64,000 nucleotides of DNA from a virus: positions 1 through 64,000 of the IMG/VR virus record IMGVR_UViG_3300023181_000004; one strand, written 5' to 3'. The translations under genes were made by a program, and so were the position numbers. Positions within the stretch are counted from its first letter, which is position 1. Every line of letters starts with the position of its first letter. The notes beneath the pieces were generated by a model, which was given only the letters and a program-made list of their open reading frames with translations, was not told the DNA's origin and made no database searches. This document shows, piece by piece, positions 1 through 64,000 of this stretch.

Positions 1-63
1 CGCTTGACTTGGCCCTTGCCGAAGACGAAGCGGAACGTAATCGGCCGTTTAGGAGCTTGTGCC

Positions 64-504
64 ATGTCCTCACCCATTCCAGCAGTATATAAATCAATCG
101 TGCGTGCAACGAGCGATTTGATCAAAAATCTCAATGCCGAGGGCGTATACGGTCAGATCGCCTACCACAACTGGGAAGAGCGCGGCCCGGAGAAAAACCT
201 CCCGAAGTACACGCTGATCGGTGTCGAGGGTTTCTCGTTCATCGAGAACGACGGGCTGTGGAATATTCGATATGGACTCGGTCTGTCGAGCTATAACGAC
301 GTCAACCTTCTGAACGAAATCGACCTGATCGCTCGCATTCACGAGCGGTTCGGCGAGCGCGAAAAGATCGACCTGTTGCAGCTGTCGGACGGCGCGCTGG
401 CCAGCGAACTGGTGGTAGGAGCCTTCCGAATGTACCCCATGTCGCAATCTGAATTGCGCAACTATCGCACGTTCGCCATCGAATTGTTGCGCACTGGCAC
501 TTAG
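64..504 (+). CDS. hypothetical protein, possibly tail-completion/neck protein
   Basis: AGGAG RBS before ATG at 64; converges on and overlaps the head gene cluster; function inferred from context only. Confidence 0.45.
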   Translation: MSSPIPAVYKSIVRATSDLIKNLNAEGVYGQIAYHNWEERGPEKNLPKYTLIGVEGFSFIENDGLWNIRYGLGLSSYNDVNLLNEIDLIARIHERFGEREKIDLLQLSDGALASELVVGAFRMYPMSQSELRNYRTFAIELLRTGT

Positions 505-1208
505 GCGTAAGCGTCGCCGGTGATTGGGTCGGTCGACGGGGTGGCGAGAAGGAAGAGCGTACCCGAGGGGGTGGGATCGTAGGCCGGGTTGACCGCGACA
601 ATCGCGTCATTGATGATGGCCGAGAGGCTCTCGGCGATTGATCCCCAATCGATGGCCTGACGCTTATATGCGTTGGTGCCGCTGTCCTCCGATACAGCCA
701 CGCGGACGGCCATCGTTGGGATCAGGTTGAGCGCAGCCTGAGCCTCGATCGCGTCCCGAACGGAAAGCAGCACGGCATCGCCGCTCGCCGCCGCAAGCAG
801 CTCGGCGGTGACAAGGCCGCGGAAGGAGACGTAGGCACGGATCAGCGAAATGTCGCCGTCCGGCAAATCCTTTGGTTCGACACCGAGCTTCGCTCGAACG
901 CCTGCATTCGAGGCACCGTAAGGCGCGCGGGCCTCGACCGAATACCGTTCCTCACCATTCACGAGCGCACCGAGAACGGTGTAGCTCCACTCGAAATCGC
1001 GACTCCCGAACAGCGATCCATCGGCGAGCGTGTTGTGTTCAGAGGCGATCGGCAGATTAATCGAGACAGCATCAGAAGGCACTGCAACGATCCCGCTCGC
1101 GATCACGTCCCCCGCAGTGCCGAGCAGGCGCCACGAAATATCTCCATCCGGTTGACCGGTCGAGAACAGGACAGGGATCGACAGAGCGAGACCGCTGCGG
1201 ACAATCAT
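501..1208 (-). CDS. putative virion structural protein (head-tail adaptor-like)
   Basis: 235 aa, coupled to the upstream gene by TAATG, downstream of the capsid genes. Confidence 0.45.
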   Translation of the reverse strand: MIVRSGLALSIPVLFSTGQPDGDISWRLLGTAGDVIASGIVAVPSDAVSINLPIASEHNTLADGSLFGSRDFEWSYTVLGALVNGEERYSVEARAPYGASNAGVRAKLGVEPKDLPDGDISLIRAYVSFRGLVTAELLAAASGDAVLLSVRDAIEAQAALNLIPTMAVRVAVSEDSGTNAYKRQAIDWGSIAESLSAIINDAIVAVNPAYDPTPSGTLFLLATPSTDPITGDAYA

Positions 1209-1588
1209 TATGCCTTCTCCAGCCGTCCGCCTTCGGCCAGCTCGTCGTTGATGAACGATGTCACCGGCACGGTCGCGCCCGTGATATCGATGTGCTTCGC
1301 CGAGAACGGGTCCATGAGCGTGATATGCTCCTTGGTCTTGACCGTGACCATCTGCGTCTCGTCGGTCGCGCCGTTGCCCGGCAGCGGCTTGGAGTCGTCC
1401 TGCTTGGTCAGGTTCGGCGACTGATCGTTCAGAACGACCGGGTCGGCGGTGGCCGGCGCATCGAGCACGGGATCGGCGACCGTGGTGGTCTGGCCGAGCG
1501 TCTCAGGGTCTTGGGTCGGCACCGGGGTGAGGGGATCGACGCTGGGGGCGACAGGAGTGGCGCCAGCGCCGGGGGTGTTCTTGGCCAT
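1208..1588 (-). CDS. hypothetical Pro/Thr-rich head-region protein
   Basis: 126 aa, AGGAG RBS, immediately after the capsid terminator. Confidence 0.55.
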   Translation of the reverse strand: MAKNTPGAGATPVAPSVDPLTPVPTQDPETLGQTTTVADPVLDAPATADPVVLNDQSPNLTKQDDSKPLPGNGATDETQMVTVKTKEHITLMDPFSAKHIDITGATVPVTSFINDELAEGGRLEKA

Positions 1589-1660
1589 TGAAATTCTCCT
1601 ATGAGGTGGCGGGGTAGTACGCCGTAACGGACGGCAAGGGAAGCAGGTTCAGCACGGTGC

Positions 1661-1690
1661 AAAGAAAAGGCCCCTTGCGGGGCCTTTTCC
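1661..1690 (-). terminator. intrinsic terminator after major capsid gene
   Basis: minus strand AAAAGGCCCC-GCAA-GGGGCCTTTTCTTT. Confidence 0.85.
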
Positions 1691-1708
1691 GTATCAGAGG
1701 ACGGCGCC

Positions 1709-2923
1709 TTAGGCGTCGAGGTTGAGGACCGAGCGCGTGTCGCCGAAGATCATCCGGTAGCCGCGGTTCGTGGTCTTCACGTAGCGCACGCGCTGGTTGG
1801 TGATCGCGCGGGTCGACTCTTCGATGTCCGAGCCGTTCTCGACCAGCTCTTCGACCGTCTCGGCCTTGATGAAGCCGATCAGCTTGGCCGCGGGGGCGGT
1901 CGAACTGAGAGCGAAGGTCATATTGAGCGGCAGGCGAGGGTTCTCGCGAGCCACCTGCACACCGGCGCTGGCGAGGATTTCCATCTGGCTGGGGCCTGCA
2001 TTCGCCGTGGGGGTGGCGAACATCCGGATCCATTCCAGATACATGTCCCAATTGCCGACAACCGTATCGATCGGCGTGCCCTTCTGCGCCTGGCTGACCA
2101 GCCACTTGAGGACGATCTCCCAGTTCAGGCGACCAGCGGCCGGCACCGGGCGGCCCGAGACCGGATAACCGAGCGCGAGGTCGGTCGCATTGACCGTCGG
2201 CGCGGCGCCCGAGACGCCGTCGCCGTTGAGCAGCAGCGCGGTGGCGATCGCGGTCTGGCCGATCTCGACCTCACGCTGCATGCGCGCGGCATACGGCGTG
2301 ATGATGTCGAGGCTGGCGCGCCGCTCGAACTCGTAGGTGAACTCGATGCCGCCGCCGAACTTGTAGAACTTGACGCCCTTGTCGGTCATGCGGAGCGAGC
2401 GAACCGGAATTTCCGAACCTTCGGAAATCACGCCGGTCTGCTGATAGTCGGACGCCTTGTCATCGACGACGGTCGAGATCATCTCGTTGCCGTTGATGGT
2501 GCGGGACTGCGAGACGATCGCGCCGACGTTCTCGATCTGGTCCTGGCGGTACTTCCACTGCAGGATGTTGTCGATCACGGGCGGGAACAGGGCGCGCGAG
2601 CCGGGGAACGTGTTGAACGTCTCGGCGGCGGCCTGCAGAAGGACACCCGAGGAGAAGTCGTCACGGACCGGCAGATCGAGATACGCGAGGGCGCACTCGT
2701 AGCCGTCCATCTTCGCACCGGCGAACTGACCCTTGTTGGGGTCGACCGCGAGGCGGAGATAGTCGTCGATCGAAAGCCGTGCTTCCTTCGCCAGACGGAT
2801 CAGGTTCTCACCCGCGCGCAGCGAGGTCGAGCCGTTCTTGTCCTCGGGCTTGAGACCCGCGAGCAGAACTTCGGCCGGCTGGCGAGCGGCGCGAATAGCG
2901 AGGAGGTTGGGTGCGGTTTCCAT
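1709..2923 (-). CDS. major capsid protein (HK97 fold)
   Basis: about 404 aa, strongly biased codons, ISEGSEIP...KFGGGIEFTYE segment typical of HK97-type capsids, position after protease and decoration genes, own terminator. Confidence 0.85.
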   Translation of the reverse strand: METAPNLLAIRAARQPAEVLLAGLKPEDKNGSTSLRAGENLIRLAKEARLSIDDYLRLAVDPNKGQFAGAKMDGYECALAYLDLPVRDDFSSGVLLQAAAETFNTFPGSRALFPPVIDNILQWKYRQDQIENVGAIVSQSRTINGNEMISTVVDDKASDYQQTGVISEGSEIPVRSLRMTDKGVKFYKFGGGIEFTYEFERRASLDIITPYAARMQREVEIGQTAIATALLLNGDGVSGAAPTVNATDLALGYPVSGRPVPAAGRLNWEIVLKWLVSQAQKGTPIDTVVGNWDMYLEWIRMFATPTANAGPSQMEILASAGVQVARENPRLPLNMTFALSSTAPAAKLIGFIKAETVEELVENGSDIEESTRAITNQRVRYVKTTNRGYRMIFGDTRSVLNLDA

Positions 2924-2933
2924 GAGGCGTTCC

Positions 2934-3350
2934 TTACAGCTTCTCGGCGACGACGTAGTCGGTGCCGACTTCGACGACGATGGGGTTGGCGACACCGGCC
3001 GCGGTGTCCTTCTTCACGAGACCGGCGCCAGCGCCGATCACGCGATCCCCGACGACGATACCGTGACCGGTTGCGGCGGGGAGCTTCTCCTTGAACTTGC
3101 GCGCGATCGAGGCGACCTTGCCCCCGCCGATCGAGTTGCGGTTCTCGGCGACATAGACGCGACCGAAGATCACATCGCCGTCGGCGGCCAGCTTTACCGT
3201 GGCCGCGGCGGACGTGTCGAGCGAAACGGCCTTGCCGGCGGTGGCGGCGACCGCCGTGTCGTCAGCGAAGGTGCCCGACAGGTGATAGGTGAAAGTGAAG
3301 ATACCGAAGGGGAAACCGTCGGAGACGACACCAGTGATGTTGTAAGCCAT
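2934..3350 (-). CDS. head decoration/cement protein
   Basis: 138 aa small-residue beta-rich protein (GKAVSL, VKLAADGD) between scaffold and capsid. Confidence 0.65.
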   Translation of the reverse strand: MAYNITGVVSDGFPFGIFTFTYHLSGTFADDTAVAATAGKAVSLDTSAAATVKLAADGDVIFGRVYVAENRNSIGGGKVASIARKFKEKLPAATGHGIVVGDRVIGAGAGLVKKDTAAGVANPIVVEVGTDYVVAEKL

Positions 3351-3362
3351 GATATTCGCTCC

Positions 3363-4538
3363 TTACTTGCGGACGCCGAAGGCATGCTTCGGGTCATAGG
3401 ACAGTTCGACCTTCTGGTCTTCGCCGCCGGCACCCGCCGCGCGCCCGCCGACTGGCAGGATCGAGGTCAGGTTGGCCGTCAGTTCGCCGATCTTGGTCTT
3501 GAGTTCGGCGACCGTCTTGAGACGGGCGTCGCCTTCGAGCTTCTTCTCGCCCTTGGCGACCATGAGATGATCGAGCTGCTCATGGAGGAACGTCACGGCC
3601 TCATCGCGCTCGGTGGCGACGGTCGCCTCGGGGCGCGCGGCCAGCGTATCACGTTCGGCAGTCAGGGTGGCAAGCGCGGTGTCGCGCTCGGCAATCGTCG
3701 CGCGCGCAGCGGTCAGCTCGACCGTTCGGGCGTCGCGATCGCGCTCGGCCGCCGACAGGTTCGCCGTCAACGTGCCCTTGTCCGCGGACAGGGTCGTGAG
3801 CTGGGCGGTCAGCGCGGTGATTGCAGTGTCGCTCATCGTATCTTCCTTTTTCCCGAGGGACGCCTGCACAACCAGTTCGTCCGTCTCAAAACCATTTGCA
3901 GCCAGGAGCTTGATCCCCTCGGGCGCCAACTTCGACTGGGACTTACCAACAATTTTAGGTTTGTCAGCTGCACCACGGGCAACCAGTGAAGTTTCTACGA
4001 ATTGCGACAGGCCAACCATCTCGCCATGCACGCCGCCGATACCGATCTGGTGGCCGTTGGCGCACATACGGGCATAGAGATGCTCGCGGTCGATGCCCGG
4101 TGCGAAATAATCCCAGCCACATTCCGAGCAGTTGAACTCGCGCGACATGAAGGCGACCGAGACCTCATCCAGCACGCCCGCATTCAGCTTGGCGATGAGG
4201 GTGACCTCGGTCTGGTCGAGGTAGAACAGGCCGCGCATCGTGAGCGAGGCATCCTCGAAATCGAGCGCGGCGTGGAACAAACGACCCTTCGGCGCACCCA
4301 TCATCTCGTGATCGGCGATCAGCGGCAGATGATTGCCCCCGTTGATGGCATCGACCATCTCTTTGAGAGTGATCGGCTGCACGACCGCGTTTTCGAACAG
4401 CGCGCCGCGCTTGCCGGGCAACGGCTTGGTGTTGAGCATGATCGTCTCGAACACCGCAAAGCCGGACGGATCGACGTCTTGGCCGACCGCTGCTTTGATC
4501 ATCGCCTCAAGGGCAGGGGTCATATCGAGCTGCTTCAT
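3363..4538 (-). CDS. prohead protease fused to coiled-coil scaffold
   Basis: LPLIADH, DEVSVAF and ETSLVARGA protease-like motifs; Ala/Thr-rich coiled-coil C-terminus. Confidence 0.75.
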   Translation of the reverse strand: MKQLDMTPALEAMIKAAVGQDVDPSGFAVFETIMLNTKPLPGKRGALFENAVVQPITLKEMVDAINGGNHLPLIADHEMMGAPKGRLFHAALDFEDASLTMRGLFYLDQTEVTLIAKLNAGVLDEVSVAFMSREFNCSECGWDYFAPGIDREHLYARMCANGHQIGIGGVHGEMVGLSQFVETSLVARGAADKPKIVGKSQSKLAPEGIKLLAANGFETDELVVQASLGKKEDTMSDTAITALTAQLTTLSADKGTLTANLSAAERDRDARTVELTAARATIAERDTALATLTAERDTLAARPEATVATERDEAVTFLHEQLDHLMVAKGEKKLEGDARLKTVAELKTKIGELTANLTSILPVGGRAAGAGGEDQKVELSYDPKHAFGVRK

Positions 4539-4619
4539 GTATCTGCCCTATGTCGTCGGAGCCAAGCTGTTCAAGCGGTTCGTGGACAACCACTTATTTT
4601 TCTACAGTTGGATTTCTAG

Positions 4620-4636
4620 AAACTACTAGGTAATTT
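4620..4636. promoter_or_regulatory. 17-bp quasi-palindromic site (1 of 12)
   Basis: AAACTAC-TAG-GTAATTT between portal and protease; reverse complement identical to the 46587 copy. Confidence 0.7.
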
Positions 4637-4654
4637 TAAGAGAAGTGGGTTCTG

Positions 4655-6181
4655 CTAGAGAGCGAATTCCAGCATGCCGCCGTCTTCCAATTGAAAGGAC
4701 AGCTTGGTCTTGGCTCCGCCGCTCTTCACAGCATTGTTCCGACCGACCCCGTTGCCGCCCTCGCCCGACAACGCGCGGCCAAGCGAGTCCGTGTTCGCGG
4801 AAGCGTCACCGGCGTCAATGGCCGGTGTCGGATCGGCGAACTTCGTGCCGGACAGCACCGGCGCGCCGGGCAGCGGCGGCCGGCCGTACATCGCCATGCT
4901 GTATTCGATGTCGGTGATCAGGCCGTCACTCAAATCTTGGCGCAGGCGACTGGCCTTCATGGTCCACTGCGGCTCCAGCTCCATGACCGGGCGCAGTTCG
5001 ACCGGTGGGAAATTGACCTCGATACGACCCGCGAAACCCGCGAGACGCGCGGCGAGCGTGAACGACTTGGTGAAGATCGCCGCGACGGCGCGGTTGAGCG
5101 CGTCCGCGCTGAGCGCGAACAGGCGCGCCTCGGTTGATGCGACCTGTCCGTTGGTGCCCTTGCCGACGACGGCGGGCATGACCTTGAGAGCGGCCATGTT
5201 CTGCGCTTGCAGGACATCGATCACGCCTTGGATTTGGATGCCGGCCGACGGGTTCTTATCATTGATAATTTTTGCCTCGATGGCGTTCGAGTGAACGAAG
5301 GCATCGCCCGAGCCGAGGTTGCTGATTGTGGTGCGAATCGCGTTCAGCTCGGCCTGCACATACGAACGGATCTTTTCCGGCTGGTTACGAAAAGCCGGCG
5401 GCGCCGACTTCGTCAGCACGTCTTCGAGCACCTGTACATCCACACGCGGGTAGCCGACGATCTTCATGATCCGGTACAGCTCGTTGATGACGAGCGTGCG
5501 CGACGCGATCGTGTTGATCGCCGAGACAAACGGCGAGAAGGTGTATTTGCCGAGCGGCGACTGGTGGAAATTCGACGTGAAGAAGGTCGGGATATTGAGA
5601 TCGATCTTCTCGTTCGAGCCAGTCGGCGTCTGGACCGGCTTGTAGACACCCGGCGCCGTCTGGTCCCACGTCAGCGTGGCTGGATCGACCAGCCGCAGCT
5701 CGCTCGGGACATAGGTCTTGTCGAGGACCAGTTCGGCCGCCGTGCCGCCGCGCAGCAACATCATGTAGCGGTGGTCGGAGCACAGGGCATCAACCGTTGG
5801 CTTGTCGCTGTAGCCGAGCGTGTAATCGTTGGTCGTGGTGAGAACCGCCAGCAGCTGCTGACCCATCGCGATCCCATCGGTGCTGATCTCGTCGTTCTCG
5901 TCGTAGGCGGTGACCAGCGGGTCGACCGAGCCGGCGACGGACAGGAACGCGTTGATGGCCGCCGAGACGTCGGGGTCCATATTCGCGAGCGTCGCCATCA
6001 GCTCGCGACTGTCGTTCGCCGCGCGGGTGGTGTAGACGTCGGTCAGATGGTCGCGGTACGTCGGAGCAGTCATCGTCGGCTGCGACTTCACGAAGCCCGG
6101 AGTGGCGCCCTTGCCCCCCTTCACGCCCTTGCCCTTGGGCAGGAGGATGGCACCGAGGCCATTCATGATGCTGTCAGCCAT
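4655..6181 (-). CDS. portal protein
   Basis: 508 aa directly downstream of the terminase; DPDVSAAI helix and GYPRVDV motif typical of portals. Confidence 0.8.
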   Translation of the reverse strand: MADSIMNGLGAILLPKGKGVKGGKGATPGFVKSQPTMTAPTYRDHLTDVYTTRAANDSRELMATLANMDPDVSAAINAFLSVAGSVDPLVTAYDENDEISTDGIAMGQQLLAVLTTTNDYTLGYSDKPTVDALCSDHRYMMLLRGGTAAELVLDKTYVPSELRLVDPATLTWDQTAPGVYKPVQTPTGSNEKIDLNIPTFFTSNFHQSPLGKYTFSPFVSAINTIASRTLVINELYRIMKIVGYPRVDVQVLEDVLTKSAPPAFRNQPEKIRSYVQAELNAIRTTISNLGSGDAFVHSNAIEAKIINDKNPSAGIQIQGVIDVLQAQNMAALKVMPAVVGKGTNGQVASTEARLFALSADALNRAVAAIFTKSFTLAARLAGFAGRIEVNFPPVELRPVMELEPQWTMKASRLRQDLSDGLITDIEYSMAMYGRPPLPGAPVLSGTKFADPTPAIDAGDASANTDSLGRALSGEGGNGVGRNNAVKSGGAKTKLSFQLEDGGMLEFAL

Positions 6182-7939
6182 TTATCCGAGCCTCGAAATG
6201 CGGGAGAGACCGGTGGTCTTGCCGGTTCCGTTGAAGTTGAGCATTCCTTGCGTACCGCCAAAAGAGGCTCCAAGGAAAGAGGAAGTAGTGGCCACCGTCG
6301 AAATCTGTGTAGCAAACATGTGCTCGCCGATGCGCCGCGCCAGCAGGTTGAACGCGATCGAGTGCATGAAGTGGTCGTTGCCGTCCGTCTTCTTCCATTC
6401 GCCCAGCACGTTGTCACTGTCGGACGGCTTGTCGTCGCGGACCATGCTCATCAGGTGCTTGGTGACGGTCGCCGCCTGACCCTGATAGCCCGAGATGGTC
6501 ATGATCCGATGGCTGATAAGAGACTGGACACGGTCAAGCGCCAGCGTATTGTTGGCCGAGTAATGGTTCAGGATTTTGGTGTCGCTCTCCATCACCGGCG
6601 CCAGCGCCTGCAAACCGCGGTACTGAACCGGGATGATCAGACCCGAGGTGCTATCCCGCATCGCATCGGCTTCGGTGGTATAGGGGAAGCGATCGATCGC
6701 GCCTTGGACGATGTTATAGATTTTGCAGAGTTCCTCGACGCGGCGCTGCAGCGACGACGCCGGCACCGTGTCGAAATAGACGAAATGCGGCTTGCCGTCG
6801 TCATCGTCATAGCTGATCGTGATATAGCAGGTCAGGCCGACGTCGATGCCCATGAAGCAGGGCGTGTCAGCGCTGATGTTCGGGATCGACGCCGTGCCTT
6901 TGGCCATGCAGGCCTTGATATCGGCTTCCTGCAGCCGCGCGTCGGCGGCGGTATACTCTTCGCCGAGCACGGTGTTATAGAAGCCACGCGTGAACGATTT
7001 GTCCTGATACTGGGCCAGCTGCCCGAAGATGTAGGACGGCTTGATGCGCGGCGTCGAGAATGGCCGGACCTGATAGCCGCGGAAGTTGAGCACCGAGGGA
7101 CGCAGCGCGACCCACTCGCGCAGGTCGTCGTTGCCCAGCTCCAGCCGGTGCTCGCAGTCAGGGCACTTGACGTAGCAATCCTCCAGATCGAGCATCGCGA
7201 TCTGCTGCGCCGTCAGGTCCGTGAAGTTCTCGATATCGAACGGGAGCTTCTTGAGGTGGATGAAGGCTGGCTTGAACAGCGGGATGTGCCAGCGGTTGCA
7301 GCCGGGGCACTTGGCGAAATACTCGCGCTGGTCGGTGAGCTGGTAGTTCTTGTCGATGCCGAAGCCGGCGAACGTCGGCGTCGAGAATGACTGCGTGATC
7401 TGCATGTCCGATCCCTGGAGGCGGGACTGGTACAGCGCGATGATCTCCTGTGGCGACAGGTCCAACTCGTCGTGGAACAGGAAGTCGGCGGACAGGGACG
7501 TCGCGTCGCCCTCGGTGCAGGCGGTGATGTAGCCGAAGCTGTCGCGGATCTGGACCTGATCCTTCGAGCGGGTCGGCTTCATGGCCGACGGCGGATTGAA
7601 GACCGCGTCTGCTTCGAGGATGGGCTTGATGCGCCCGTTATAGGTCTTGGTGAACATCTTCTCGTTGGGCATGGAGAAGATGCCGGCGATCGCCGTCGAG
7701 CGCGTCAGGATTGCGAGGAACTTTCGGATCTGAACCTCGGTAAGGCCGATCTGCGAGCACTTCTTCACCGACAGATTACGGTGCATGTCGTTGGCGATCT
7801 CGTACTGGAAGCCGTAGCCGTCGTAGGAGAAGGGCCGCTTCTTGATCGTGGTGTTCGCTGTGATCCAATCGCCCATCGACTGGGACGCGTTGACGTCGCC
7901 GAAGCGCATCTTCACGGCTTGATAGAGTTCGTCGAACAT
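6182..7939 (-). CDS. terL: terminase large subunit (GpA-like)
   Basis: KCSQIGLTE Walker A variant, FLFHDELD Walker B, STPT motif, CPGC/CPDC Zn motif, MGIDVG nuclease motif, NDHFMH. Confidence 0.92.
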   Translation of the reverse strand: MFDELYQAVKMRFGDVNASQSMGDWITANTTIKKRPFSYDGYGFQYEIANDMHRNLSVKKCSQIGLTEVQIRKFLAILTRSTAIAGIFSMPNEKMFTKTYNGRIKPILEADAVFNPPSAMKPTRSKDQVQIRDSFGYITACTEGDATSLSADFLFHDELDLSPQEIIALYQSRLQGSDMQITQSFSTPTFAGFGIDKNYQLTDQREYFAKCPGCNRWHIPLFKPAFIHLKKLPFDIENFTDLTAQQIAMLDLEDCYVKCPDCEHRLELGNDDLREWVALRPSVLNFRGYQVRPFSTPRIKPSYIFGQLAQYQDKSFTRGFYNTVLGEEYTAADARLQEADIKACMAKGTASIPNISADTPCFMGIDVGLTCYITISYDDDDGKPHFVYFDTVPASSLQRRVEELCKIYNIVQGAIDRFPYTTEADAMRDSTSGLIIPVQYRGLQALAPVMESDTKILNHYSANNTLALDRVQSLISHRIMTISGYQGQAATVTKHLMSMVRDDKPSDSDNVLGEWKKTDGNDHFMHSIAFNLLARRIGEHMFATQISTVATTSSFLGASFGGTQGMLNFNGTGKTTGLSRISRLG

Positions 7940-7991
7940 GCCTCGCCTGTGGCTGATGTCCCGGTGAAGATCAAATGGTTGTACGGCAACC

Positions 7992-8008
7992 GCTCTACCC
8001 TGTAGTTT
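7992..8008. promoter_or_regulatory. 17-bp site (2 of 12)
   Basis: GCTCTAC-CCT-GTAGTTT in the divergent terL/8055 gap. Confidence 0.55.
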
Positions 8009-8054
8009 GGCGAAATCGGCTTGCGCGTGCGACCGACAAGACTAGGACAGACCC

Positions 8055-8552
8055 ATGAGCAATTTCCCTCCCCTCCGCATGGCCGTCTTGACCGGCCTGA
8101 TCGGGCTGAAAAATCAGCTCGACACCCTCGCGCTCCCCGAGTGCCCCTACGATGAGGAGACCAAGAACGCCTTGCTGGAGCTTCTTGCGCCCAAGGTGGT
8201 CGAAAAGATCATCGAGAAAGAGGTGCTGACGGAGGCAAAAGCCGGCCGCGGCCGGCCGTCGAAAGACATTCGCCTCTCCGACGAGGACCAGCAGATGGTG
8301 CTCGACGAGATCAAGCAGACGATCAAGGATCTGAACGACGTCGGCAGCGGCACGGGCCTGCAGGTCAACGAGAAGATCCAGATCGCCAAGACCAAGGGTG
8401 ATCAGCTGGAGCGCCTGCTGAAAATGCTGGAGCGCCACACCACGGTACAGCGCGTCGGCGAATTTCAGGAAACCGTGATCCGCATCCTCGATGACCTAGT
8501 ATCGGAGAAGGACAAGGAAATCTTCATGAAGCGATTGGAGCCATTTCGATGA
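8055..8552 (+). CDS. helical DNA-binding protein, possible terminase small subunit
   Basis: AGGA RBS, GRGRPSK AT-hook-like motif, charged helices; adjacent to but divergent from terL. Confidence 0.4.
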   Translation: MSNFPPLRMAVLTGLIGLKNQLDTLALPECPYDEETKNALLELLAPKVVEKIIEKEVLTEAKAGRGRPSKDIRLSDEDQQMVLDEIKQTIKDLNDVGSGTGLQVNEKIQIAKTKGDQLERLLKMLERHTTVQRVGEFQETVIRILDDLVSEKDKEIFMKRLEPFR

Positions 8553-8728
8553 CCGCTATCTCGCCGCCGATGATTATCACAGGCATATTGTTGAATATCA
8601 ACGCTTTTGCGCTTGAGCATCATCCGATCTTGATGTTTTGTGACCTCGCAGTGGCCACCTACATCTTGTGGAATTCGATCTCACACATTGATCCGCCTTC
8701 TGGTCCCACTCCTGTTCGAGTATAATTT

Positions 8729-11197
8729 ATGAGCATTTTCAAAGACTTCGCCCCGCTGTACTGGGCAGCGGGCATTCCAGTCATGCCGCTCAAGCGCTGG
8801 AATTCGCCCGGCAAGGGCGCCGGCAAGGCACCGATCCTGAACGAGTGGACGCAATACGGCGAGTTCATGCCGTCCGAGGCCATCCGCTCGCTCTGGCTGA
8901 CCACCTATCCGGACTCGAATATCGGTCTGCCGTTCGGTGACGCCTCGGGCCTGTGCGCGATCGACATCGATACCGAGGACGCCGACCAGATCGCGGCGAT
9001 CCGCGCCGCCCTGCCGCCGTCGCCGTGGGTGCGCATCGGCCAGAAGGGCATGGGCTTGATCTACAAGTGGCAGGGCCAGCCCAACTTCAAGCTGCGCGAC
9101 GGCGACAATCAGTCGATCGTCGAGTTCTTGGGCAAGGGCAACCAGATGGTGCTGCCGCCGTCGATCCACCCCAAGACCGAGAAGCCCTACGTCTCGGATA
9201 CGAACCTGTGGGAGGTGCTCGACAAGATCCACCACCTGCCGGTCGATATCGAGCGCATCCTGCGGCAGGCGCTGGGCGATCTGCCCGGCCTGTCGATCGC
9301 GCAGTCGGGCCGCAGCGCGCCGCTGGACGTGATCCCGCAGGGCGAACGTGACATCCAGATGGTCCGGCACGCCGGCTACCTCGCGCGCGTGGTGCGCGGC
9401 ATCGACAAGGCGGCGAAGTTCTCGCTGTCCGAGGCGATGAAGCACATGTCGCACTGGGTCGAGAACTTCACGGCGCACACCTCGGGCGACGACATGGACC
9501 CCGACAAGGGCGTGTCGAAGCTGGTCGAGTTCCTCCTGCGCGACGTCGAAGCCGGGGCCACGCTGCCGAACGGGTGGGACGACGGCCTGACCGACGAACA
9601 GCGTGCGCATCCCGCAATCGCGGCGATGATCGTGAAGAATGACATCCAGCGCTGGTCGGTGACCAAGGCGACCGAGTGGCTCGACGCACAGATGATGGTC
9701 GATCCGACCAATGTCGATCGCACGATCGAGCTGGTGACCAGCCTGATTGACTCGCTGGCCAAGGACGAGAACTTCTCCGAGAGCGAGTTCAAGCTGATGG
9801 CCGGTGTGATCGCGCTGCGGACGAAGCACCTCGTCACCTACTCGAAAGCCGACCTCAAGGCCGATTTCCGGGAGTCGCGCAAGGGCGACACCGAGATGGC
9901 CGAGGATCATGAGGCGATCGCGCGGCAGGTGATCGAGGAAATCGGCCGCGGCGGCGAGCTGCGCTACGATCAGGGCAAGTTCTGGCAGTGGTCGGGCGCC
10001 CACTTCGCGTCACGCGAGATCGAGGATATCCAGCAGGAGATCGCCGAGCGCGTCAAGGGCAACCAGCTGGCTCGTCGGCACAATGATTATGTCGCCATCG
10101 GCAAGACGATCGCCATGCTGGTGCGCGCGCCACTGGCGCGTGAGCTGGAGGATGGCATCAATTTCGCCAACGGCTTCCTCGACACGTCGCTGAAGCTGCA
10201 CGACCACTCGCCGAAATATGGCAAGACCTTTACCATGCCGTTCAATTATATCCCCGAGCGCGCGGCGGAGTGCCACAAATGGCTCGAATATCTGGAGCGG
10301 TCATGGGGCGATGACCCCGATTATACCGAGAAGGTCATGGCCTTGCAGGAAGCGTTCGCCGCCACGATGTTCGGCATCGCCCCGAAGTTCCAGCGCGCGT
10401 TCCTGCTGCACGGCAAGGCCGGGTCGGGCAAGACGCAGGCGCTGGAGATCCTGCGAGCCATGATGCCGCCGGCCGCCAGCTGCTCGGTGCCCCCGACGCT
10501 GTGGAACGAGCGGTTCCAGCTGGCGCCGATGGTCGGCAAGACCCTTAACCTGTGCGGCGAGCTGCCCGAGGAAGCGACCATCGACGGGCGTGCGTTCAAG
10601 GAAATCGTCGAAGGCACGGTTCAGAACACCGAGTTCAAGGGCGGCGCGATCTTCCAGTTCTGGCCCACGGCGGCGCAGTGGTTCGGCTCGAACCATCTGC
10701 CGCGGTCGCGGGACACCAGCCGGGGCTTCATCCGGCGCTGGCTGATCCTCGACTTCCTGCGCGTGGTCCCTTCGGAAGAGCGGATCGTCGATTTCTACAA
10801 GGTGCTGATCGCGGAAGAGCGCGAGGCGATCGCCGCGTGGGCGGTGCAGGGCTTGAAGCGGCTCCTGACGCAGGGCGATTACACGCAGCCAGCCTCGCAC
10901 GTGTCGCGGCTTAATCAGGTGGCCCGTGCGAACAACTCGGTCGCGGCATTCCTGCAGAGCACCGACAAGGTCAAGGTCACCGAGGGTTGCGTGGCCGATC
11001 TGCGGGCTGTTTTCGACCAGTATATCGACTTCATGAAGAACATCTCGCGCGGTTACAGCGTCTCGTATGAACGTTTCATGCAGATGGTCGACGAGCTGGG
11101 CTATACGGTTGATCAATATATCGATGGCGTGGGACAACTGCGGCATGACGCCCAAGGCTTGGAATTGCGCCAAGCGCTGCTCCCTTCACCCCGATAA
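8729..11197 (+). CDS. Prim-Pol domain fused to D5/P4-family SF3 helicase
   Basis: NIGLPFG...AIDIDT and VLPPSIHP Prim-Pol motifs; INFANG, GKAGSGKT Walker A, SNHLP, RRWLILDF. Confidence 0.92.
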   Translation: MSIFKDFAPLYWAAGIPVMPLKRWNSPGKGAGKAPILNEWTQYGEFMPSEAIRSLWLTTYPDSNIGLPFGDASGLCAIDIDTEDADQIAAIRAALPPSPWVRIGQKGMGLIYKWQGQPNFKLRDGDNQSIVEFLGKGNQMVLPPSIHPKTEKPYVSDTNLWEVLDKIHHLPVDIERILRQALGDLPGLSIAQSGRSAPLDVIPQGERDIQMVRHAGYLARVVRGIDKAAKFSLSEAMKHMSHWVENFTAHTSGDDMDPDKGVSKLVEFLLRDVEAGATLPNGWDDGLTDEQRAHPAIAAMIVKNDIQRWSVTKATEWLDAQMMVDPTNVDRTIELVTSLIDSLAKDENFSESEFKLMAGVIALRTKHLVTYSKADLKADFRESRKGDTEMAEDHEAIARQVIEEIGRGGELRYDQGKFWQWSGAHFASREIEDIQQEIAERVKGNQLARRHNDYVAIGKTIAMLVRAPLARELEDGINFANGFLDTSLKLHDHSPKYGKTFTMPFNYIPERAAECHKWLEYLERSWGDDPDYTEKVMALQEAFAATMFGIAPKFQRAFLLHGKAGSGKTQALEILRAMMPPAASCSVPPTLWNERFQLAPMVGKTLNLCGELPEEATIDGRAFKEIVEGTVQNTEFKGGAIFQFWPTAAQWFGSNHLPRSRDTSRGFIRRWLILDFLRVVPSEERIVDFYKVLIAEEREAIAAWAVQGLKRLLTQGDYTQPASHVSRLNQVARANNSVAAFLQSTDKVKVTEGCVADLRAVFDQYIDFMKNISRGYSVSYERFMQMVDELGYTVDQYIDGVGQLRHDAQGLELRQALLPSPR

Positions 11198-11203
11198 TGA
11201 TAC

Positions 11204-11239
11204 AAAACCTCGGACTTTGTGCGTAAAGTCCGAGGTTTT
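11204..11239. terminator. 15-bp perfect inverted repeat, probable terminator of primase gene
   Basis: AAAACCTCGGACTTT-GTGCGT-AAAGTCCGAGGTTTT. Confidence 0.65.
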
Positions 11240-11464
11240 CACATATAAATGTCGAAAAACTTGAAAAAATATCGCGAAATCGTGGGCGGACTATTGCTCT
11301 ATAGGTGTGAAATTTGAGGGGCAAAAGACGTGTTACCCTTTGATATCATTGGATATTCTTAGGCATACCACCTAGACCACATCTAATTCGAGCACCCCCA
11401 CCTTCGCATCACTATTATATCATCTAAACCAAACACATCGCTTCTAGCGGTGACGGGCACGGAC

Positions 11465-11566
11465 CCAAGGCGCACCACATATACATAGTGTATGTGGGGC
11501 AGATCAGAGGCAGCGAGGGCTGCTTCTGGTGACAGGGAAGCTGTGTCTTGGTGGTTCACCTGAACC
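11465..11566 (+). ncRNA. candidate structured RNA/leader (three-way junction plus short hairpin)
   Basis: 11465-11474 pairs with 11542-11551, enclosing hairpins 11475-11497 and 11504-11529; all non-Watson-Crick pairs are G-U on the plus strand. Confidence 0.4.
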
Positions 11567-11609
11567 GCTTAAATGTTTAAGTCCAATCATCCCAACGGGA
11601 GTAACCACA

Positions 11610-12401
11610 ATGACTGTTCAAGTGATCGATACCAAGAACGACGGTGCAATGACCATCGACACCAACGCCCCCGATGCGCGCAGCATGATGCTGGCCAGTG
11701 CCAGCGCGATCGCGGCCTTCGTCATCGAAAGCGAAGGCAAGCTCGCTGATACGGCCAAGGCATGGGGGCATGCCCTCTTCCGCGCCGTCTACGTCGACGG
11801 TGCCAACATGGACGGCATGATCGGCGATAGCAAAGTCGCCGCTGGGTGGTCCGTCCTCACGACGAACGAGACGGGCAAGAAAGCCAAGGCGCGGCTCGAA
11901 GTCTACTTCTCCAATGCCCGCAAGGTGGCGGAAGCATGGGGTGGCATGGAACAGGCGGCGCGCGACGACGTGCTGGCGGGCCTGTCCTCTATCCACTACA
12001 TCGCAGGTCAACTGCGCAAGGCCGAAGCCGACGCCAAGCGTGCGGCGGACAAGGCGGCCAAGCTGGCCAAGGCCGAACAGGAAGCGGCCGATGCCAAGGA
12101 GGAAGCAAGCCCCGCTATCATCGACCCCCATGCGGAGCGCGACGCCAGCCAGCGCAAGGCATTGGACCATGCGGTCTATACCGTGGCCGACGGCTATTCG
12201 CCCCTCAATATGGTGCGTTTCGCTGCAACCGACGAAAGCGTGACGCTGGAAGAATTGCTTTCCCTCGTCGCTCGCAAGATGATCGGCGCGAGCGATGCCG
12301 ATATCGATGCCGCGTATCCAACGCTGGAAGCGATCATCGCCAGCGTGGACGCTCGCATCAATGCGGCGGCCGATGCCGAGCCGGTTTCGCTGGCGGCTTA
12401 A
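11610..12401 (+). CDS. first early protein, Ala-rich, ends in ssrA-like VSLAA
   Basis: GGGAG RBS, typical codon bias, 263 aa. Confidence 0.75.
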   Translation: MTVQVIDTKNDGAMTIDTNAPDARSMMLASASAIAAFVIESEGKLADTAKAWGHALFRAVYVDGANMDGMIGDSKVAAGWSVLTTNETGKKAKARLEVYFSNARKVAEAWGGMEQAARDDVLAGLSSIHYIAGQLRKAEADAKRAADKAAKLAKAEQEAADAKEEASPAIIDPHAERDASQRKALDHAVYTVADGYSPLNMVRFAATDESVTLEELLSLVARKMIGASDADIDAAYPTLEAIIASVDARINAAADAEPVSLAA

Positions 12402-12484
12402 ATGTTTAAGTCCCCGGCCTTGTGCCGGGGGCTACTCCAGCGCCCATGCGTGGACGTTGCGGTAGCCCTTGTGGAGTAGTGCGT

Positions 12485-12769
12485 ATGGCAATGACCCAAG
12501 CAGAGTCCTATGCAGATCTGTGGACGCAGCATCGCGATTATTGGAAGCCTTGCACCCCCGACGACATTCACGGGTTGCGCGAGGATCGCGAGTTCGAGCC
12601 GCCCAGCCGCGCGCATCGCAAACGGCTCGCTCGGGATCGCCCGGAAGTCACCGTCGCCCGCCCGGCCCCGCCGGTCGACCAGTCCGCGCGTTTGCGTATC
12701 AATCAGGCCTCCGCGCACGGTGCGCGGATCAAGGCCCTCCTCGGCTATGTCAAGCCGATTGTCAGGTAG
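12485..12769 (+). CDS. hypothetical early protein
   Basis: GGAG RBS before ATG. Confidence 0.5.
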   Translation: MAMTQAESYADLWTQHRDYWKPCTPDDIHGLREDREFEPPSRAHRKRLARDRPEVTVARPAPPVDQSARLRINQASAHGARIKALLGYVKPIVR

Positions 12770-12778
12770 GAGGCTTAA

Positions 12779-12916
12779 ATGTTTAAGTGGAAAGTCTGGA
12801 ACGTCGACAAGGCCAAGCCCGTGGGCGAGCCGATGCGGTCCCTCAGGAAGGCCATTGCGAACGCCACCACGCTTGAGTGCCGTGATGGTGAGCATCACAC
12901 CGTGGTGCCCGCGTGA
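12779..12916 (+). CDS. 45-aa hypothetical protein (MFKWKVWNV...), not in ORF track
   Basis: AGGAGG RBS; ATG lies inside the 14-bp motif; GTGA overlap with next gene. Confidence 0.6.
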   Translation: MFKWKVWNVDKAKPVGEPMRSLRKAIANATTLECRDGEHHTVVPA

Positions 12917-13140
12917 GCGTGCTCTACGGCTATGCGGTGCTCAGCATCGTGGCCACGCTCGCCGTGTTGTGGGGCGGTCTTCGCAAGCGCGAGATCAAGA
13001 CCGACTGCAAGCGCAATCTCTCCAACGCTCGGGTCTGCGCGATTTATCGCGGCGCCGGCGCTCGCTGGTATCCGCATGAGATGGACGACGGCACCGTGCG
13101 CTGGTATCCCGTCGTTCATGACTATGCCTTGGACATTTGA
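12913..13140 (+). CDS. small membrane-anchored hypothetical protein
   Basis: N-terminal hydrophobic helix; coupled start. Confidence 0.55.
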   Translation: MSVLYGYAVLSIVATLAVLWGGLRKREIKTDCKRNLSNARVCAIYRGAGARWYPHEMDDGTVRWYPVVHDYALDI

Positions 13141-13630
13141 CGCGCTGCTCGACGCCGAGCACCGCTACAGCTCACTCAAGTTCCGGCGGGTCGCGCGTCA
13201 ATTTGACCCGACCCGCATGGACTATGGCGAGGCTGTGGAGCTGGTCGGCTTCATGAAAACGATCGATGGTGTGAAATATGCACGCTGGATCTTCGGCTGG
13301 AAGGCCGCCGGTGTGCGTGAAGCCACGCGGTTGTTCGAGCATCTGGATCAGGACGAAGCCGTAGCCAACGTGGTCGCGGCCAATCTCGCTGTGCTTGAGC
13401 GGGATGACGGACTTAAATGTTTAAGGGCCATGAAGGATGGTGGATGGCGTCAGGGAAGCGTTCCGGGGATTGTCCGCATGGCCGTTCTCGACATGCGGGA
13501 CGCTGGCATGACCTATCGTGAGGTCGGCGACGTGGCCGGGCTTACTCGGGATCAGGTGAACGTTATAATTCACGGTCTTCGCCGTGTGGCTGCGCCGGTG
13601 CCGCTCCTAGGCTTGGTGGCGGAGGGATAA
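13118..13630 (+). CDS. protein with C-terminal helix-turn-helix (candidate regulator)
   Basis: AGMTYREVGDVAGLTRDQVNVII HTH pattern. Confidence 0.6.
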   Translation: MTMPWTFDALLDAEHRYSSLKFRRVARQFDPTRMDYGEAVELVGFMKTIDGVKYARWIFGWKAAGVREATRLFEHLDQDEAVANVVAANLAVLERDDGLKCLRAMKDGGWRQGSVPGIVRMAVLDMRDAGMTYREVGDVAGLTRDQVNVIIHGLRRVAAPVPLLGLVAEG

Positions 13631-13660
13631 CTCGCCTTCTGGAGCGAGTCCCAATTCACC

Positions 13661-13752
13661 AAACTACCGGGTAGTCTCTTCCTTATACTATTTACTTTTA
13701 GATAATCTTATAGAGCTTATATATAATAACCATACAAATTACAGGGTAGTTT
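13661..13752. promoter_or_regulatory. two oppositely oriented 17-bp sites (3 and 4 of 12) flanking a very AT-rich spacer; candidate origin or divergent control region
   Basis: AAACTAC-CGG-GTAGTCT (13661) and AAATTAC-AGG-GTAGTTT (13736) around a 58-bp AT-rich tract. Confidence 0.6.
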
Positions 13753-13875
13753 GAGGAAATTTGAAAGGGCTTAGAGATCGAGTTGTCTCACCTGGAATAG
13801 GTCAAGAACCTAGGCTTAGACCAGCGCCGCGTCCTGTCTCGCGACCCTGCTCTAAACCAAGGGAAGGACCACGCC

Positions 13876-14052
13876 ATGTTCATCGGCCTGCTCATCGGCT
13901 TCACCCTCTTCGGGTTGCTCATCTTCACGCAAAACAATCACCGGCCCGCCGACCCGGTCAAGCTCCAGCTGATCCGCTCGATCATGCGGGTCATCGGTCT
14001 GTTTTTCTTCATCATTGGCCTGTGCGGCGCCATCGGATGGATCATCGACTGA
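13876..14052 (+). CDS. 58-aa two-TM membrane protein
   Basis: GGAAGGA RBS; two hydrophobic segments. Confidence 0.6.
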   Translation: MFIGLLIGFTLFGLLIFTQNNHRPADPVKLQLIRSIMRVIGLFFFIIGLCGAIGWIID

Positions 14053-14598
14053 CATGAACTATTGGCAAACACATCCCGGTTAGCGACCACCATCGCTCTG
14101 ACCTACACGACACATAGAACCGGGCATTGGCACACGCCATGTAAGTCCCACCCGCAAGATATAACCAGTCGCGAGAATAATCGCTTGCACCCTTGAGCGG
14201 GATTTGGGTGCCCCGCCGTTGGAGACGAAACAGGAGGATCATATGGGCCGCGTGCGCAAGCACTAAAGGGCCTGCATCGAGAGGCGGCGGCCTGACGCAT
14301 TGATGGATCCAGCGTGAGAATGACGATGCACTCCAAACACAAGACCTACGATTAGCTGATGCGGGTGATCCCCGCCTCGACTAACCACATAGGGTACGCC
14401 CACGCGCTTGCAATCGCACCTTTGAGCTAAGCTCAAGCTCCAAGAACTGCTGACGAGGTCACTGTTCTTAAACATTTAAGTCCTGATCGGACCTGACGGA
14501 CCACCGAGCCAAAGCTATGGACCTCACCGTACATGGTGGGGAGACGAATGAGGCAGCATGTGATCCGTCTAGCCCTATCAGCCCCGGAGTACGCTCCC

Positions 14599-14973
14599 AT
14601 GTTGGTCTATCGCATCGAAGCCATCGACAACCCACGCGTTGGAGCCTTCAACGGCTCCAACGGCCCCGCCCACTACGCCCGAGAGCAAGCCGTACGCGAA
14701 GGCGTGCTCGACCCATACAGCCATCCGACCCCGCAGATGGAAGGCTTGAAGATCTTCTACGACCAGCACGTCTGCGGTTTCCCGCACCTCGACGCTTACC
14801 GCACGTGGTTCGTCACGCCGACCGTTCGCAAGGCCTTGTGGGAAGGCGACACCCACCATATGCGTGTCTACGACATGCCAGACCACCTCGTCCAAGTCGG
14901 GATGTTGCAGGTGGTCTTCAACCCCGACGAGGCCATCAGCGTGCGCCTCGCCACTGCGGAGGAAATCGCATGA
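14599..14973 (+). CDS. hypothetical phage protein (VYRIE...HPTP...CGF...WF), possibly ART-like fold
   Basis: GGAG RBS; early-strand YR and aromatic/CGF pattern; fold call is inference. Confidence 0.55.
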   Translation: MLVYRIEAIDNPRVGAFNGSNGPAHYAREQAVREGVLDPYSHPTPQMEGLKIFYDQHVCGFPHLDAYRTWFVTPTVRKALWEGDTHHMRVYDMPDHLVQVGMLQVVFNPDEAISVRLATAEEIA

Positions 14974-15164
14974 TAACCATTCTCGTCACCGGCCTCGCAG
15001 TCGCATTCGGCATCATCAGCCTCGTGGCCTTGGGATGGATCATCACGATCCTGATCGAGATCGGCAAGCGCGGCCGGCCCATGCTCGCTTGGGCTATCGC
15101 TTGGGCACTCATCACCTTCATCATCTCTCTCCTTATCCTAGGAATTCCCAATGCTTCATCGTGA
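14970..15164 (+). CDS. small two-TM membrane protein
   Basis: ATGA overlap, two hydrophobic helices. Confidence 0.6.
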   Translation: MITILVTGLAVAFGIISLVALGWIITILIEIGKRGRPMLAWAIAWALITFIISLLILGIPNASS

Positions 15165-15648
15165 AAACCTCGCCAAGCTCGCCGACTATCTCGCGACCCT
15201 GCCCGACGACTACGCGGCGTTCGAGATGCAAGTTTATCTCCAGAAGGCGCATTCATTATACGGCTGGGATTCTCTTGATCCAGACGTCGAGAAGAACTAC
15301 GCGCTCCACAACGGTGGCGTCGACAAATGCGGCGCGGTGGCGTGCGCCGTCGGGCACGGGCCATCGGCTGGCATCTACGTTCCCGAGGAGATGATCCACG
15401 GTGGACGCATCAGATGGCATTCCTACATCGACCGTTTCTTCCTCGATGGCTATGCCGACAGTGATGGTGAGGAACCCGTCGACGTCGCCCACCGCTGGAT
15501 GTTTGGCAGCAACTGGTCGACCTTCGATAACACTCCGAAGGGCGCCGCCTTGCGTATTCGCTACCTCCTCGACGGCAAGCCTGTGCCGCACGATTTCGGG
15601 GACTTTGGGCCGACTGCCGAGCACGTGGACTTGTACACCGATGCCTAA
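15151..15648 (+). CDS. hypothetical phage protein (CGAVACAVGH motif)
   Basis: AGGA RBS, codon bias. Confidence 0.7.
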   Translation: MLHRENLAKLADYLATLPDDYAAFEMQVYLQKAHSLYGWDSLDPDVEKNYALHNGGVDKCGAVACAVGHGPSAGIYVPEEMIHGGRIRWHSYIDRFFLDGYADSDGEEPVDVAHRWMFGSNWSTFDNTPKGAALRIRYLLDGKPVPHDFGDFGPTAEHVDLYTDA

Positions 15649-15767
15649 GCTCTTCGTCACGGCCAATGAGCCATACCACGCCCGCGTCTCGGTCCAACCC
15701 GACAGCAACGGCATTCGTATGACAATCGACTGCCTTATCAAAGGCTTAGCTAAGAGAGGTCGTCAGC

Positions 15768-16160
15768 ATGTCCGATAAACCCATCGTCACCGCCCTGCGT
15801 AATACCGCAGCTTGGCTTGCCGCCAACCCGGACAAGCACATTTCCGGGCGGCTGGCCGAGGACAAGAACTATAACTTCATCAAATCGCCGTTCGCACCGG
15901 AAGCAGCCTGCTTCTGCGCCTACGGTCGCATGTTGGTGGAGCTGGACGCCCTCGGCGAGCCGGTCAAGACGTTGTTCGAGAAAGAATATCTCGATCACGA
16001 TCGCCCCGATGCCGACTTTTACGGGCCGATGCACCAGCGCTACGGCATCCTCTACGAAGAGGTCTATATGGTGAACGACAGCACCAGAAGCCACCAGGGC
16101 AATCGCAGGGTCATCCCCTTCTTGCAGGACAAGGCCGATGCCCTCGCCCAATCCGCATAG
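15768..16160 (+). CDS. hypothetical phage protein (ACFCAYG motif)
   Basis: GAGG RBS, codon bias. Confidence 0.65.
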   Translation: MSDKPIVTALRNTAAWLAANPDKHISGRLAEDKNYNFIKSPFAPEAACFCAYGRMLVELDALGEPVKTLFEKEYLDHDRPDADFYGPMHQRYGILYEEVYMVNDSTRSHQGNRRVIPFLQDKADALAQSA

Positions 16161-16533
16161 CATCGCGCACCATTTCATCAAGGACGTGGAGCACATCCCG
16201 AACACCAACGACCTGTGGCTGGCGCAGGCCACCCGTGCTGTGAAGAACCCCGGCAAGGGCGAATATATGACGGTGTTATTGGGGCCGGCTACCCGTTCGA
16301 TCTTGCCGTGTCTCCAGAACAACTGGAGTATCGAACACCGCCTCCTCGACGGCTATCGCCTGCGTGGTTACGTCAAGGAATGGCCTGCAACCGGCTACAA
16401 GATCGAGGCACACAGCGTCGTGTCTGGTAGTCAGTGGGTGCGCCAGCACCGCGCCGAGGTCTTCGCACAGGACTTCGCCACCGCGCGTCGGCTGCTCATC
16501 GTCCTCGCAAAAGAATTGGTGATTGACCGATGA
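16138..16533 (+). CDS. hypothetical protein
   Basis: overlap-coupled within the plus-strand gene run. Confidence 0.6.
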   Translation: MPSPNPHSIAHHFIKDVEHIPNTNDLWLAQATRAVKNPGKGEYMTVLLGPATRSILPCLQNNWSIEHRLLDGYRLRGYVKEWPATGYKIEAHSVVSGSQWVRQHRAEVFAQDFATARRLLIVLAKELVIDR

Positions 16534-16976
16534 TCTCATTCCATGACGTGCGCCGCGCACTTGACAAGCTCGGCATCACTATGAGCAACCTCCAGCTGTC
16601 CAACCTCATGAACGAGGTCGTACCCAATCCGATGTCCGGCCTGTCATGTGCAGGTGCCAACGTGTGGGGCGACAAGAAGTCGATCGACATCGTGGAAGGC
16701 TGGCTGCACAGCGACAGCACCATTCGCCAGTGGCGTGAGCAGGTGGATGCCAACCAGCAGCGCGCCATGCGCGCCGAGGAGCTGGGCATCCAGATGCTCG
16801 CATTCATCGCCAGCCTTGCGAACAGCAACCCCGCCCATAACGCCAGTGCGGCCCTCGCCGGACAGTTCCTCGAAGATCGTGGCATCGAGCCACACGAGGG
16901 CTTCTTCCACACGCAGGACGCCGCGCTCGCCGATGCAAGGACCAAGTTCTATGACGCAGCCCATCCCCGCGCCTAG
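16530..16976 (+). CDS. hypothetical protein
   Basis: ATGA coupling, codon bias. Confidence 0.6.
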   Translation: MISFHDVRRALDKLGITMSNLQLSNLMNEVVPNPMSGLSCAGANVWGDKKSIDIVEGWLHSDSTIRQWREQVDANQQRAMRAEELGIQMLAFIASLANSNPAHNASAALAGQFLEDRGIEPHEGFFHTQDAALADARTKFYDAAHPRA

Positions 16977-17168
16977 CAAGGGCTTCATCCTCGTTCCCGA
17001 CGACCGCATGTTCGAGACGAACTGGCAGGCCGCCGCCGCGGTGCGCCCCGCTTGGGATACGCGCACGCTCGCTCTCGCTCTGACCGAGCTGGCGCCGGGT
17101 GACGAGCTGGAAGTTAGCGACAGCCAGTCCTTCATCGCCCTCTCGGGCAAGACCGTGGAGTTCAAGTC

Positions 17169-17549
17169 GTGAACATTCCCGCCGACGGCCCGCTCAACCC
17201 CAATTATGGCCCATACGTTCGCGGCGCCCAGCCGATCGGAAAGGGCTTCTTCCTCGTCGACCACCAGCGCGGTGTCAAAGGCAAGGGCAAGGTGTGGCGG
17301 CCCGCGATCATTCGCGAGAACCCACGTTACGTGCCCGACAGCCACGACTATCGCACCTGCAACGCATGGCAGCTGGTCGCCGAGGTCAACCCGCAGCTCG
17401 GCAAGTACGTGGTCGACGGCTACGTCAAGGCCACGGTGTGGTGGGACGGTCCTACCGACCAGAAGCGCCGCGGTATCGAGGGCTATTTCCCTGACGAGGC
17501 CGAGGGCGTGCAGTTCATCGTGCGCGTTGCACCTGATCATGTTCAGTGA
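17169..17549 (+). CDS. hypothetical protein
   Basis: GTGA coupling, GGAG RBS. Confidence 0.6.
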   Translation: MNIPADGPLNPNYGPYVRGAQPIGKGFFLVDHQRGVKGKGKVWRPAIIRENPRYVPDSHDYRTCNAWQLVAEVNPQLGKYVVDGYVKATVWWDGPTDQKRRGIEGYFPDEAEGVQFIVRVAPDHVQ

Positions 17550-17735
17550 CTGTTGCCCGGCTAAGGCCGAGGCGCGCCATTATGGTTTGTTCGAGGGGCC
17601 GGTCGGGGATTACTGGTTTCATGATCATGGATCACCCTGCGAGGGCTGGTCTAAGCCCTCCCTTCGTAGAAGGGGCAAGCAATGGCTGATCCGTTGTTTG
17701 TTGCATGCTTTGAGCGAATAAAGCAACGCGTGCTT

Positions 17736-17752
17736 TAATTACCCCGTAGTTT
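17736..17752. promoter_or_regulatory. 17-bp site (5 of 12)
   Basis: TAATTAC-CCC-GTAGTTT, intergenic. Confidence 0.7.
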
Positions 17753-18119
17753 GGTAAGAACTATCTAGAACTTACTGTCAACGAGGGCCACATTAGGCGT
17801 TCACCAACGGAGAAGAATACGATCATGTCCAGTCTCACCCGCACCATCCAGCGCGCCGCAAAGCGCAGCAAGAACTACCTCGGCCGCGGCGGCAAGCTCG
17901 GGCACACCAACCCGAAGGCACCGACGAAACTTCACAGCCACGCGCGCGCCATGATGAACTTGCGCACCGCCTTGGGAGCACGAGCATGATCTGTTCACCC
18001 TATCGCACCAGCGTGACCGCCGCCATGCAGGACGAGGGCAAGCGCGTCGAGCCGTCGCTGCGCAACGGCCGGGCCAAGTCCGGTTGCGCCAAGCACCACC
18101 AGGGCAAGGCAGACGAGAA

Positions 18120-18707
18120 GTGATCGGCGTCGGCTCGCGCGTCTTCTACGTCGGGAAGAACCGAAACGATTGGCTCGGTATTCCTGCCGAGGTGACGCAC
18201 CTCACCGATAAGCGTCGCTATGCCGAACTCAAATTCGATCGCGATTGGACGGCATATGGCGTCACAAACAACTGCGGTCGCTCTGTTCCTGTCGAAGATC
18301 TCAAGGAGATTACCGTGATCAACCCCAAGCGCCCGGTGCAGACCACCGAGAACCCGCCGCGCGAGTGCCGCACCATCGGCCTGCTCGAACGTGTCGAGGG
18401 CACTGTGACGATGTTGATCGCCGTGCCGTGGAACAGCTACGATGGCATGCCGATGCGCGCACCGCAGGAGGTCGAGATCGATCTGAGCGGCAAGGTCATC
18501 AACGGCACGCATGGCACCGGCCTCACGTTCATGAACGTGCCCAAGGTCGAGAGCGGGTTCTATCCGGTCGACAAAATGGGCCTGCCCACCGGTCGTGGTC
18601 TCACTGTCCTCGCCATCGCCATGTCCGACTATCCGGGCGTCAACCAGTTCATGGAGATCGTCCGCGTCGACGGTGCTCCCACGGAGGCCAAATACCATGC
18701 ACGCTGA
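18120..18707 (+). CDS. modular early protein, paralog family A
   Basis: INPKRPVQT...DLSG...GTGLTFMNVP module shared with 19067 and 19906. Confidence 0.65.
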   Translation: MIGVGSRVFYVGKNRNDWLGIPAEVTHLTDKRRYAELKFDRDWTAYGVTNNCGRSVPVEDLKEITVINPKRPVQTTENPPRECRTIGLLERVEGTVTMLIAVPWNSYDGMPMRAPQEVEIDLSGKVINGTHGTGLTFMNVPKVESGFYPVDKMGLPTGRGLTVLAIAMSDYPGVNQFMEIVRVDGAPTEAKYHAR

Positions 18708-19066
18708 CCTCACCCTCGCGCCGAACGTGACCGATCGCACCATGCGTCGGGCGGTGATGGCCGCAGTCAAGACCGGCACGGCGACGTGCTCGGTCGGCCT
18801 CGTGGACGGCACCGTCCACGACTTCACCATCACCGAGGTGATGCACGACGCGTTGCTGGGCGCCCGTGTCGCCGCGCCGTCCAAGGCGTGCCTGATCCAG
18901 TTCTCGGGCATCACCACGATCGAGTTCGGCTGATGCGTGGACCTGCCGACATGCTCGGCCACCTCTCGGGGCCGCGACGCATCGTTCGTGAGACCCCGCT
19001 CGGGCGCATCATGGTGCCTGAGCCGCTGCGCGTTGCCCGTGTCGTCGATCCCAAGGAGATGTTCAA

Positions 19067-19909
19067 ATGTCAGGCACCAAGCTCGACCTGACGTTCCGCG
19101 TCGGCGACAAGATCAAGTTCAACCGCATTGAGGTCAACACGGCAGAACGTTTCCTTGCCCAACACGGCATGCCGGGCGAGATTGGGGCACTCGAAGGTGA
19201 GCGCGCCACCGTGCGGTGGAAACATGGGCCTCGTTTGGCAGATTACACGCAGTCGGAAATCCCGCTGCGAGACCTGAGCTTTGCTTGTCACAATCACGGC
19301 GCGCCGTTCGAGAAGATCATCCTCGACGAGGATGAGGCATACAAGGACGGCTACCACTCGGGTCTTGCAATCGGATTGGGCATGGACGGCAAATCTTTTT
19401 ACCACGCTGGCGGACCTCACGTTGGTTCGGCACCAAGCCACGGTTGCCGCCATTTGCTGCAACACTACGAGTTCGCAGAACGCAACAACGCGGCATGGCG
19501 CAAGGGCTGGGCCGCAGGACAGGAGCGCGCCAAGATGGCGAAACCACTCGACTTCACCAAGCCGTTGCGCACCGTGAAAGACCACAAGCCGGTGCATTAC
19601 GTCGGCCCGATCAATCCGGATGGTGATGACCATATGGTCAACATCGCCTACGACAACGGCCCGCCGCCGCGCTACGGACAGGTGCCGATCGCCATCGACA
19701 AGTTCGGCTCGCAGGGCCACGGCCACTACGAGAACGTCGTCGAGAACGTGCCGGTGCCGCAGACACGGTACTATGCCTTCGACACCGAGACCCGCTCGGT
19801 TATAATCGACCCCCGTGGTGTTCTCAACGTGCCGCGTAGTGATCGTCACTATCTGCGTGTCGTTTTCCTCGACGGCGTGCCGATCGAGAGCGAGCTGGTG
19901 GCGCCATGA
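19067..19909 (+). CDS. modular early protein, paralog family A
   Basis: FRVGDKI N-terminal module; LDFTKPLRT...DKFG...ENVP module. Confidence 0.7.
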   Translation: MSGTKLDLTFRVGDKIKFNRIEVNTAERFLAQHGMPGEIGALEGERATVRWKHGPRLADYTQSEIPLRDLSFACHNHGAPFEKIILDEDEAYKDGYHSGLAIGLGMDGKSFYHAGGPHVGSAPSHGCRHLLQHYEFAERNNAAWRKGWAAGQERAKMAKPLDFTKPLRTVKDHKPVHYVGPINPDGDDHMVNIAYDNGPPPRYGQVPIAIDKFGSQGHGHYENVVENVPVPQTRYYAFDTETRSVIIDPRGVLNVPRSDRHYLRVVFLDGVPIESELVAP

Positions 19910-20634
19910 GCAGCGACATGTGCCGCCGCGAGCGTATTCGCTACCAAGGTCAGCTGGGGTGGACCCATTATATCCACCACGATTACATTAACCTTCGCCT
20001 TGACAGCGGTGTTAATCATAGCATCGTTCGTCCAGCAGACGTAGAGTTCGTCACGACGATCGACTGGACCCAGCCGATCGAGTTGGACGACGGCACCCCG
20101 CTGGTCATTCGTAATCCGAACCAAAACGAGCTGTTCGTTGATATTCGCTGCGGGGTCGCCCACGCGCATCCTGCCTTCCCGATCGGTAAGTTTGTCGGGT
20201 CGGCACGGCGCGAAGACGGTCTCGTTATTTCCAACCACAAATATCATGTGAGGAACCGCATCATCATGGCCATTCCCATCAACACTGACGAGCCGCTTGA
20301 ATACGTCTCGGGCACTGAGACGGCTGTTGCCTCGTTCATTACCATCACAAGTGAGGGTCACATCCTCGTCGGACGCGGTGTGGGCCTTGCTGAGAGCCTC
20401 GACTGGTGCATCTTCGACAAGGCCGGCAAGTTCGTTCGCAGCAGCAACGGCCAAGGCACTGGCCTGACTTTGCGCAACAAAATCAACAAGATCGTCCGCA
20501 AGTACAAGGTCGAGACCACGCCGCGCGGCAATTTGCAGTTCATCGAATGTCGGTCCTTCCCGGAAGGCGCCGATTTCGAAGTCGTAACGGAAGGCGACCG
20601 CGTTGTGTCGATCACGCCGAGGGCCGGTCTGTGA
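19906..20634 (+). CDS. modular early protein, paralog family A (two module copies)
   Basis: IDWTQPIE...RN and INTDEPLE...DKAG...GTGLTLRN. Confidence 0.7.
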   Translation: MSSDMCRRERIRYQGQLGWTHYIHHDYINLRLDSGVNHSIVRPADVEFVTTIDWTQPIELDDGTPLVIRNPNQNELFVDIRCGVAHAHPAFPIGKFVGSARREDGLVISNHKYHVRNRIIMAIPINTDEPLEYVSGTETAVASFITITSEGHILVGRGVGLAESLDWCIFDKAGKFVRSSNGQGTGLTLRNKINKIVRKYKVETTPRGNLQFIECRSFPEGADFEVVTEGDRVVSITPRAGL

Positions 20635-20984
20635 CGGTCCTCACAACGGAAGGTCTGGCCGATGCGCTGGGATGCTTCTGGAACGCAGCGATTGGAGCTG
20701 CGCACACGCAGCAGGAGGGCATGGCGACCGCAGCGATCATGGCCGAAGGAATTGCTGCGGTGCAGCACAGGCTCGAAGAACAGAGCGCTGATGATCGCAT
20801 TCAGAAGGCGATCGACATGGCTGTCCAGCACGGCGGCCACGACGGCGCGCACCACAAGGACTGGGTGATCGACCAGATGGTTCGCATCCTTGCAGGCGAT
20901 CGCTACGATCAGATCGTGGCGGAAGCCCGCAGTGGTGAGGACGGCCCCGAAACCTATGATTGGGAGATAGGCATTGCCCCATAA
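20631..20984 (+). CDS. hypothetical phage protein (DGAHHKDWVIDQMVR...GIAP)
   Basis: GTGA coupling; His-rich motif. Confidence 0.65.
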   Translation: MTVLTTEGLADALGCFWNAAIGAAHTQQEGMATAAIMAEGIAAVQHRLEEQSADDRIQKAIDMAVQHGGHDGAHHKDWVIDQMVRILAGDRYDQIVAEARSGEDGPETYDWEIGIAP

Positions 20985-21444
20985 CATTTTCCTGCCGCCG
21001 CTCGATAGCCAGTGGCGCTTCGGCGCCGACTGGACGCCGACTGGCGAGTTCCTCTCATCCTCCTACAACGAGGAGACCTTGTGGGGTTGGAGTGGGCGTT
21101 ATTCCGGCTCGATCGAAGCATGGAAGAAGGCCACCGGCGACAACACCAACGACGATGCCCACGCGCCGGGCGGGTGGCTTGATCGGCTGCGGACGTGGGA
21201 GGCCAAGTTCAAGGAAGAATATGGCACGCCCGAGTTCGTCGCTGGGACCATCTTCCAGATGGAACGCTATCACATCAGCCGCTCGGGCGAGGATCAAATC
21301 ACCGTCAAGGTGCTGTTGTCGCCCGACAAGCGGCTCACGCCCAAGAAGCAGGGCGGCATCATGCGCGGCGCCGGTCGGTTATATTTCAGCCTCGCGCAGT
21401 TCAACACGCTGCCAGATTTGGAGCAAGTCCATGACCTGTCTTGA
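20974..21444 (+). CDS. hypothetical protein, paralog of 41288
   Basis: RYH and LTPKKxGG motifs shared with 41288-41671. Confidence 0.65.
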   Translation: MPHNIFLPPLDSQWRFGADWTPTGEFLSSSYNEETLWGWSGRYSGSIEAWKKATGDNTNDDAHAPGGWLDRLRTWEAKFKEEYGTPEFVAGTIFQMERYHISRSGEDQITVKVLLSPDKRLTPKKQGGIMRGAGRLYFSLAQFNTLPDLEQVHDLS

Positions 21445-22093
21445 AGAAGTCACGGCGCTTTGCGTGACGCTCGGTCTTTCGACCGACTACGACGAGAAGC
21501 AGACAGCGCCGATCGGCAACGGAACGACGCAGTCTCAGACGATCGAGAGCCACGCTGGGCGGCTGACGCGCCGACTGGAAGAGCACCTCGGCCTGATCCC
21601 GCAGGGGCAGCTCGGCGTGCGCGTTCGCGCTATCAAGACGATCCTTTCGTCGCCGCTTGGCAAGGCGGTAAAAAGCAAAGCGCGGATCATCCTGTTCACC
21701 GGCCATTACAGCCCCGCGCTGTGTCGTCTCCATCCCGATCTGCTGTTCGTCTTCGGCGACAACACGATCCGCGAGGGCTGCGGCGGGCAGGCGGCGATCC
21801 GGCGCGAGCCGAACGCTGTCGGCGTGGCGACGAAATGTTTGCCATCGAGCAATCCCGACGCGTTTTTCAAGGACGGCTACCCCGCCGACATGGGCGTGGT
21901 CTGCGAAGATCTGATGCGTCTGGAGATGAAGATCAAGGACGGCAAGCGCGTCGTCCTGCCCATGACGCCTGAGGGTCGCATCAGCCTCGGATGCGGCCTC
22001 GCCAATCTGCCCTACCATGCACCGCTCATCTACATGATGATCGAACGCTGGTTTGGTCGGATGACCAAGATGTACCCCTCGACCGGAGCATAA
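21431..22093 (+). CDS. FVFGDN-motif protein, possibly macrodomain-like
   Basis: LFVFGDN...GGQAAIRREPNAVGVATK...LGCGLA. Confidence 0.5.
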   Translation: MTCLEEVTALCVTLGLSTDYDEKQTAPIGNGTTQSQTIESHAGRLTRRLEEHLGLIPQGQLGVRVRAIKTILSSPLGKAVKSKARIILFTGHYSPALCRLHPDLLFVFGDNTIREGCGGQAAIRREPNAVGVATKCLPSSNPDAFFKDGYPADMGVVCEDLMRLEMKIKDGKRVVLPMTPEGRISLGCGLANLPYHAPLIYMMIERWFGRMTKMYPSTGA

Positions 22094-22097
22094 TCCC

Positions 22098-24068
22098 ATG
22101 ACCTTCAAGACCTTCGCCGCCGCAGTCCACGCTCAGTACGAGCGCATGTCGAAGCACGAGCTGTTCGTGGTCGACACCGGCGATCTTTTCGAGACGTATC
22201 TCGCCGCCTTCCCCGAAGGCACGGACCCGATCTACCGCGTTCGCACCGTCCACGATTGCAACGCCGACAAGAACTTCATCCGCCGCCTTGGCAATCTGAT
22301 CATGCTCGGTGACAACGGCGAGCGTATTTCGGTGTGGGACTGGGTCGGCGCTCTGCCTTATCCCTACGACCTCGTCGCAGTCCGCCTGTCGAACGTCGTT
22401 CAGCAGGCACCGATTAAGTCGGTCTTCCGCACCAAGGAGAAGCTGTTCGGCAGCGCGCCGAACCGCGACAACCACGACGAGTCGATCGTGTGGGACCACT
22501 TCATGGGCAAGGTCGCCAGCCGTCACCACAGCACGACGCCAGACAAGCTGCGCGGCGAGCGCGACGCCATCGCGCAGGTGCTGCACCGCGGTCTCGACGA
22601 GCTGAACGCCTCCGACATGGAGACCGTGCTCGACCTGATCGAGGCCAAGGCGTTGTACCGTGGTGAAGAGCACGTCGCGTCGATCAAGGGCTTCCGCCAG
22701 TTGCAGGCCGGCTACGTCACGGCAGCGGATCGCGATGCCTTCGTGTGGTCGCATCTGGATGACCGGAACGCGCGCTTCCGCAATACGGTGATCGGCACGC
22801 TGCTGACCGACCTCGCCGAGGGCGTCGAGCTGGAGAAGGCCGTCAAGAAGTTCGAGGCGAAGGTGGCGCCCGAGAACTACAAGCGTCCCACCGCGCTCAT
22901 CACGCCGAAGATGATCGAGCAGGCGGTCGAGACGCTCAACACGCTCGGCCTGACCGACGCCATCGAGCGCCGCTACGCGGTGATCGAGGATGTGGCCGTG
23001 GGCGACGTGCTGTTCGTCGACAACGAGGTGCGCGGCAAGATGAAGGGCGGCCTCGCCGATCTGCTGATGAGCAGCGCTAAGGTCAAGAGCTTGGCCTATG
23101 ATCTTGCCTACAGCGCTCCGATCTCGATCGAGGACTTCATGGCGCTCGGCTCGAAGAAGATCGAGCTAGTGGTCGGCAACGACCAGCTGCGCAACTTCGT
23201 CAGCCTCACCGCACCGGTCCACGCCGACAGCGGCCTGTTGTTCAAGTGGAACAATGAGTTCGCATGGATGTACGACGGCGAGCTGGCCGACACTGGCATG
23301 CGTGAACGTGTCAAGGCGGCGGGCGGTAAGGTCGACGGTGAAATGCGCGTCAGCCTCGGGTGGTTCAACGGTGACGATCTCGATCTTCATTGTGACCTGC
23401 CGAACCGTCAACATGTTTATTTCCACAATAAGATGGGCATTCTCGATATCGACATGAACGCCGGTGGTCCGCGCAATTCGGTTGATCCGGTCGAGAACAT
23501 GGCATGGGCGCGTGTGCCGGTGGATGGCGATTATAAATTCACCGTCAATCAGTACACACAGCGGACCCGTGACAAGGTCGGATTCAATCTGGAGATCGAG
23601 GTGCTCGGCCAGCTGACCCAGCTGTCCTACGGCAAGAACATGCCGACCGGCACGAATATCACCGTGACCGTGACGATCAAGGACGGCAAGCTGGCCGGTA
23701 TCAAGCATGGCTCGGATATAACCAGCACGAGCGCACCGACCGAGAAGTGGGGCGTCAAGACGCTCACGCCGATCCGCGTCGACACCATCATGCTGTCGCC
23801 CAACTATTGGGACGGCGCTGGCGGCATCGGCAATCGCCACTGGTTCTTCATGCTAGACGGCGTGAAGAACCCCGAGGCCACCCGTGGCTTCGTCAACGAG
23901 TACCTGCGTGGGTCGCTTGACCCGCACCGGAAGGTCTTCGAGGTTCTGTCCTCCAAGACCAAGTGCCCGCCGTCCGACAGGCAGCTGTCTGGCGTCGGTT
24001 TTTCGTCAACCCGCGGTGACAAGGTGATCGCTATCGCCGATGGCCGCACGTATGAGGTGAAGTTCTGA
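22098..24068 (+). CDS. large phage protein with YfaP/DUF2135-like domain
   Basis: 656 aa; VSLGWFNGDDLDLH...LDIDMN...PVENM motif; ENYKRP. Confidence 0.7.
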   Translation: MTFKTFAAAVHAQYERMSKHELFVVDTGDLFETYLAAFPEGTDPIYRVRTVHDCNADKNFIRRLGNLIMLGDNGERISVWDWVGALPYPYDLVAVRLSNVVQQAPIKSVFRTKEKLFGSAPNRDNHDESIVWDHFMGKVASRHHSTTPDKLRGERDAIAQVLHRGLDELNASDMETVLDLIEAKALYRGEEHVASIKGFRQLQAGYVTAADRDAFVWSHLDDRNARFRNTVIGTLLTDLAEGVELEKAVKKFEAKVAPENYKRPTALITPKMIEQAVETLNTLGLTDAIERRYAVIEDVAVGDVLFVDNEVRGKMKGGLADLLMSSAKVKSLAYDLAYSAPISIEDFMALGSKKIELVVGNDQLRNFVSLTAPVHADSGLLFKWNNEFAWMYDGELADTGMRERVKAAGGKVDGEMRVSLGWFNGDDLDLHCDLPNRQHVYFHNKMGILDIDMNAGGPRNSVDPVENMAWARVPVDGDYKFTVNQYTQRTRDKVGFNLEIEVLGQLTQLSYGKNMPTGTNITVTVTIKDGKLAGIKHGSDITSTSAPTEKWGVKTLTPIRVDTIMLSPNYWDGAGGIGNRHWFFMLDGVKNPEATRGFVNEYLRGSLDPHRKVFEVLSSKTKCPPSDRQLSGVGFSSTRGDKVIAIADGRTYEVKF

Positions 24069-24478
24069 TGCCCAACATCTTCGAGACCGCCGCGCGCAAG
24101 CAGTTCCGCTTCCGCTCGGCCGCCGGCCTGCTCACGACCGAGCAGCTGTTCGGCCTGCCGCTGACCTCGACCACGGGGAAGGCCAACCTGAACGACATTG
24201 CCGTCGGCATCGCCGATGAACTCGACAAGACCGGCGCGCGCTCGTTCGTCACCACCGCCAAGACCGACCCGGCCAAGGTCGAGCTGAACGAGAAGCTGGA
24301 GGTGGTCAAGTTCGTGATCGCCGATCGCGAGGCGGCCAACGCGGACGCGGCCACGAAGGCCGAGAAGCGCCGCCAGCGCGACGTCCTGCTCGATGCGATC
24401 GCTGCGGCGGACGCCCGCGAACTGGGCGCCAAGTCCGGCGACGAGCTGCGCAAGCAGCTGGCCGCGCTGGACGACTAG
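24068..24478 (+). CDS. helical partner protein of 22098
   Basis: FRFRSAAGLLTTEQLFGLPL N-terminus, coiled-coil C-terminus, TGATG coupling. Confidence 0.7.
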   Translation: MPNIFETAARKQFRFRSAAGLLTTEQLFGLPLTSTTGKANLNDIAVGIADELDKTGARSFVTTAKTDPAKVELNEKLEVVKFVIADREAANADAATKAEKRRQRDVLLDAIAAADARELGAKSGDELRKQLAALDD

Positions 24479-24482
24479 GGTC

Positions 24483-25091
24483 ATGGACCCGAACAATGGT
24501 CGCTACCTGATGGTGGGTAGCGACTGCGTCTACGAGGGAGGCCTTGCCTCCCTCGTCGGCAAGACCTGCACCATCACCAAGCTGACCTCGCCTCGGCGCG
24601 GTTCGGCGAACAAGCACCTCGTGCTTGCCCGTTTCGATTACGACGCTCGGGAGCGCGTCGTAGATATTCGCAACCTCGCTCCCAAGGGAAGTCCAATGTC
24701 CAAGCTCGCAAACTTCAAGACCCTCGTCAGCACCGCCATCACGGCGCTGCTCAAGCCCCTCGACGCCGACAGCGCCAAGGAACAGGCCGTGCGCAAGCTC
24801 GGCGTCGCGGCGGAGATCGTCCGCATGGGCGAAGCCGCCAAGAAGAAGGCCAAGACCGAACTGACCACGCTCGGCATCATCACCGGTGACGTGCAGAACG
24901 GCGTGGTCTTCGACAGCCCTCGCTACGTCGTCACCGCGACGACCAAGGCGGCCAGCAGCCGCATCGACGCGGCGCTGATCGAAGATGCACTGGTGCGCGA
25001 AGGCGTCTCCGCCGCCGGCCGTCGGCGTTTCATCAGCGCCGTCACGGTCGAGAGCAAGGCTGCGACGTCGTTCGCAGTCGAGTCCAAGTAA
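24483..25091 (+). CDS. hypothetical protein (possible internal start at 24696)
   Basis: open frame with strong codon bias in the distal part. Confidence 0.55.
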   Translation: MDPNNGRYLMVGSDCVYEGGLASLVGKTCTITKLTSPRRGSANKHLVLARFDYDARERVVDIRNLAPKGSPMSKLANFKTLVSTAITALLKPLDADSAKEQAVRKLGVAAEIVRMGEAAKKKAKTELTTLGIITGDVQNGVVFDSPRYVVTATTKAASSRIDAALIEDALVREGVSAAGRRRFISAVTVESKAATSFAVESK

Positions 25092-25098
25092 CCACCTA

Positions 25099-25143
25099 GG
25101 GTGACGCAGTATTCGCTGCGTCACCCAAAGTACAGGGTAGTGT
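25099..25143. promoter_or_regulatory. 11-bp perfect hairpin abutting 17-bp site (6 of 12)
   Basis: GGGTGACGCAG-TATTCG-CTGCGTCACCC then AAAGTAC-AGG-GTAGTGT at 25127. Confidence 0.6.
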
Positions 25144-25340
25144 CATGCAACACAGCTATACCGCCTTTCACCGCCCTGTTATCCGAGCCGGCGTCAACGG
25201 TCCGGACCCGCTGCCGCTGGCCGCTTGGACCCGCAGCTGGGCCGAGGCCCGTCAGATCCTCTTGAACGCGGGGCTTGCGTTCTATGTCTACGGCATCTTG
25301 GTAATCCTGCCACATGCCGATATTGAAATGGAGATTACCT

Positions 25341-25658
25341 ATGGGTAGCAAACGCTTCCAGCACATCAAGACGCTGCAGGCCGCGGTCTTGGCCGGCGAC
25401 AAGCTGGCCGCCAAGGCTCTCGAAGCACTCCTGTTCGTCCCGCATCATCTCCGCCGGGCGCGCGGCGGTCTGCGTCTCCGCTCGGGGTATAGCGGACACG
25501 CTGATAATGCGTATCCGAAGCCTGCCTTCAAGCAAGGCTTGATGGTGACCGCCAAGACGTTGCAGGCGCGCAAGACCATCGACACCATCACGATCTCGCC
25601 GGACTACGGTCTCGATCGTCTGCAGATGCTCAAGACCCGACGGGAGGCGCGCGCATGA
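25341..25658 (+). CDS. basic hypothetical protein
   Basis: GGAG RBS. Confidence 0.6.
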   Translation: MGSKRFQHIKTLQAAVLAGDKLAAKALEALLFVPHHLRRARGGLRLRSGYSGHADNAYPKPAFKQGLMVTAKTLQARKTIDTITISPDYGLDRLQMLKTRREARA

Positions 25659-26017
25659 TCGCCACAAACGAGCTTCACGCCGGCCTTCTCCTCGAAAAGG
25701 ATCTGCCTCACCGGCAGATGGCGCTCGAACTTCTCGACGCTTTGCGCGCCGAGAAGACCGTCCACTTCATCTACGACCGCAAGATCCGCGTCGTCGAGGT
25801 TCACGCGCTCGGCACCAGCGTCAAGGACGCCTCGCTGGTGATGCGCGGCTATCAGGTGGCCGGTGTCGCCAGCCGCCCGCTGCCGCAGTGGACGTTGTTC
25901 TCGATCGCCAAGATCGACGCCATGACCGTCGGCCCCGAGGCCAGTCAGGCGCCGCGCGAGGGCTACAGCCAGGGTGATAAGCAGATGCAGATCATCCTCG
26001 CTGAACTGGCGCTGTGA
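25655..26017 (+). CDS. stand-alone WYL-domain protein
   Basis: VHFIYD..RVVEVHALG...RGYQ...WTLFSIAKI WYL pattern, GYxxGDKxM tail. Confidence 0.75.
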   Translation: MIATNELHAGLLLEKDLPHRQMALELLDALRAEKTVHFIYDRKIRVVEVHALGTSVKDASLVMRGYQVAGVASRPLPQWTLFSIAKIDAMTVGPEASQAPREGYSQGDKQMQIILAELAL

Positions 26018-26170
26018 AACGCGACCACGGAAGCCCGCAGTGGCTGGCCTCCGTGGCACGCCTTGGTGTTGAGGTCGTGTTTTCTGGCCACGTCGACCCG
26101 GATTTCGACGACGACAATGACAAGGCGCTCACCGGGGAGTGCCTTGACCATCTTCACAGAAGGATCCACC

Positions 26171-28279
26171 ATGCAGCTCGAACAAGTTCGCCGTGACGTT
26201 AGCTCGGCCGGCACGATGCAGGTCGCCAAGGCGACCATCAAGGCCACCCCCAAGATCTTCGACATGTTCGCCAACGACACGTATGCGAACAAGCCGCTCG
26301 CGATCATGCGCGAGTTGGTTGCTAACGGCATCGACGCGATGCGAACGGTCAATCCCAATCGTCCTGTCGAGGTGAAGCTGCCGACGCCGCTCGATCCCAC
26401 CTGCGTGATCCGCGACTTTGGCATCGGCATGTCCCACGATTTCGTCATGGGGCCGTTCATGGCCTACACCGATGGGTCGACCAAGGACAAGTCCGACGAC
26501 GATATTGGCGGGTTCGGTATCGGTTCCAAGTCGCCGTTCTCCTACGTCGATCAATACACGCTGCGCGTCGTTCATGAGAGCGTGCTGTCGGTCTACACCA
26601 TGTTCAAGGACGAGGACGGTATCCCGGCCATCGGCCTGCAGGCGCAGACCACCACGGACGAGCCAAACGGCGTCGAGGTCAGCTTCCCCGTCGAGGACGC
26701 GGACATGCAGACGTTCGCCGACGCTGCGCAGGAAGCGCTTCAATACTTTCGGCCGCTGCCGCTCGTCACCAACGGTACTTTGAACCCGCCCGACTATACT
26801 TACGTCGGAAACAACTGGTCTATGCGTGCCAAGGCCGGTCCGCTCGGCATCATCATGGGCGGCGTGCGCTACCCGGCGGTGACGGCGAGCCTTGGCTATG
26901 AGCTGCGCAACGATCAGCGCCTCAAGCCGCTGCTGGAATATGGTCTCGACCTGATCCTGCCGCTCGGCTCGTGTGGCATCGCGATGAGCCGTGAGCAGCT
27001 GTCGTATATCCCGAAAACAACGGCCAACATCAGCAAGGCGCTGTCGGCGGTGATCGATGACGTGATCGCGACGTTCTCCAACTTCTTCGACAACGCGTCG
27101 TCGGAGTGGGAAGCGATGTCGCTTCTGGCGACCGAGACCGGCTACACGAACAGCGGCAGTCGTTCGGGTCGCGCACAGCTGTTGCTCTCGAACGCCAAAT
27201 ACAAGGGCGAGAAGCTGGAAACCAGCTTCCGCGTCGATGCGGGTGATTTCCGCCGGCTCGGCATCGCCGGTGACGAGATCAAGGCGTGGGCGATCGAACC
27301 GCAGCGTTCGCGTCGCACCAGCAACTGCCCGTCGCCGAAGTGGGGCACGCTCGTCGAGCTGTACGGCATCACTCCAGCCGAAATCGAGAAGGTCATTATC
27401 GATGACCTGCCGCAGTCGCCCAAATCGAAGACCACGGCGCGTATCCGTGATTACGTCACTGTGCAGCCGCAAGCCAAGCGCATCCTCGTCATCCGTGGCA
27501 AGGATGAGAAGCAGGTCGAGGTGATTAAGAAGCTGCTGCGCGATCCCAGCGACGTCATCCTCACGTCGACGCTGCCCGAGCCGGTCAAGGCTGCACCGAA
27601 GGTCAAGTCGGCGCGTCCCCGCGTTCGCATGTTCACCTTCAACGGATCGACCGATCGTTTCACGCATCAGCAGATCCGAAACCTCACGCCTGCTTCCAGT
27701 AAGCGTGACGCCGTGAAGGAGATCCCCTACGTCGATCAGCCGGCAGCGGGCATCATGGTCGTGATGAACAGCTTCGATCTGCCGAATGAGTTCCATAAGC
27801 AAATGGCCACGGGTCTCGTCAAATACGATGAGCTGCACTTCGTCAACATCGCCGACGAGCCGAAGCTCAAGGCGACGTTCGAGAACTTTGACGTCGTGTT
27901 CGCGGAGCGTCTGGCCAAGGCGCTGGCCGTTTATCCCGAGCTTCCCCAGCGCCTCGCGCTGTCGAAGGACGAACATCTGCAGCGATTTGCCAACGTGTTC
28001 GAGAAGATCACGAACGATCGCCGCTATACCGATTTGCCTTCCGCAGCGAAGAGCCGGCCGTTCGGCAAGCTCTACGAGGCGTGGCGGCAATATGTGCGAC
28101 CGCTGACGTCGGAGCAGCATCGTCTCGCTCCGTTCGTCAAGGCCGTGCTCCCCGCCGGTGTCGATCCCAAGGCCTTGGCCGAGGCGATCGACGTCAAGCA
28201 GCGCGAGGTTCGTATCCTCGTGAATGCGCTCAAATTGGAGGACGCGGAGCACCGCGCCATCTTGTTTAAGCACCTGTAA
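26171..28279 (+). CDS. rIIA: rIIA-like protein (GHKL ATPase N-terminus)
   Basis: YANKPLAIMRELVANGID, IRDFGIGM, GGFGIGSKSPFSY, EPNGVEVSFPV. Confidence 0.9.
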   Translation: MQLEQVRRDVSSAGTMQVAKATIKATPKIFDMFANDTYANKPLAIMRELVANGIDAMRTVNPNRPVEVKLPTPLDPTCVIRDFGIGMSHDFVMGPFMAYTDGSTKDKSDDDIGGFGIGSKSPFSYVDQYTLRVVHESVLSVYTMFKDEDGIPAIGLQAQTTTDEPNGVEVSFPVEDADMQTFADAAQEALQYFRPLPLVTNGTLNPPDYTYVGNNWSMRAKAGPLGIIMGGVRYPAVTASLGYELRNDQRLKPLLEYGLDLILPLGSCGIAMSREQLSYIPKTTANISKALSAVIDDVIATFSNFFDNASSEWEAMSLLATETGYTNSGSRSGRAQLLLSNAKYKGEKLETSFRVDAGDFRRLGIAGDEIKAWAIEPQRSRRTSNCPSPKWGTLVELYGITPAEIEKVIIDDLPQSPKSKTTARIRDYVTVQPQAKRILVIRGKDEKQVEVIKKLLRDPSDVILTSTLPEPVKAAPKVKSARPRVRMFTFNGSTDRFTHQQIRNLTPASSKRDAVKEIPYVDQPAAGIMVVMNSFDLPNEFHKQMATGLVKYDELHFVNIADEPKLKATFENFDVVFAERLAKALAVYPELPQRLALSKDEHLQRFANVFEKITNDRRYTDLPSAAKSRPFGKLYEAWRQYVRPLTSEQHRLAPFVKAVLPAGVDPKALAEAIDVKQREVRILVNALKLEDAEHRAILFKHL

Positions 28280-28347
28280 GCGTATATGTACCGAGCCGCG
28301 GCGGCTTCCGCGGCACTACCGATCTTGAACCAAAACTGGAGAATATC

Positions 28348-29367
28348 ATGGCTGTTCCATATACCCGCACGCCCACCTCGCTCACCGTGGTCGTGGATTT
28401 CCGCCCGACGGTCATTCCGTCGAGCCACCCGAACTTCGTCCAGCTGTCCGAGCTGGTCGCGAAGCCGAACACCACCGAAGCTGACGTCAAGCCGCTCCTC
28501 GATATCCCGACTGCAATCACCACCTACACCGGCGGCGAGATCAACGTCGTCAACGGGCGGCTGTTCTATCGCGGCGTCGAGGTCAAGGACAACCTCGCGC
28601 AGGTCATCCTCGGGTTTGTCAAGTCGGGTGACCCGACCGCTGCCGAGCCGTTCAAGAAGTTCCTCGCGAACTGCCGGAACAACCCCGACCTCAACCTCGT
28701 CTCGACGATCTACGATTGGTGCGTGAAGGGGAATATGCCGATCACCCCCGATGGCGAGCTGATCGCTTGGAAGATCGTCGGTCCCGACTTCAAGTCGATC
28801 CACTCGGGCAAGCGCGGCCGGCTCGATCACTCGATCGGCGCGACGGTGACCGAACCGCGTGAGGAGTGCGATCCCAACCGGACGCAGACCTGCTCGACCG
28901 GTATCCACTTCGCCAGTCTCGAATACATCGAGAAGGGCGGTTACGGGGGCGGTCTGTCGGGCAAGAACAAAATCGTCGCAGTCGTCGTCAACCCGGCCGA
29001 TATCACGGCAATCCCGACCGACTACAATTTGTCGAAGGGTCGGTGCTGCCGTCTTCGCGTCGTCGGTGAGGTTGAGGCCCCCAAGGTCAAGACCTTCTAC
29101 GAGAACACCGGCAAGGTCTATGGCGGCTGGTCGGCTGCGCCTGCGCCTGCGCCGACCCCGTGCACGCCCCGCAACGCGGCCGGCTTCGCCGTCGGTCAGC
29201 GCTGGGCGCGCCGCAACGGCTATGAAGTGACGATCACGTCGATCAACGGCTCGACCGACTATCCGGTCAAGGCCGGCTCGGACGTCTTCACGAAGAACGG
29301 CCGGTTCAACAGCGATACCTCGGTGTCGCAGTTCGATCTCGTCCGTCTCGTCAAGGACGTCGCGTAA
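28348..29367 (+). CDS. rIIB: rIIB-like protein
   Basis: PITPDGELIAWK, CSTGIHFASLEY, VNPADITAIPTDYN..KGRCC; follows rIIA. Confidence 0.9.
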   Translation: MAVPYTRTPTSLTVVVDFRPTVIPSSHPNFVQLSELVAKPNTTEADVKPLLDIPTAITTYTGGEINVVNGRLFYRGVEVKDNLAQVILGFVKSGDPTAAEPFKKFLANCRNNPDLNLVSTIYDWCVKGNMPITPDGELIAWKIVGPDFKSIHSGKRGRLDHSIGATVTEPREECDPNRTQTCSTGIHFASLEYIEKGGYGGGLSGKNKIVAVVVNPADITAIPTDYNLSKGRCCRLRVVGEVEAPKVKTFYENTGKVYGGWSAAPAPAPTPCTPRNAAGFAVGQRWARRNGYEVTITSINGSTDYPVKAGSDVFTKNGRFNSDTSVSQFDLVRLVKDVA

Positions 29368-29379
29368 CCTTGTGACATT

Positions 29380-29413
29380 TCCTCGGTCTCTGGCAACAGA
29401 GACCGAGGATTTG
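29380..29413 (+). terminator. hairpin after rIIB
   Basis: TCCTCGGTCTCTG-GCAA-CAGAGACCGAGGA followed by TTTG. Confidence 0.6.
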
Positions 29414-29632
29414 TACCTCCGGAGATTAAGATGAACGACGATCAGATGATCGACCTGCGTCTTTCGCGGCGTGATGCAGGCCGTCTGCTTGTCGGTGTGC
29501 GTGAACGCCGCCGCAAGCTCGAACGCGGCCTTGAGAAGTTCAAGGACAACTTCGACGAAGCGCTGGGTACCAATATGCGGGAGAGCTTCACCGCGTATTC
29601 GGCCCTCGAACAAGTCCTCAAGGAGGCTATGG

Positions 29633-29878
29633 ATGCGAACGATCATACATGTTGCGCAGGACGCGATCCGCGCGAATACGAAGGACGGCGGGATGCGCCC
29701 GGCGATTATCGTCCGACGGGGACGCAAACCCGAGCGCCACAGCACCGTCAACATCACAGCGCCTGACGGCACGATCGTCGGCACGTTCCACTATCAGCCC
29801 CACCAGCCGCTCTCCTGCGGTGCCCGCGTGTGGCTCGAACTGGCGGAGGGCTACGATGCGACACCCGATACTGTGTGA
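29633..29878 (+). CDS. small phage protein (SCGARVW motif)
   Basis: IIHVAQDAIRAN...PLSCGARVWLE; AGGAGG RBS. Confidence 0.65.
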   Translation: MRTIIHVAQDAIRANTKDGGMRPAIIVRRGRKPERHSTVNITAPDGTIVGTFHYQPHQPLSCGARVWLELAEGYDATPDTV

Positions 29879-30324
29879 CACCTGCGAAGGCCTCGGGCGC
29901 GTCAATCCCGATGCGTTCAGCGATCGCACCTTCCGCTGCCACAACGGATGCACGAATGGCTATTTCGAGGCGACCGCCGTCGATCTCGACGGCAAGCGCG
30001 CCCGCTATCGCTACGTCACCGGCTGGCTGTGGATCTGGAAGGGTGTCCTCTGTCTCGAAAACGACGAGGGCGATCTCATCGTGAACCTCCAGCCCGAGGA
30101 CGTCGAGGTATTGCCATGAAGCTGCTCCCGATCATCGATGACACGCCCGTGCCGCACGATTATCCGCGGCGGCTCTGGCGCTATCGAGTGATGCACACCG
30201 GCCGCCGTGACGACGAGTTCGTGTGGGCACGATCGTCCGGCGCCGCCCGCTACGCCGCGGCCAAGCGCCATCACCCGCTGAACGCGATCTACTATGCGGG
30301 CGGCTATCGAGCATGGAGAGAACC

Positions 30325-30855
30325 ATGAAGACTTTCACGATCACCGTGGGCCTACCCGGCTCGGGCAAGTCGACCTACGCCGATAAGCATTTTCGTCACG
30401 CCTTGCGTCTTGAGCGCGATCGGATGCGTGAGTGCCTGTTTGGCGATCGCCAGCGCTATCACGGTGAGCTGGCCACCAAGCCTGATCTTGCACTTCTGGT
30501 TGGGCCGACGATGCACAAGGCGATGCTCACTGCGATGCAGCATCGCATCTACGACGACATCATCTTGTCGGATACCGGGTTGGCGTGGGCCGCCGTTGCG
30601 CAGTTCCATAAAGCCGCCCGCAGCTTCGACATGGCCGTGAATGTGGTCTATTTCGATCTGACGTGGGGCGAGATTGTCGATCGCAATGCGACGAGGCCGA
30701 AGGAGCATCAGGTGCCGATGACGGTGCTCGAACGCTTCTGGCGAATGCAGCACGCCATGCCGCTCGGCGACGAAGTCAACGAGCAGTGGTGGCTCAACCC
30801 GCGCAAGGTCAATCACCTGATCCGGATCAATGCGAAGGGAGAGATCTGTGGCTAA
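30325..30855 (+). CDS. AAA_33 polynucleotide-kinase-like P-loop kinase
   Basis: VGLPGSGKST, ERDRMR, DT, RNATR lid as in the T4 PseT kinase domain. Confidence 0.85.
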   Translation: MKTFTITVGLPGSGKSTYADKHFRHALRLERDRMRECLFGDRQRYHGELATKPDLALLVGPTMHKAMLTAMQHRIYDDIILSDTGLAWAAVAQFHKAARSFDMAVNVVYFDLTWGEIVDRNATRPKEHQVPMTVLERFWRMQHAMPLGDEVNEQWWLNPRKVNHLIRINAKGEICG

Positions 30856-31004
30856 AGGCAAGAATGCGGCCAAGAACGGCCACCATCGCGAATATTGGAG
30901 CTGGCGACCATTCTCCGGTTGGGGGTGGTCGAAGTGGGTCAAGGTCATGACGCATCGGCAGGAACGCCGCGTCATTGCCAAGCGCGAAATCAAGGAGCAG
31001 CTCG

Positions 31005-31700
31005 ATGGCTAGAATTTTGATCGCCTGCGAATATAGCGGGCGCACCCGCGAGGCGTTCCGCAAGCGCGGTCACGATGCGTGGAGCGTAGATATTCTCCCC
31101 GCCGAGGACAACTCGCCGTGGCACATTATTGCCGACGTGTTCGATATGATCGCCAACACCGAGCCGTGGGATCTGATGATTGCCCACCCGCCCTGCACCT
31201 ATCTCGCCAACAGCGGCGCACGGTGGCTCTATCGTGACGTTCCCTGCTATGCGAGCCACGAAAGCACGCACCATGACGATGTGCGTAGCGAACCCGATCC
31301 GGATCGCTTCCGAAAGATGGAGGCCGGTGCCAAGTTCTTCGCCGATCTGCTCCTCGCACCGATCCCCAAGATCGCCATCGAGAACCCAGTCATGCATGGT
31401 ACTGGCAAGCGCGCAATCGAGCGATATCTGGTCAACGCTGGTCGTGTCGGGATGCCAAAGACGCGTTTTGTTCAGCCGTGGTGGTTCGGCGACGAGGCAT
31501 TTAAGGCGACGGGTTTTACTTTGAAAAACTTGCCGCCGCTGGTCAAGCCCAAGACCGCGCTGATCCCGCCCAAGCCCGGCACGCCCGAGCACAAGGCATG
31601 GTCGGTCATTCACAACGCCTCCCCCGGTCCCGACCGGTGGAAGGACCGTAGCCGGACGTTTCCCGGCATCGCCGCCGCGATGGTGGAAACATGGGGTTAA
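31005..31700 (+). CDS. short C5 DNA cytosine methyltransferase-like protein
   Basis: ILIACEYSG, DLMIAHPPCT catalytic PC, AIENP, RSRTFPGIA. Confidence 0.8.
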   Translation: MARILIACEYSGRTREAFRKRGHDAWSVDILPAEDNSPWHIIADVFDMIANTEPWDLMIAHPPCTYLANSGARWLYRDVPCYASHESTHHDDVRSEPDPDRFRKMEAGAKFFADLLLAPIPKIAIENPVMHGTGKRAIERYLVNAGRVGMPKTRFVQPWWFGDEAFKATGFTLKNLPPLVKPKTALIPPKPGTPEHKAWSVIHNASPGPDRWKDRSRTFPGIAAAMVETWG

Positions 31701-31704
31701 GCTG

Positions 31705-32196
31705 ATGTTCCTCTACTGGCTTCCTTTCCAGCGTCGCTACGTGCATCGCCTCTCCGACATCCCCAAGGGCGTCGAGAGCGAACGCATCGACGTCCCCACG
31801 GACACCACCGGGCTGATGGCCTACCTCAACGACCTTACTCAACGGCAGGACGTTGCTCATGTCGATCCGCAACCCGATGGCACCGTTCGTGTCGTTGATG
31901 ACGTCGGTGCCGAGTTTGTAGGCGACCGCAAGGCGGTTATCGAATGGCTGAACGCTGGATTGGACGAGGAAGACGTTCCCGATCGGGAACATTCCGATCC
32001 TAAACCCCCGCCTCCGCCCCCGATTGTTCCCGATCGGGAACGTCCGATGGACGCAGGAGCGATCCTGTCCCGCATCGATAGCCCTGGCGTCAACGTCGAG
32101 GGCGTGGTCGAGGCGATCGGCAAGGCCAAGGGCTATGCACTGCGGCGCTATGCCGGCGCGGTCGCTGTCCGTTTTCAAGAACTCGAAAAGATCTAG
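31705..32196 (+). CDS. hypothetical protein
   Basis: open frame within the operon. Confidence 0.6.
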   Translation: MFLYWLPFQRRYVHRLSDIPKGVESERIDVPTDTTGLMAYLNDLTQRQDVAHVDPQPDGTVRVVDDVGAEFVGDRKAVIEWLNAGLDEEDVPDREHSDPKPPPPPPIVPDRERPMDAGAILSRIDSPGVNVEGVVEAIGKAKGYALRRYAGAVAVRFQELEKI

Positions 32197-32259
32197 AACT
32201 CCAAATTCCTCGAAAAAATTTTGCGGGGATTTTGGACTTTTTCAACAGGAGGGAAAGTT

Positions 32260-32514
32260 ATGCCGAACTTTAAGTTCAGTTTCGCGCGAGACTACACCAT
32301 CCGCGAAGGTTTCGAGCGTGTCATCGAAGCAGATACGCTTGAGAAAGCACAAGAGATCGCTAATCGCTTGGCCGAAGAGTTCAATCACGATTGTCCGGAC
32401 GATTGTTCGGAGTCGGACGGTGGTGAAGGCGGGGATTTTGAAACGTCCTGTCCGCCGTCGTATCAAAATATCAACGAGAAGCCGGACTATAACTCCGAAG
32501 GAGAAGAGCTGTGA
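32260..32514 (+). CDS. small acidic hypothetical protein
   Basis: AGGAGG RBS; Asp/Glu-rich. Confidence 0.6.
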   Translation: MPNFKFSFARDYTIREGFERVIEADTLEKAQEIANRLAEEFNHDCPDDCSESDGGEGGDFETSCPPSYQNINEKPDYNSEGEEL

Positions 32515-33659
32515 CCATCGCATTTGAACTCGTCCGCGACGACAGCGTGGATGTCTATGCCGGGCCAGTGCTTTACAAGCTCGACAGCCTTGGCAAGCTG
32601 CGGACGTGGCAAATGGAGCTGACAGGCCTCGGTCACTACCGCACCCTCGCCGGCCTCGCCGACGGCAAGCAGGCCACCAGCGGCTGGACGATCCCCATCG
32701 CCAAGAGCTGCCCGACCGTGAAGGACCAGGGCGAGTTCGAGGTGCGCAGCCAGTACAAGCACCAGCTCGACCGCGAATATCATCTGACCGCCGACACTGT
32801 CGGTACGCCCAAGATGATCGAGCCAATGCTCGCCAAGACCTACGACAAATTCCCCGGCCCCGGCACCCTCGATCCCAAGTTCGACGGCATCCGCTGCATC
32901 GCCGACGTGAACGGCCTGTGGACCCGTCAGGGGCAGCCAATCACCGCCGTGCCGCATCTACACGCCGTGCTGGCCGCCGCGTTCGAGAAATATCCGGACG
33001 CGATCTTCGACGGTGAGCTGTATAACCACGACCTGCGCGAGGACTTCGGCGCGATCAGCTCGATCGTCCGCAAGAAGAACCCGACGGTCGAGCAGCTGGA
33101 GCTGGCCGAGAAGGTCATGCAATACCACATCTACGATCTGGTGAGCGGCACGGGCGACCGTAGCGAACGCAAGCGGCAGGCGTGGGACATTCTGCATGAC
33201 ACCGACGTGCCGCTCGGCTGGATCCACATCGTCATGGGCAAGCGGATCGAGAGCGAGGTACAGCTCAAGCAAGAATATGGCGAGGCGATCGGTAACGGCT
33301 ACGAGGGCGGCATTTTCGCGCCGGATGGCTACAAATATGAGCTGGGCCGGCGATCGAAGGGCCTGCTCAAGATGAAGGACTTCATCACCAAGGAGTTCAA
33401 GCTCCTACGTCTCGAAGAGGGCAAGGGCAACTGGGCCGGTGCGATCAAGCGTGCGATCCTGCAGAACGACGAGGGCGAGTGCGGTGAGTTCGGCGCCGGC
33501 ATCCGCGGCAGCTATGCAGCGGGTGTGGCGCTGCTTGGTGAAACGGCTCGGATCAACGAGAAGTCCACGGCCACCGTGCGCTTCTTCATGCGGTCCCCGG
33601 ATGGCGTGCCGCGGTTCCCCGTGGTGGTCGACATTCAGCTGGACGGACGGGTCGACTAA
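32511..33659 (+). CDS. ATP-dependent DNA ligase
   Basis: PMLA, PKFDGIRC (motif I), FDGELY, YEGGI, LLKMK, PRFP. Confidence 0.93.
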   Translation: MTIAFELVRDDSVDVYAGPVLYKLDSLGKLRTWQMELTGLGHYRTLAGLADGKQATSGWTIPIAKSCPTVKDQGEFEVRSQYKHQLDREYHLTADTVGTPKMIEPMLAKTYDKFPGPGTLDPKFDGIRCIADVNGLWTRQGQPITAVPHLHAVLAAAFEKYPDAIFDGELYNHDLREDFGAISSIVRKKNPTVEQLELAEKVMQYHIYDLVSGTGDRSERKRQAWDILHDTDVPLGWIHIVMGKRIESEVQLKQEYGEAIGNGYEGGIFAPDGYKYELGRRSKGLLKMKDFITKEFKLLRLEEGKGNWAGAIKRAILQNDEGECGEFGAGIRGSYAAGVALLGETARINEKSTATVRFFMRSPDGVPRFPVVVDIQLDGRVD

Positions 33660-33703
33660 AGACTTCGAGCGTTGTATGGGGCAGGTATAACAGGAGAACT
33701 ATT

Positions 33704-33931
33704 ATGGCTGATGCACCTGCCCCCGCCGCGCCGAAGGCGCAGTCCGAGTTCAAGGTGACCGATGTCGCCGACGGCAAGGCGTTCCTCGTGCTCGATGACG
33801 GTCGTCATATCGTGGCGACGATCAAGGACGGCGTCGAGGGCGTGAAGCGCCACTCGAAGGTCGCGATTACGAGCGACGGCCTCGATAAGGAAGGCGCCCC
33901 CAAGGACGCCGTCGTGGTCAAGGTGCTGTGA
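33704..33931 (+). CDS. small hypothetical protein
   Basis: AGGAG RBS, strong codon bias. Confidence 0.65.
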   Translation: MADAPAPAAPKAQSEFKVTDVADGKAFLVLDDGRHIVATIKDGVEGVKRHSKVAITSDGLDKEGAPKDAVVVKVL

Positions 33932-33981
33932 AGCGCCTCCCCATCAAGGATGACTAGAAATCATCACCCAAGCTTCTAACA

Positions 33982-34007
33982 AAAGACCTCCCGATTGGGA
34001 GGTCTTT
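33982..34007. terminator. probable terminator
   Basis: AAAGACCTCCC-GATT-GGGAGGTCTTT. Confidence 0.6.
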
Positions 34008-34027
34008 CATGTCCAATGGAGATCCAG

Positions 34028-35005
34028 ATGAAACCCGTCCTGCAACTCGTGCGGATCAAGCACGGCTCCCACCTCTACGGCACCGCGACGCTCTCGTCCG
34101 ATCAGGATTTCAAGGGCGTCCACCTGCCGTCCGGCGAGGCCATTCTCATGCAGCGCGCCGAGAACGTCATCAATACCGGCGTAGTTTCAAAGGAAGGGAC
34201 AAAGAACACTGCGGACGCGATCGACAGCGACAGTTATTCGGTCCAGAAGTTCTACGAAATGCTTTGCAAGGGTGACACCGTCGCTACCGAGATCCTCTTT
34301 GCGCCACCCGAGGCGATCGTCGAGGAGCATCCGCTATGGGGTCAGGTGCAGGCCACCGGCAAGCTCCTGCTGAACCGCCAGTGCAAGGGCTTCGTCGGCT
34401 ATTGCGTGCGGCAAGCCGCCAAGTACGGCATCAAGGGTTCGCGCATGTCCGCCGTCAAGGACGTGCTGACTGTCCTGAGCACGTTGCGGCTTGGGCGCGT
34501 CAACACCACCAAGCTGTCAGCAATCGAGCGCGAGCTGCACGACTGGTCCGCTGGCCGCGAGCACGTCGAATGGGAGAACATTCCCAACCCGAACGGCTCG
34601 GACAACTGGCATCTCAACGTCTGCGACCGCAAGATGCCCATGACGGTCACGATTGACGAGGCCTATAAGGTCTGGTCGAAGGTGTGGGAGAACTACGGCG
34701 AACGTGCTCGGCAGGCGATGACCAATGAAGGGATAGATTGGAAGGCCGTGAGCCATGCCATGCGCGTCGCCGGGCAGGCGCAGGAGCTGCTCGTGTCGGG
34801 AAAAATCACCTTCCCCCGCCCCGACGCCGGCTATCTGCTCGCGATCAAGCAAGGCAAGCTCCCCTACGCCGACATTAGCGGTGAACTGGAGTGGGCGGTG
34901 CAGCATGTGCAGCGCCTGTCGGAGACCAGTTCCCTGCCCGAGAAGTCGGACCACAAGTTGGCTGATCGCTCGGTCCTCGACCTCCACTGGCTTCAACTCA
35001 AATAG
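34028..35005 (+). CDS. pol-beta superfamily nucleotidyltransferase (RlaP/T4 NrdC.11-like)
   Basis: HGSHLYGT...SDQDFKGV; DWKAVSHAMR; IKQGK. Confidence 0.85.
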   Translation: MKPVLQLVRIKHGSHLYGTATLSSDQDFKGVHLPSGEAILMQRAENVINTGVVSKEGTKNTADAIDSDSYSVQKFYEMLCKGDTVATEILFAPPEAIVEEHPLWGQVQATGKLLLNRQCKGFVGYCVRQAAKYGIKGSRMSAVKDVLTVLSTLRLGRVNTTKLSAIERELHDWSAGREHVEWENIPNPNGSDNWHLNVCDRKMPMTVTIDEAYKVWSKVWENYGERARQAMTNEGIDWKAVSHAMRVAGQAQELLVSGKITFPRPDAGYLLAIKQGKLPYADISGELEWAVQHVQRLSETSSLPEKSDHKLADRSVLDLHWLQLK

Positions 35006-35418
35006 TTAATTGCTGCTTGAAGTCTAGCAACATCGTCTTTGAATAAACCCAAGGCGGTGTTGCAGTTGCTGCACAATAGCCCGCGAACTCGACCAGTGGT
35101 GTGGCAGTGATCGATGTGTGGAGTTTTGATAAACGGATCTAAACAGATGGAGCAGCAGCCTTTCTGCTTATCAAACATCTGTAGGTATGCAGCTTGCGTC
35201 CACCCATATAGGCGTCGCAGATCACCTTCACGTTGAAGCCGAACAACCTCACCGCTATTCAGTGATACATAGTTTCGACGATGATATTTGCTGCAGTCGC
35301 AGCACATCCGAGTCGAAACCAACCGAAGCGAAAGGTGACCATGACAGCATGGTTGGCCAGTGAAATAATGGCGAAGGCCCTTGGCCTTCGCGTCTTTGCG
35401 AGATATGATTTCATTCAT
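34993..35418 (-). CDS. endonuclease VII-family homing-type endonuclease
   Basis: QKGCCSIC...HIDHCHTTGRVRGLLCSNCNTALG; YFTGQPC..GH N-terminus; lower GC, antisense. Confidence 0.9.
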   Translation of the reverse strand: MNEIISRKDAKAKGLRHYFTGQPCCHGHLSLRLVSTRMCCDCSKYHRRNYVSLNSGEVVRLQREGDLRRLYGWTQAAYLQMFDKQKGCCSICLDPFIKTPHIDHCHTTGRVRGLLCSNCNTALGLFKDDVARLQAAINYLS

Positions 35419-35498
35419 CGGTCTGCCCAATCAGATCGTAGGTCGACGGACGCGCCAACGTCCGTCGACCACCTTATCCAAACATCAGGAGATCCACA

Positions 35499-36251
35499 AT
35501 GTCTATCAATCCGAATGGACTAATTCTATGGGAAGGCCCCTCCGCTATCGACGACGCACCAATCGTTGTCATCGCCACCGGCATCAAGCAGGGGTCGACC
35601 AATGGCAAAACCGGCCAGATGATCCAGACATACATTCTTCGCCGTGATATGCCTCCGCAGGAGGCGATCAGCACCGGCGCCGATGCGTCGATCTGCGGAG
35701 GCTGCGCCCACCGCGGCGACGGCACGGGCAAGGAGCGCTCGTGCTATGTGGTCATCTTCCAGGGGCCGCGCGGCGTCTATATGGCGTACAAGCGCGGCAG
35801 CTACGCCAAGGCCGAGTTCAATATGGATCTTGTCGAGCTGGGCAAGGACCGGATGGTTCGCCTCGGTGCGTATGGCGACCCCGCCGCGGCCCCGGCCAGC
35901 GTGTGGCAGCACCTGCTCAAGTTCGCGAAGGGCAGCACCGGTTACACTCATCAATATCGCAACCCCGCGATCGACGCGACGGTGTGGGCACCGCTCGTGA
36001 TGGCTTCGGCGGACAGCGAGCAGGACATGCACGACGCACATGGCATGGGCTACCGCACTTTCCGGGTTGCACCAATCGGCGCTGAGCCTATCAAGGGTCT
36101 TGAAATCCTCTGTCCGGCATCGGAGGAAGCAGGTCGCAAGACAACCTGCGAAGATTGCCGGGCGTGTGGCGGCACTCGTGCCAAAGCGCGTGTCTCGGTA
36201 ATGATCCCGGCCCACGGGGTCGGAAAGCGATACGTCAGTGTCGACCAGTGA
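35499..36251 (+). CDS. Cys-rich phage protein, possibly radical-SAM-like/Fe-S
   Basis: NGKTG, ICGGCAH...CYV, RLGAYGDP, GYTH, CPA...TCEDCRAC. Confidence 0.5.
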   Translation: MSINPNGLILWEGPSAIDDAPIVVIATGIKQGSTNGKTGQMIQTYILRRDMPPQEAISTGADASICGGCAHRGDGTGKERSCYVVIFQGPRGVYMAYKRGSYAKAEFNMDLVELGKDRMVRLGAYGDPAAAPASVWQHLLKFAKGSTGYTHQYRNPAIDATVWAPLVMASADSEQDMHDAHGMGYRTFRVAPIGAEPIKGLEILCPASEEAGRKTTCEDCRACGGTRAKARVSVMIPAHGVGKRYVSVDQ

Positions 36252-36702
36252 GCGCGACGGCGCGATAGCACGCCGCACTGCCCGCATCAGCGAGCACATC
36301 CGAAGCGGCAAGACGGTCGGTGAGATCTGCGATATCGAAGGTCTCGATCCTGCCAATGAACCGAAGCGGATGCGCCGGGAGGTGGCCGACCCGCAGGGGT
36401 TGGTCATCGTCTCTGGTCGCAACGAGGCACAGCCGGTCGGTCTCATGGACATCGACCGGCTGATCCGCGGCAATCTCAAGCGCAAACTCGTGCTCCTTCG
36501 CGATCGCCACCACTATGCCGACGTCGCGCAGATGGTGGGGCTGACCAACATCGAACAGAAACGAGCGATCGACCCGCCCTACACCCACAACTGGACGCTC
36601 GCGCAGATCCAGCGGCTCGCGGTGGCGAGCAAGATGACCTTCGAGGAGATGTTGAGCTTCATGCAGACGCCCTACGCCGCAGATTTTAGGAAGAAGATAT
36701 GA
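36238..36702 (+). CDS. putative HTH DNA-binding protein
   Basis: SGKTVGEICD and YADVAQMVGLT HTH-like segments. Confidence 0.45.
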   Translation: MSTSERDGAIARRTARISEHIRSGKTVGEICDIEGLDPANEPKRMRREVADPQGLVIVSGRNEAQPVGLMDIDRLIRGNLKRKLVLLRDRHHYADVAQMVGLTNIEQKRAIDPPYTHNWTLAQIQRLAVASKMTFEEMLSFMQTPYAADFRKKI

Positions 36703-36884
36703 CCGCTGTAATTTTTGAAGTGGGAAAGCCGTATTGGGAGATCGCCAAGCGCTTCCACACCCATCGCGCCACGTCCAAGATGATCGGGCCAACGGCGGTG
36801 CGCGATATGGAACGTCTCCAAAACGAGACGCACTCCGATGCGGTGCGCAAACGGATCAGCGGATTTATCACGCGCAACCGCACG

Positions 36885-36901
36885 AAACCACCCGGTAGTC
36901 T
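36885..36901. promoter_or_regulatory. degenerate 17-bp site (7 of 12)
   Basis: AAACCAC-CCG-GTAGTCT about 70 bp upstream of nrdJ, inside small ORF 36699-36932. Confidence 0.45.
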
Positions 36902-36970
36902 TCCACCTAACGATGGACCACGATATGCCTGACGGGTAGCAAGGTCGTCCACTTTCTCTGGAGACCTTGC

Positions 36971-39349
36971 ATGATCACGACAGCCCGCGCGTTTCACCCC
37001 GGCATGGGCCAGGCAGTTGCGGAGCGAACCATCCTGCGCCCCGGTGAGGGCTGGGCAGAAGTTGCCGATCGCGTTTCGCTCGGCAACACGCTGCTCCACC
37101 CCACCGGTGCCGCGGATAAGTTCGACTTCCGCAATCACCTGCGCAACGCTACGATCCTGATGAGCGGCCGGCACCTCCAGCACGGCGACGCCGATCAGCC
37201 CTCTCGCAACCTTGAAGTCTTCTCGAACTGCTCGACGTCAGCGCTGTCGATGTTGCTGTTCTATCTCCTGCTCAACGGCTCGGGCGTCGGCCGCTCCTAC
37301 GACGACGATATGATGGTCGTCGACTGGGACGACTGCCCCAACGTCCGCTGCGTGCTCGACGAGAGCCACCCTGATTTCGTGTGGGGTCAGGACGAGAGCG
37401 TCAAGGACGCTCGCCACAAATACGCCAAGGGTTCGCGCGTCATCTGGTTCGAGGTGCCCGATAGCCGCGAGGGCTGGGCGCAGGCGATCGAGCAGATGGA
37501 GACGCTCGCTTTCCAGAAGGCGTTCCGCGATCACATCCTGATCCTCGACTTCTCCAAGGTCCGTTGCAAGGGATCGCCGATCGTCGGCATGCAGAACCGG
37601 CCGTCGTCCGGCCCGCGTCCGATGATGGATGCGCTGCACAAGATCGCCACGCTCAAGGGCGCCGGTCTGCCGAAGTGGCTGCAGGCGATGTACGTCGACC
37701 ACTATCTCGCCGAGCCGGTGCTCGTCGGCGGCGCGCGCCGCGCGGCCCGCATGGCCGTGAAGATCTGGACCGACAAGACGGTCCTCGACTTCATCCGCGT
37801 CAAGCGCCCGACCGAGTACGAAGGCCTGTCGATGGACGAGGTCATCGAGAAGCGCGCGGCCTATTTCGCCGCCGGCCAGACGCCGCCCTTCCCGTTCCTG
37901 TGGTCGTCGAACAACTCGATCGGCGTCACCAAGGACTTCTGGCGCCGCCTCGCGCTGCAGCCCGGCGATCAGGGCTACAACAGCGAGATGACCCGCCATG
38001 CTCGTGAGGTCCACCGCGTGGCCAGCGAGTGCGCCTACGCTGACGGCACCGGTGAGCCGGGGTATCTGAACCTCGACGAGCTGACGCAGAAGGACAAGGG
38101 CCAGTCGTCGCTGCTCGACGGCAGCTTCGTGGGGTCGTCGCGCTTTCAGGTGACGGACGAGACCCGCATCCTGCTGGCCGCGGTGGCCAAGCGCGCGGCG
38201 AAGAAGCCGTTCTGGACCATCGTCAATCCCTGCGGTGAGATCCCGCTGGCAGTCTACGGCGGCTACTGCGTCATCGCCGACAACGTGCCGTTCCATGCGG
38301 ACACGTTCGAGGAAATCCTGTCGGCCGGCGAGCACTCGGCGCGTGCGCTGATCCGCGTCAACCTGATGGACAACCTCTACGCCAAGGAGACGGCTCGCAC
38401 GAACCGGATCGGCGTGGGCCAGACGGGCGTTCACGAGTTCGCGTGGAAGTTCTTCAAGGTCGGCTTCAACGATCTGGTCAAGCCGGACTTCGCTGCCTAC
38501 CAGCAGGCCTCCGAACTCTATTACTCAGCGTTCTCGCACCCGCTGAATGCGATCGAAGGTCTGGCCAAGCACGCCGACGCCGGCATTCGCGCCGCAGCCT
38601 TTTGGGAGTTCCAGGGGCACTACGCACGCAACACCATGCGTGCTGCGTTCGCCTATGCCGACAGCATTGGCGTCAACCGCCCGCACACGGTCACCACGAT
38701 CAAGCCGGCTGGCACCACGTCGAAGCTGTTCGGTCTGTCGGAAGGCTGGCATCTGCCGGCGCTCGCGTTCTACCTGCGCTGGGTCCAGTTCCGTTCGGAC
38801 AGCCCGCAGGTCGCCGAGTACCGCGCCAAGGGCTACCAGACGCGCGAGCTGACCACCTATCAGGGCACGACCATCGTGGGCTTCCCGACGGAGCCGACGA
38901 TCGCCACGCTCGGCATGGGTGACGAGCTGGTGCTGGCCGGCGACGCCTCGCCGCAGGCGCAGTACGACTGGCTCAAGCTGGGTGAGTTCTTCTGGATCGA
39001 GGGCGGCAGCGTCGCGGACTATCTGCGCGGCGACGGCGCGCGGCCCGGCGAGGAACGCCACGGCGGGCAGATCAGCTACACGCTCAAGTACAAGTTCGAG
39101 GACACGTCCTACGATCAGTTCCTTGAGACGCTGACGGCCAATCAGGGTCAGGTCCGTGCCTGCTCCGTGATGCCGCAGACGGACGCGGCGAACTCGGCAT
39201 ACGAATATCTGCCCGAGGAACCGGTGACCAAGGTCCAGTACGAGGAGATCACCCGTGCGATCTCCGAGGCGATGGCCGAGGACATTGGCCGTGAGCACGT
39301 CGACTGCTCGTCCGGCGCCTGCCCGATCGACTTCAAGGCAGCTGCCTAA
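36971..39349 (+). CDS. nrdJ: class II (B12-dependent) ribonucleotide reductase
   Basis: FSNCS, NGSGVG, VPDSREGW, GGARRAA, NPCGEI, TIKPAGTTS, C-terminal CSSGAC; no nrdB nearby. Confidence 0.9.
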   Translation: MITTARAFHPGMGQAVAERTILRPGEGWAEVADRVSLGNTLLHPTGAADKFDFRNHLRNATILMSGRHLQHGDADQPSRNLEVFSNCSTSALSMLLFYLLLNGSGVGRSYDDDMMVVDWDDCPNVRCVLDESHPDFVWGQDESVKDARHKYAKGSRVIWFEVPDSREGWAQAIEQMETLAFQKAFRDHILILDFSKVRCKGSPIVGMQNRPSSGPRPMMDALHKIATLKGAGLPKWLQAMYVDHYLAEPVLVGGARRAARMAVKIWTDKTVLDFIRVKRPTEYEGLSMDEVIEKRAAYFAAGQTPPFPFLWSSNNSIGVTKDFWRRLALQPGDQGYNSEMTRHAREVHRVASECAYADGTGEPGYLNLDELTQKDKGQSSLLDGSFVGSSRFQVTDETRILLAAVAKRAAKKPFWTIVNPCGEIPLAVYGGYCVIADNVPFHADTFEEILSAGEHSARALIRVNLMDNLYAKETARTNRIGVGQTGVHEFAWKFFKVGFNDLVKPDFAAYQQASELYYSAFSHPLNAIEGLAKHADAGIRAAAFWEFQGHYARNTMRAAFAYADSIGVNRPHTVTTIKPAGTTSKLFGLSEGWHLPALAFYLRWVQFRSDSPQVAEYRAKGYQTRELTTYQGTTIVGFPTEPTIATLGMGDELVLAGDASPQAQYDWLKLGEFFWIEGGSVADYLRGDGARPGEERHGGQISYTLKYKFEDTSYDQFLETLTANQGQVRACSVMPQTDAANSAYEYLPEEPVTKVQYEEITRAISEAMAEDIGREHVDCSSGACPIDFKAAA

Positions 39350-39364
39350 ATTACCCGGTAGTTT
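39348..39364. promoter_or_regulatory. 17-bp site (8 of 12) overlapping nrdJ stop
   Basis: AAATTAC-CCG-GTAGTTT. Confidence 0.7.
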
Positions 39365-39387
39365 TAGAACTACCGCGTGACTTCTAC

Positions 39388-39423
39388 AACCCGGCCCGCA
39401 ACATGCGGGTCGGGTTTTTCTTT
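39388..39423 (+). terminator. intrinsic terminator after nrdJ
   Basis: AACCCGGCCCGCA-ACA-TGCGGGTCGGGTT then TTTCTTT. Confidence 0.8.
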
Positions 39424-39442
39424 GCCCGAAAGGAAGCAGCCA

Positions 39443-40387
39443 ATGCGTAATCTTCTCCTCGCCGTCAGCGCCATAGCCCTCGTGGCCGCAACGCCCTACC
39501 CCGACCGCAATGGCAAGGGCGTGGTCGATGCGGCCAATGTCATCCCGGCAGCTGATGAGCTGGCGCTCAATGAGAAGATCGTTGCCTGGGACAAGGCAAC
39601 CGGCCATCAGCTGGTCGTCGCCACTGTGCCGTCGCTGGGCGGGCAGAACATCGTCGACTACAGCGTCGGCCTGTTCCGGTCATGGCAGCTCGGCCGCAAG
39701 GGCGTGAACGACGGCGTTGTCCTGCTGCTGGCGCCGAACGAGCGCAAGGTGCGGATCGAGGTCGGCTACGGTTTGGAGCCGACGCTGACGGATGCGACGA
39801 CCAGTGTCATCATTCACGACACGATCGTGCCCGCTCTCAAGCAGCGTGACATCGTCACCGCGCTGAACAACGGCGTCGATAACATCATGGCGAACGCCAA
39901 GACCGACGAGCCGGCGCTGACGCCAGTCGATCACGAAAGCCACGGCGGCTGGATGTGGGTTGTCGCGGGGCTGCTCGGTCTCGGCGGTGTGGGCGGCACG
40001 TTGCTGGTGCGCCGCTCGGCGCGCAAGCGCCGCGAGGAAGAAGCGCAACGCGCCGAGGTGCGTCGTCGCTACACCGCCGATCGCATGAAGGACGTGCCAC
40101 CCGGCGAGGCCCGCATGTTCGTGGTGCCCGATCGCCCGGCGCGCCCCCGCACCGAGACGTTCCGTAGTGGGGTCGACGATCCCTTCTTCGGTGCAGCTGG
40201 TGCGCGAGCAGCCGCCAAGCCATACATTCCTTCCGCACCTACTCCCGTGCGTCGCGACCCCGATCCGGTCTACGTGCCCACATCCAGCTCGTCCAGCTCG
40301 TCATCTTCATCGAGCAGCGACAGCTCGTCGTCGTTCGATAGCGGCGGCGGGTCATGCGGCGGTGGTGGGTCCGACAGCAGCTATTAA
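39443..40387 (+). CDS. TPM-domain (YgcG/DUF477) membrane protein
   Basis: signal peptide, VVDAANVI, QLVVATVPSL, NDGVVLLLA..ERKVRIEVGYGLE..LTD, TM helix, GGGSxGGGG tail. Confidence 0.9.
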   Translation: MRNLLLAVSAIALVAATPYPDRNGKGVVDAANVIPAADELALNEKIVAWDKATGHQLVVATVPSLGGQNIVDYSVGLFRSWQLGRKGVNDGVVLLLAPNERKVRIEVGYGLEPTLTDATTSVIIHDTIVPALKQRDIVTALNNGVDNIMANAKTDEPALTPVDHESHGGWMWVVAGLLGLGGVGGTLLVRRSARKRREEEAQRAEVRRRYTADRMKDVPPGEARMFVVPDRPARPRTETFRSGVDDPFFGAAGARAAAKPYIPSAPTPVRRDPDPVYVPTSSSSSSSSSSSSDSSSSFDSGGGSCGGGGSDSSY

Positions 40388-40404
40388 TCCTTGGAGAATA
40401 AGAC

Positions 40405-40971
40405 ATGGCCATGATCCCCCTCACCGCAGGCATCACGCTGCTCTCGGGCAAGATGTTCGATTATCTCAACCCCGGTGCGACGCGGCTCGACGTTCACGAT
40501 CTCGTGACGCTTGCTAACATCTGTCGGTTTGCCGGGCACTTGCCGATCTTCTACTCGGTGGCACAACATCTGGTGAACACGAGCTATATTGTGCCACCCG
40601 AGTTTGCCTATGAAGCTCTTCTTCACGATAGGTCGGAGGCGTTCACCAACGACATTCCGACGCCGCTCAAGGTGGCGCTGCCGGCGTTCAAGGCGCTGGA
40701 GATCACGATCGAGGATGCGACCGCGCCTATGTTTGGCGTGCCGCTGGTCATGTCCAAGAGCGTGAAGCTCGCCGATCGCCAGATGCTCGGGCTGGAGATG
40801 CGCTTCGTCAAGGGCGACTTCGAGGATCACGAGGTGCTGCAGGGCATCGAGTTCGAGCACCTCAAGGACATGCCTGGCGTCGATCTCACGTCGTGGACAC
40901 CGCGCCTCGCCAAGGCGAATTTCCTGCGCCGCTTCGAGGAACTCGGCGGCTTCGATCGGTGCGTGGCATGA
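40405..40971 (+). CDS. HD-domain 5'-deoxynucleotidase (YfdR/YfbR-like)
   Basis: CRFAGH..FYSVAQH, ALLHDRSEA..DIPTPLK, VKLAD. Confidence 0.88.
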   Translation: MAMIPLTAGITLLSGKMFDYLNPGATRLDVHDLVTLANICRFAGHLPIFYSVAQHLVNTSYIVPPEFAYEALLHDRSEAFTNDIPTPLKVALPAFKALEITIEDATAPMFGVPLVMSKSVKLADRQMLGLEMRFVKGDFEDHEVLQGIEFEHLKDMPGVDLTSWTPRLAKANFLRRFEELGGFDRCVA

Positions 40972-41288
40972 CCAAGGTGCGCCCCGGTGACATCGTCACC
41001 TTCAAAGCCGTCGTGACTCGCGCAGCCGACTACGATGGCGGCCAGCAGATCATGGCCAAGATCCTCCCGAAGGGTGAGGAGATTGGCTGGTGCCTGCCGA
41101 AGGAGAACGCCTTCGAGGTCCACGAGACGAAGCTCACGGTCGGCGACAGGGTCAAGATGATCGACCGGCCCGGCCACATCGACTCGTGGGAGGTCAAGGC
41201 GATCTTCGACAACGATCAGGTCGCGGTCCAGAAGGTCGGCAACTGGCCGGTCGAGATGGCCAACGCCAAGAACTTGAGGAGGCTCTGA
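40968..41288 (+). CDS. hypothetical protein (tandem SH3-like modules)
   Basis: VRPGDIV and LTVGDRV repeats. Confidence 0.55.
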   Translation: MTKVRPGDIVTFKAVVTRAADYDGGQQIMAKILPKGEEIGWCLPKENAFEVHETKLTVGDRVKMIDRPGHIDSWEVKAIFDNDQVAVQKVGNWPVEMANAKNLRRL

Positions 41289-41671
41289 TGACCCAGCTCT
41301 ATATCCCGCAGATCGGCGATCTCATTCGCCTGACCGCGCCGCTGACGATCTCGATCGCCGAGACCAACAACGCGTGGGGCAACAACGTGAACGACAATTC
41401 GTTCTGGCGTATCAACCACGCGGACCAGCCTTGGGACTACCAGCAGTCGCGGTTCATCACCGACGCCACGTTGGAGGTGGGGACGGTCCTCGCCTTCCGG
41501 CGCTACCATGTCAGCGTCCACGCCAAGACGAACGACGTCGAGGTGTCGATCTTCGCCGCTCCGCGCGCCGACCTGACGCCGAAAAAGAACGGCGGCAGGG
41601 GCTTGATGCTCAAGCTGGTTCTTCCCACCTCGGTCTTGAACCGCATCGAATATGAGAAAGTGGATCCCTGA
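41288..41671 (+). CDS. hypothetical protein, paralog of 20974
   Basis: TGATG coupling; RYH and LTPKKNGG. Confidence 0.65.
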   Translation: MTQLYIPQIGDLIRLTAPLTISIAETNNAWGNNVNDNSFWRINHADQPWDYQQSRFITDATLEVGTVLAFRRYHVSVHAKTNDVEVSIFAAPRADLTPKKNGGRGLMLKLVLPTSVLNRIEYEKVDP

Positions 41672-42258
41672 TGTTCAAGAAACTCGATAGCGCCATCGCC
41701 TTCGCAGCGATCGCCCACGCCGGGCAGGTTCGGAAATTCACCGGCCTGCCCTACATCCTCCACCCGCTCGCGGTCATGGAAATCCTCCACGCTCACGCTG
41801 CGATCGTCACCGAGGACGAGCTTATCGCCGCGGTGCTGCACGACGTGGTCGAGGACACGCAGGTCACCATCAAGGACGTCGAGCGCCGCTTCGGCAGCAC
41901 GGTCGCCGGCTTGGTCTTCGACCTGACGGATCAGTTCATGGATCCGAAGCTCGGCAATCGGCGCGAGCGCAAGGAGAAGGAGCGCGCGCGGCTCGCGACG
42001 ATCAGTCCGCAGGCGCAGTCGATCAAATACGCCGACCTGATCCACAACACCACCTCGATCGTCCCGAACGACCCCGACTTCGCTCGCGTCTATCTCAAAG
42101 AGAAGGCAGCGCTGCTGGAGGTTATGACGGAGGGCGACGAGATCCTCTACCGGCTGGTGCACGAGTCGCTCCAAGCCGGACAAGCCGCCCTCGTTCAACA
42201 CGCACTGGAGAAAGCCGATGAGCACACCCCCTCCCGCTCCCCCGCCGCGGCGGCCTGA
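41671..42258 (+). CDS. small alarmone hydrolase (RelA/SpoT HD domain, Mesh1-like)
   Basis: AHAGQVRK..GLPYILHP, AAVLHDVVEDT, LTD, IKYADLIHN. Confidence 0.9.
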   Translation: MFKKLDSAIAFAAIAHAGQVRKFTGLPYILHPLAVMEILHAHAAIVTEDELIAAVLHDVVEDTQVTIKDVERRFGSTVAGLVFDLTDQFMDPKLGNRRERKEKERARLATISPQAQSIKYADLIHNTTSIVPNDPDFARVYLKEKAALLEVMTEGDEILYRLVHESLQAGQAALVQHALEKADEHTPSRSPAAAA

Positions 42259-42359
42259 ACCGCTGCCGGCCAAGATCGTCAGCCACATGACGCCGACGCA
42301 GTACCGCGTGCTGCAGGCGTCGACGAAGTCGCTCGACAACCTGCTCAAGGGTCACTGAT

Positions 42360-43088
42360 ATGGATTATATTCTCGCCTCCGATCTGCACATGGACACCGG
42401 CCACGCCGGTGTCCCGTTGCGGACGATGGACTGGGGCAATGCGATCACGCCGATCCTGATCGCCGGCGACCTCGGCAATGGCCTCGGCAACTTCGGCTTC
42501 ATCGAGAAGCTGCGACGCAAAGGCCACACCGTGTTCCTGACCGACGGCAACCACGAGCACTACGCCAACAAGGCGCAGAAGCGCTCGCTGATGGAAACCG
42601 AGCTGGCCTTCCAGCGGCTCGCCGGTCACCCGTCGGTGGTTCAGCTGCGCAGCGGCCTCTACCTCATCATGTGCAACGGCTGGTACGTCGTCGAGGACGA
42701 AGAGCACTGGCAGAACTACATGAACGACAGCCGCCACGGCGCACTGTCGGCCGAGGTGGTGAACGCCGCCGCTCGGCGCCACGCCGACTTCGTCGCGGCC
42801 TCGCTGATGCGCTTGCCGCACGACAGCAAGGCGATCGTGATGACGCACACGGTGCCGTGTGAGCAGAGCCTCGACCCGCGCTTCGTCGGCTCGGCCGGCA
42901 ATCCGTATTATTGGAACCCGCACATGGAGCGGGTGCTGATCGCGGGGCGTGACTCGATCGCGGCGTGGCATCACGGCCACACCCATTTCCCGATGAACAT
43001 TGTCCACGAGGGCGTGAAGATCATCACGAACCCGCGCGGCTATCCTGGAGAGGTGCAATCATGGCGACCACTGGCCTTAACGATCTGA
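42360..43088 (+). CDS. calcineurin-like metallophosphoesterase
   Basis: SDLH, AGD, GNHE, THT, HGHTH, NPRGY. Confidence 0.92.
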   Translation: MDYILASDLHMDTGHAGVPLRTMDWGNAITPILIAGDLGNGLGNFGFIEKLRRKGHTVFLTDGNHEHYANKAQKRSLMETELAFQRLAGHPSVVQLRSGLYLIMCNGWYVVEDEEHWQNYMNDSRHGALSAEVVNAAARRHADFVAASLMRLPHDSKAIVMTHTVPCEQSLDPRFVGSAGNPYYWNPHMERVLIAGRDSIAAWHHGHTHFPMNIVHEGVKIITNPRGYPGEVQSWRPLALTI

Positions 43089-43984
43089 ACGACATCCCGC
43101 GCGCATGGCGCTCGGCACTTGCGTCAATCCAGACGCTGGCGCCCGAGGCGGTCATCGCCGGCGGGTGTTTGCGGGACCGCGAGCACGGGGTGAAAGTCAA
43201 GGATATCGACATTTTCGTGCCATGCGAGAGCGTGGACAGCCATGAGGGCAAGCTGTTCGAGCAGCGGATGAAGAACGACGGGTGGCAGGACGTGCAGACC
43301 TTGCACGACGAGAGCTATAACGGCTCGCGTATCTCCCGCTCGATCGAGACGATGTTCCCCGGCTGTCCGCCGATCAATATCATCGTCATGCCCTATGCAT
43401 TGATCGAATTCGACTTCGGCATCTGTCAGATCGAGTTCAACGGCAAGCGTATCCTGCGCACCCGCGACTACAACATCGACTTCCGGGCCAAGCAGTTCCG
43501 ACTGGTGCCCAAGGTCGGCGATGCCGAGTTCGTGCGGTCGCTGAACCGCTGGGCGCGGCTCAAGGAGAAGTACGAAGGATGGAAGCTCAACCTCGGAAGC
43601 CGGGCGGAGCAGCCGGGCACGATCACCGGTTACATCGATTACGCCTCGGGCGGTCCGCTCAACATGCCGGGGGTGCGCACCTTGGCACAAGCGATGACGA
43701 TGGCGAAAACAACGCAACTGGCGCCACCACGCACAGCCGACATGATCCACACTCTCAACGATCTGTCCGGTCACGGACCCGGCGAGTATATCGTGGACCG
43801 AGCGATTGCGGAACGACTAGCCAGAGAGACGACGGCACAGATCATCGGCCAACACCGCAACAGCCACGGCGTTGTGGTCAAAGTGGACGACAAAGCGGTG
43901 ATACCGATGCGGAAAATCGTCGAGGACATGCTGGTGGTGCGGGATCGGCTGTCGCGGAAGTACACGTCGCCCGGCCAACCCTAA
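43061..43984 (+). CDS. CCA-adding/poly(A) polymerase-like nucleotidyltransferase
   Basis: VIAGGCLRD...KDIDIF and FDFGICQ; GAGG RBS. Confidence 0.8.
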   Translation: MATTGLNDLNDIPRAWRSALASIQTLAPEAVIAGGCLRDREHGVKVKDIDIFVPCESVDSHEGKLFEQRMKNDGWQDVQTLHDESYNGSRISRSIETMFPGCPPINIIVMPYALIEFDFGICQIEFNGKRILRTRDYNIDFRAKQFRLVPKVGDAEFVRSLNRWARLKEKYEGWKLNLGSRAEQPGTITGYIDYASGGPLNMPGVRTLAQAMTMAKTTQLAPPRTADMIHTLNDLSGHGPGEYIVDRAIAERLARETTAQIIGQHRNSHGVVVKVDDKAVIPMRKIVEDMLVVRDRLSRKYTSPGQP

Positions 43985-44084
43985 CGGAGTTAATGAAGGG
44001 GCCGCTTGTCGGCCCCTTCGACCGTCTCTATCTATTAGATCTGCTGCGCACCGCGCGTGCGCCGCGGCTGCGAAGGAAGATCCA

Positions 44085-44297
44085 ATGCCTGCTGAACCAG
44101 ACCTCATTGCCTGTGTAGACTATCGCACCATCGAGCTGCGCGTCATCGCCTTCATGATGGACGACAGCTTCGAACAGCAGCAGGCGATCAACCGGCGCGA
44201 GCGCACGGTCAAGCTGCTGTCGAGGTCACCGACCGGTTGTCGTTGCTCTGAACCGGAGATGCAGCGGTTGACATCGCGATCCGGGGTTCCTAAGTAA
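44085..44297 (+). CDS. 70-aa protein carrying PolA-like motif fragments
   Basis: AGGAAG RBS; VDYRTIELRVIA and SPTGCRCSEPEMQRL. Confidence 0.55.
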   Translation: MPAEPDLIACVDYRTIELRVIAFMMDDSFEQQQAINRRERTVKLLSRSPTGCRCSEPEMQRLTSRSGVPK

Positions 44298-44302
44298 CCC
44301 AA

Positions 44303-44908
44303 ATGACAATTGATCTTCTTGAAATAGTGGGTCGGTTCCTCGATGGGGCTGATAATCGAGACGAACTTCTGGTGGCACACGACGTGCTAACCAAGGGGTA
44401 TCGTCTTGTTGATGATCATGCCGAGTTGCCACTGACGCGCGGACAATGGGCCAAGGTGTCTTTGGACGACCTTCCTCGCTTGTTGGAGCATAAGTGGTTC
44501 TGTATCGGCGACGGAAGTCGCGCTCATCCTTTTGTTGCCCGAGCAAAGATCAGTGGCGCAGGCGTGGCGATGGCTCGCTTCGTTCTTGAGATGACTGATC
44601 CAGATCTGATTGCCGACCATCGCGACTGGAACACGCTTAACAATCAACGTAATAATCTTCGAGCGGTGAATAAGCTGCAAAGCAGTCAATACCGTCGAGG
44701 TTGGAAACGAAAGAATACCACCAGCGGCTCTCCTTTCAAAGGGGTGTACGGAAAAGAAGGACGATGGCGTTCGGTAATAAAATACGAAGGTAAACCTATT
44801 CATTTAGGTTATTTCAAAACAGAAACAGAAGCTGCTCAAGCATACGATGCAGCTGTGGAGAAATATCATGGCGAATACGCCGCAAGAAACTATCCCGCAG
44901 CTTCGTGA
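44303..44908 (+). CDS. HNH-AP2 homing endonuclease
   Basis: ADHRDWNTLNNQRNNLR HNH; SPFKGV..GRWRSVI..HLGYF..EAAQAYD AP2 domain; lower GC. Confidence 0.92.
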   Translation: MTIDLLEIVGRFLDGADNRDELLVAHDVLTKGYRLVDDHAELPLTRGQWAKVSLDDLPRLLEHKWFCIGDGSRAHPFVARAKISGAGVAMARFVLEMTDPDLIADHRDWNTLNNQRNNLRAVNKLQSSQYRRGWKRKNTTSGSPFKGVYGKEGRWRSVIKYEGKPIHLGYFKTETEAAQAYDAAVEKYHGEYAARNYPAAS

Positions 44909-46568
44909 AAAACAAGTTGGGCAGCTGGCGTTCTACATAGGCCATCCGAAGTGCTTGGATCTTAGCGATCCAGGAACTGGAAAGACCGCTCCGTGTTGCG
45001 TGTATTCATATATGATGTGGAACCGTGGCCAGAAGAAAACTCTGTGGTCTATGCCGAAGAGCTTATTGAAAAAAAATCTGCGCGAGATGGTCCGCTTCAC
45101 CGAGTTCAAGGTGGCCAATCCCAAGAAGTACACGCCAGGCGACGACGTGGTGATCCTCCACACCGACCGCGCCACGCTAACGCAGAACTGGACCGGTCCC
45201 ACGATCGCTTCCGAGCGCAAGCGCAGCGGCTTCAAGTGCCGCCTGCCCGGCTCGACCACCGAGACCAGCTCGATCGAGCTGGCCGATATGGCCAAGGCAC
45301 GTGGGCTAGGACCGATCAAGCTCGGCTACCTCGCCGAGGACGGCAAGTGGTATCTGCTGAATGGCAAGGGCGGGCACGATGAGAAGCCCGACGGCTGGGT
45401 GATCGTCGACCCTCTGCTCGGGCCGGACGGCAAGCCGCAGAAGGCGACGCGCGCCGACCCCGAGATGTTCAAGGATTTGATCGCCGCGGCGGCGCAGGAC
45501 GGCGCCAAGGTGGTGATCTGCACCTTCGCATTCATGTCGGCGCACTGGAAGCGCGTGCTCGACGCGTTCCCCGACATCGATCTGTTGCTCGTCGACGAGC
45601 TGCACATGGGCTACGGCGGGCTGGAGAGCAAGCAGACCGAGTCCTTCTACTTCGTCAACAAGCGCGTCAGCCGCTTCGTCGGCATGACCGGCACGCTCAT
45701 CAACGGGCGGCTGGACACGGCCTTCCCGGCGATCCACGTCATCGAGCCGCGCTACTACGGCTCGCACATGGGCTTCTACTTCGAGCACGTTCAGGCGATG
45801 GACGACTATGGCCGCCCGATCCGCTGGAAGAACGAGGCTAAGCTCTCGGCGATCATCAACAAGCACTCCATCCGTCGGACCTTCGAGGAGGTCTACGGCA
45901 AGGAGGACGTGGTGTTCTTCGTCGAAGAGATCGAGATGCACGAGAAGGTGCGCGAGGCCTACGACGTCTTCCACGAGACGGCCATCCTCGAACTGCAGGA
46001 CGGCCGGGTGCTGGACGGCAGCATGGTTGGTGTAGCGCAGATGCGCGCACGTCAGATCATGGCGCATCCCGAGACGATGATCGCCGAGATCCCGAAATGG
46101 ACCGAGAAGGACGAGCGCCTGATGATCCACCTTGCCAAGGGCAAGCAGACCTTGGTGTTCGCTGCCCTGCAACCCGAGCAGGAGCGTCTACTGCGTCTGT
46201 GTGAGGAGCTTGGCCTCCGTGCTGCCCTGATCAACGCCAACGTGTCTGGTGCGGCTCGCAGCCGCATTGACGAGGCCGCGCAGCGCGGCGAGCTGGATGT
46301 CATCGTGGCGTCGGGACCGACGACTGCCGTGGGGTACAACTGGGAGATGTTCGACCTCGTGATCTTCGTGTCCATCGATTTTATGGACGTGAATATATTA
46401 CAGGCATATCGCCGGGCCAGCCGCGGCACGCGAACGAAGGCGCTCCACGTCGTGTTCTTCAAGTACGAGGACTCGATCGACGATCGCATGTACGAGATCG
46501 TGAAAGAGAAATCGGCGCTGGCCAATCGGGTCGACAGCACGCGGCCGGTGCTCGACTTCACTTCCTAA
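44868..46568 (+). CDS. SF2 (SNF2-like) DNA helicase
   Basis: DPGTGKT, LVDELH, MTGT, QAYRRASR; GGAG RBS. Confidence 0.9.
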   Translation: MANTPQETIPQLREKQVGQLAFYIGHPKCLDLSDPGTGKTAPCCVYSYMMWNRGQKKTLWSMPKSLLKKNLREMVRFTEFKVANPKKYTPGDDVVILHTDRATLTQNWTGPTIASERKRSGFKCRLPGSTTETSSIELADMAKARGLGPIKLGYLAEDGKWYLLNGKGGHDEKPDGWVIVDPLLGPDGKPQKATRADPEMFKDLIAAAAQDGAKVVICTFAFMSAHWKRVLDAFPDIDLLLVDELHMGYGGLESKQTESFYFVNKRVSRFVGMTGTLINGRLDTAFPAIHVIEPRYYGSHMGFYFEHVQAMDDYGRPIRWKNEAKLSAIINKHSIRRTFEEVYGKEDVVFFVEEIEMHEKVREAYDVFHETAILELQDGRVLDGSMVGVAQMRARQIMAHPETMIAEIPKWTEKDERLMIHLAKGKQTLVFAALQPEQERLLRLCEELGLRAALINANVSGAARSRIDEAAQRGELDVIVASGPTTAVGYNWEMFDLVIFVSIDFMDVNILQAYRRASRGTRTKALHVVFFKYEDSIDDRMYEIVKEKSALANRVDSTRPVLDFTS

Positions 46569-46586
46569 CGTACCCTCCTTTCCTTC

Positions 46587-46603
46587 AAATTACCTAGTAG
46601 TTT
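46587..46603. promoter_or_regulatory. 17-bp site (9 of 12)
   Basis: AAATTAC-CTA-GTAGTTT. Confidence 0.75.
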
Positions 46604-46643
46604 AGAGAAAACGAGAGAAGAGTAACCAAGGAGTTTGATCACT

Positions 46644-47027
46644 ATGATGGATGTTCTAGATAAACCGCCGGGCACCGCCGGGCCTCCGACGCTCCCGCCC
46701 TTCCTACGCAAGCGCGGCGGAGGCGGCCGACCAAAGTGGGTGATCTTGCCGGATCTCATGCTTGCTGAGCAGGCCACGACCCTCTTGGATCGGGAACATA
46801 ACTGGATCACTCTGGCCTATCGCTGGATGATCCGGCTCAATACGGAGACGTGGGAGGGCGAGCGTGCCTTCGTCCACACTCGCGTCTACCGGCAGTGGCT
46901 GGAGACCTACGAGGCCAAGGATGGCCTGCCGCCGCACATCTGCTTCGGCGGTGCCATCGAGGCTCGCGATGCCGATTTAACGTTCTATCCACGGTGGGTA
47001 GAATATGCGAAGGAGACGTTCTGCTAA
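46644..47027 (+). CDS. hypothetical protein
   Basis: AAGGAG RBS. Confidence 0.6.
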   Translation: MMDVLDKPPGTAGPPTLPPFLRKRGGGGRPKWVILPDLMLAEQATTLLDREHNWITLAYRWMIRLNTETWEGERAFVHTRVYRQWLETYEAKDGLPPHICFGGAIEARDADLTFYPRWVEYAKETFC

Positions 47028-47033
47028 TCGGCA

Positions 47034-47062
47034 TTGACAGGTTCGTTCGGAGTTCCTAGATC
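47034..47062 (+). promoter_or_regulatory. sigma70-type promoter for tmRNA
   Basis: TTGACA-17 bp-TAGATC directly upstream of the acceptor piece. Confidence 0.7.
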
Positions 47063-47064
47063 AC

Positions 47065-47332
47065 GCATCCGGCCTCGGCCGGGCTGCTGGAGAACACGCG
47101 GGGGGCAGTACCTCGCCGCCTCCACCATAGCCAGTGCCTTGGCACCCCTGCTTTAACGTGACGTCCGAGGGGAGTTGAGGAGCGCACACTGGCTTTGATG
47201 GGGGCGAAATAGGATCGACTCTCCGTGCGGTAGAATGTAAATGCGAATGACAATGGTGAGGCCGTGAGCCTCCGACTGGCAGCGTAACTGCACAGGGGCC
47301 TGACCGAGAGCCTGGCAACATAATCTCGGTCA
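47065..47332 (+). ncRNA. ssrA: two-piece (circularly permuted) tmRNA, alphaproteobacterial type
   Basis: acceptor piece ends CGCCTCC-A-CCA (47117-47127); coding piece starts GGGGGCGAAATAGGATCGAC (47200) giving a 7-bp acceptor stem with G3-U70; tag ANDNGEAVSLRLAA-stop at 47243-47287; terminal hairpin with CCTGGCAACA loop. Confidence 0.92.
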
Positions 47333-47338
47333 CCTTAT

Positions 47339-47412
47339 GGGAGCGTAGCTCAGTTGGTAGAGCATGGCACGTCAAAAGGCTCTGGTCGAAGGTTCGAGTC
47401 CTTCCGCTCCCC
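47339..47412 (+). tRNA. tRNA-like RNA / pseudo-tRNA with unpaired anticodon arm
   Basis: perfect acceptor GGGAGCG/CGCTCCC, D arm GCTC-AGTTGGTA-GAGC, T arm GAAGG-TTCGAGT-CCTTC; anticodon stem cannot form; no in-register CCA. Confidence 0.7.
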
Positions 47413-47418
47413 GCAACC

Positions 47419-47435
47419 AAGTTACCCGGTAGTTT
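47419..47435. promoter_or_regulatory. 17-bp site (10 of 12)
   Basis: AAGTTAC-CCG-GTAGTTT, followed by TATAAT. Confidence 0.7.
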
Positions 47436-47513
47436 TATAATGGAGGTTTGCATGAAGTGATCAGGTCTGTAGAAGGACCACTCTACCAACCCAAAACGAA
47501 CTGGAACTATAAC

Positions 47514-48167
47514 ATGGCAACTTCCTCCGCCCTCGACGCCGTCATGGATCAGGCCACCGCAGCTGCTGATGCTGCCGCCCCCTCGACCGCGATGATCCCG
47601 CAGGACCAGAGCACCGCTCTTGCTGCAACCCCCGCCGCTTCGCTCAGCCTCGACGATCTCGCCGACAGCTCGGGCATGGTGGTCGACGCCTATCTCGGGG
47701 TGAAGGACGCGGGCCTTCGGATCGACACCAACGCCTACTTCCAGAAGGCCAAGGGCAAGATCAACATCGCCGAGGTGGCGGTCATCATGTCGGTGCGGGC
47801 GAACCGCGGCGGCTCGACGACCTTCATCAAGTCCTACGACGGTCGCATGACCTCGCAGGGCGAGAACTTCCAGCAGGCGACGCAGCGTCTGCAGGCGACC
47901 CACGACAAGGTCGACGGACCGTACCGCACGGTCGAGGTTCCCTTCCTGCTGGGCGAAGACGTCCCCGGCGCAAAGAAGGGCCAACGTCTCGGCATCACCC
48001 CGGCGATCACCGGCGTGAAGTTCTGGAACGCGTTCTACGACGAGGTCCGCAAGGCCAACCTCGCCGGCTCGGTCGTCGATGTCGAGATCGAGTGCGTTCC
48101 CCAGCGCAACAAGAACGGCAACGAGTGGGGCGTGGTCGGCTTCAAGCTGATCGGCGCCGCCAAGTAA
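47514..48167 (+). CDS. putative ssDNA-binding/replication protein
   Basis: highly biased codons, own terminator, lies between helicase and exonuclease/polymerase; function by context. Confidence 0.45.
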   Translation: MATSSALDAVMDQATAAADAAAPSTAMIPQDQSTALAATPAASLSLDDLADSSGMVVDAYLGVKDAGLRIDTNAYFQKAKGKINIAEVAVIMSVRANRGGSTTFIKSYDGRMTSQGENFQQATQRLQATHDKVDGPYRTVEVPFLLGEDVPGAKKGQRLGITPAITGVKFWNAFYDEVRKANLAGSVVDVEIECVPQRNKNGNEWGVVGFKLIGAAK

Positions 48168-48188
48168 GCGACGCTTATCGTTCGACGG

Positions 48189-48224
48189 GAGGGCCGGGGA
48201 GAAAATCCTCGGCCCTTTTCGTTT
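48189..48224 (+). terminator. intrinsic terminator
   Basis: GAGGGCCGGGGA-GAAAA-TCCTCGGCCCTT-TTCGTTT. Confidence 0.8.
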
Positions 48225-48237
48225 CAGGAGATCCGAC

Positions 48238-48402
48238 ATGCGACGCTTCTTTCTCAGCGAATATGACAAGGGCATGGCTTGGGGCGGAGCCGTTGCGTTT
48301 CTCGCGACTCACACCACGTGGGGCGGCTTAGTTGTAGCTCTCGCCATATGGCTAACGACCCGAGTGAGCTTCGCCACCATCAATTGGTTGTTAAAGAAAT
48401 GA
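48238..48402 (+). CDS. 54-aa membrane protein (not in ORF track)
   Basis: AGGAG RBS, hydrophobic, ATGA overlap with exonuclease. Confidence 0.6.
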   Translation: MRRFFLSEYDKGMAWGGAVAFLATHTTWGGLVVALAIWLTTRVSFATINWLLKK

Positions 48403-49169
48403 TCAATCTCTACGACGGCAACAACATCATGCGCCGCGCCTGCGAGCGGAAGTCCTACATGCCCGGCGAGACGCCGATGTCCATGAGGGTTCGCTTCGAG
48501 ACGATGTGCGCCGCCACACCCGGCACGGAGATTTGGGTGTGGGATGGCCGCGACCACAACGAGCGGCGCCGCGAGGTCTATCCCCAGTACAAAACCAACC
48601 GCGAGCCGATGGGCGAGGACATCTTCTCGCAGATCCGCCTGTGGCGTGACGTGCTTAAGCACAGTCCCGCCGTCCAGATCGAGGTGCACGGCTGGGAAGC
48701 CGATGACGTGATCGGCACGCTTGTGCGGCGCAAGCCGCACCTGTTCACCGTGCACACCAACGACATGGACTACGGCCAGATCGCGCACATCTGCACCCTC
48801 AAGGGCGTGAACATGAAGGGCGTGCCCGCGCACCGCGTACCGCTCTACAAGGCGATGGTCGGCGACACGAGCGACAACATCGACGGCATCCCAGGCTTTG
48901 GGCCGGGCCGCTGGCTGGAGATGGAGCCGCACTGGGACGCCATCCAGCGCGCGATCGTCGCGGGGAACGCAGCCGGTTTCGCTGACCTGCCCTTCAAGCC
49001 GAAGGTCAAGGCATGGCTGGCGGAGGACGCGAACATCAAGCTGCTCCAGCAGATGCTGCTCGTCACCCATTTCCAGAACGTCCCCGACGATGAGCTGAAC
49101 GGTGGCATCGTGCAGGGCAAGCTCGACTTCACCGCCGGACATAACCTCTTGTCGGAGTTCTTCTTATGA
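48399..49169 (+). CDS. 5'-3' exonuclease/flap endonuclease
   Basis: YDGNN, VWDG, YKTNR, EADDVIG, NDMD, GDTSDNIDGIPGFG. Confidence 0.92.
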   Translation: MINLYDGNNIMRRACERKSYMPGETPMSMRVRFETMCAATPGTEIWVWDGRDHNERRREVYPQYKTNREPMGEDIFSQIRLWRDVLKHSPAVQIEVHGWEADDVIGTLVRRKPHLFTVHTNDMDYGQIAHICTLKGVNMKGVPAHRVPLYKAMVGDTSDNIDGIPGFGPGRWLEMEPHWDAIQRAIVAGNAAGFADLPFKPKVKAWLAEDANIKLLQQMLLVTHFQNVPDDELNGGIVQGKLDFTAGHNLLSEFFL

Positions 49170-49528
49170 CCGTCATCATGGCCCGAGCGATCCCCGTCGA
49201 AGCCGAGCATGGTGTGGCAATTGACGCAGCCGGGCGGTTCGCCGCCATCCGCCTTGACGGTCATGTTTATGACCTGCAGGCGTGGCGGTTCGGACGAGAG
49301 CATGCCCTGGACCTGCCCTTCGAGGTGCAGACGTGAACCGCTATGAGATGGCCGTCACCAGCTGCGTGCGGCAGGCCGTAGCGGAGAAGCTCTCCGCCGA
49401 GCAGATCAACACGCCGTTGGTTGAGCAGCTGGCGGTCATCCTTGCTGGTACGGCAGAAGCCACGGGCGCGCGTATCGACGATCTTGTAGAAATCGTCCGG
49501 CATCAGCTGGACCAAAGGGTAGCACATC

Positions 49529-52147
49529 ATGTCAATCAAATCCGTTCTCGTTGACAATCGCAACGTCAAGACCGTGCTGCCGGGCATCCTCGCGGAACTG
49601 GCGGAGGCACGGCTGTATGGTCTCGACTGCGAGACCACCGACGTGGAGACGCGGCACGAGGGGCTGAACGTCTACAACAATGCCACGCGGCTGGTCTTCG
49701 ACCACCGCCGCACGACGATGACGGGCTTCTCGACCTACGTCGAAGGCAGCGACACCGCCTATTATTTCAACCTCGCGCACGCGGACGTGGCCAACCGTCT
49801 TCATCCCGCGATCGTGAAGATCGTGCTGGACGCTGTCAGCGACAAGGCGATCGGCGTGGCCCACAACCTGCCGTTCGAGCTGGTCATGTTCAAGCAGTGC
49901 CACGACATCGACCTGCGCAACATGGTCTGCACCCTGCAGATGGCCGTGTCACACCACGGCCCTGACGAATATGACATCGGTGAGTTCTATCGTGCTGGCC
50001 TGCCGAAGGAGTTCCACAAGATCGCCGTGCAGGTCATCAAGGACGAGTGGGCCAACGGCAGCGGCGCTGATCGGGAGCTGCTTGGCAAGTTCATTGCCAA
50101 GGAAAGCAAGGCCGCTCACTCTTACAACGGCTTCACCAAGTCCATTTCGATGGGCTATTCGTTGAAGAACCTGACTAAGAGCCGCTTCAAGGTCGAGCAG
50201 ACCACCTTCAAGGAGGTGCTCGGCGACAAGACGCACATGGGTCAACTCACCGGCGACGAGGTGGTCGTGTACGGTGCCGACGACGCCTATTGGGCGGTGA
50301 AGCATTACCGCTGGATGTTCGACGATCTCATCAAGAACAAGCCGCACGTCCTCAAGGCATTCTTCACGCAAGAGAACCCGATGGTCTATCTCTACGCCGA
50401 CGCGTGGCGTGAGGGCATCCGGCTCGACCTCGATCAGGTGTTCAAGCGCCGTGACGTCGAGCGTAGCGACATGGCTAAGCTGCTGCGCGCGTTCAAGGCA
50501 CGCGTGCGCGCGGCGTTGCCTTTCCCTGCGGAACCGCACCCCGACCTGCTGCGCAAGGAGCTGTCGTGGTATCCCAAGGGCTGGGAGAAGAAGCGCAAGC
50601 AGATCATCGATTGGGCCATGTCGGCCGATAGCGACGATGATTTCACACAGTGCTTTCAGGTCTCGAACCCAATCGGCAACGCGTGGGCCGAAGAAAAGAA
50701 GACCAAGGTGCCGGCGTCCGGCAAGCTCAACATCGTCTATTACCACGCCATGCGCACGATCATGTACGATCTGTTGCGCGTGCCGATGCAGTATGACGAG
50801 GGCAGCGTCGCGTCCGACAAGGAAGCACGCGGTCGCATCCGTGAGAAACTCGACGGTGAGGTGCCGGACAGTGCCGAGCAGGCTGCAGAGCTGGAGAACA
50901 CCAAGCAGATCATGCGTGACCTGCAGTCGATGGCCGATATCGAGCAGCGTGTGAAGCTGTATCTCACGCCGTACACCCAGCTCATGGATCCGGAGACCAG
51001 TCGTGTATATCCCTCTCTTTCCTCACAACTTGCAACCCGCCGACTGGCTACTTCGTTTCCAAATCCTATGCAGCTTGCCAGATCGGGTGACAGCGCCTAC
51101 ATTCGATCCTTCTATCTTGGCGACGCCGACGACCATGTCGTTATCTCCGCAGACTGGTCGGCGATCGAGCTTGTCTTGATCGGTGATATGGCCGGCGGGC
51201 AGGGCGGCTTCAAGAAGATCTACGGCCAGCTCCCCTACGGCGATATGCACAGCGGCAGCGCGGTCGATGCGCTCTCGGTAAAGACGCTCGTCGGCCTCAC
51301 CGAGGCCGAGTTCAAGGAATTCAAGTTCGGCAACAACCCGAACGGGCGCCCGCTCAAGGACTTCTCGGGCCGCGACCTGACGCCGCAGGACTTCCACAAG
51401 TGGGCGCGCGGCACCGCGATCGGCAAAGGCATCAACTTCGGCTATTGGTATTCGGGTGCCTGCTCGACGGTCGCGAACAACCTCGGCCTGTCGGACACGG
51501 AGCACTGGGAGCTGGTCGATAAATACCGCGAGCGCTTCCCCGACGAGGAGCACTGGCGTGTCGCCTTACAGGACGAGGCCAGCATGAATGGCTTCATCAC
51601 CCTGCCGGACGGGCACCAGCGCAACCGCTTCGAGTGCACCTCGGCGTGGCGGCAGGCGATGCTCCGCAAGTTCTCGGACCTGTCGGCCAGTCCGTATCTC
51701 GGCGACTATGCCGAGACGGCATGCAAGCGGATCCAAGCCCGCGGTCGCAATCAGGTCGTCAACGCCATGATCCAGGGGACGTGCGCGACGCTCGCCAAGC
51801 GCTCGCTGCTGAACCTGATCAAGACGGCGACCGGACTGCAGTATCGCCTGATGATGCCGATCCACGACGAGCTGGTGTTCAGCGTCCACAAGAGCGACGT
51901 GATGGCCTTCATCCCGCTGCTGCGCGAGGCGATGCAGAGCCACCACGATATCGTGAAGCACTTCCCGCTGAACTGCACCGTGGCGATGGGCCGAACCTTC
52001 CGTCCCTTCGACGAGAACAATCCTGCCATGTCGCAGATCGAGCTGGATGAAGCGCAGATCATCCCCGGTATCGTTGACAAAGAACTCAAGGGTTCTAAAC
52101 TGTCGGATGATAAAGTCGCTGAACTCTTGGAGTATATGTTCGCATGA
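49529..52147 (+). CDS. family A DNA polymerase with 3'-5' exonuclease
   Basis: LDCET, HNLPFE, YGADD exo motifs; ADWSAIE (A), KGINFGYWY (B), IHDEL (C). Confidence 0.93.
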   Translation: MSIKSVLVDNRNVKTVLPGILAELAEARLYGLDCETTDVETRHEGLNVYNNATRLVFDHRRTTMTGFSTYVEGSDTAYYFNLAHADVANRLHPAIVKIVLDAVSDKAIGVAHNLPFELVMFKQCHDIDLRNMVCTLQMAVSHHGPDEYDIGEFYRAGLPKEFHKIAVQVIKDEWANGSGADRELLGKFIAKESKAAHSYNGFTKSISMGYSLKNLTKSRFKVEQTTFKEVLGDKTHMGQLTGDEVVVYGADDAYWAVKHYRWMFDDLIKNKPHVLKAFFTQENPMVYLYADAWREGIRLDLDQVFKRRDVERSDMAKLLRAFKARVRAALPFPAEPHPDLLRKELSWYPKGWEKKRKQIIDWAMSADSDDDFTQCFQVSNPIGNAWAEEKKTKVPASGKLNIVYYHAMRTIMYDLLRVPMQYDEGSVASDKEARGRIREKLDGEVPDSAEQAAELENTKQIMRDLQSMADIEQRVKLYLTPYTQLMDPETSRVYPSLSSQLATRRLATSFPNPMQLARSGDSAYIRSFYLGDADDHVVISADWSAIELVLIGDMAGGQGGFKKIYGQLPYGDMHSGSAVDALSVKTLVGLTEAEFKEFKFGNNPNGRPLKDFSGRDLTPQDFHKWARGTAIGKGINFGYWYSGACSTVANNLGLSDTEHWELVDKYRERFPDEEHWRVALQDEASMNGFITLPDGHQRNRFECTSAWRQAMLRKFSDLSASPYLGDYAETACKRIQARGRNQVVNAMIQGTCATLAKRSLLNLIKTATGLQYRLMMPIHDELVFSVHKSDVMAFIPLLREAMQSHHDIVKHFPLNCTVAMGRTFRPFDENNPAMSQIELDEAQIIPGIVDKELKGSKLSDDKVAELLEYMFA

Positions 52148-52380
52148 AGATCGTCATCTCTCGTGACACGTTGGGCCGCGCGCTCGGTGTCCTCCTACTC
52201 ACCACCGCCGTGATGCTGCTGGCCTATTTGGCCACGGCGTTCGTCTGGTGGGAACTGAACCCCGGCCTGTGGTCGGCCGGCGCGCGCGGCACCGCGCTCG
52301 GGCTGTCGCTGTTCCTGCTCATCGCGCGCTGGCTGGCAGGCAGCATCACCATCGCCGCGCCGGTGGTCAATGAAGAATGA
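52144..52380 (+). CDS. small two-TM membrane protein
   Basis: ATGA coupling, hydrophobic. Confidence 0.6.
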   Translation: MKIVISRDTLGRALGVLLLTTAVMLLAYLATAFVWWELNPGLWSAGARGTALGLSLFLLIARWLAGSITIAAPVVNEE

Positions 52381-52783
52381 CGGCAAGGACGCGGAGAGCG
52401 CGTTCGAGGAGCACTGGACCAAGGTTGGTCACTGCGAGCGCGTGCGCGACGCGCGCGATCTGATGGGCTTGAACGGCGGCAAGCGTGTTGCCGACTTCAA
52501 GAAGCCGTCGGACTTCCTCGTCTCCAGCCGCGTGCATCCGTTGCACTTCGCCGAGGTGAAGTCGACGGTGGATGCGAAGCGGTTCAGCTTCGACAAGATC
52601 CAGTCGGGGCAGGCCAACGCCGCGCAGCGCGAGTATCTGCAAGGCTCGGGCAGCTATATTTTCTACATCTTCTCCTATCCGCTCGGTCGATGGTTCATCA
52701 TGCCTTGTGCGGTCTATGCCCATCAGTTAAAGATGGGCCGCAAATCAATCTCTTTCGAGGAACTTGACCCGTGGATCAAATGA
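52370..52783 (+). CDS. PD-(D/E)XK nuclease, RecU-like Holliday junction resolvase
   Basis: PSDF...FAEVKST...Q. Confidence 0.75.
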   Translation: MKNDGKDAESAFEEHWTKVGHCERVRDARDLMGLNGGKRVADFKKPSDFLVSSRVHPLHFAEVKSTVDAKRFSFDKIQSGQANAAQREYLQGSGSYIFYIFSYPLGRWFIMPCAVYAHQLKMGRKSISFEELDPWIK

Positions 52784-53343
52784 CGCACATCATGGTGGAC
52801 TCCGAGACCACCGACACGACCCCCGACATTGCCGGCGTCATTCAGCTCGCAGGGATCAAGTTCAATCCGGACACCCTCAAGGTCGGTGCCTCGTTCAATG
52901 GTTATCCCATGCTGCTGCCGCGGCGGCGCTGGAGCGAGAGCACCCGGCAGTTCTGGCGCGTCCAGAACCGCGAGGGCTACGCGGAGATCGTGCGGCAGGC
53001 GCAGCCGGCGCGCGAAGTGTTCCAAGCCTTTGCCGATTTCTGCGCGAAGGACGCGCCGTTCGGCGGCTTCGTCTTCGTCGCCAAGCCGGTGAAGTTCGAC
53101 TGGCCGATCATCGAGAGCAACATGCTCGATCTCGATATTCCCTTCCCATTTGCCCATCACAAATATCTGGACATGCACAGCTGGATCAGCGGGCTGCGCG
53201 GGCAAGGGCAGCGCACGACGATCGAGGACGAGGTGCCGTTCCCGGTCGGCGGCATGAAGCACAACGCGCTGCACGACTGCGCGTGGCAGGTCGACTGCAT
53301 GTTCCATGCGAAGCGCAACCACGTTACCGCGTCGATCGCATGA
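52780..53343 (+). CDS. DEDDh 3'-5' exonuclease
   Basis: IMVDSET, FDWPI, HNALHDC. Confidence 0.85.
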   Translation: MTHIMVDSETTDTTPDIAGVIQLAGIKFNPDTLKVGASFNGYPMLLPRRRWSESTRQFWRVQNREGYAEIVRQAQPAREVFQAFADFCAKDAPFGGFVFVAKPVKFDWPIIESNMLDLDIPFPFAHHKYLDMHSWISGLRGQGQRTTIEDEVPFPVGGMKHNALHDCAWQVDCMFHAKRNHVTASIA

Positions 53344-53768
53344 GCCGGCTCGCCACTGACGCCCTCGACCTGCTGTGCGGCAAGAAGCTCGGCGAGGGCG
53401 TCTACCGCACGGTGTTCGAGTGCGCGCTGCGCAGCGACTGGGTGGTGAAGCTGGAGATCCACGACGATGCGAAGCGCACCTTCGCCAACGTCCATGAGTG
53501 GTCGTTCTGGGACGAGTACCAAAGCGAGGGCGCCATCACGCGCTGGCTGGCACCGTGCGAGAAGCTGTCGCCAGACGGTCGTATCCTGCTCCAGCAGCGC
53601 TGCGAGCCGATCCCGCTGGACTATCACCTGCCGCAGAAGCTCCCGGCCTTCCTGACGGACGTGAAGCGGTCGAACTTCGGCCTGCTCGATGGCAAACTGG
53701 TGTGCGTCGACTACGCTTTTGTCGACGTGACGCCGAGCACGCGATTAAAAAACGCACATTGGGCTTGA
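53340..53768 (+). CDS. minimal protein-kinase-like protein
   Basis: LGEGVYRTVF, VVK, helix-C Glu, DVKRSNFG, CVDY. Confidence 0.75.
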   Translation: MSRLATDALDLLCGKKLGEGVYRTVFECALRSDWVVKLEIHDDAKRTFANVHEWSFWDEYQSEGAITRWLAPCEKLSPDGRILLQQRCEPIPLDYHLPQKLPAFLTDVKRSNFGLLDGKLVCVDYAFVDVTPSTRLKNAHWA

Positions 53769-53820
53769 CCTATATGTTTCTTAAACTATGAAGACCTCAG
53801 CGCACCTCTGCGCAGGAGAA

Positions 53821-54000
53821 ATGAAAATGGCAAAGTCCCCCACCGAGTTCCCCGTTGGCACCAAGGTGTCGTTCCTCGCCGGCCCGACGCGCATCGCCGT
53901 GAGCGGTGCCGAAGTCACCGGCCATGACGGCCAGTTCGTCGTGACCAAGGACGCGGCCGGCAAGGTACGCAAGATCCGCCCCGGCGCCATCACGGCGTAA
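53821..54000 (+). CDS. small SH3-like hypothetical protein
   Basis: AGGAG RBS; FPVGTKV. Confidence 0.6.
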   Translation: MKMAKSPTEFPVGTKVSFLAGPTRIAVSGAEVTGHDGQFVVTKDAAGKVRKIRPGAITA

Positions 54001-54007
54001 TGCTTCA

Positions 54008-54042
54008 TATACGAGTCACAAAGGGCCTTTGTGACTCGTATA
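54008..54042. repeat. 16-bp perfect inverted repeat
   Basis: TATACGAGTCACAAAG-GGC-CTTTGTGACTCGTATA. Confidence 0.85.
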
Positions 54043-54056
54043 CGCTACATTCGGAG

Positions 54057-55058
54057 ATGCGCGTGACGTTCAACGACTTCCAGCTCGCCAGTGGCGCGCG
54101 CGTCCACCTGATCGGCGATCCTCACCTCGGCAAGAAGTTCGAGGAGGGGGTGCCGCAGAACCGCCGCGGCGAGCGCGAGAGCCGACAAGCTGCGCACTTC
54201 GCGAACGAGCTGGAAGCCACCGCCGACGTCATCGTGATGGTCGGTGACCTCTTCGATAATCCCTACGTCAGTGATGCCGTCATCGTTGCCGCCGCGCGCG
54301 CCATTCTCGGCGCCGCAGAGCGCAACCCCGACGTGCTCTACGTCATGATGGCAGGGAACCACGACAAGCCGCGCAACTTGACACTAGTCGGCGCGTGGCA
54401 TGCCTTTCGCGAGATGACCCAGCATCGGCTGAGCAATCTCTTCATCCTCGACCGGCCGGCGCACCTCGGCGCTCTGGCCTTTTTTCCTTGGGAGTGGGAC
54501 CGCCGTGCGGACGATCAAGTCAATGACCTTGCGGGCGCTGTCGGCGTTGAGCACGCCGTCGGACATTGGGATCTCTCCGTGTTCGACGGAAAGGACGACC
54601 ATCTCGCTCCCGTTGAAGCGCTCCACACCGCGTTTCCACAGCTCTATGGCATGTGGTCGGGCCACTACCACAAGCCGGGCGCCTACCGAGTAGGCGACTG
54701 CTGGGTCCACTGCACCGGCTCGATGGAGCCATACGCGCACGGCGAGGGCGACCTGTACGTCACGCTGACGCGCGCCGAAGCGTTGCTGGCTACTGACCTG
54801 CACGACAAGGTCGTGCGCGTGCTGCTGGCCCCCGGCGAGGACATGCCCGAGATCGATTGCCTCGCTCTTACGCACAAGCGCGTTCGCGTGGACGAAGAAG
54901 ATGGCGTGCAAAGTACCGTGTCAGTTGACGATTTCGACTTCCATCGGATTGTCCGCGAGCGCATCCATGACCGAGACCCGCGCGTTCGTGGGTTCATCGA
55001 AGAAAGGATGCATCTCGGTGGTGAAGAACAGCTCGGAAGTGGCAATCAAGCTGTATGA
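54057..55058 (+). CDS. SbcD/Mre11-like nuclease
   Basis: GDPH, GDLFD, GNHD, SGHYH, TGS. Confidence 0.88.
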   Translation: MRVTFNDFQLASGARVHLIGDPHLGKKFEEGVPQNRRGERESRQAAHFANELEATADVIVMVGDLFDNPYVSDAVIVAAARAILGAAERNPDVLYVMMAGNHDKPRNLTLVGAWHAFREMTQHRLSNLFILDRPAHLGALAFFPWEWDRRADDQVNDLAGAVGVEHAVGHWDLSVFDGKDDHLAPVEALHTAFPQLYGMWSGHYHKPGAYRVGDCWVHCTGSMEPYAHGEGDLYVTLTRAEALLATDLHDKVVRVLLAPGEDMPEIDCLALTHKRVRVDEEDGVQSTVSVDDFDFHRIVRERIHDRDPRVRGFIEERMHLGGEEQLGSGNQAV

Positions 55059-55282
55059 CGTAGCGCGTGGGCTGGGAGTTCCAGCCACCATTCAGTGTAG
55101 CCTCGTGGCGCACTCGGACAGCCGCTACCTCAAGCTGCACCCAAATACTCCACAGGAGCAGGTGATCCGCATCAGCAGTCACCGCCCCTATGAACACCGG
55201 TACGGCCTGTGCCTAGACGTACACCGGCCCGACCGCCTTGCCTCGGCGGTCTCTATAGGCACGCAATGGTTGGAGACGAACT

Positions 55283-55720
55283 ATGGAAGTGAAGTTCATG
55301 CGACTCCCGCACGGTGCGGGACTGGAGATGCCCCGCTACGAGACAGCGGATGCATCGGGGATGGACCTGCGATCGGCGGAGACATTCAAACTGTTCCACG
55401 GGCAGACAAAAATCTTCACCACCGGGTTCGCCGTGGAGGTGCCGCGCGGGTTCGAACTGCAGGTACGCAGTCGAAGTGGACTAGCAGCGAAGCACGGCGT
55501 GTTCGTGACCAATGGGATCGGGACGATTGATGCCGATTACCGCGGTGAGCTGATGGTTATCCTGTCGCACCTCGGCCGCAACGCCTATGAGATCGAGGTG
55601 GGCGAACGTATCGCGCAGCTCGTTTTATGCCCTGTCGTGCAGGCGACGCCGATTGAGGTGTCACTCCTTAGCGGCACCGCTCGGGGCAGCGGCGGGCTGG
55701 GCAGTACCGGGCGCCGGTAG
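55283..55720 (+). CDS. dut: trimeric dUTPase
   Basis: SGMDL, RSG, GTIDADYRGE, RIAQL, RGSGGLGSTG. Confidence 0.95.
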   Translation: MEVKFMRLPHGAGLEMPRYETADASGMDLRSAETFKLFHGQTKIFTTGFAVEVPRGFELQVRSRSGLAAKHGVFVTNGIGTIDADYRGELMVILSHLGRNAYEIEVGERIAQLVLCPVVQATPIEVSLLSGTARGSGGLGSTGRR

Positions 55721-56107
55721 CCGCGACAGGATATCAGCACGGCTGGCATTCCGCGCGCGCTCCTGTTCGCGCAGAATGTCCAGCTGCTGCTGCATATCCT
55801 TCTTCTGCGACTCGTTCGCATTGTACTGCTGGGCGAGCGACCACGTCAGCGTGCTGATGAAGAGCATGACGACAAGGCCGCCCGCCCATTTCAGGATCGA
55901 CTTGAGTTCCCCGATCACGCCGAGGACCGCCTTGTGCTTCTCCTCGACCTTCGTGGCCAGCTCGTCGTTCTTCTCGTCGATCTTTTTCACCAGCTCATCC
56001 GTCTTCTTCCCCAAGCCATCGAGCTTGTAGTCGGTGATTTGCATGTAATTCTTCAACTCGTGACGAGTCTCACGACTGTGGAGCATCGGATCAGTCTGGT
56101 CGGGCAT
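55661..56107 (-). CDS. coiled-coil single-TM protein at the end of the lysis cassette
   Basis: coiled coil plus WAGGLVVMLFISTLTW TM; overlaps dut 3' end convergently. Confidence 0.6.
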   Translation of the reverse strand: MPDQTDPMLHSRETRHELKNYMQITDYKLDGLGKKTDELVKKIDEKNDELATKVEEKHKAVLGVIGELKSILKWAGGLVVMLFISTLTWSLAQQYNANESQKKDMQQQLDILREQERARNASRADILSRLPAPGTAQPAAAPSGAAKE

Positions 56108-56110
56108 GGC

Positions 56111-56401
56111 TTATCCCCGAGGACAGCCGGCAATCACCGGTTCAATTTCATTGAGGCGGGCCTCGCGCTGCGCGCGCCCGCCGTAGAGAAGCTGCATCCG
56201 CTCGGCGGCGTCCGCTGCCGCCTTGAGCTTCGCCTTCGTATCGACATACTCGGGCGGACCGGCCAGCGTTTTGGGGACGCACGGCGCCGCGACCGGCACC
56301 TTGACGATCTGAGGGACCACGATAGGTTCGGGACGCGCGGGTACAGCCGCGCCGCACGCGGTGAGGATGCTCAGAAGTGGGATAAGATAAACGGCCTTCA
56401 C
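56111..56401 (-). CDS. o-spanin (Rz1-like lipoprotein)
   Basis: lipobox LTAC, Pro-rich. Confidence 0.75.
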   Translation of the reverse strand: MKAVYLIPLLSILTACGAAVPARPEPIVVPQIVKVPVAAPCVPKTLAGPPEYVDTKAKLKAAADAAERMQLLYGGRAQREARLNEIEPVIAGCPRG

Positions 56402-56835
56402 TGCACCATCTCCTCCATGCCGCGATTGTCGATATCACGGACACGATCTTCAAGGGTAGCCCCCTGCGGCTTGGTTGCCAAGAAACCGTTCAGGCGAACG
56501 GTCATCAGCCGGGTTTGCTCCTGAGCCTTGGCCAGCTCGACCTGCTTGGCCGCCAGCAACGCTTTGCTCTCCGCCGACAGCTGGTCATAAGCCTTGTTCT
56601 GCACCTCGATCTCGTGCTTGAGCGTCGCCACGTTGGTGGTGGCCTGAGCCAGCCGCGCGACGTAGCCCGTCATTGGGTCGTTGATGCTGGTCTGCAGCTT
56701 GGTGGTCTGAACCATCAGCGACCGGTTCTCGAAGTAGCTTGCCAGAAGCAGCGCCGAGAGAACGATACCGATGAGAGCGGCCCCGCCGGTGGCGACCTTC
56801 CAGAGGTTGCTGGTGATGACGCTTGGCAAGATCAT
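56398..56835 (-). CDS. i-spanin (Rz-like)
   Basis: N-terminal TM plus coiled coil, upstream of the lipoprotein. Confidence 0.75.
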   Translation of the reverse strand: MILPSVITSNLWKVATGGAALIGIVLSALLLASYFENRSLMVQTTKLQTSINDPMTGYVARLAQATTNVATLKHEIEVQNKAYDQLSAESKALLAAKQVELAKAQEQTRLMTVRLNGFLATKPQGATLEDRVRDIDNRGMEEMVQ

Positions 56836-57140
56836 TCTTTGGACTCCGCAGGGGGAACCGCTGGGGCGGAAGTGCCCTCGCGTGTCTGGATCGCAGCAGC
56901 GACGCTACGGTCCTTGATGGCCGCCGAGCCTGCGACAGCGCCAATGGCGATGCCCAAACCAGTCGGGTACGCAGCACAGAACGCGACGGTGTCGAAGTGA
57001 GCACCGTTGCGGATCATATCCCACAGCACGAACATCGGGGCGCAAGCGATGTAGACACCCACGCCCACGCCGCCGAGCAGCCGGGTGATCTCGTATTCGC
57101 CGCCGATGCCTTTCAGTGCGTTGAGCAGGTTCTTCATCAT
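56832..57140 (-). CDS. putative holin
   Basis: two hydrophobic segments, between endolysin and spanins. Confidence 0.6.
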   Translation of the reverse strand: MMKNLLNALKGIGGEYEITRLLGGVGVGVYIACAPMFVLWDMIRNGAHFDTVAFCAAYPTGLGIAIGAVAGSAAIKDRSVAAAIQTREGTSAPAVPPAESKE

Positions 57141-57334
57141 AAACTTCCTCGTAGAATGAGAGCACCAACCCATGCGCTGATCAGGGACGAGATCAGCATG
57201 AAGGTCGCGAAGATGAATGTCATCTTCCGCAGGCGCTCGCAATTGGTATTAACAAATCCCAGCCAAAATAGAAATACGCAGAGTGCCGCAAGACGGCTGA
57301 TGGTCATCCAGAAGAGGAAGACCGAAGAACTCAT
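57137..57334 (-). CDS. small two-TM protein (holin/antiholin candidate)
   Basis: TAATG coupling to endolysin; hydrophobic. Confidence 0.5.
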   Translation of the reverse strand: MSSSVFLFWMTISRLAALCVFLFWLGFVNTNCERLRKMTFIFATFMLISSLISAWVGALILRGSL

Positions 57335-57894
57335 TATACATTCGCCTTCCACCACGCTGTGCCAGGCAAGAAACTATTGGCTCGATTGGTCCAGCCGTTG
57401 ATATATTTCGGATTGTTGAGCGACTTGTAGAAGGCGATGCGCGCGGCGGTCCACGCCTTCATCGCCGTCTCATCGCTCTTGTCGCAGCGCCATTTCCGAT
57501 ACGCCTCGCGCGTGCCAGCGCCAGCGTCGCCGTCGTCGCCCGTGCCGCAGAGCCGCTGCAGCACCTTGACGGCGGCCTTCGGGCCGGCGTTGAACGAGAG
57601 ATCGACCACCCCGGCGAGCACCACATCCCACGGCAGCAGGTCAATGCCGTTCTTGTGGTAGTAGCCCTTGAGGCCGAGATCGATCGCTTCGGCTTCGCCG
57701 AGCGCGGCCATGTCAGCCTTGGTGACCGACTTCACGCCGCGATAGGCCGCCAGGGCGTCGCCCGTGACACCGTACTTCGAACCGACCAGCTGGCCGTTGT
57801 GCCAATTGCCGCGATCGTCAGGGTCGAGCGAGTGCTTCGGACTCTCGTGCACGAGGATCGTGTTTTTGAAAAAGGCTTGGGGGGTCGCCTTCAT
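57334..57894 (-). CDS. endolysin, glycoside hydrolase family 108
   Basis: HE...DPDDRG, SKYGVT, DLSFNAG, VKVLQR, GWTNR. Confidence 0.85.
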   Translation of the reverse strand: MKATPQAFFKNTILVHESPKHSLDPDDRGNWHNGQLVGSKYGVTGDALAAYRGVKSVTKADMAALGEAEAIDLGLKGYYHKNGIDLLPWDVVLAGVVDLSFNAGPKAAVKVLQRLCGTGDDGDAGAGTREAYRKWRCDKSDETAMKAWTAARIAFYKSLNNPKYINGWTNRANSFLPGTAWWKANV

Positions 57895-57911
57895 AGCCTT
57901 CTCTTTCCTTA

Positions 57912-57928
57912 AAATTACCTTGTACTTT
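57912..57928. promoter_or_regulatory. 17-bp site (11 of 12) in the endolysin/sbcC divergent gap
   Basis: AAATTAC-CTT-GTACTTT. Confidence 0.7.
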
Positions 57929-57974
57929 CAGGAAATCCAAATGTATTAATAAGAGGAACCTGTAGGGACAAAGC

Positions 57975-59900
57975 ATGATCGAACGACTCACATCATCCGC
58001 ATTCTTCCCTGTCAGCGGTGCTACGCTCCGGGCGGATTATCAACCCAAATCCGGCATCACCGCCGTGGTTGGCGAGAACGGGGCAGGCAAGACCTTCCTC
58101 TCGATCGAGACCGTGCGGTGGTTGCTCTACGGCAAGGCGGCGTTGCGCGGCGCGGCGGGCGACTACAAGGACGCTAACGCCAGCGGGTGCTTCCTCATCC
58201 GCGGCGCGCGGTATGAAATCAGCCGCGGCAAGGCGGAGTGGGTCAAGGACGCGAGCGGCTCGATGGTCGCCAAAGGCGCGGAGAAGGTGACCGAGTTCGT
58301 CACAGAAGCAATGGGCTACGGCCTCGACGTCTTCGACCTGTGCAACGCGGCCACGCAGGGCAACGTCCAGAAGCTGGGCGACATGCGACCGGCCGAGCGC
58401 AAGGCGATCATCGACAAAGTGCTGCGCCTGACCGACGCCGAGAAGGCCGAGAAGGACTGCCGCACGGAGGCCACCGGCTACAAGCGCGAGGCCGAGGCAC
58501 TGGCCAAGGCGCTGCGCGCGCCGGGCGACGAGCCGGTGACCCCGGCGGGCTACATGCCCTCGGAGAGCCTGCGCGGTGCCCTGACAGCCATGCGCGCCAC
58601 GCGTGACGCACATGCGGCCCTCCGGGGCCAGCTGCGACTCGTAGACGCTCCTGTGCGGCCACTGGCGGCCGCATTCAGCGAGGACGCTATTGCGGATCTG
58701 GAGCAGCACGAGCGGGACCGCGCTGTGGCTCAAGCGGAGCACCGTCGGTTGGACAGCATCACGCAACGATGCCGTCCTTATTCGCCAGATAAATATAGCG
58801 AGGACCAGTTGCAGGTTGCCGAGCGCCGCAACCTTATTCGACATGCCCTCGACCAACGCGGCCCCGCACCACAGCTGACCGCGGCGGCCTCCGAGCGAAT
58901 ATGGGCGCAATGGGCTTTATTCGATGCTCATCAGCCGAGCGATGAAATCGAGTGTCCGAAGTGTGCACACAAATTTCGGACAACGGGCGAGCCACCGACA
59001 CCTCCGCTAATGTCGAAGGAGCAACTGCGGGAAGATGACGCCCGCCGCTCGCGGCACTGCGCGCCAGCGCCTGTTCTTCCCGACGGACCAGATCTTACTC
59101 CGCAGAAGATCAAACTGGTTCGCGACAGCGCGGCGGCGGATGCAGAGCATGACGCAGCCTATGCCGCATTGCGCCAGCTTGTTATTCCTGACGACCGCTC
59201 AGCCGAGCTGACGCGCATGCGCAATGACAAAGCCACAATGGATGCGTTCCTCGCCGAGCAGTTGCGTTACGAGCGCGTCCGCCAAAGCAACGCCGAGATC
59301 GAGGCGCAGATCGCCGCACTCGACCCCGACCTCGGACAGGACATCATCGACAACCAAGCCGAGGGCGTGCACCGCGCCGAGATGTACGAGGCGGCCTACG
59401 CGACATGGCAGCGCGACGACGCTGCGTTCAAGGCGGCACAGGCCAAGATCGCCGACGCCAGCTATCTTGCCGAGGAATATGCCCTTGGCGCCAAGGGCAT
59501 CAGCGACGCGCGCGCCGTGGTCAAGGCGCTGATCGCGCCGAAGATCAGTCGCATTGCCACCGTCCTGATCCGCGACATGTCGATGGGCAAGCTCGACAAC
59601 CTGATCGTGGATGACGAGATGGAGATCACCGTCGGCGGCCAGCGCATCGAGACGCTGTCGGGCGCCGGCAAGACGGTCGCTAACCTCGCGCTGCGCGTGG
59701 CGATGGGGCAGGCGCTGGTTGGCCACGTCTTTCCGGTCTTCCTCGCCGATGAGATCGACGGTGATCTCTCTGCCACGCGCCGCGCGGCGACGCTGCAGGC
59801 GCTGGTCTCGCTCAAAAAGCATCTGTCGCAGATCATCCTCGTCACGCACCGTGGCGCGGAAATCGCAGATCATGTGTGGGACGTAGAAAGTACCGGGTAG
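57975..59900 (+). CDS. SbcC/Rad50-like ATPase
   Basis: GENGAGKT, Q-loop, CPKC zinc hook, LSGAG signature, FLADE, VTH. Confidence 0.9.
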   Translation: MIERLTSSAFFPVSGATLRADYQPKSGITAVVGENGAGKTFLSIETVRWLLYGKAALRGAAGDYKDANASGCFLIRGARYEISRGKAEWVKDASGSMVAKGAEKVTEFVTEAMGYGLDVFDLCNAATQGNVQKLGDMRPAERKAIIDKVLRLTDAEKAEKDCRTEATGYKREAEALAKALRAPGDEPVTPAGYMPSESLRGALTAMRATRDAHAALRGQLRLVDAPVRPLAAAFSEDAIADLEQHERDRAVAQAEHRRLDSITQRCRPYSPDKYSEDQLQVAERRNLIRHALDQRGPAPQLTAAASERIWAQWALFDAHQPSDEIECPKCAHKFRTTGEPPTPPLMSKEQLREDDARRSRHCAPAPVLPDGPDLTPQKIKLVRDSAAADAEHDAAYAALRQLVIPDDRSAELTRMRNDKATMDAFLAEQLRYERVRQSNAEIEAQIAALDPDLGQDIIDNQAEGVHRAEMYEAAYATWQRDDAAFKAAQAKIADASYLAEEYALGAKGISDARAVVKALIAPKISRIATVLIRDMSMGKLDNLIVDDEMEITVGGQRIETLSGAGKTVANLALRVAMGQALVGHVFPVFLADEIDGDLSATRRAATLQALVSLKKHLSQIILVTHRGAEIADHVWDVESTG

Positions 59901-59903
59901 TTT
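59887..59903. promoter_or_regulatory. 17-bp site (12 of 12) overlapping sbcC stop
   Basis: AAAGTAC-CGG-GTAGTTT. Confidence 0.7.
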
Positions 59904-59969
59904 ACCGGATATAGATTTCCGTATAGCCACAATGCACTAAAGCGAGAACTCTTAAACCGGAGAACACCA

Positions 59970-60359
59970 GTGGCAGTTACCCCCGAGATCGAGGCCGACA
60001 TCATGCGGGCCTACAACGCCAACCCGAAACGGTTTTCCCCGTTTCGGGTGGCCAAGTCGGTTGGCGCAACCATGAGCGAAGTGATCGCTGTGGTGAACCG
60101 CAACAAGGACACCTGTCCTGAGACGGCAACTGGCGTCGCCCGCCGCGAGCTGGAACCATTCATCCTCGCCAGTCGGCGAATCATGGATGCAGGTTGGGAC
60201 AACAAGAGCGAGGGCGTGCTGACTGCGCGCCGCCGCTTCGAAGCTGGCACGCATGATATGGCCACGCACCGCGACGGCGGGTGGATCCATCTGTGCAGCA
60301 TTCCCCTCGCTCGCCCCCGCCGCGCGCGGCCGGGCTTTTTCACTGGAGTTGTACTCTGA
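59970..60359 (+). CDS. hypothetical protein, N-terminal HTH-like
   Basis: GGAG RBS; [16 protein letters not shown]. Confidence 0.55.
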
Positions 60360-61366
60360 TGCTACATGATCTCATCCTCGGCCACGGCACGACCATCGTC
60401 GATCCACGTGGCGGCCTTGTTACACCGACTGGCGGCAGCGCCGTCCTCAAGGTCGAACCGCAGATGTTGCGCAACGGCGACGGGCCGTATCATGGCGAGT
60501 TGCAATATCTTGGCCTGCTGCAAGAGCTGGTCAACAAGAGCGACGCGGCGCCGCGCGAGGACCGCACCGGGACCGGCACGTTCAGCGTGTTCGGCCGACA
60601 GATCCGCTTCGATCTATCGGTGGGCTTCCCGCTGCTGACGACGAAGAAGCTCTTCACCAAGGGCATCATCGCCGAGCTGCTATGGATGCTCGCGGGTGAT
60701 ACGAATGTGAAGACTCTGCAGGAGCAGGGCGTTCACATTTGGGACGAGTGGGCGAAGGAAGACGGCTCGCTCGGACCAGTCTACGGCGAGCAGTGGCGAG
60801 CATGGCCGATGACGCCGAACTATGAGGCCATGAAGCCTTATCTCAAGCGTCTGGCTGCTGATCCCGACGCCTATACCACGACGTTCGCCTCCGTCGATCA
60901 GATCGCCGTGCTGTTGGAAAATCTGCGCCAGAAACCTAACGACCGCGGCCACGTCGTCAGCGCATGGAATGCGGCACAGCTCGATCAGATGGCACTGCGC
61001 CCGTGCCACTGCCTGTTCCAGTTCTACGTCGAGGACGGCAAGCTGTCGTGCCAGCTGTACCAGCGCAGCGCGGATATCTTCCTCGGTGTGCCGTTCAATA
61101 TCGCAAGCTATGCGCTGTTGACGCACCTGATCGCTGCCGAGCTGGATCTCAATGTGGGTGACTTCGTTCACACGTTCGGCGACCTGCACCTCTATGCCAA
61201 CCATGTCGAGCAGGCCAAGGAACAGCTCACTCGCTGTCCGCGTCCGTTCCCGACGGTGTTCATCAACACGCTGGGGTGGCCGGGCCTGTTCAATATCACG
61301 CCCAGTCGTATCGCGATCAACGACTACAATCCCCACCCAGCAATCAAAGCGGAGGTTTCAATATGA
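60359..61366 (+). CDS. thyA: thymidylate synthase
   Basis: [39 protein letters not shown]. Confidence 0.95.
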
Positions 61367-61980
61367 GCATTTCTTCCTTCTTCCATCGTGGTGCAGAAGC
61401 CGACAATGCCGAGCCGTTCGATCCGATCGCTGCGCTCGCGGCTGAAGGCCTTCCTGCGCCACAGCCGATTGAGCTGCCTCCGGCTAGTGAGATCGTTGCG
61501 GATGCTAATGGGAGCATCTTCGGCATTACTTATGACAACGGCGTCACCATTTCCAAGCTTCGTATGGACAGCATCAAGGTCGGCGATGTTGTCAACCCGA
61601 AGGAGGCCGCCGGCTCCAAGAAGCCGGGCGTCTGGTCAGTGTTTCCACGTTGGGTCAGCCTGCTGGTTGGACGCGTGATGGAAACCGGTGCTTCGAAGTA
61701 CGGGAAATTCAACTATCGCGACAGTGCTATTGCCGCATCGACCTATGAGGATGCGATGGAGCGTCATGCACAGCTGTGGTTCGACGGCGAGGATAATGAT
61801 CCTGAGAGTGGTGTGAGTCACCTTGCCCACGTCATTGCTTGTGCCACGCTTTTGCTCGACGCACAAGCCACCGGCAAGCTGGTAGACAACCGCCAGAAGA
61901 CTGGTGTGGTCCGGCGAACACTGAATGAGTTGGAAGAGCTGCGGCGAACGCTACCACTCCCCGGCAACATCAAGGTGTAA
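61363..61980 (+). CDS. dATP/dGTP diphosphohydrolase-like (DUF5664-type) protein
   Basis: [40 protein letters not shown]. Confidence 0.85.
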
Positions 61981-62012
61981 AAGAAAGGGGGCCAGTTGGC
62001 CCCCTTTTTATT
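61981..62012. terminator. bidirectional terminator between convergent operons
   Basis: AAAGGGGGCCA-GT-TGGCCCCCTTTTT. Confidence 0.85.
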
Positions 62013-62286
62013 GTGCCGCAGCGATGCGCTGTCGGACCTGAGCTGGTAGGCTCTCGACTCCCTTCATCACGGTTGCCATGCCGTCAAGCTGTAGTTTTGC
62101 GAGAGGATCGTGACCGTAAAGTTCGCGCGCAGTTGCGATATCACTCTTTACCTTGAGCCACTCATCGCTGCCGACAAGGGCATTGAGTTGGTCAAGACCC
62201 TCTTCAGAAGCTTTTCGATCAGCCTCTGCGACGAGCTTGCGCATGTCTTCAACGGAGGGAGTGGTGGTCTTAGTAGCCATGGTCAT
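62008..62286 (-). CDS. small helical protein downstream of tailspike
   Basis: AAGGA RBS. Confidence 0.6.
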   Translation of the reverse strand: MTMATKTTTPSVEDMRKLVAEADRKASEEGLDQLNALVGSDEWLKVKSDIATARELYGHDPLAKLQLDGMATVMKGVESLPAQVRQRIAAAQ

Positions 62287-62289
62287 TCC

Positions 62290-64000
62290 TTATGAAACAA
62301 GAGCTGTATTTTTAACTATTGTAGCGCCCCCGTCAAGACGTCGAGCGATACCAACAGTACCAGACCAGCCGCAGTCTCGCATTTCAGCGACATCGTAACC
62401 GTAAGCGCCTGTTTGATCATACACCTTACAATTGATGCAGACCGTGATGACGGTATTTGATGTCGAGCTGCGATCATCAGCAAAGCCGATGATGTCCCCA
62501 ATTGAGATGCAGTTGATGAATACAACTCGGGTATCCACACCACCGTCGCCGCCAGAGGCTCCAGCCGTAGGGGCACCTGTGGCATACATGCCCGCTTTTT
62601 TGTACGTGCCGCGTTGTTGATTTTTTCGGCTGATCACATTGATGATGATATCGTCGCAACCGTAGGCGGGGGCACACCCAGTTCCACCGTTGTATTCAAC
62701 GAGGCCACCGTGAAGGCGTGTTGAAGAACCTTCATGATCAGAATATCCGTCATCGCGACAATCGTGACCGTAGTAATCAGAGCCATCTGTAATTTTTGCA
62801 CCGATATGGCCGTTTAACCCATCGCCGACCAACCCTGCCTGAGAACCAGAGCAAGCACACTCAAGTGTTCCAAAAGAAAGGACAGAATAGTAAACACAAT
62901 TTGTCGCTGCACCAAATACAAACACTTCGTCCAAGTGCGCTCGACGGAAGAAACTACAATCAATTCCGCCATAACGGACTTCAAGGCCCATGATCAGCAG
63001 CTCTGGTGCGCTTTCACGAAGGCTTCCAGTCGTACTAAACAAGCCTTGCGTGTTATCTAAATAGATATTCGCTGCCGACCCATCACCACCGCCGACGATG
63101 CTGAAGTACATGATTCCAGTACTGTCATCAATAAACGCTTTCGGATCATTGTTATCAGATGCGTCGATCTCTGCCTGTGCAGCTGCAAGGGTTGACGCTG
63201 TGGTCTTCACCAATTTGGTTGCCCAGTGCAAGCGGTTCGGACGACCACGATGCTGTGGACTGCGTTCTGCTGTGGGGATCACAGTACGCGGGTCTGCCAC
63301 ACCATCTTGATAGGCCCAATTGAAATTGGCCAACGTCGGCGGCGTAGTCAAATGCACCTGATATACTTTGGTGAAACCGGATGTCTTCGTGATACCTGTC
63401 AGCTTATCAGCACAATATACTACTGGATAATTATCGTATTCGGTGCTGCTGCTCGATCGACGACCGAGTATGGTCAACTTACCAGTGAGCGTCGAAGGTG
63501 CAATTCGCATTTGCGATTGAGAATAAGTGCCGAACAGTGCAATAATTGTACCCGCGCCGTTCATTTTGTTTACCGCTGCTTGTGCGGAAAACATTGGTGC
63601 TGTTTGGGTGCCCGCAGCAGTATCAACACCAGTCGGCGAGATAAACAATACCCCACCGCCCCCGCCGCTAGACGATTGACTGGAAGATACTGGCCGACGA
63701 AATATTGCGTTCGATCCGGGAGCCAACAGCATATCACCAAATCGAAGCGCACGCGGTACGCTGCCACTCACATTATTGACAGCAATATAAAATACCACAA
63801 AAGCAGTATCCGCATGTAGGGCAATACCAGCCTGTCGCAGCCAACCTGGTCCAGTAACCGAAGCCGATAAAGTTACCCGCGTTCCAGTAATTTCTATCTG
63901 CGAACTATTACGTTGGATAACTAAAACACGACAGGTCTGTGCCGCAGCAGACCCTGTTCCGTTATAACTATCTAGCCCATAAATTTGGACCGCAGCAGAG
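62290..64000 (-). CDS. tailspike/tail fibre with right-handed beta-helix (5' truncated)
   Basis: frame open to the window edge; FISPTG.D...GT...P, DGLNGH, DDGYSDH beta-helix motifs; lower GC. Confidence 0.75.
   Translation of the reverse strand, partial: SAAVQIYGLDSYNGTGSAAAQTCRVLVIQRNSSQIEITGTRVTLSASVTGPGWLRQAGIALHADTAFVVFYIAVNNVSGSVPRALRFGDMLLAPGSNAIFRRPVSSSQSSSGGGGGVLFISPTGVDTAAGTQTAPMFSAQAAVNKMNGAGTIIALFGTYSQSQMRIAPSTLTGKLTILGRRSSSSTEYDNYPVVYCADKLTGITKTSGFTKVYQVHLTTPPTLANFNWAYQDGVADPRTVIPTAERSPQHRGRPNRLHWATKLVKTTASTLAAAQAEIDASDNNDPKAFIDDSTGIMYFSIVGGGDGSAANIYLDNTQGLFSTTGSLRESAPELLIMGLEVRYGGIDCSFFRRAHLDEVFVFGAATNCVYYSVLSFGTLECACSGSQAGLVGDGLNGHIGAKITDGSDYYGHDCRDDGYSDHEGSSTRLHGGLVEYNGGTGCAPAYGCDDIIINVISRKNQQRGTYKKAGMYATGAPTAGASGGDGGVDTRVVFINCISIGDIIGFADDRSSTSNTVITVCINCKVYDQTGAYGYDVAEMRDCGWSGTVGIARRLDGGATIVKNTALVS

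What the first reader, a model, noticed from the sequence alone, without database searches (positions are those of the whole stretch)
47034..47332. Phage-encoded circularly permuted tmRNA, apparently minimised and lacking pseudoknot 1
Seen: TTGACA-17-TAGATC promoter; acceptor piece with T-arm-like GCGGGG-GGCAGTA-CCTCGC region and CGCCTCC-A-CCA end (47127); a 72-nt intervening segment closed by AGCCAGTG/CACTGGCT; coding piece from GGGGGCG (47200) forming the G3-U70 alanine stem. TCTCCG/TGGAGA pairing joins the pieces; TAAAT precedes the tag ANDNGEAVSLRLAA-stop; a 9-bp terminal hairpin has a CCTGGCAACA loop. Known: two-piece tmRNAs with ANDN...AA tags are characteristic of alphaproteobacteria. 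Unusual: only 23 nt separate ATCGAC from the resume codon and about half of them form the joining helix, leaving no room for pk1. The coding piece is about 133 nt versus roughly 200 in cellular alpha versions. Inference: a streamlined viral trans-translation RNA or SmpB sponge. It is invisible to the ORF track.
Basis: partly seen in the sequence, partly recalled or inferred. Interest (0 to 1): 0.9.

Follow-up and report, generated by a model that had tools for sequence, protein, structure and literature searches.

The report
Phage two-piece tmRNA without pseudoknot 1
A complete 83-kb phage genome carries its own back-to-front ("two-piece") gene for tmRNA, the RNA that frees stalled ribosomes, in a stripped-down form that lacks a pseudoknot nearly all cellular tmRNAs keep and that standard gene finders miss.

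Summary
Window 47030-47332 (+) matches Rfam alpha_tmRNA at 53 bits, just over the cut-off of 50. The record is a complete phage genome: 83,296 bp with terminal repeats and head, portal and terminase genes. Three related viral contigs carry the same gene at the same place.

All four copies have only 23-25 nt between the tRNA-like domain and the resume codon: an 11-bp helix 2, then an 11-12-nt linker, with no room for pseudoknot 1. Helices are backed by compensatory changes. The 14-codon tag keeps its ANDN start and AA-stop end through mostly synonymous changes. I therefore favour a working tagger that uses host SmpB over a mere SmpB sponge; function is inferred, not shown.

In a sample of 401 alphaproteobacterial genomes, none of 401 had a spacing of 49 nt or less, and 192 of 401 had the long form.

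Phage two-piece tmRNAs are already published (PMC9004378). This scan had already noted pk1-less ones in aquatic phages, so this is a new variant in a second phage lineage. ARAGORN misses it.

The parts
47034..47062 (+). Promoter: -35 TTGACA (47034-47039), 17-nt spacer, -10 TAGATC (47057-47062)
   Evidence: Read directly. The TTGnnn-17-TAGAT[CG] layout is kept in all 4 related copies (invariant CCTAGAT block). The E. coli-type scan does not flag it because it requires T at the last -10 position. A -10 without that T is common in alphaproteobacteria (PMC7703639, abstract in the listing). The transcription start is not mapped.
47069..47082 (+). 5' hairpin of the acceptor piece (CCGGC-CUCG-GCCGG), abutting helix 2
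   Evidence: RNAcofold. The three relatives have 7-8-bp hairpins of different sequence with tetraloops at the same place (sequences). It corresponds to the hairpin at positions 40-53 of the Rfam model.
47083..47093 (+). Helix 2 (P2), acceptor-piece strand GCUGC-UGGAGA
   Evidence: Pairs with 47220-47231. There are 11 pairs, 95.5% of cells are paired, and 3 pairs change on both sides across 4 sequences. Duplex energies are -15.9 to -20.3 kcal/mol.
47098..47116 (+). T-arm: 6-bp stem and 7-nt loop GGCAGUA
   Evidence: helix 2 of the count: 100% paired, 1 compensatory pair.
47117..47127 (+). Acceptor-stem 3' strand CGCCUCC, discriminator A, encoded CCA
   Evidence: Pairs with 47200-47206 over 7 bp, including the G3:U wobble. 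It is 100% paired in 4 sequences with 1 compensatory pair.
47128..47199 (+). Intervening segment (72 nt), predicted to be excised; closed by the 8-bp helix AGCCAGUG/CACUGGCU
   Evidence: Precursor folds stack this helix on the acceptor stem in all 4 copies. The segment is 72, 82, 140 or 45 nt long, and the closing helices have entirely different sequences. Excision is inferred from the Caulobacter precedent and is not shown here.
47200..47219 (+). Start of the coding piece: acceptor 5' strand GGGGGCG and conserved loop AAAUAGGAUCGAC
   Evidence: Near-invariant in the 4 copies. It is the motif shared by at least 120 viral contigs and by cellular alpha tmRNAs.
47220..47231 (+). Helix 2 (P2), coding-piece strand UCUCCG-U-GCGGU
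47232..47242 (+). Single-stranded 11-nt linker AGAAUGUAAAU, occupying the place of pk1 plus its linker; A at -4
   Evidence: The linker is 11-12 nt, not conserved and not self-complementary in the 4 copies, and A at -4 is kept in 4 of 4. In E. coli an 11-nt linker follows pk1 and A86 (position -4) is essential (PMC2481249, passages).
47243..47287 (+). Tag reading frame GCG...TAA encoding ANDNGEAVSLRLAA
   Evidence: There are 14 codons plus a stop in all 4 copies. At codons 1-4 and 12-15 the pairwise comparisons give 24 identical, 21 synonymous and 3 non-synonymous.
47279..47291 (+). Helix 5-like hairpin GCAG-CGUAA-CUGC with the stop codon in its loop
   Evidence: window and L125. Support across the 4 copies is weaker: 80% of cells paired.
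47296..47332 (+). 3'-terminal hairpin (9 bp, loop with CCUGGCAACA), probably an H-type pseudoknot (GGGC 47296-47299 with GCCU 47310-47313)
   Evidence: Hairpin: 5 of 9 pairs have compensatory changes. Pseudoknot stem: only 62.5% paired on the MAFFT alignment. By eye, L124 has CGGU/ACCG one column off, so the pseudoknot is tentative. The loop motif matches the end of the Rfam model.
47339..47412 (+). Adjacent tRNA-like gene, 6 nt after the tmRNA; its 5' processing could define the tmRNA 3' end. Probably not part of the tmRNA itself
   Evidence: ARAGORN calls tRNA-Leu(CAA) and Rfam tRNA scores 52 bits. It is absent from the 3 related copies.

Best explanation
This is a genuine two-piece (circularly permuted) tmRNA gene of the alphaproteobacterial type, carried by a lytic-type siphophage distantly related to Caulobacter phage Seuss.

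Inferred pathway:
1. Host RNA polymerase transcribes it from its own promoter.
2. Host tRNA-processing enzymes cut at G47200 and expose the CCA at 47127, removing the 72-nt intervening segment.
3. The two pieces stay together through the 7-bp acceptor stem and an 11-bp helix 2.
4. Host alanyl-tRNA synthetase charges the RNA through the G3:U pair.
5. Host SmpB (the phage has none) and EF-Tu bring it to stalled ribosomes.
6. Translation resumes at GCG 47243 and adds ANDNGEAVSLRLAA, a tag whose conserved ends fit degradation by the host protease system.

Compared with cellular alpha tmRNAs, it has lost pseudoknot 1, about half of helix 2 and the region after the stop codon. The resume codon therefore sits 11 nt after helix 2.

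Shown here: the gene, its architecture, its conservation and covariation, and its phage location. Inferred: transcription, processing, charging, tagging and the benefit to the phage. The benefit is most likely keeping ribosome rescue running while infection floods the cell with broken mRNAs.
For: - Family match: Rfam RF01849 at 53 bits over all model positions 1-355.
- Phage location: complete phage genome; closest cultured relative by DNA polymerase is Caulobacter phage Seuss at 41%.
- Conservation: the same gene lies between the helicase and the exonuclease/polymerase genes in 3 of 5 viral relatives found with the helicase. All 3 at 79-80% identity have it; the 2 at 58-64% do not.
- Structure: 41 pairs are 88.5% paired against 37-46% when slid, 11 pairs change on both sides, and 0 of 500 shuffles reach this.
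- tRNA-like domain: the G3:U pair, discriminator A, CCA, T-loop and the AAAUAGGAUCGAC loop are invariant or nearly so.
- Tag: 14 codons in 4 of 4 copies. At the conserved ends, 21 of 24 pairwise codon differences are synonymous. In the middle, 35 of 37 are non-synonymous.
- Frame-setting base: A at -4 in 4 of 4 copies. The equivalent A86 is essential in E. coli (PMC2481249).
- Precedent for life without pk1: engineered E. coli tmRNAs with pk1 reduced to a hairpin or replaced by single-stranded RNA still tag (PMC4236655, passages).
- Not an integration remnant: no integrase (PF00589) in the genome.
Against: - No expression, processing, charging or tagging data exist. No RNA run holding this stretch was listed.
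- Detection is marginal: RF01849 is only 3 bits over its cut-off, RF04321 is below its cut-off, and ARAGORN finds nothing.
- The minimum-energy folds of two of the four copies (L124, L126) do not give the comparative structure.
- Chimera work in E. coli shows that the helix 2 / pk1 / linker segment is under poorly understood constraints (PMC4236655). A tmRNA with half a helix 2 and no pk1 might therefore tag poorly.
- No SmpB is encoded, the host is unknown, and Seuss and Lumi, the cultured relatives, lack the gene (0 of 2).
- Four sequences are a small basis for covariation.
Confidence: 0.62

Rival explanations
1. SmpB sponge or decoy. The RNA binds host SmpB (and perhaps AlaRS and EF-Tu) through its intact tRNA-like domain but cannot deliver its reading frame, because helix 2 is halved and pk1 is gone. 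It would then damp host trans-translation instead of performing it.
For: A phage tmRNA reduced to the tRNA-like domain is known (mycobacteriophage DS6A), and such a molecule inhibits tmRNA in E. coli (PMC4131195 and PMC11915505, passages). The phage encodes no SmpB, so it must draw on the host pool. The segment linking the tRNA-like domain to the reading frame is sensitive to changes in E. coli chimeras (PMC4236655).
Against: A sponge does not need a reading frame. Yet the frame is 14 codons in 4 of 4 copies, and its ends are kept through 21 synonymous against 3 non-synonymous pairwise differences. A at -4 is kept in 4 of 4. The stop-codon hairpin and the 3' element are also retained.
Confidence: 0.17
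2. Decaying passenger. A host ssrA gene was captured recently and is now eroding by deletion, without function in the phage.
For: The gene has a patchy distribution. It is absent from the two more distant viral relatives and from Seuss and Lumi. Its low Rfam score is due to large deletions.
Against: Four phages with only about 80% helicase identity keep the same architecture, with compensatory changes in helix 2, the terminal hairpin and the helix closing the intervening segment. They also keep a conserved promoter and an intact tag frame. Random decay would not preserve these.
Confidence: 0.08
3. Integration-site remnant. The sequence is the piece of ssrA that temperate phages carry in attP so as to rebuild the host gene after integration.
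For: tmRNA genes are common integration sites, and phages carry fragments of them (PMC4383910 abstract in the listing; PMC9004378, passages).
Against: The whole gene is present: both pieces, a promoter and an intervening segment, not a 3' fragment. No tyrosine integrase was found in the complete genome. The architecture differs from every cellular form sampled, so it could not rebuild a host gene.
Confidence: 0.03

Closest known systems
Cellular two-piece tmRNA of Alphaproteobacteria (Caulobacter type; Rfam RF01849; Keiler et al. 2000, recalled and seen only as a reference)
   Same: The gene order is the same: acceptor piece, intervening segment, coding piece. So are the G3:U acceptor stem, encoded CCA, GGCRGUA T-loop, AAAUAGGAUCGAC loop, 5' hairpin of the acceptor piece, an ANDN...AA tag and the 3' element with a CCUGGCAACAGAA-type loop.
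   Different: The spacing from the tRNA-like domain to the resume codon is 23 nt, against 60-66 nt in 4 cellular examples and 50-80 nt in 192 of 401 sampled genomes. There is no pk1. Helix 2 is 11 bp against 18 modelled pairs. About 42 model positions after the stop codon are missing. The coding piece is 133 nt against about 210-230 nt. The Rfam score is 53 bits against 217-315 bits.
Published phage two-piece tmRNAs: OM43 phage Melnitz and pelagimyophages (Buchholz et al. 2022, PMC9004378; passages read)
   Same: These are also phage-borne, alpha-type permuted ssrA genes with their own promoters. That paper counted 53 two-piece forms among 133 unique phage tmRNAs, using ARAGORN.
   Different: They are marine T4-like myophages with a glutamine riboswitch nearby. 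The passages I read make no statement on pk1. The present phage is a 60% GC Seuss-like siphophage, and ARAGORN does not find its gene. I could not see that paper's Table S1, which may list short forms.
AT-rich short forms in IMG/VR viral contigs (L021, L063, L077, L078, L103, L104, L109, L115), noted earlier in this scan (e1-5764980, e1-5736723, e1-5836657)
   Same: The overall design is the same: a spacing of 27-28 nt, helix 2 followed by a linker of about 9-10 nt, no pk1 and an ANDN...AA tag.
   Different: The helix 2 sequences are unrelated and AT-rich, and there helix 2 uses the very 5' end of the acceptor piece. The T-loop is mostly GGCGGUA and the phage background differs. Whether the two short lineages share an origin or converged is open.
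TLD-only tmRNA of mycobacteriophage DS6A (PMC4131195, PMC11915505; passages)
   Same: It is a phage-borne, drastically reduced tmRNA.
   Different: DS6A keeps little more than the tRNA-like domain and has no tag frame. Here the frame is intact and conserved.
Engineered E. coli tmRNAs with pk1 replaced (work cited in PMC2481249 and PMC4236655; passages)
   Same: pk1 is removed while the 11-nt linker and the A at -4 are kept. Those constructs still tag.
   Different: They are laboratory constructs in a one-piece tmRNA with a full-length helix 2. Here the loss is natural and comes with a halved helix 2.

Membership tests
Two-piece (permuted) alphaproteobacterial tmRNA, RF01849 | Gene order: acceptor piece (T-arm, acceptor 3' strand, CCA) upstream of the coding piece (acceptor 5' strand, tag frame), with an intervening segment between them | tested here: met
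   same order in 3 relatives.
Two-piece (permuted) alphaproteobacterial tmRNA, RF01849 | A 7-bp acceptor stem with the G3:U70 alanine identity pair, discriminator A and a CCA end | tested here: met
   Seven of 7 pairs are present in 4 of 4 sequences, and the U:G pair is invariant (helix 3).
Two-piece (permuted) alphaproteobacterial tmRNA, RF01849 | T-arm with a GGCRGUA loop, and the conserved AAAUAGGAUCGAC loop of the tRNA-like domain | tested here: met
Two-piece (permuted) alphaproteobacterial tmRNA, RF01849 | Helix 2 joining the two pieces | tested here: met
   Present with covariation, but only 11 bp against 18 modelled pairs.
Two-piece (permuted) alphaproteobacterial tmRNA, RF01849 | Pseudoknot 1 between helix 2 and the resume codon | tested here: not met
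   Only 11-12 unpaired, non-conserved nucleotides lie there in 4 of 4 copies. The Rfam alignment deletes the pk1 region.
Two-piece (permuted) alphaproteobacterial tmRNA, RF01849 | Tag frame starting at GCN, ANDN head, AA-stop end, A at -4 | tested here: met
Two-piece (permuted) alphaproteobacterial tmRNA, RF01849 | Score at or above the curated Rfam cut-off | tested here: met
   RF01849 scores 53 against 50, which is marginal. The general model RF04321 scores 35.3 against 47 and is not met in the window, though it is met in the 3 relatives at 51-66 bits.
Two-piece (permuted) alphaproteobacterial tmRNA, RF01849 | Processing into two stable RNAs, alanylation, SmpB binding and tagging | not testable with these tools
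   No RNA holder of the stretch was listed. The phage genome has no SmpB.
TLD-only phage tmRNA decoy (DS6A type) | No tag reading frame | tested here: not met
   The frame is present and conserved.
ssrA fragment in a phage attachment site | Partial 3' copy of the host gene next to an integrase | tested here: not met
   The gene is full-length, and PF00589 has no match at E <= 0.01 in the complete genome.

The most novel reading that the evidence does not exclude
Phages have produced, possibly more than once, a natural minimal tmRNA that cells do not use. It consists of the tRNA-like domain, one turn of helix 2, an 11-nt linker, the tag frame and a single 3' pseudoknot. It is fully active in ribosome rescue. 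It is favoured in phages because it is small, quickly made, and escapes host controls on tmRNA level, or outcompetes host tmRNA for SmpB so that the phage sets the tag. If so, pk1 and most of helix 2 are dispensable in nature, not only in engineered E. coli constructs.
Probability: 0.3. Interest if true: 0.65.

Novelty: new variant of a known kind. Interest (0 to 1): 0.45.

Why it matters
pk1 is the pseudoknot nearly all tmRNAs keep. Burks et al. 2005 (PMC1168896, passages) list only Oenococcus oeni, a partial plastid sequence and mitochondria as lacking it. Its role has been argued from mutants alone.

A conserved natural lineage without pk1 and with half a helix 2, confined in my sample to phages, would give the field a natural minimal substrate for structural and kinetic work. 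It would also raise the question of why phages, but not cells, tolerate or prefer it.

There is a practical point too. ARAGORN called 3 of 12 short-form loci and gave all three the wrong tag, against 53 of 74 long-form loci called. Published counts of phage tmRNAs based on ARAGORN therefore probably undercount this class.

Tried and rejected
- ARAGORN, through the tool and as v1.2.41 with -m and -ps on the whole genome, found no tmRNA. I treat this as a detector limit, not as evidence against the gene.
- An exact 26-nt search of viral contigs found nothing. A looser 20-nt motif found at least 120 contigs.
- My one scan of genome contigs used too loose a pattern. All 120 hits lacked the tRNA-like-domain motif, so they were chance matches. 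I replaced it with pattern searches of a 401-genome sample.
- That sample has a gap: 209 of 401 genomes matched neither the short nor the long pattern (incomplete genomes or divergent motifs). So 'not found in those searched' is all that can be said.
- G244 and G044 are flagged unpublished.
- blastn of the locus against cultured phages hit only tRNA genes. Seuss and Lumi have no RF01849 match.
- Sequencing runs: no RNA holder was listed. Only the probable source run, a leaf-litter metagenome, holds the whole stretch. Other runs held short tRNA-like or tRNA-like-domain pieces or bits of the downstream ORF. This says nothing about expression.
- The E. coli-type promoter scan does not flag the proposed promoter and finds no + strand terminator after the gene.
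- A pairing of the acceptor-piece leader CGCAU with AUGCG across the resume codon appears in the window's minimum-energy fold but is not conserved in relatives, so I rejected it.
- I did not build a covariance model, because the alignment has 428 columns and the limit is 400.
- Print searches: 'two-piece tmRNA' + 'phage' gave 18 papers. 'tmRNA' + 'PK1' + 'phage' gave 14. 'tmRNA' + 'pseudoknot 1' + 'hairpin' + 'replaced' gave 5.
- None of those listings, and none of the passages I read from six papers, describes a pk1-less phage tmRNA. Supplements, such as Table S1 of PMC9004378, were closed and may list some.
Full report
**What is there.** Window 47030-47332 (+) reads as a complete circularly permuted tmRNA gene. 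Its parts, in order:
- A promoter-like TTGACA-17-TAGATC (47034-47062).
- An acceptor piece ending in CGCCUCC-A-CCA at 47127.
- A 72-nt intervening segment (47128-47199).
- A 133-nt coding piece from GGGGGCG at 47200 to the end of a 9-bp hairpin at 47332.

Rfam's alpha_tmRNA model (RF01849) matches the whole stretch end to end at 53 bits (cut-off 50), E 6.5e-12 for the window. The newer general model tmRNA_permuted (RF04321) reaches only 35.3 bits against a cut-off of 47. ARAGORN finds no tmRNA, either through the tool or as v1.2.41 with -m and -ps on the whole genome.

**It is in a phage.** The window is the first 64 kb of an IMG/VR virus record of 83,296 bp with direct terminal repeats, rated 100% complete, at 60.4% G+C.
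- PHROGs profiles identify major head protein, portal, large terminase, primase, RIIA and ribonucleotide reductase.
- Around the RNA gene they identify a helicase, an HNH endonuclease, a 5'-3' exonuclease and a DNA polymerase.
- The polymerase is 41% identical to that of Caulobacter phage Seuss and 38-39% to those of Xylophilus phage Lumi and Achromobacter phage JWF.
- No tyrosine integrase and no SmpB are encoded.

**Relatives.** The helicase found five related viral loci.
- The three closest (79-80% identity: L124, L125 on the same contig as L029, L126) carry a tmRNA at the same place, with RF01849 at 67-73 bits and RF04321 at 51-66 bits.
- The two more distant loci (64% and 58%) have no match at E <= 0.01.
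- Seuss and Lumi have none at E <= 1 (0 of 2).
So the gene belongs to a sub-clade of these phages.

**Architecture.** In all four copies the distance from ...GGAUCGAC to the resume codon is 23-25 nt.
- RNAcofold of the two predicted mature pieces gives the expected structure for the window and L125. The elements are a 5' hairpin, helix 2 of 6 bp + 1-nt bulge + 5 bp, a T-arm with loop GGCAGUA, and a 7-bp acceptor stem with G3:U. A hairpin with the stop codon in its loop and the terminal hairpin complete it.
- For L124 and L126 the minimum-energy fold differs, but the same helices can be drawn. RNAduplex gives helix 2 at -15.9 to -20.3 kcal/mol in all four.
- I mapped 41 pairs onto the MAFFT alignment A1. 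They are 88.5% standard pairs against 37-46% when partners are slid by 1-3 columns. Eleven pairs change on both sides, and 0 of 500 column shuffles reach the observed values.
- Per helix: helix 2 is 95.5% paired with three compensatory pairs, and the T-arm and acceptor stem are 100% paired. In the terminal hairpin 5 of 9 pairs are compensatory.
- With only four sequences this is modest but consistent.
- The helix that closes the intervening segment has a wholly different sequence in each phage (segments of 72, 82, 140 and 45 nt). It stacks on the acceptor stem in each precursor fold.
- After helix 2 come 11-12 unpaired, A/U-rich, non-conserved nucleotides and then the resume codon. There is no sequence from which pk1 could be made. 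The Rfam alignment accordingly deletes the distal half of helix 2, the pk1 region and about 42 positions after the stop codon.
- The 3' hairpin probably forms the small pseudoknot seen in cellular forms (GGGC with GCCU in the loop). On the automatic alignment that stem is only 62.5% paired, so I call it tentative.

**Is the short form found in cells?** Four cellular alphaproteobacterial tmRNAs (Sphingobium, Novosphingobium, Mesorhizobium, a Hyphomonadaceae genome) score 217-315 bits. Their spacings are 60-66 nt and their coding pieces about 210-230 nt. I then searched a sample of 401 genomes of the class.
- A pattern requiring the tRNA-like-domain motif, 12-42 nt and GCNAAYGAYAA matched 0 of 401.
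- The same pattern with 50-80 nt matched 192 of 401, all showing the conserved pk1 sequence.
- A looser pattern with 12-49 nt again matched 0 of 401.

The 209 genomes that matched neither pattern are a gap: many are small or incomplete, or may have divergent motifs. The statement is therefore 'not found in those searched'. Two genomes flagged unpublished (G244, G044) are among the 192, and nothing depends on them. My single scan of all species genomes was wasted on too loose a pattern.

**The short form is common in viral contigs.** Of these, 104 loci had enough flank and a recognisable tag.
- 74 loci have a spacing above 50 nt.
- 18 loci have 31-50 nt.
- 12 loci (11 contigs) have 30 nt or less.

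The shortest class is the present clade plus an AT-rich group: L021, L063, L077, L078, L103, L104, L109 and L115. In that group helix 2 pairs the coding piece with the very 5' end of the acceptor piece. Earlier notes of this scan describe that aquatic group as a virus-only, pk1-less sub-lineage (e1-5764980, e1-5736723, e1-5836657). My counts agree.

ARAGORN called 3 of the 12 shortest loci, each with a wrong tag. It called 8 of 18 intermediate and 53 of 74 long ones.

**Does it work as a tmRNA?** This is inference. The tRNA-like domain is intact and almost invariant. The tag frame is 14 codons plus a stop in all four copies: ANDNGEAVSLRLAA, ANDNDSQVAYALAA, ANDNSEVYHLRLAA and ANDNDTSEVYARAA.
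- At codons 1-4 and 12-15, pairwise comparisons give 24 identical, 21 synonymous and 3 non-synonymous.
- At codons 5-11 they give 5, 2 and 35.

That pattern is what selection on the peptide's two recognition ends would produce, and a pure SmpB decoy has no need for it.

A at -4 is kept in 4 of 4 copies. In E. coli the equivalent A86 is the key frame-setting base, and the neighbouring U85 tolerates C or G. The linker between pk1 and the resume codon is 11 nt there (Miller et al. 2008, PMC2481249, passages), which is the length found here after helix 2.

Engineered E. coli tmRNAs with pk1 reduced to a hairpin or replaced by single-stranded RNA still tag. Swaps of helix 2b-2d together with pk1 can abolish tagging, however (Wower et al. 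2014, PMC4236655, passages). Activity of this natural form is therefore plausible but not assured.

That the ANDN head and AA end serve an SspB-type adaptor and ClpXP is recalled from the Caulobacter literature and was not tested here.

**Promoter.** TTGnnn-17-TAGAT[CG] is kept in all four copies. The E. coli-type scan ignores it because the -10 ends in C or G. An abstract seen in a search listing reports that -10 elements without that T are the rule in alphaproteobacteria (PMC7703639). Together with the alpha-type RNA and the distant kinship to a Caulobacter phage, this points to an alphaproteobacterial host. The host is not established, and published work shows that a phage's tmRNA type need not match its host (PMC9004378).

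**What is known.**
- Two-piece tmRNAs in phages are published. Buchholz et al. 2022 describe the gene in phage Melnitz. Using ARAGORN on 18,146 phage genomes, they counted 402 phages with 133 unique tmRNAs, 53 of them two-piece (PMC9004378, passages).
- A phage tmRNA reduced to the tRNA-like domain (DS6A) is also known (PMC4131195 and PMC11915505, passages).
- Burks et al. 2005 found pk1 in nearly all tmRNAs. The exceptions were Oenococcus oeni and a partial plastid sequence (both without helix 4) and mitochondria (PMC1168896, passages).
- I found no paper describing pk1-less phage tmRNAs in three full-text searches. I read only passages of six papers, and supplements were closed.

**Verdict.** This is a new variant of a known kind. 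It is a second, high-GC siphophage lineage of the minimal, pk1-less, alpha-type two-piece tmRNA that this scan had already met in aquatic phages, here with helix 2 cut to one turn. It is worth a specialist's attention as a natural minimal tmRNA and as an annotation blind spot, but it is not the near-unique object the first score implied.

Noticed in passing
window 47339-47412 (+): A tRNA-like gene lies 6 nt after the tmRNA. ARAGORN calls it tRNA-Leu(CAA) with score 110.6, and Rfam tRNA gives 52 bits. The anticodon stem has only 3 of 5 pairs (C.C and A.G mismatches). The variable arm is short and the discriminator is C, which does not fit a bacterial tRNA-Leu (my knowledge). It is absent from the 3 related phages. 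An earlier first-stage note (e1-6132262) calls it an anticodon-less tRNA mimic.
   Followed up: partly
window 47443-47479 (+); same place in L124, L125, L126: Downstream of the tmRNA (and of the tRNA in the window) lies a conserved GGAGGTTTGCATGA block. It is followed by a hairpin with a GUAGA-containing loop (window GGUC-UGUAGAAG-GACC, 47464-47479). The stem differs in sequence but still pairs in all 4 phages (read by eye). In three relatives the ATG opens a 6-codon mini-frame. In the window that frame has TGA at codon 3. Function unknown.
   Followed up: no
L253 1294-1684 (Rhodobacter phage RcSimone-Hastad, MW677525.1, about 32147-32537, minus strand of the record): A cultured Rhodobacter capsulatus phage carries an unannotated long-form two-piece tmRNA gene between the HIRAN-domain and topoisomerase genes. 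RF04321 scores 108.7 bits and RF01849 scores 97.7 bits. The tag is ANDNVRMDAQALAA and, by my count, the spacing is about 65 nt. It could serve as a culturable system for phage alpha-type tmRNAs.
   Followed up: partly
viral loci L004-L128: ARAGORN 1.2.41 of 74 long-form, 8 of 18 intermediate and 3 of 12 short-form alpha-type tmRNAs in viral contigs, and gives all 3 short ones a wrong tag. An intermediate class with spacing of about 43-47 nt (for example L039, L117, L017) seems to keep a full helix 2 but also lacks room for pk1.
   Followed up: partly
window 46977-47004 (+): A second promoter-like site, TTAACG-16-TAGAAT, lies inside the end of the upstream ORF, about 30 nt before the proposed tmRNA promoter.
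   Followed up: no
L250, L251 (cellular Novosphingobium and Sphingobium tmRNAs): These sphingomonad tmRNAs end with two tandem copies of the GGGCAACAGAA-loop element, where the phage and the Mesorhizobium forms have one.
   Followed up: no

What the first reader, a model, noticed from the sequence alone, without database searches (positions are those of the whole stretch)
47339..47419. Anticodon-less tRNA mimic directly behind the tmRNA
Seen: starts 6 nt after the tmRNA terminal hairpin. Acceptor (7/7), D (4/4) and T (5/5) stems are perfect with canonical loops, but the 24-nt middle (ATGGCACGTCAAAAGGCTCTGGTC) forms at most 2-3 of 5 anticodon-stem pairs in either register (loop centre TCA or CAA), and CCA is not in register. 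Decay confined to one arm argues against neutral pseudogenisation. Inference: an RNase P/Z processing tag that matures the tmRNA 3' end, a tRNA decoy against anticodon nucleases or tRNA-modifying toxins, or a substrate for the phage CCA-like enzyme. With the tmRNA it may form an undescribed two-RNA unit.
Basis: partly seen in the sequence, partly recalled or inferred. Interest (0 to 1): 0.72.

Follow-up and report, generated by a model that had tools for sequence, protein, structure and literature searches.

The report
Broken tRNA gene behind phage tmRNA
A soil phage carries, right after its own ribosome-rescue RNA gene, a tRNA gene whose anticodon arm no longer folds; its relatives hold different tRNAs or nothing at that spot, so it is most likely a decaying passenger gene, not a new kind of RNA.

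Summary
At 47339-47412 there is a true tRNA homologue (Rfam tRNA 52 bits, E 2.8e-8; ARAGORN). Its acceptor, D and T arms and its tertiary-core bases are perfect. Its anticodon stem has only 3 of 5 pairs plus one extra base. It starts 7 nt after the terminal hairpin of a phage alpha-type two-piece tmRNA. A second assembly gives the same letters.

The functional reading is weak, because the element is a singleton (0 hits). In nine related phages this position is a fast-changing tRNA cassette slot:
- three hold intact tRNAs (Ile-GAU, and Met-CAU twice);
- two hold odd tRNAs (a long-arm GCA tRNA and an 8/4 Tyr-like tRNA);
- three hold nothing, although each has the tmRNA.

The closest four relatives (82-92% identical neighbouring protein) show four different slot states.

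My verdict is a recently inactivated, co-transcribed tRNA cassette (confidence 0.55). RNase P probably still cuts it out, which incidentally trims the tmRNA trailer. A selected role as processing punctuation or as a decoy cannot be excluded.

This scan reported a similar pairing on other DNA (e1-3504630: phage mini-tmRNA plus broken tRNA-Met). I did not check that note.

The parts
47034..47062 (+). Promoter-like TTGACA-17 nt-TAGATC in front of the tmRNA gene
   Evidence: Read. The same TTGAC...CTAGAT arrangement is seen upstream of the tmRNA in L002, L003 and L004. The simple consensus scan listed a different site, 46977-47004, instead.
47030..47332 (+). Phage-encoded alpha-type two-piece (permuted) tmRNA gene, ending in the hairpin 47302-47331
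   Evidence: Rfam RF01849, 53 bits, cut-off 50, E 6.5e-12. Homologous tmRNAs occur in L002, L003, L004, L169, L171 and L172.
47332..47338 (+). 7-nt spacer (ACCTTAT) between the tmRNA hairpin and the tRNA-like gene. The predicted RNase P cut is at 47338/47339.
   Evidence: The same 6-11 nt spacing is seen in L168, L169, L171 and L172. The cleavage is inferred, not shown.
47339..47412 (+). 74-nt tRNA-like gene with intact acceptor, D and T arms and tertiary-core bases
   Evidence: Rfam tRNA 52 bits. ARAGORN cloverleaf.
47365..47382 (+). Aberrant anticodon arm: one extra base, 3 of 5 stem pairs, and the loop GTCAAAA (anticodon CAA if the U is taken as U33)
   Evidence: Non-standard pairs are marked in the Rfam alignment. 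ARAGORN drawing. The MFE fold gives no anticodon hairpin; z-score -1.58, and 13 of 200 shuffles fold as well.
47413..47419 (+). GCAACCA: the CCA is out of register. Together with the preceding CC it repeats the 3' end (CCGCA+ACCA) of the tRNA-Met cassette of relative L171, so it may be a relic of an earlier cassette.
   Evidence: Comparison of the sequences printed. The relic reading is inference.
47416..47479 (+). Conserved block that closes the slot: ACCA, TTACCCGGTAG, Shine-Dalgarno GGAGG (47442-46), mini-ORF ATG AAG TGA (47452-60), and hairpin 47464-79
   Evidence: Alignment A1 and sequences. The block is present in all tmRNA-bearing relatives, with or without a tRNA.
47514..48167 (+). Conserved 217-aa gene of unknown function, used as the anchor to find relatives
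   Evidence: No Pfam or PHROG family.

Best explanation
It is a tRNA gene cassette of the ordinary class-I type. Its body most resembles Trp, Asn or Ile tRNAs. It sits in a hypervariable tRNA slot between the phage tmRNA and a conserved leader block, and it has recently lost its anticodon arm.

Likely course of events (inferred):
1. It is transcribed from the tmRNA promoter as part of one precursor.
2. The acceptor stem, T arm, D arm and elbow are intact, so host RNase P and 3' processing enzymes probably still excise it. That incidentally trims the trailer of the tmRNA coding piece.
3. The product cannot present an anticodon, and its identity marks do not agree with one another (C73, anticodon CAA, short variable loop). 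It therefore does not decode, and bacterial RNA quality control probably removes it.

Shown here: homology to tRNA, the anatomy, singleton status and the turnover of the slot. Inferred: transcription, processing and instability.
For: 1. It is a true tRNA homologue whose only defect is in the anticodon arm.

2. The slot varies among relatives.
- L001: intact tRNA-Ile(GAT), 64.3 bits, plus the 3' end of a second tRNA.
- L171 and L172: intact tRNA-Met(CAT), 66.5 and 61 bits.
- L169: long-arm tRNA with a GCA anticodon.
- L168: Tyr-like tRNA.
- L002, L003, L004: tmRNA but no tRNA.
- Records G003 (100% complete) and G004 (99%) have no tRNA anywhere.

3. The four closest genomes, whose neighbouring protein is 82-92% identical, show four different slot states.

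4. The cassettes are not orthologous. The window element is 71% identical to the L001 tRNA, while the adjacent gene is 90% identical.

5. No second copy was found.
- IMG/VR: 0 hits.
- JGI metagenome contigs: 0 hits.
- Phage records: no match above about 81% over most of the length.
- Plasmid records: no match above 84.5%, and that one covers only 77% of the query.

6. More distant relatives lack tRNA and tmRNA within the 2.5-kb flanks held (L128, L129, L131, L132). Caulobacter phage Seuss has no RNA gene annotated at the syntenic gap. The whole RNA locus is therefore an accessory insertion.

7. Two adjacent mismatches plus one inserted base account for the defect, so few events are needed.

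8. Pseudo-tRNAs are already annotated in phage tRNA clusters, for example 'tRNA-Pseudo-CCA' in Rhizobium phage B1VFA.
Against: - All detectable damage lies in one arm, while 16 other stem pairs and every tertiary-core base are untouched. The positional chance is about 0.013-0.066 for this arm.
- No intact orthologue was found, so descent from a working tRNA is inferred and not shown.
- With a single copy, selection cannot be measured in either direction.
- Two other cassettes in the same slot are also structurally unusual (L168, L169). This could mean that the slot favours non-standard tRNAs for a reason.
- Expression and stability are untested.
Confidence: 0.55

Rival explanations
1. Selected processing punctuation. 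The element no longer decodes, but it is kept because RNase P and RNase Z cleavage at a tRNA shape releases the tmRNA coding piece and the downstream mRNA from a common precursor.
For: - A tRNA starts 6-11 nt after the tmRNA hairpin in 5 of 5 filled slots.
- There is no + strand terminator between the tmRNA and the next gene.
- Exactly the parts that RNase P recognises are intact.
- Damage restricted to the part that is dispensable for processing fits this idea.
Against: - 3 of 8 tmRNA-bearing relatives have no tRNA in the slot, yet keep the same tmRNA hairpin and leader block.
- Any tRNA would do this job, so it does not explain a broken one.
- The element is a singleton.
Confidence: 0.15
2. 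Non-decoding tRNA mimic that acts in trans. It could be a decoy or sponge for host factors that recognise the acceptor end or the elbow and not the anticodon, such as tRNA-tail or acceptor-stem nucleases, modification enzymes, or the phage nucleotidyltransferase.
For: - The acceptor, T and D core is intact while the anticodon arm is unusable.
- tRNA-targeting immunity and phage tRNA counter-measures are documented. I saw only the search listings and the starts of the abstracts of PMC10264068, PMC11555353 and PMC12851939.
- The variety of single tRNAs in the slot (Met, Ile, Cys-like, Tyr-like) looks like an arms-race pattern.
Against: - It is not conserved, with no second copy.
- Anticodon nucleases need a formed anticodon stem-loop, so it would be a poor decoy for them (established knowledge).
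- The nucleotidyltransferase gene does not co-occur with slot tRNAs.
- No defence-related gene is adjacent; the neighbours are a helicase, a 5'-3' exonuclease and PolA.
Confidence: 0.1
3. A working decoder with an unorthodox anticodon arm: either anticodon CAA, or an 8-nt loop that reads four bases or shifts the frame.
For: - U33, A37 and A38 are in place around CAA in the ARAGORN register.
- Natural 8-nt anticodon loops exist. An example is yeast mitochondrial tRNA-Thr(UAG) (passage seen in PMC7609411).
Against: - Two central stem mismatches (C-C and A-G) leave no stable helix, and the MFE fold forms no anticodon hairpin.
- The identity marks disagree. A Leu anticodon sits on a short-variable-loop body with C73, so by recalled identity rules neither LeuRS nor TrpRS should accept it.
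- The genome reads normally under table 11.
Confidence: 0.07
4. Sequence or assembly error within an intact tRNA gene.
For: It is a metagenome assembly, and only one holder run is listed.
Against: An independent Logan contig at depth 31 is identical over 801 nt. Several separate differences would be needed to restore a stem.
Confidence: 0.02

Closest known systems
Pseudo-tRNA genes in phage tRNA clusters (tRNAscan-SE 'pseudo' or tRNA-OTHER calls, e.g. B1VFA_065 'tRNA-Pseudo-CCA' of Rhizobium phage B1VFA)
   Same: A phage-borne tRNA homologue that scores as a tRNA but has a structural defect and stands next to other stable-RNA genes.
   Different: Here it is the only tRNA in the genome. It directly follows a tmRNA, and the damage is limited to the anticodon arm. 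tRNAscan-SE itself could not be run.
tRNA-like stable RNAs of phage T4 (RNA C and D) and T5 (RNA1 and RNA2). Recalled, and named as closest known in earlier scan notes e1-5340029 and e1-5367891.
   Same: Non-decoding, tRNA-shaped phage RNAs encoded beside tRNA genes, with unknown function.
   Different: Those are conserved among relatives and larger than a tRNA. This one is a singleton of exact tRNA size, and it is still alignable end to end with the tRNA model.
Phage-encoded two-piece tmRNA genes (e.g. OM43 phage Melnitz; about 2.3% of phage genomes carry a tmRNA, 53 of them two-piece; passages seen in PMC9004378)
   Same: An alpha-type permuted ssrA behind its own promoter in a lytic-type phage, often found in the company of phage tRNAs.
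   Different: The literature I saw does not describe a fixed tRNA slot right after the tmRNA hairpin. In 120 other viral contigs with the tmRNA motif, 10 have a same-strand tRNA within 450 nt downstream; 109 of the 120 have that much sequence.
Phage tRNAs that replace or escape host tRNAs hit by anticodon nucleases (PMC10264068, PMC11555353; search listing and start of abstract only)
   Same: Single phage tRNAs of varying identity, with changes concentrated in the anticodon region.
   Different: Those tRNAs remain functional decoders with a normal stem. Here the stem itself is broken.
tRNA punctuation of polycistronic transcripts (mitochondrial model and bacterial rRNA/tRNA operons; recalled)
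   Same: A tRNA shape between two other RNAs gives RNase P and RNase Z a cutting site.
   Different: Three relatives lack any tRNA here, so it is not needed. Processing was not tested.

Membership tests
tRNA (Rfam RF00005) | Scores above the family's gathering cut-off over the full model | tested here: met
   52 bits against a cut-off of 29, model positions 1-71 of 71.
tRNA (Rfam RF00005) | 7-bp acceptor stem, D arm with G18 G19, and T arm with the TTC loop | tested here: met
   7 of 7, 4 of 4 and 5 of 5 pairs; loops AGTTGGTA and TTCGAGT.
Functional decoding tRNA | 5-bp anticodon stem closing a 7-nt loop | tested here: not met
   3 of 5 pairs in both registers and one extra base. It is the only such case among 55 distinct tRNA calls. 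The MFE fold lacks an anticodon hairpin.
Functional decoding tRNA | Coherent identity set (discriminator, anticodon, variable-arm class) | tested here: inconclusive
   C73, anticodon CAA and a 5-nt variable loop. The body resembles phage Trp, Asn, Ile, Arg and Lys tRNAs at 76-81% identity. The judgement of incoherence rests on recalled identity rules.
tRNA pseudogene (tRNAscan-SE criteria) | Low covariance score with a weak primary or secondary structure component | not testable with these tools
   tRNAscan-SE is not installed. As a proxy, the Rfam score of 52 bits is lower than the 61-66.5 bits of the intact slot tRNAs.
Conserved phage tRNA-like stable RNA (T4 RNA C/D, T5 RNA1/2 type) | The same non-decoding RNA is conserved in related phages | tested here: not met
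   0 further copies. Relatives carry other tRNAs or none.
Obligate tmRNA + tRNA-like two-RNA unit | Every tmRNA of the clade is followed by the partner RNA | tested here: not met
   Filled in 5 of 8 readable slots, with five different sequences (four tRNA kinds, Met twice). Empty in L002, L003 and L004.
YrlA / Y-RNA-like tRNA mimic (RF02553) | Match to the family model | tested here: not met
   13.7 bits against a cut-off of 69.

The most novel reading that the evidence does not exclude
The slot behind the phage tmRNA may be an anti-defence hotspot for tRNA cassettes. On this reading the anticodon-less tRNA is kept on purpose. Its intact acceptor and elbow module would be cut out by RNase P, which also finishes the tmRNA. 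It could then soak up host factors that attack or mark tRNAs through the tail or the elbow, without disturbing decoding. The unusual neighbours in the same slot (an 8/4 Tyr-like tRNA and a long-arm tRNA with GCA and U73) would be other solutions to the same problem.
Probability: 0.13. Interest if true: 0.65.

Novelty: new member of a known kind. Interest (0 to 1): 0.27.

Why it matters
Taken alone, the element is a broken phage tRNA gene, which is an ordinary thing. It warns against reading function into a singleton.

The context has some value. A clade of Seuss-like soil phages carries its own tmRNA, followed by a slot whose tRNA content changes faster than the neighbouring protein gene does. 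The slot holds intact, non-canonical and dead tRNAs. This is a compact natural system for studying how phages gain, test and lose single tRNAs, and whether such tRNAs help phage tmRNA maturation or evade tRNA-targeting immunity.

Tried and rejected
Searches for a second copy or a parent tRNA:
- A body pattern with a free middle found 0 hits in viral contigs and 0 in metagenome contigs.
- A middle-only pattern found 0 hits in viral contigs.
- The exact 21-nt 3' end occurs only in 34 Elusimicrobia loci, all with the loop CTCCAAA (tRNA-Trp). This is probably convergence and says nothing about the host.
- Blastn against phages matched 678 records, all 84% identical or less and of mixed isotypes.
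- Blastn against plasmids matched 8 records, all 84.5% or less.
- The 19-nt middle does not recur in the window.

Steps that could not be run:
- More relatives. 
- A leader-block pattern recovered only three known relatives.
- Expression. No RNA holder is listed, and the only holder is a DNA run that may be the source sample.
- tRNAscan-SE is not installed.
- Supplementary files of the papers were not opened.

Ideas rejected:
- The attP or integration-scar idea. The genome has direct terminal repeats, I noticed no integrase near the locus but ran no dedicated integrase search, and both acceptor strands match each other.
- A link between the nucleotidyltransferase gene and the tRNA-like RNA.
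- Other Rfam families over 47280-47520; none came near its cut-off.

Full report
WHAT IS THERE

The window is the first 64 kb of an 83,296-bp virus record with direct terminal repeats, rated 100% complete. Its G+C is about 61%. Its PolA is 41% identical to that of Caulobacter phage Seuss, the nearest cultured phage.

Rfam finds two RNA genes in the window. One is an alpha-type permuted tmRNA at 47030-47332 (53 bits, cut-off 50). The other is a tRNA at 47339-47412 (52 bits, cut-off 29, E 2.8e-8). ARAGORN calls the second 'tRNA-Leu(caa)', 74 nt. It is the only tRNA in the genome.

The locus lies in the replication module. The order is helicase, an unknown 130-aa gene, tmRNA, tRNA-like gene, an unknown 217-aa gene, 5'-3' exonuclease, PolA. 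All are on the + strand.

CHECK OF THE OBSERVATION

- The acceptor stem has 7 of 7 pairs, the D stem 4 of 4 and the T stem 5 of 5.
- The D loop is AGTTGGTA and the T loop is TTCGAGT.
- The positions that build the tertiary core (U8, A14, G15/C48, G18 G19, G46, G53-C61) are standard.

The middle is the problem. Rfam aligns TGGCA/GGCTC, with two non-standard pairs, around an 8-nt loop CGTCAAAA. ARAGORN instead puts an extra T after position 26 and pairs GGCAC/GGCTC, with C-C and A-G mismatches in the centre, around GTCAAAA.

Free-energy folding keeps the other three arms but makes no anticodon hairpin. The fold is not better than shuffles: z-score -1.58, and 13 of 200 shuffles fold as well.

The discriminator is C, and the nearest CCA lies 4 nt further on. 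The tmRNA terminal hairpin ends at 47331, so the spacer is 7 nt.

Of 55 distinct tRNA calls, 45 have 5 of 5 anticodon-stem pairs, 9 have 4 of 5, and only this one has 3 of 5.

A Logan contig of 21 kb at depth 31 is identical over 46900-47700. It probably comes from the same sample, so it excludes an assembler artefact but not a peculiarity of that sample.

RELATIVES

I used the conserved 217-aa gene just downstream as an anchor. This gave nine informative related loci and four more distant ones.

State of the slot between the tmRNA hairpin and a conserved leader block:

| Locus | Slot content |
|---|---|
| window | this broken tRNA |
| L001 (neighbouring protein 90-92% identical) | intact tRNA-Ile(GAT), 64.3 bits, preceded by the 3' end of another tRNA; the contig starts there, so its tmRNA is unknown |
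| L002 | tmRNA, no tRNA |
| L003 | tmRNA, no tRNA |
| L004 | tmRNA, no tRNA |
| L168 | Tyr(GTA)-like tRNA with an 8-bp acceptor, 4-bp T stem and weak D arm; seen by ARAGORN but only sub-threshold by Rfam (tRNA-Sec model, 28.6 bits) |
| L169 | 7/5 tRNA with a long variable arm, anticodon GCA and U73 (49.4 bits) |
| L171 | tRNA-Met(CAT), 66.5 bits |
| L172 | tRNA-Met(CAT), 61 bits |

Of eight slots known to follow a tmRNA, five are filled and three are empty. In all five filled slots the tRNA begins 6-11 nt after the tmRNA hairpin.

Whole-record searches show no tRNA anywhere in G003 (100% complete), G004 (99%) or G005 (97%). They show the tmRNA in G002, G003 and G004.

The four more distant relatives (L128, L129, L131, L132) have neither RNA within the 2.5-kb flanks held. 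Phage Seuss has only an 80-nt gap with no annotated RNA at the syntenic place.

On a tree of the neighbouring protein, the innermost group of four (window, L001, L002, L168) shows four different slot states. The window element is 71% identical to the L001 tRNA-Ile, which is the level of unrelated class-I tRNAs. The adjacent gene is 90% identical at the DNA level. The slot contents are therefore exchanged cassettes, not diverged orthologues.

The 3' halves of the tmRNA are also mosaic relative to that tree, which points to frequent recombination here.

IS THE SAME RNA ANYWHERE ELSE?

No.
- Patterns that keep the body and free the middle found nothing. A pattern that keeps the middle and frees the body also found nothing.
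- The best matches in 50,697 phage records are 76-81% identical over most of the length and are annotated Trp, Asn, Arg, Ile or Lys. Plasmid matches reach at most 84.5% over a partial length.
- The exact 3' 21-mer occurs only in Elusimicrobia tRNA-Trp genes.

The parent isotype stays open. Aligned to a mycobacteriophage tRNA-Trp, the loop differs from CTCCAAA mainly by one anticodon base, but the stem differs at most positions.

HOW IT MOST LIKELY WORKS

A conserved TTGACA-17-TAGATC promoter precedes the tmRNA in the window and in its relatives. No terminator-like site lies on the + strand between 46500 and 48300.

I therefore infer one precursor that carries the tmRNA, the tRNA-like RNA and the leader of the next gene. 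The tRNA-like part keeps everything RNase P and the 3' processing enzymes recognise. It should still be excised, and that would set the end of the tmRNA trailer. This is inference from the known substrate rules of those enzymes.

The product has no stable anticodon helix. Its identity marks disagree (C73, CAA, short variable loop; the identity rules are recalled). I expect it neither to be charged coherently nor to decode, and to be turned over.

The defect needs few events: one inserted base and two adjacent mismatches. A purely positional estimate puts such clustering in the anticodon arm at 0.013-0.066, and in any single arm at 0.05-0.24. That is suggestive but weak, the more so because the pattern was picked after it was seen.

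Together with the rapid gain and loss of cassettes at this slot, the best reading is a young pseudo-tRNA (0.55).

RIVALS

- Selected punctuation (0.15) fits the intact processing determinants and the constant 6-11 nt spacing. However, three relatives do without any tRNA.
- A trans-acting decoy (0.10) fits the arms-race look of the slot and current knowledge of tRNA-targeting immunity (PMC10264068, PMC11555353, PMC12851939; listings and starts of abstracts only). It lacks conservation, a formed anticodon stem-loop and any linked gene. The nucleotidyltransferase (phrog_1614; no Pfam hit) occurs in tRNA-less G002 and G003, and is missing from G004.
- An unorthodox decoder (0.07) is allowed by U33 and A37 around CAA, and by the precedent of an 8-nt loop in yeast mitochondria (passage in PMC7609411). 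Two central mismatches argue against it.
- Assembly error (0.02) is made unlikely.

COMPARISON WITH WHAT IS KNOWN

Phage tmRNAs, including two-piece ones, are documented: 402 of 18,146 phage genomes carry a tmRNA, and 53 are two-piece (passages in PMC9004378). Pseudo-tRNAs are routinely annotated in phage tRNA clusters.

tRNAs following a phage-borne alpha tmRNA also occur elsewhere. In 120 other viral contigs carrying the tmRNA motif, 10 have one within 450 nt downstream; 109 of the 120 have that much downstream sequence.

I did not test that note.

The element is thus a new member of a known kind. The variable slot with its non-canonical occupants is the more interesting by-product. It can be compared with the 8/4 tRNAs of Mukai et al. 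(abstract seen, PMC5389517).

LIMITS

- The element is a single copy.
- There are no RNA data.
- The host is unknown.
- tRNAscan-SE was not available.
- Supplements of the cited papers were not seen.

Noticed in passing
window 47416-47479; also L001-L004, L168, L169, L171, L172: A conserved block closes the tRNA slot in all tmRNA-bearing relatives. It has a strong Shine-Dalgarno sequence and then a mini-ORF. The mini-ORF is ATG AAG TGA in the window, L001 and L172; ATG ATC TGA in L169 and L171; and six codons in L002, L003, L004 and L168. A short hairpin follows, about 35-60 nt before the 217-aa gene. It looks like a start-stop or leader-type translational control element.
   Followed up: partly
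L168:59-146: A Tyr(GTA)-anticodon tRNA-like gene with an 8-bp acceptor stem, 4-bp T stem, small extra arm, weak D arm and encoded ACCA. ARAGORN calls it. Rfam gives only a sub-threshold tRNA-Sec hit (28.6 bits, cut-off 47). It resembles the 8/4 'allo-tRNA' type.
   Followed up: partly
L169:911-996: A 7/5 tRNA with a Tyr/Sec-like D arm and a long variable arm, but with anticodon GCA and discriminator U73. These are both main cysteine identity marks on a class-II body.
   Followed up: no
window 47411-47419 against L171:1493-1503: Just after the tRNA-like gene the window reads CCGCA+ACCA. This is the same as the last bases of the tRNA-Met cassette in L171. It may be a relic of a replaced cassette and a hint that cassettes recombine at the tRNA 3' end.
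   Followed up: no
window 47230-47332 against L002-L004, L168, L169, L171: The tmRNA 3' halves come in two sequence types. Their distribution (window, L003, L169 and L171 against L002, L004 and L168) does not follow the tree of the neighbouring protein, so the RNA locus is mosaic.
   Followed up: no
L001:1-23: The contig begins with the 3' end of a further tRNA (T loop, acceptor strand, ACCA) 10 nt before tRNA-Ile. This relative therefore carries at least two tRNAs in the slot.
   Followed up: no
G002:C1:52262-53227 (-): The homologue of the window's nucleotidyltransferase gene (42965-43984) in relative G002 contains one in-frame TGA.
   Followed up: no
window 47128-47199 against L003, L169, L002: The intervening segment between the two tmRNA pieces varies greatly in length among relatives. 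It is about 70 nt in the window and well over 100 nt in L003 and L169.
   Followed up: no
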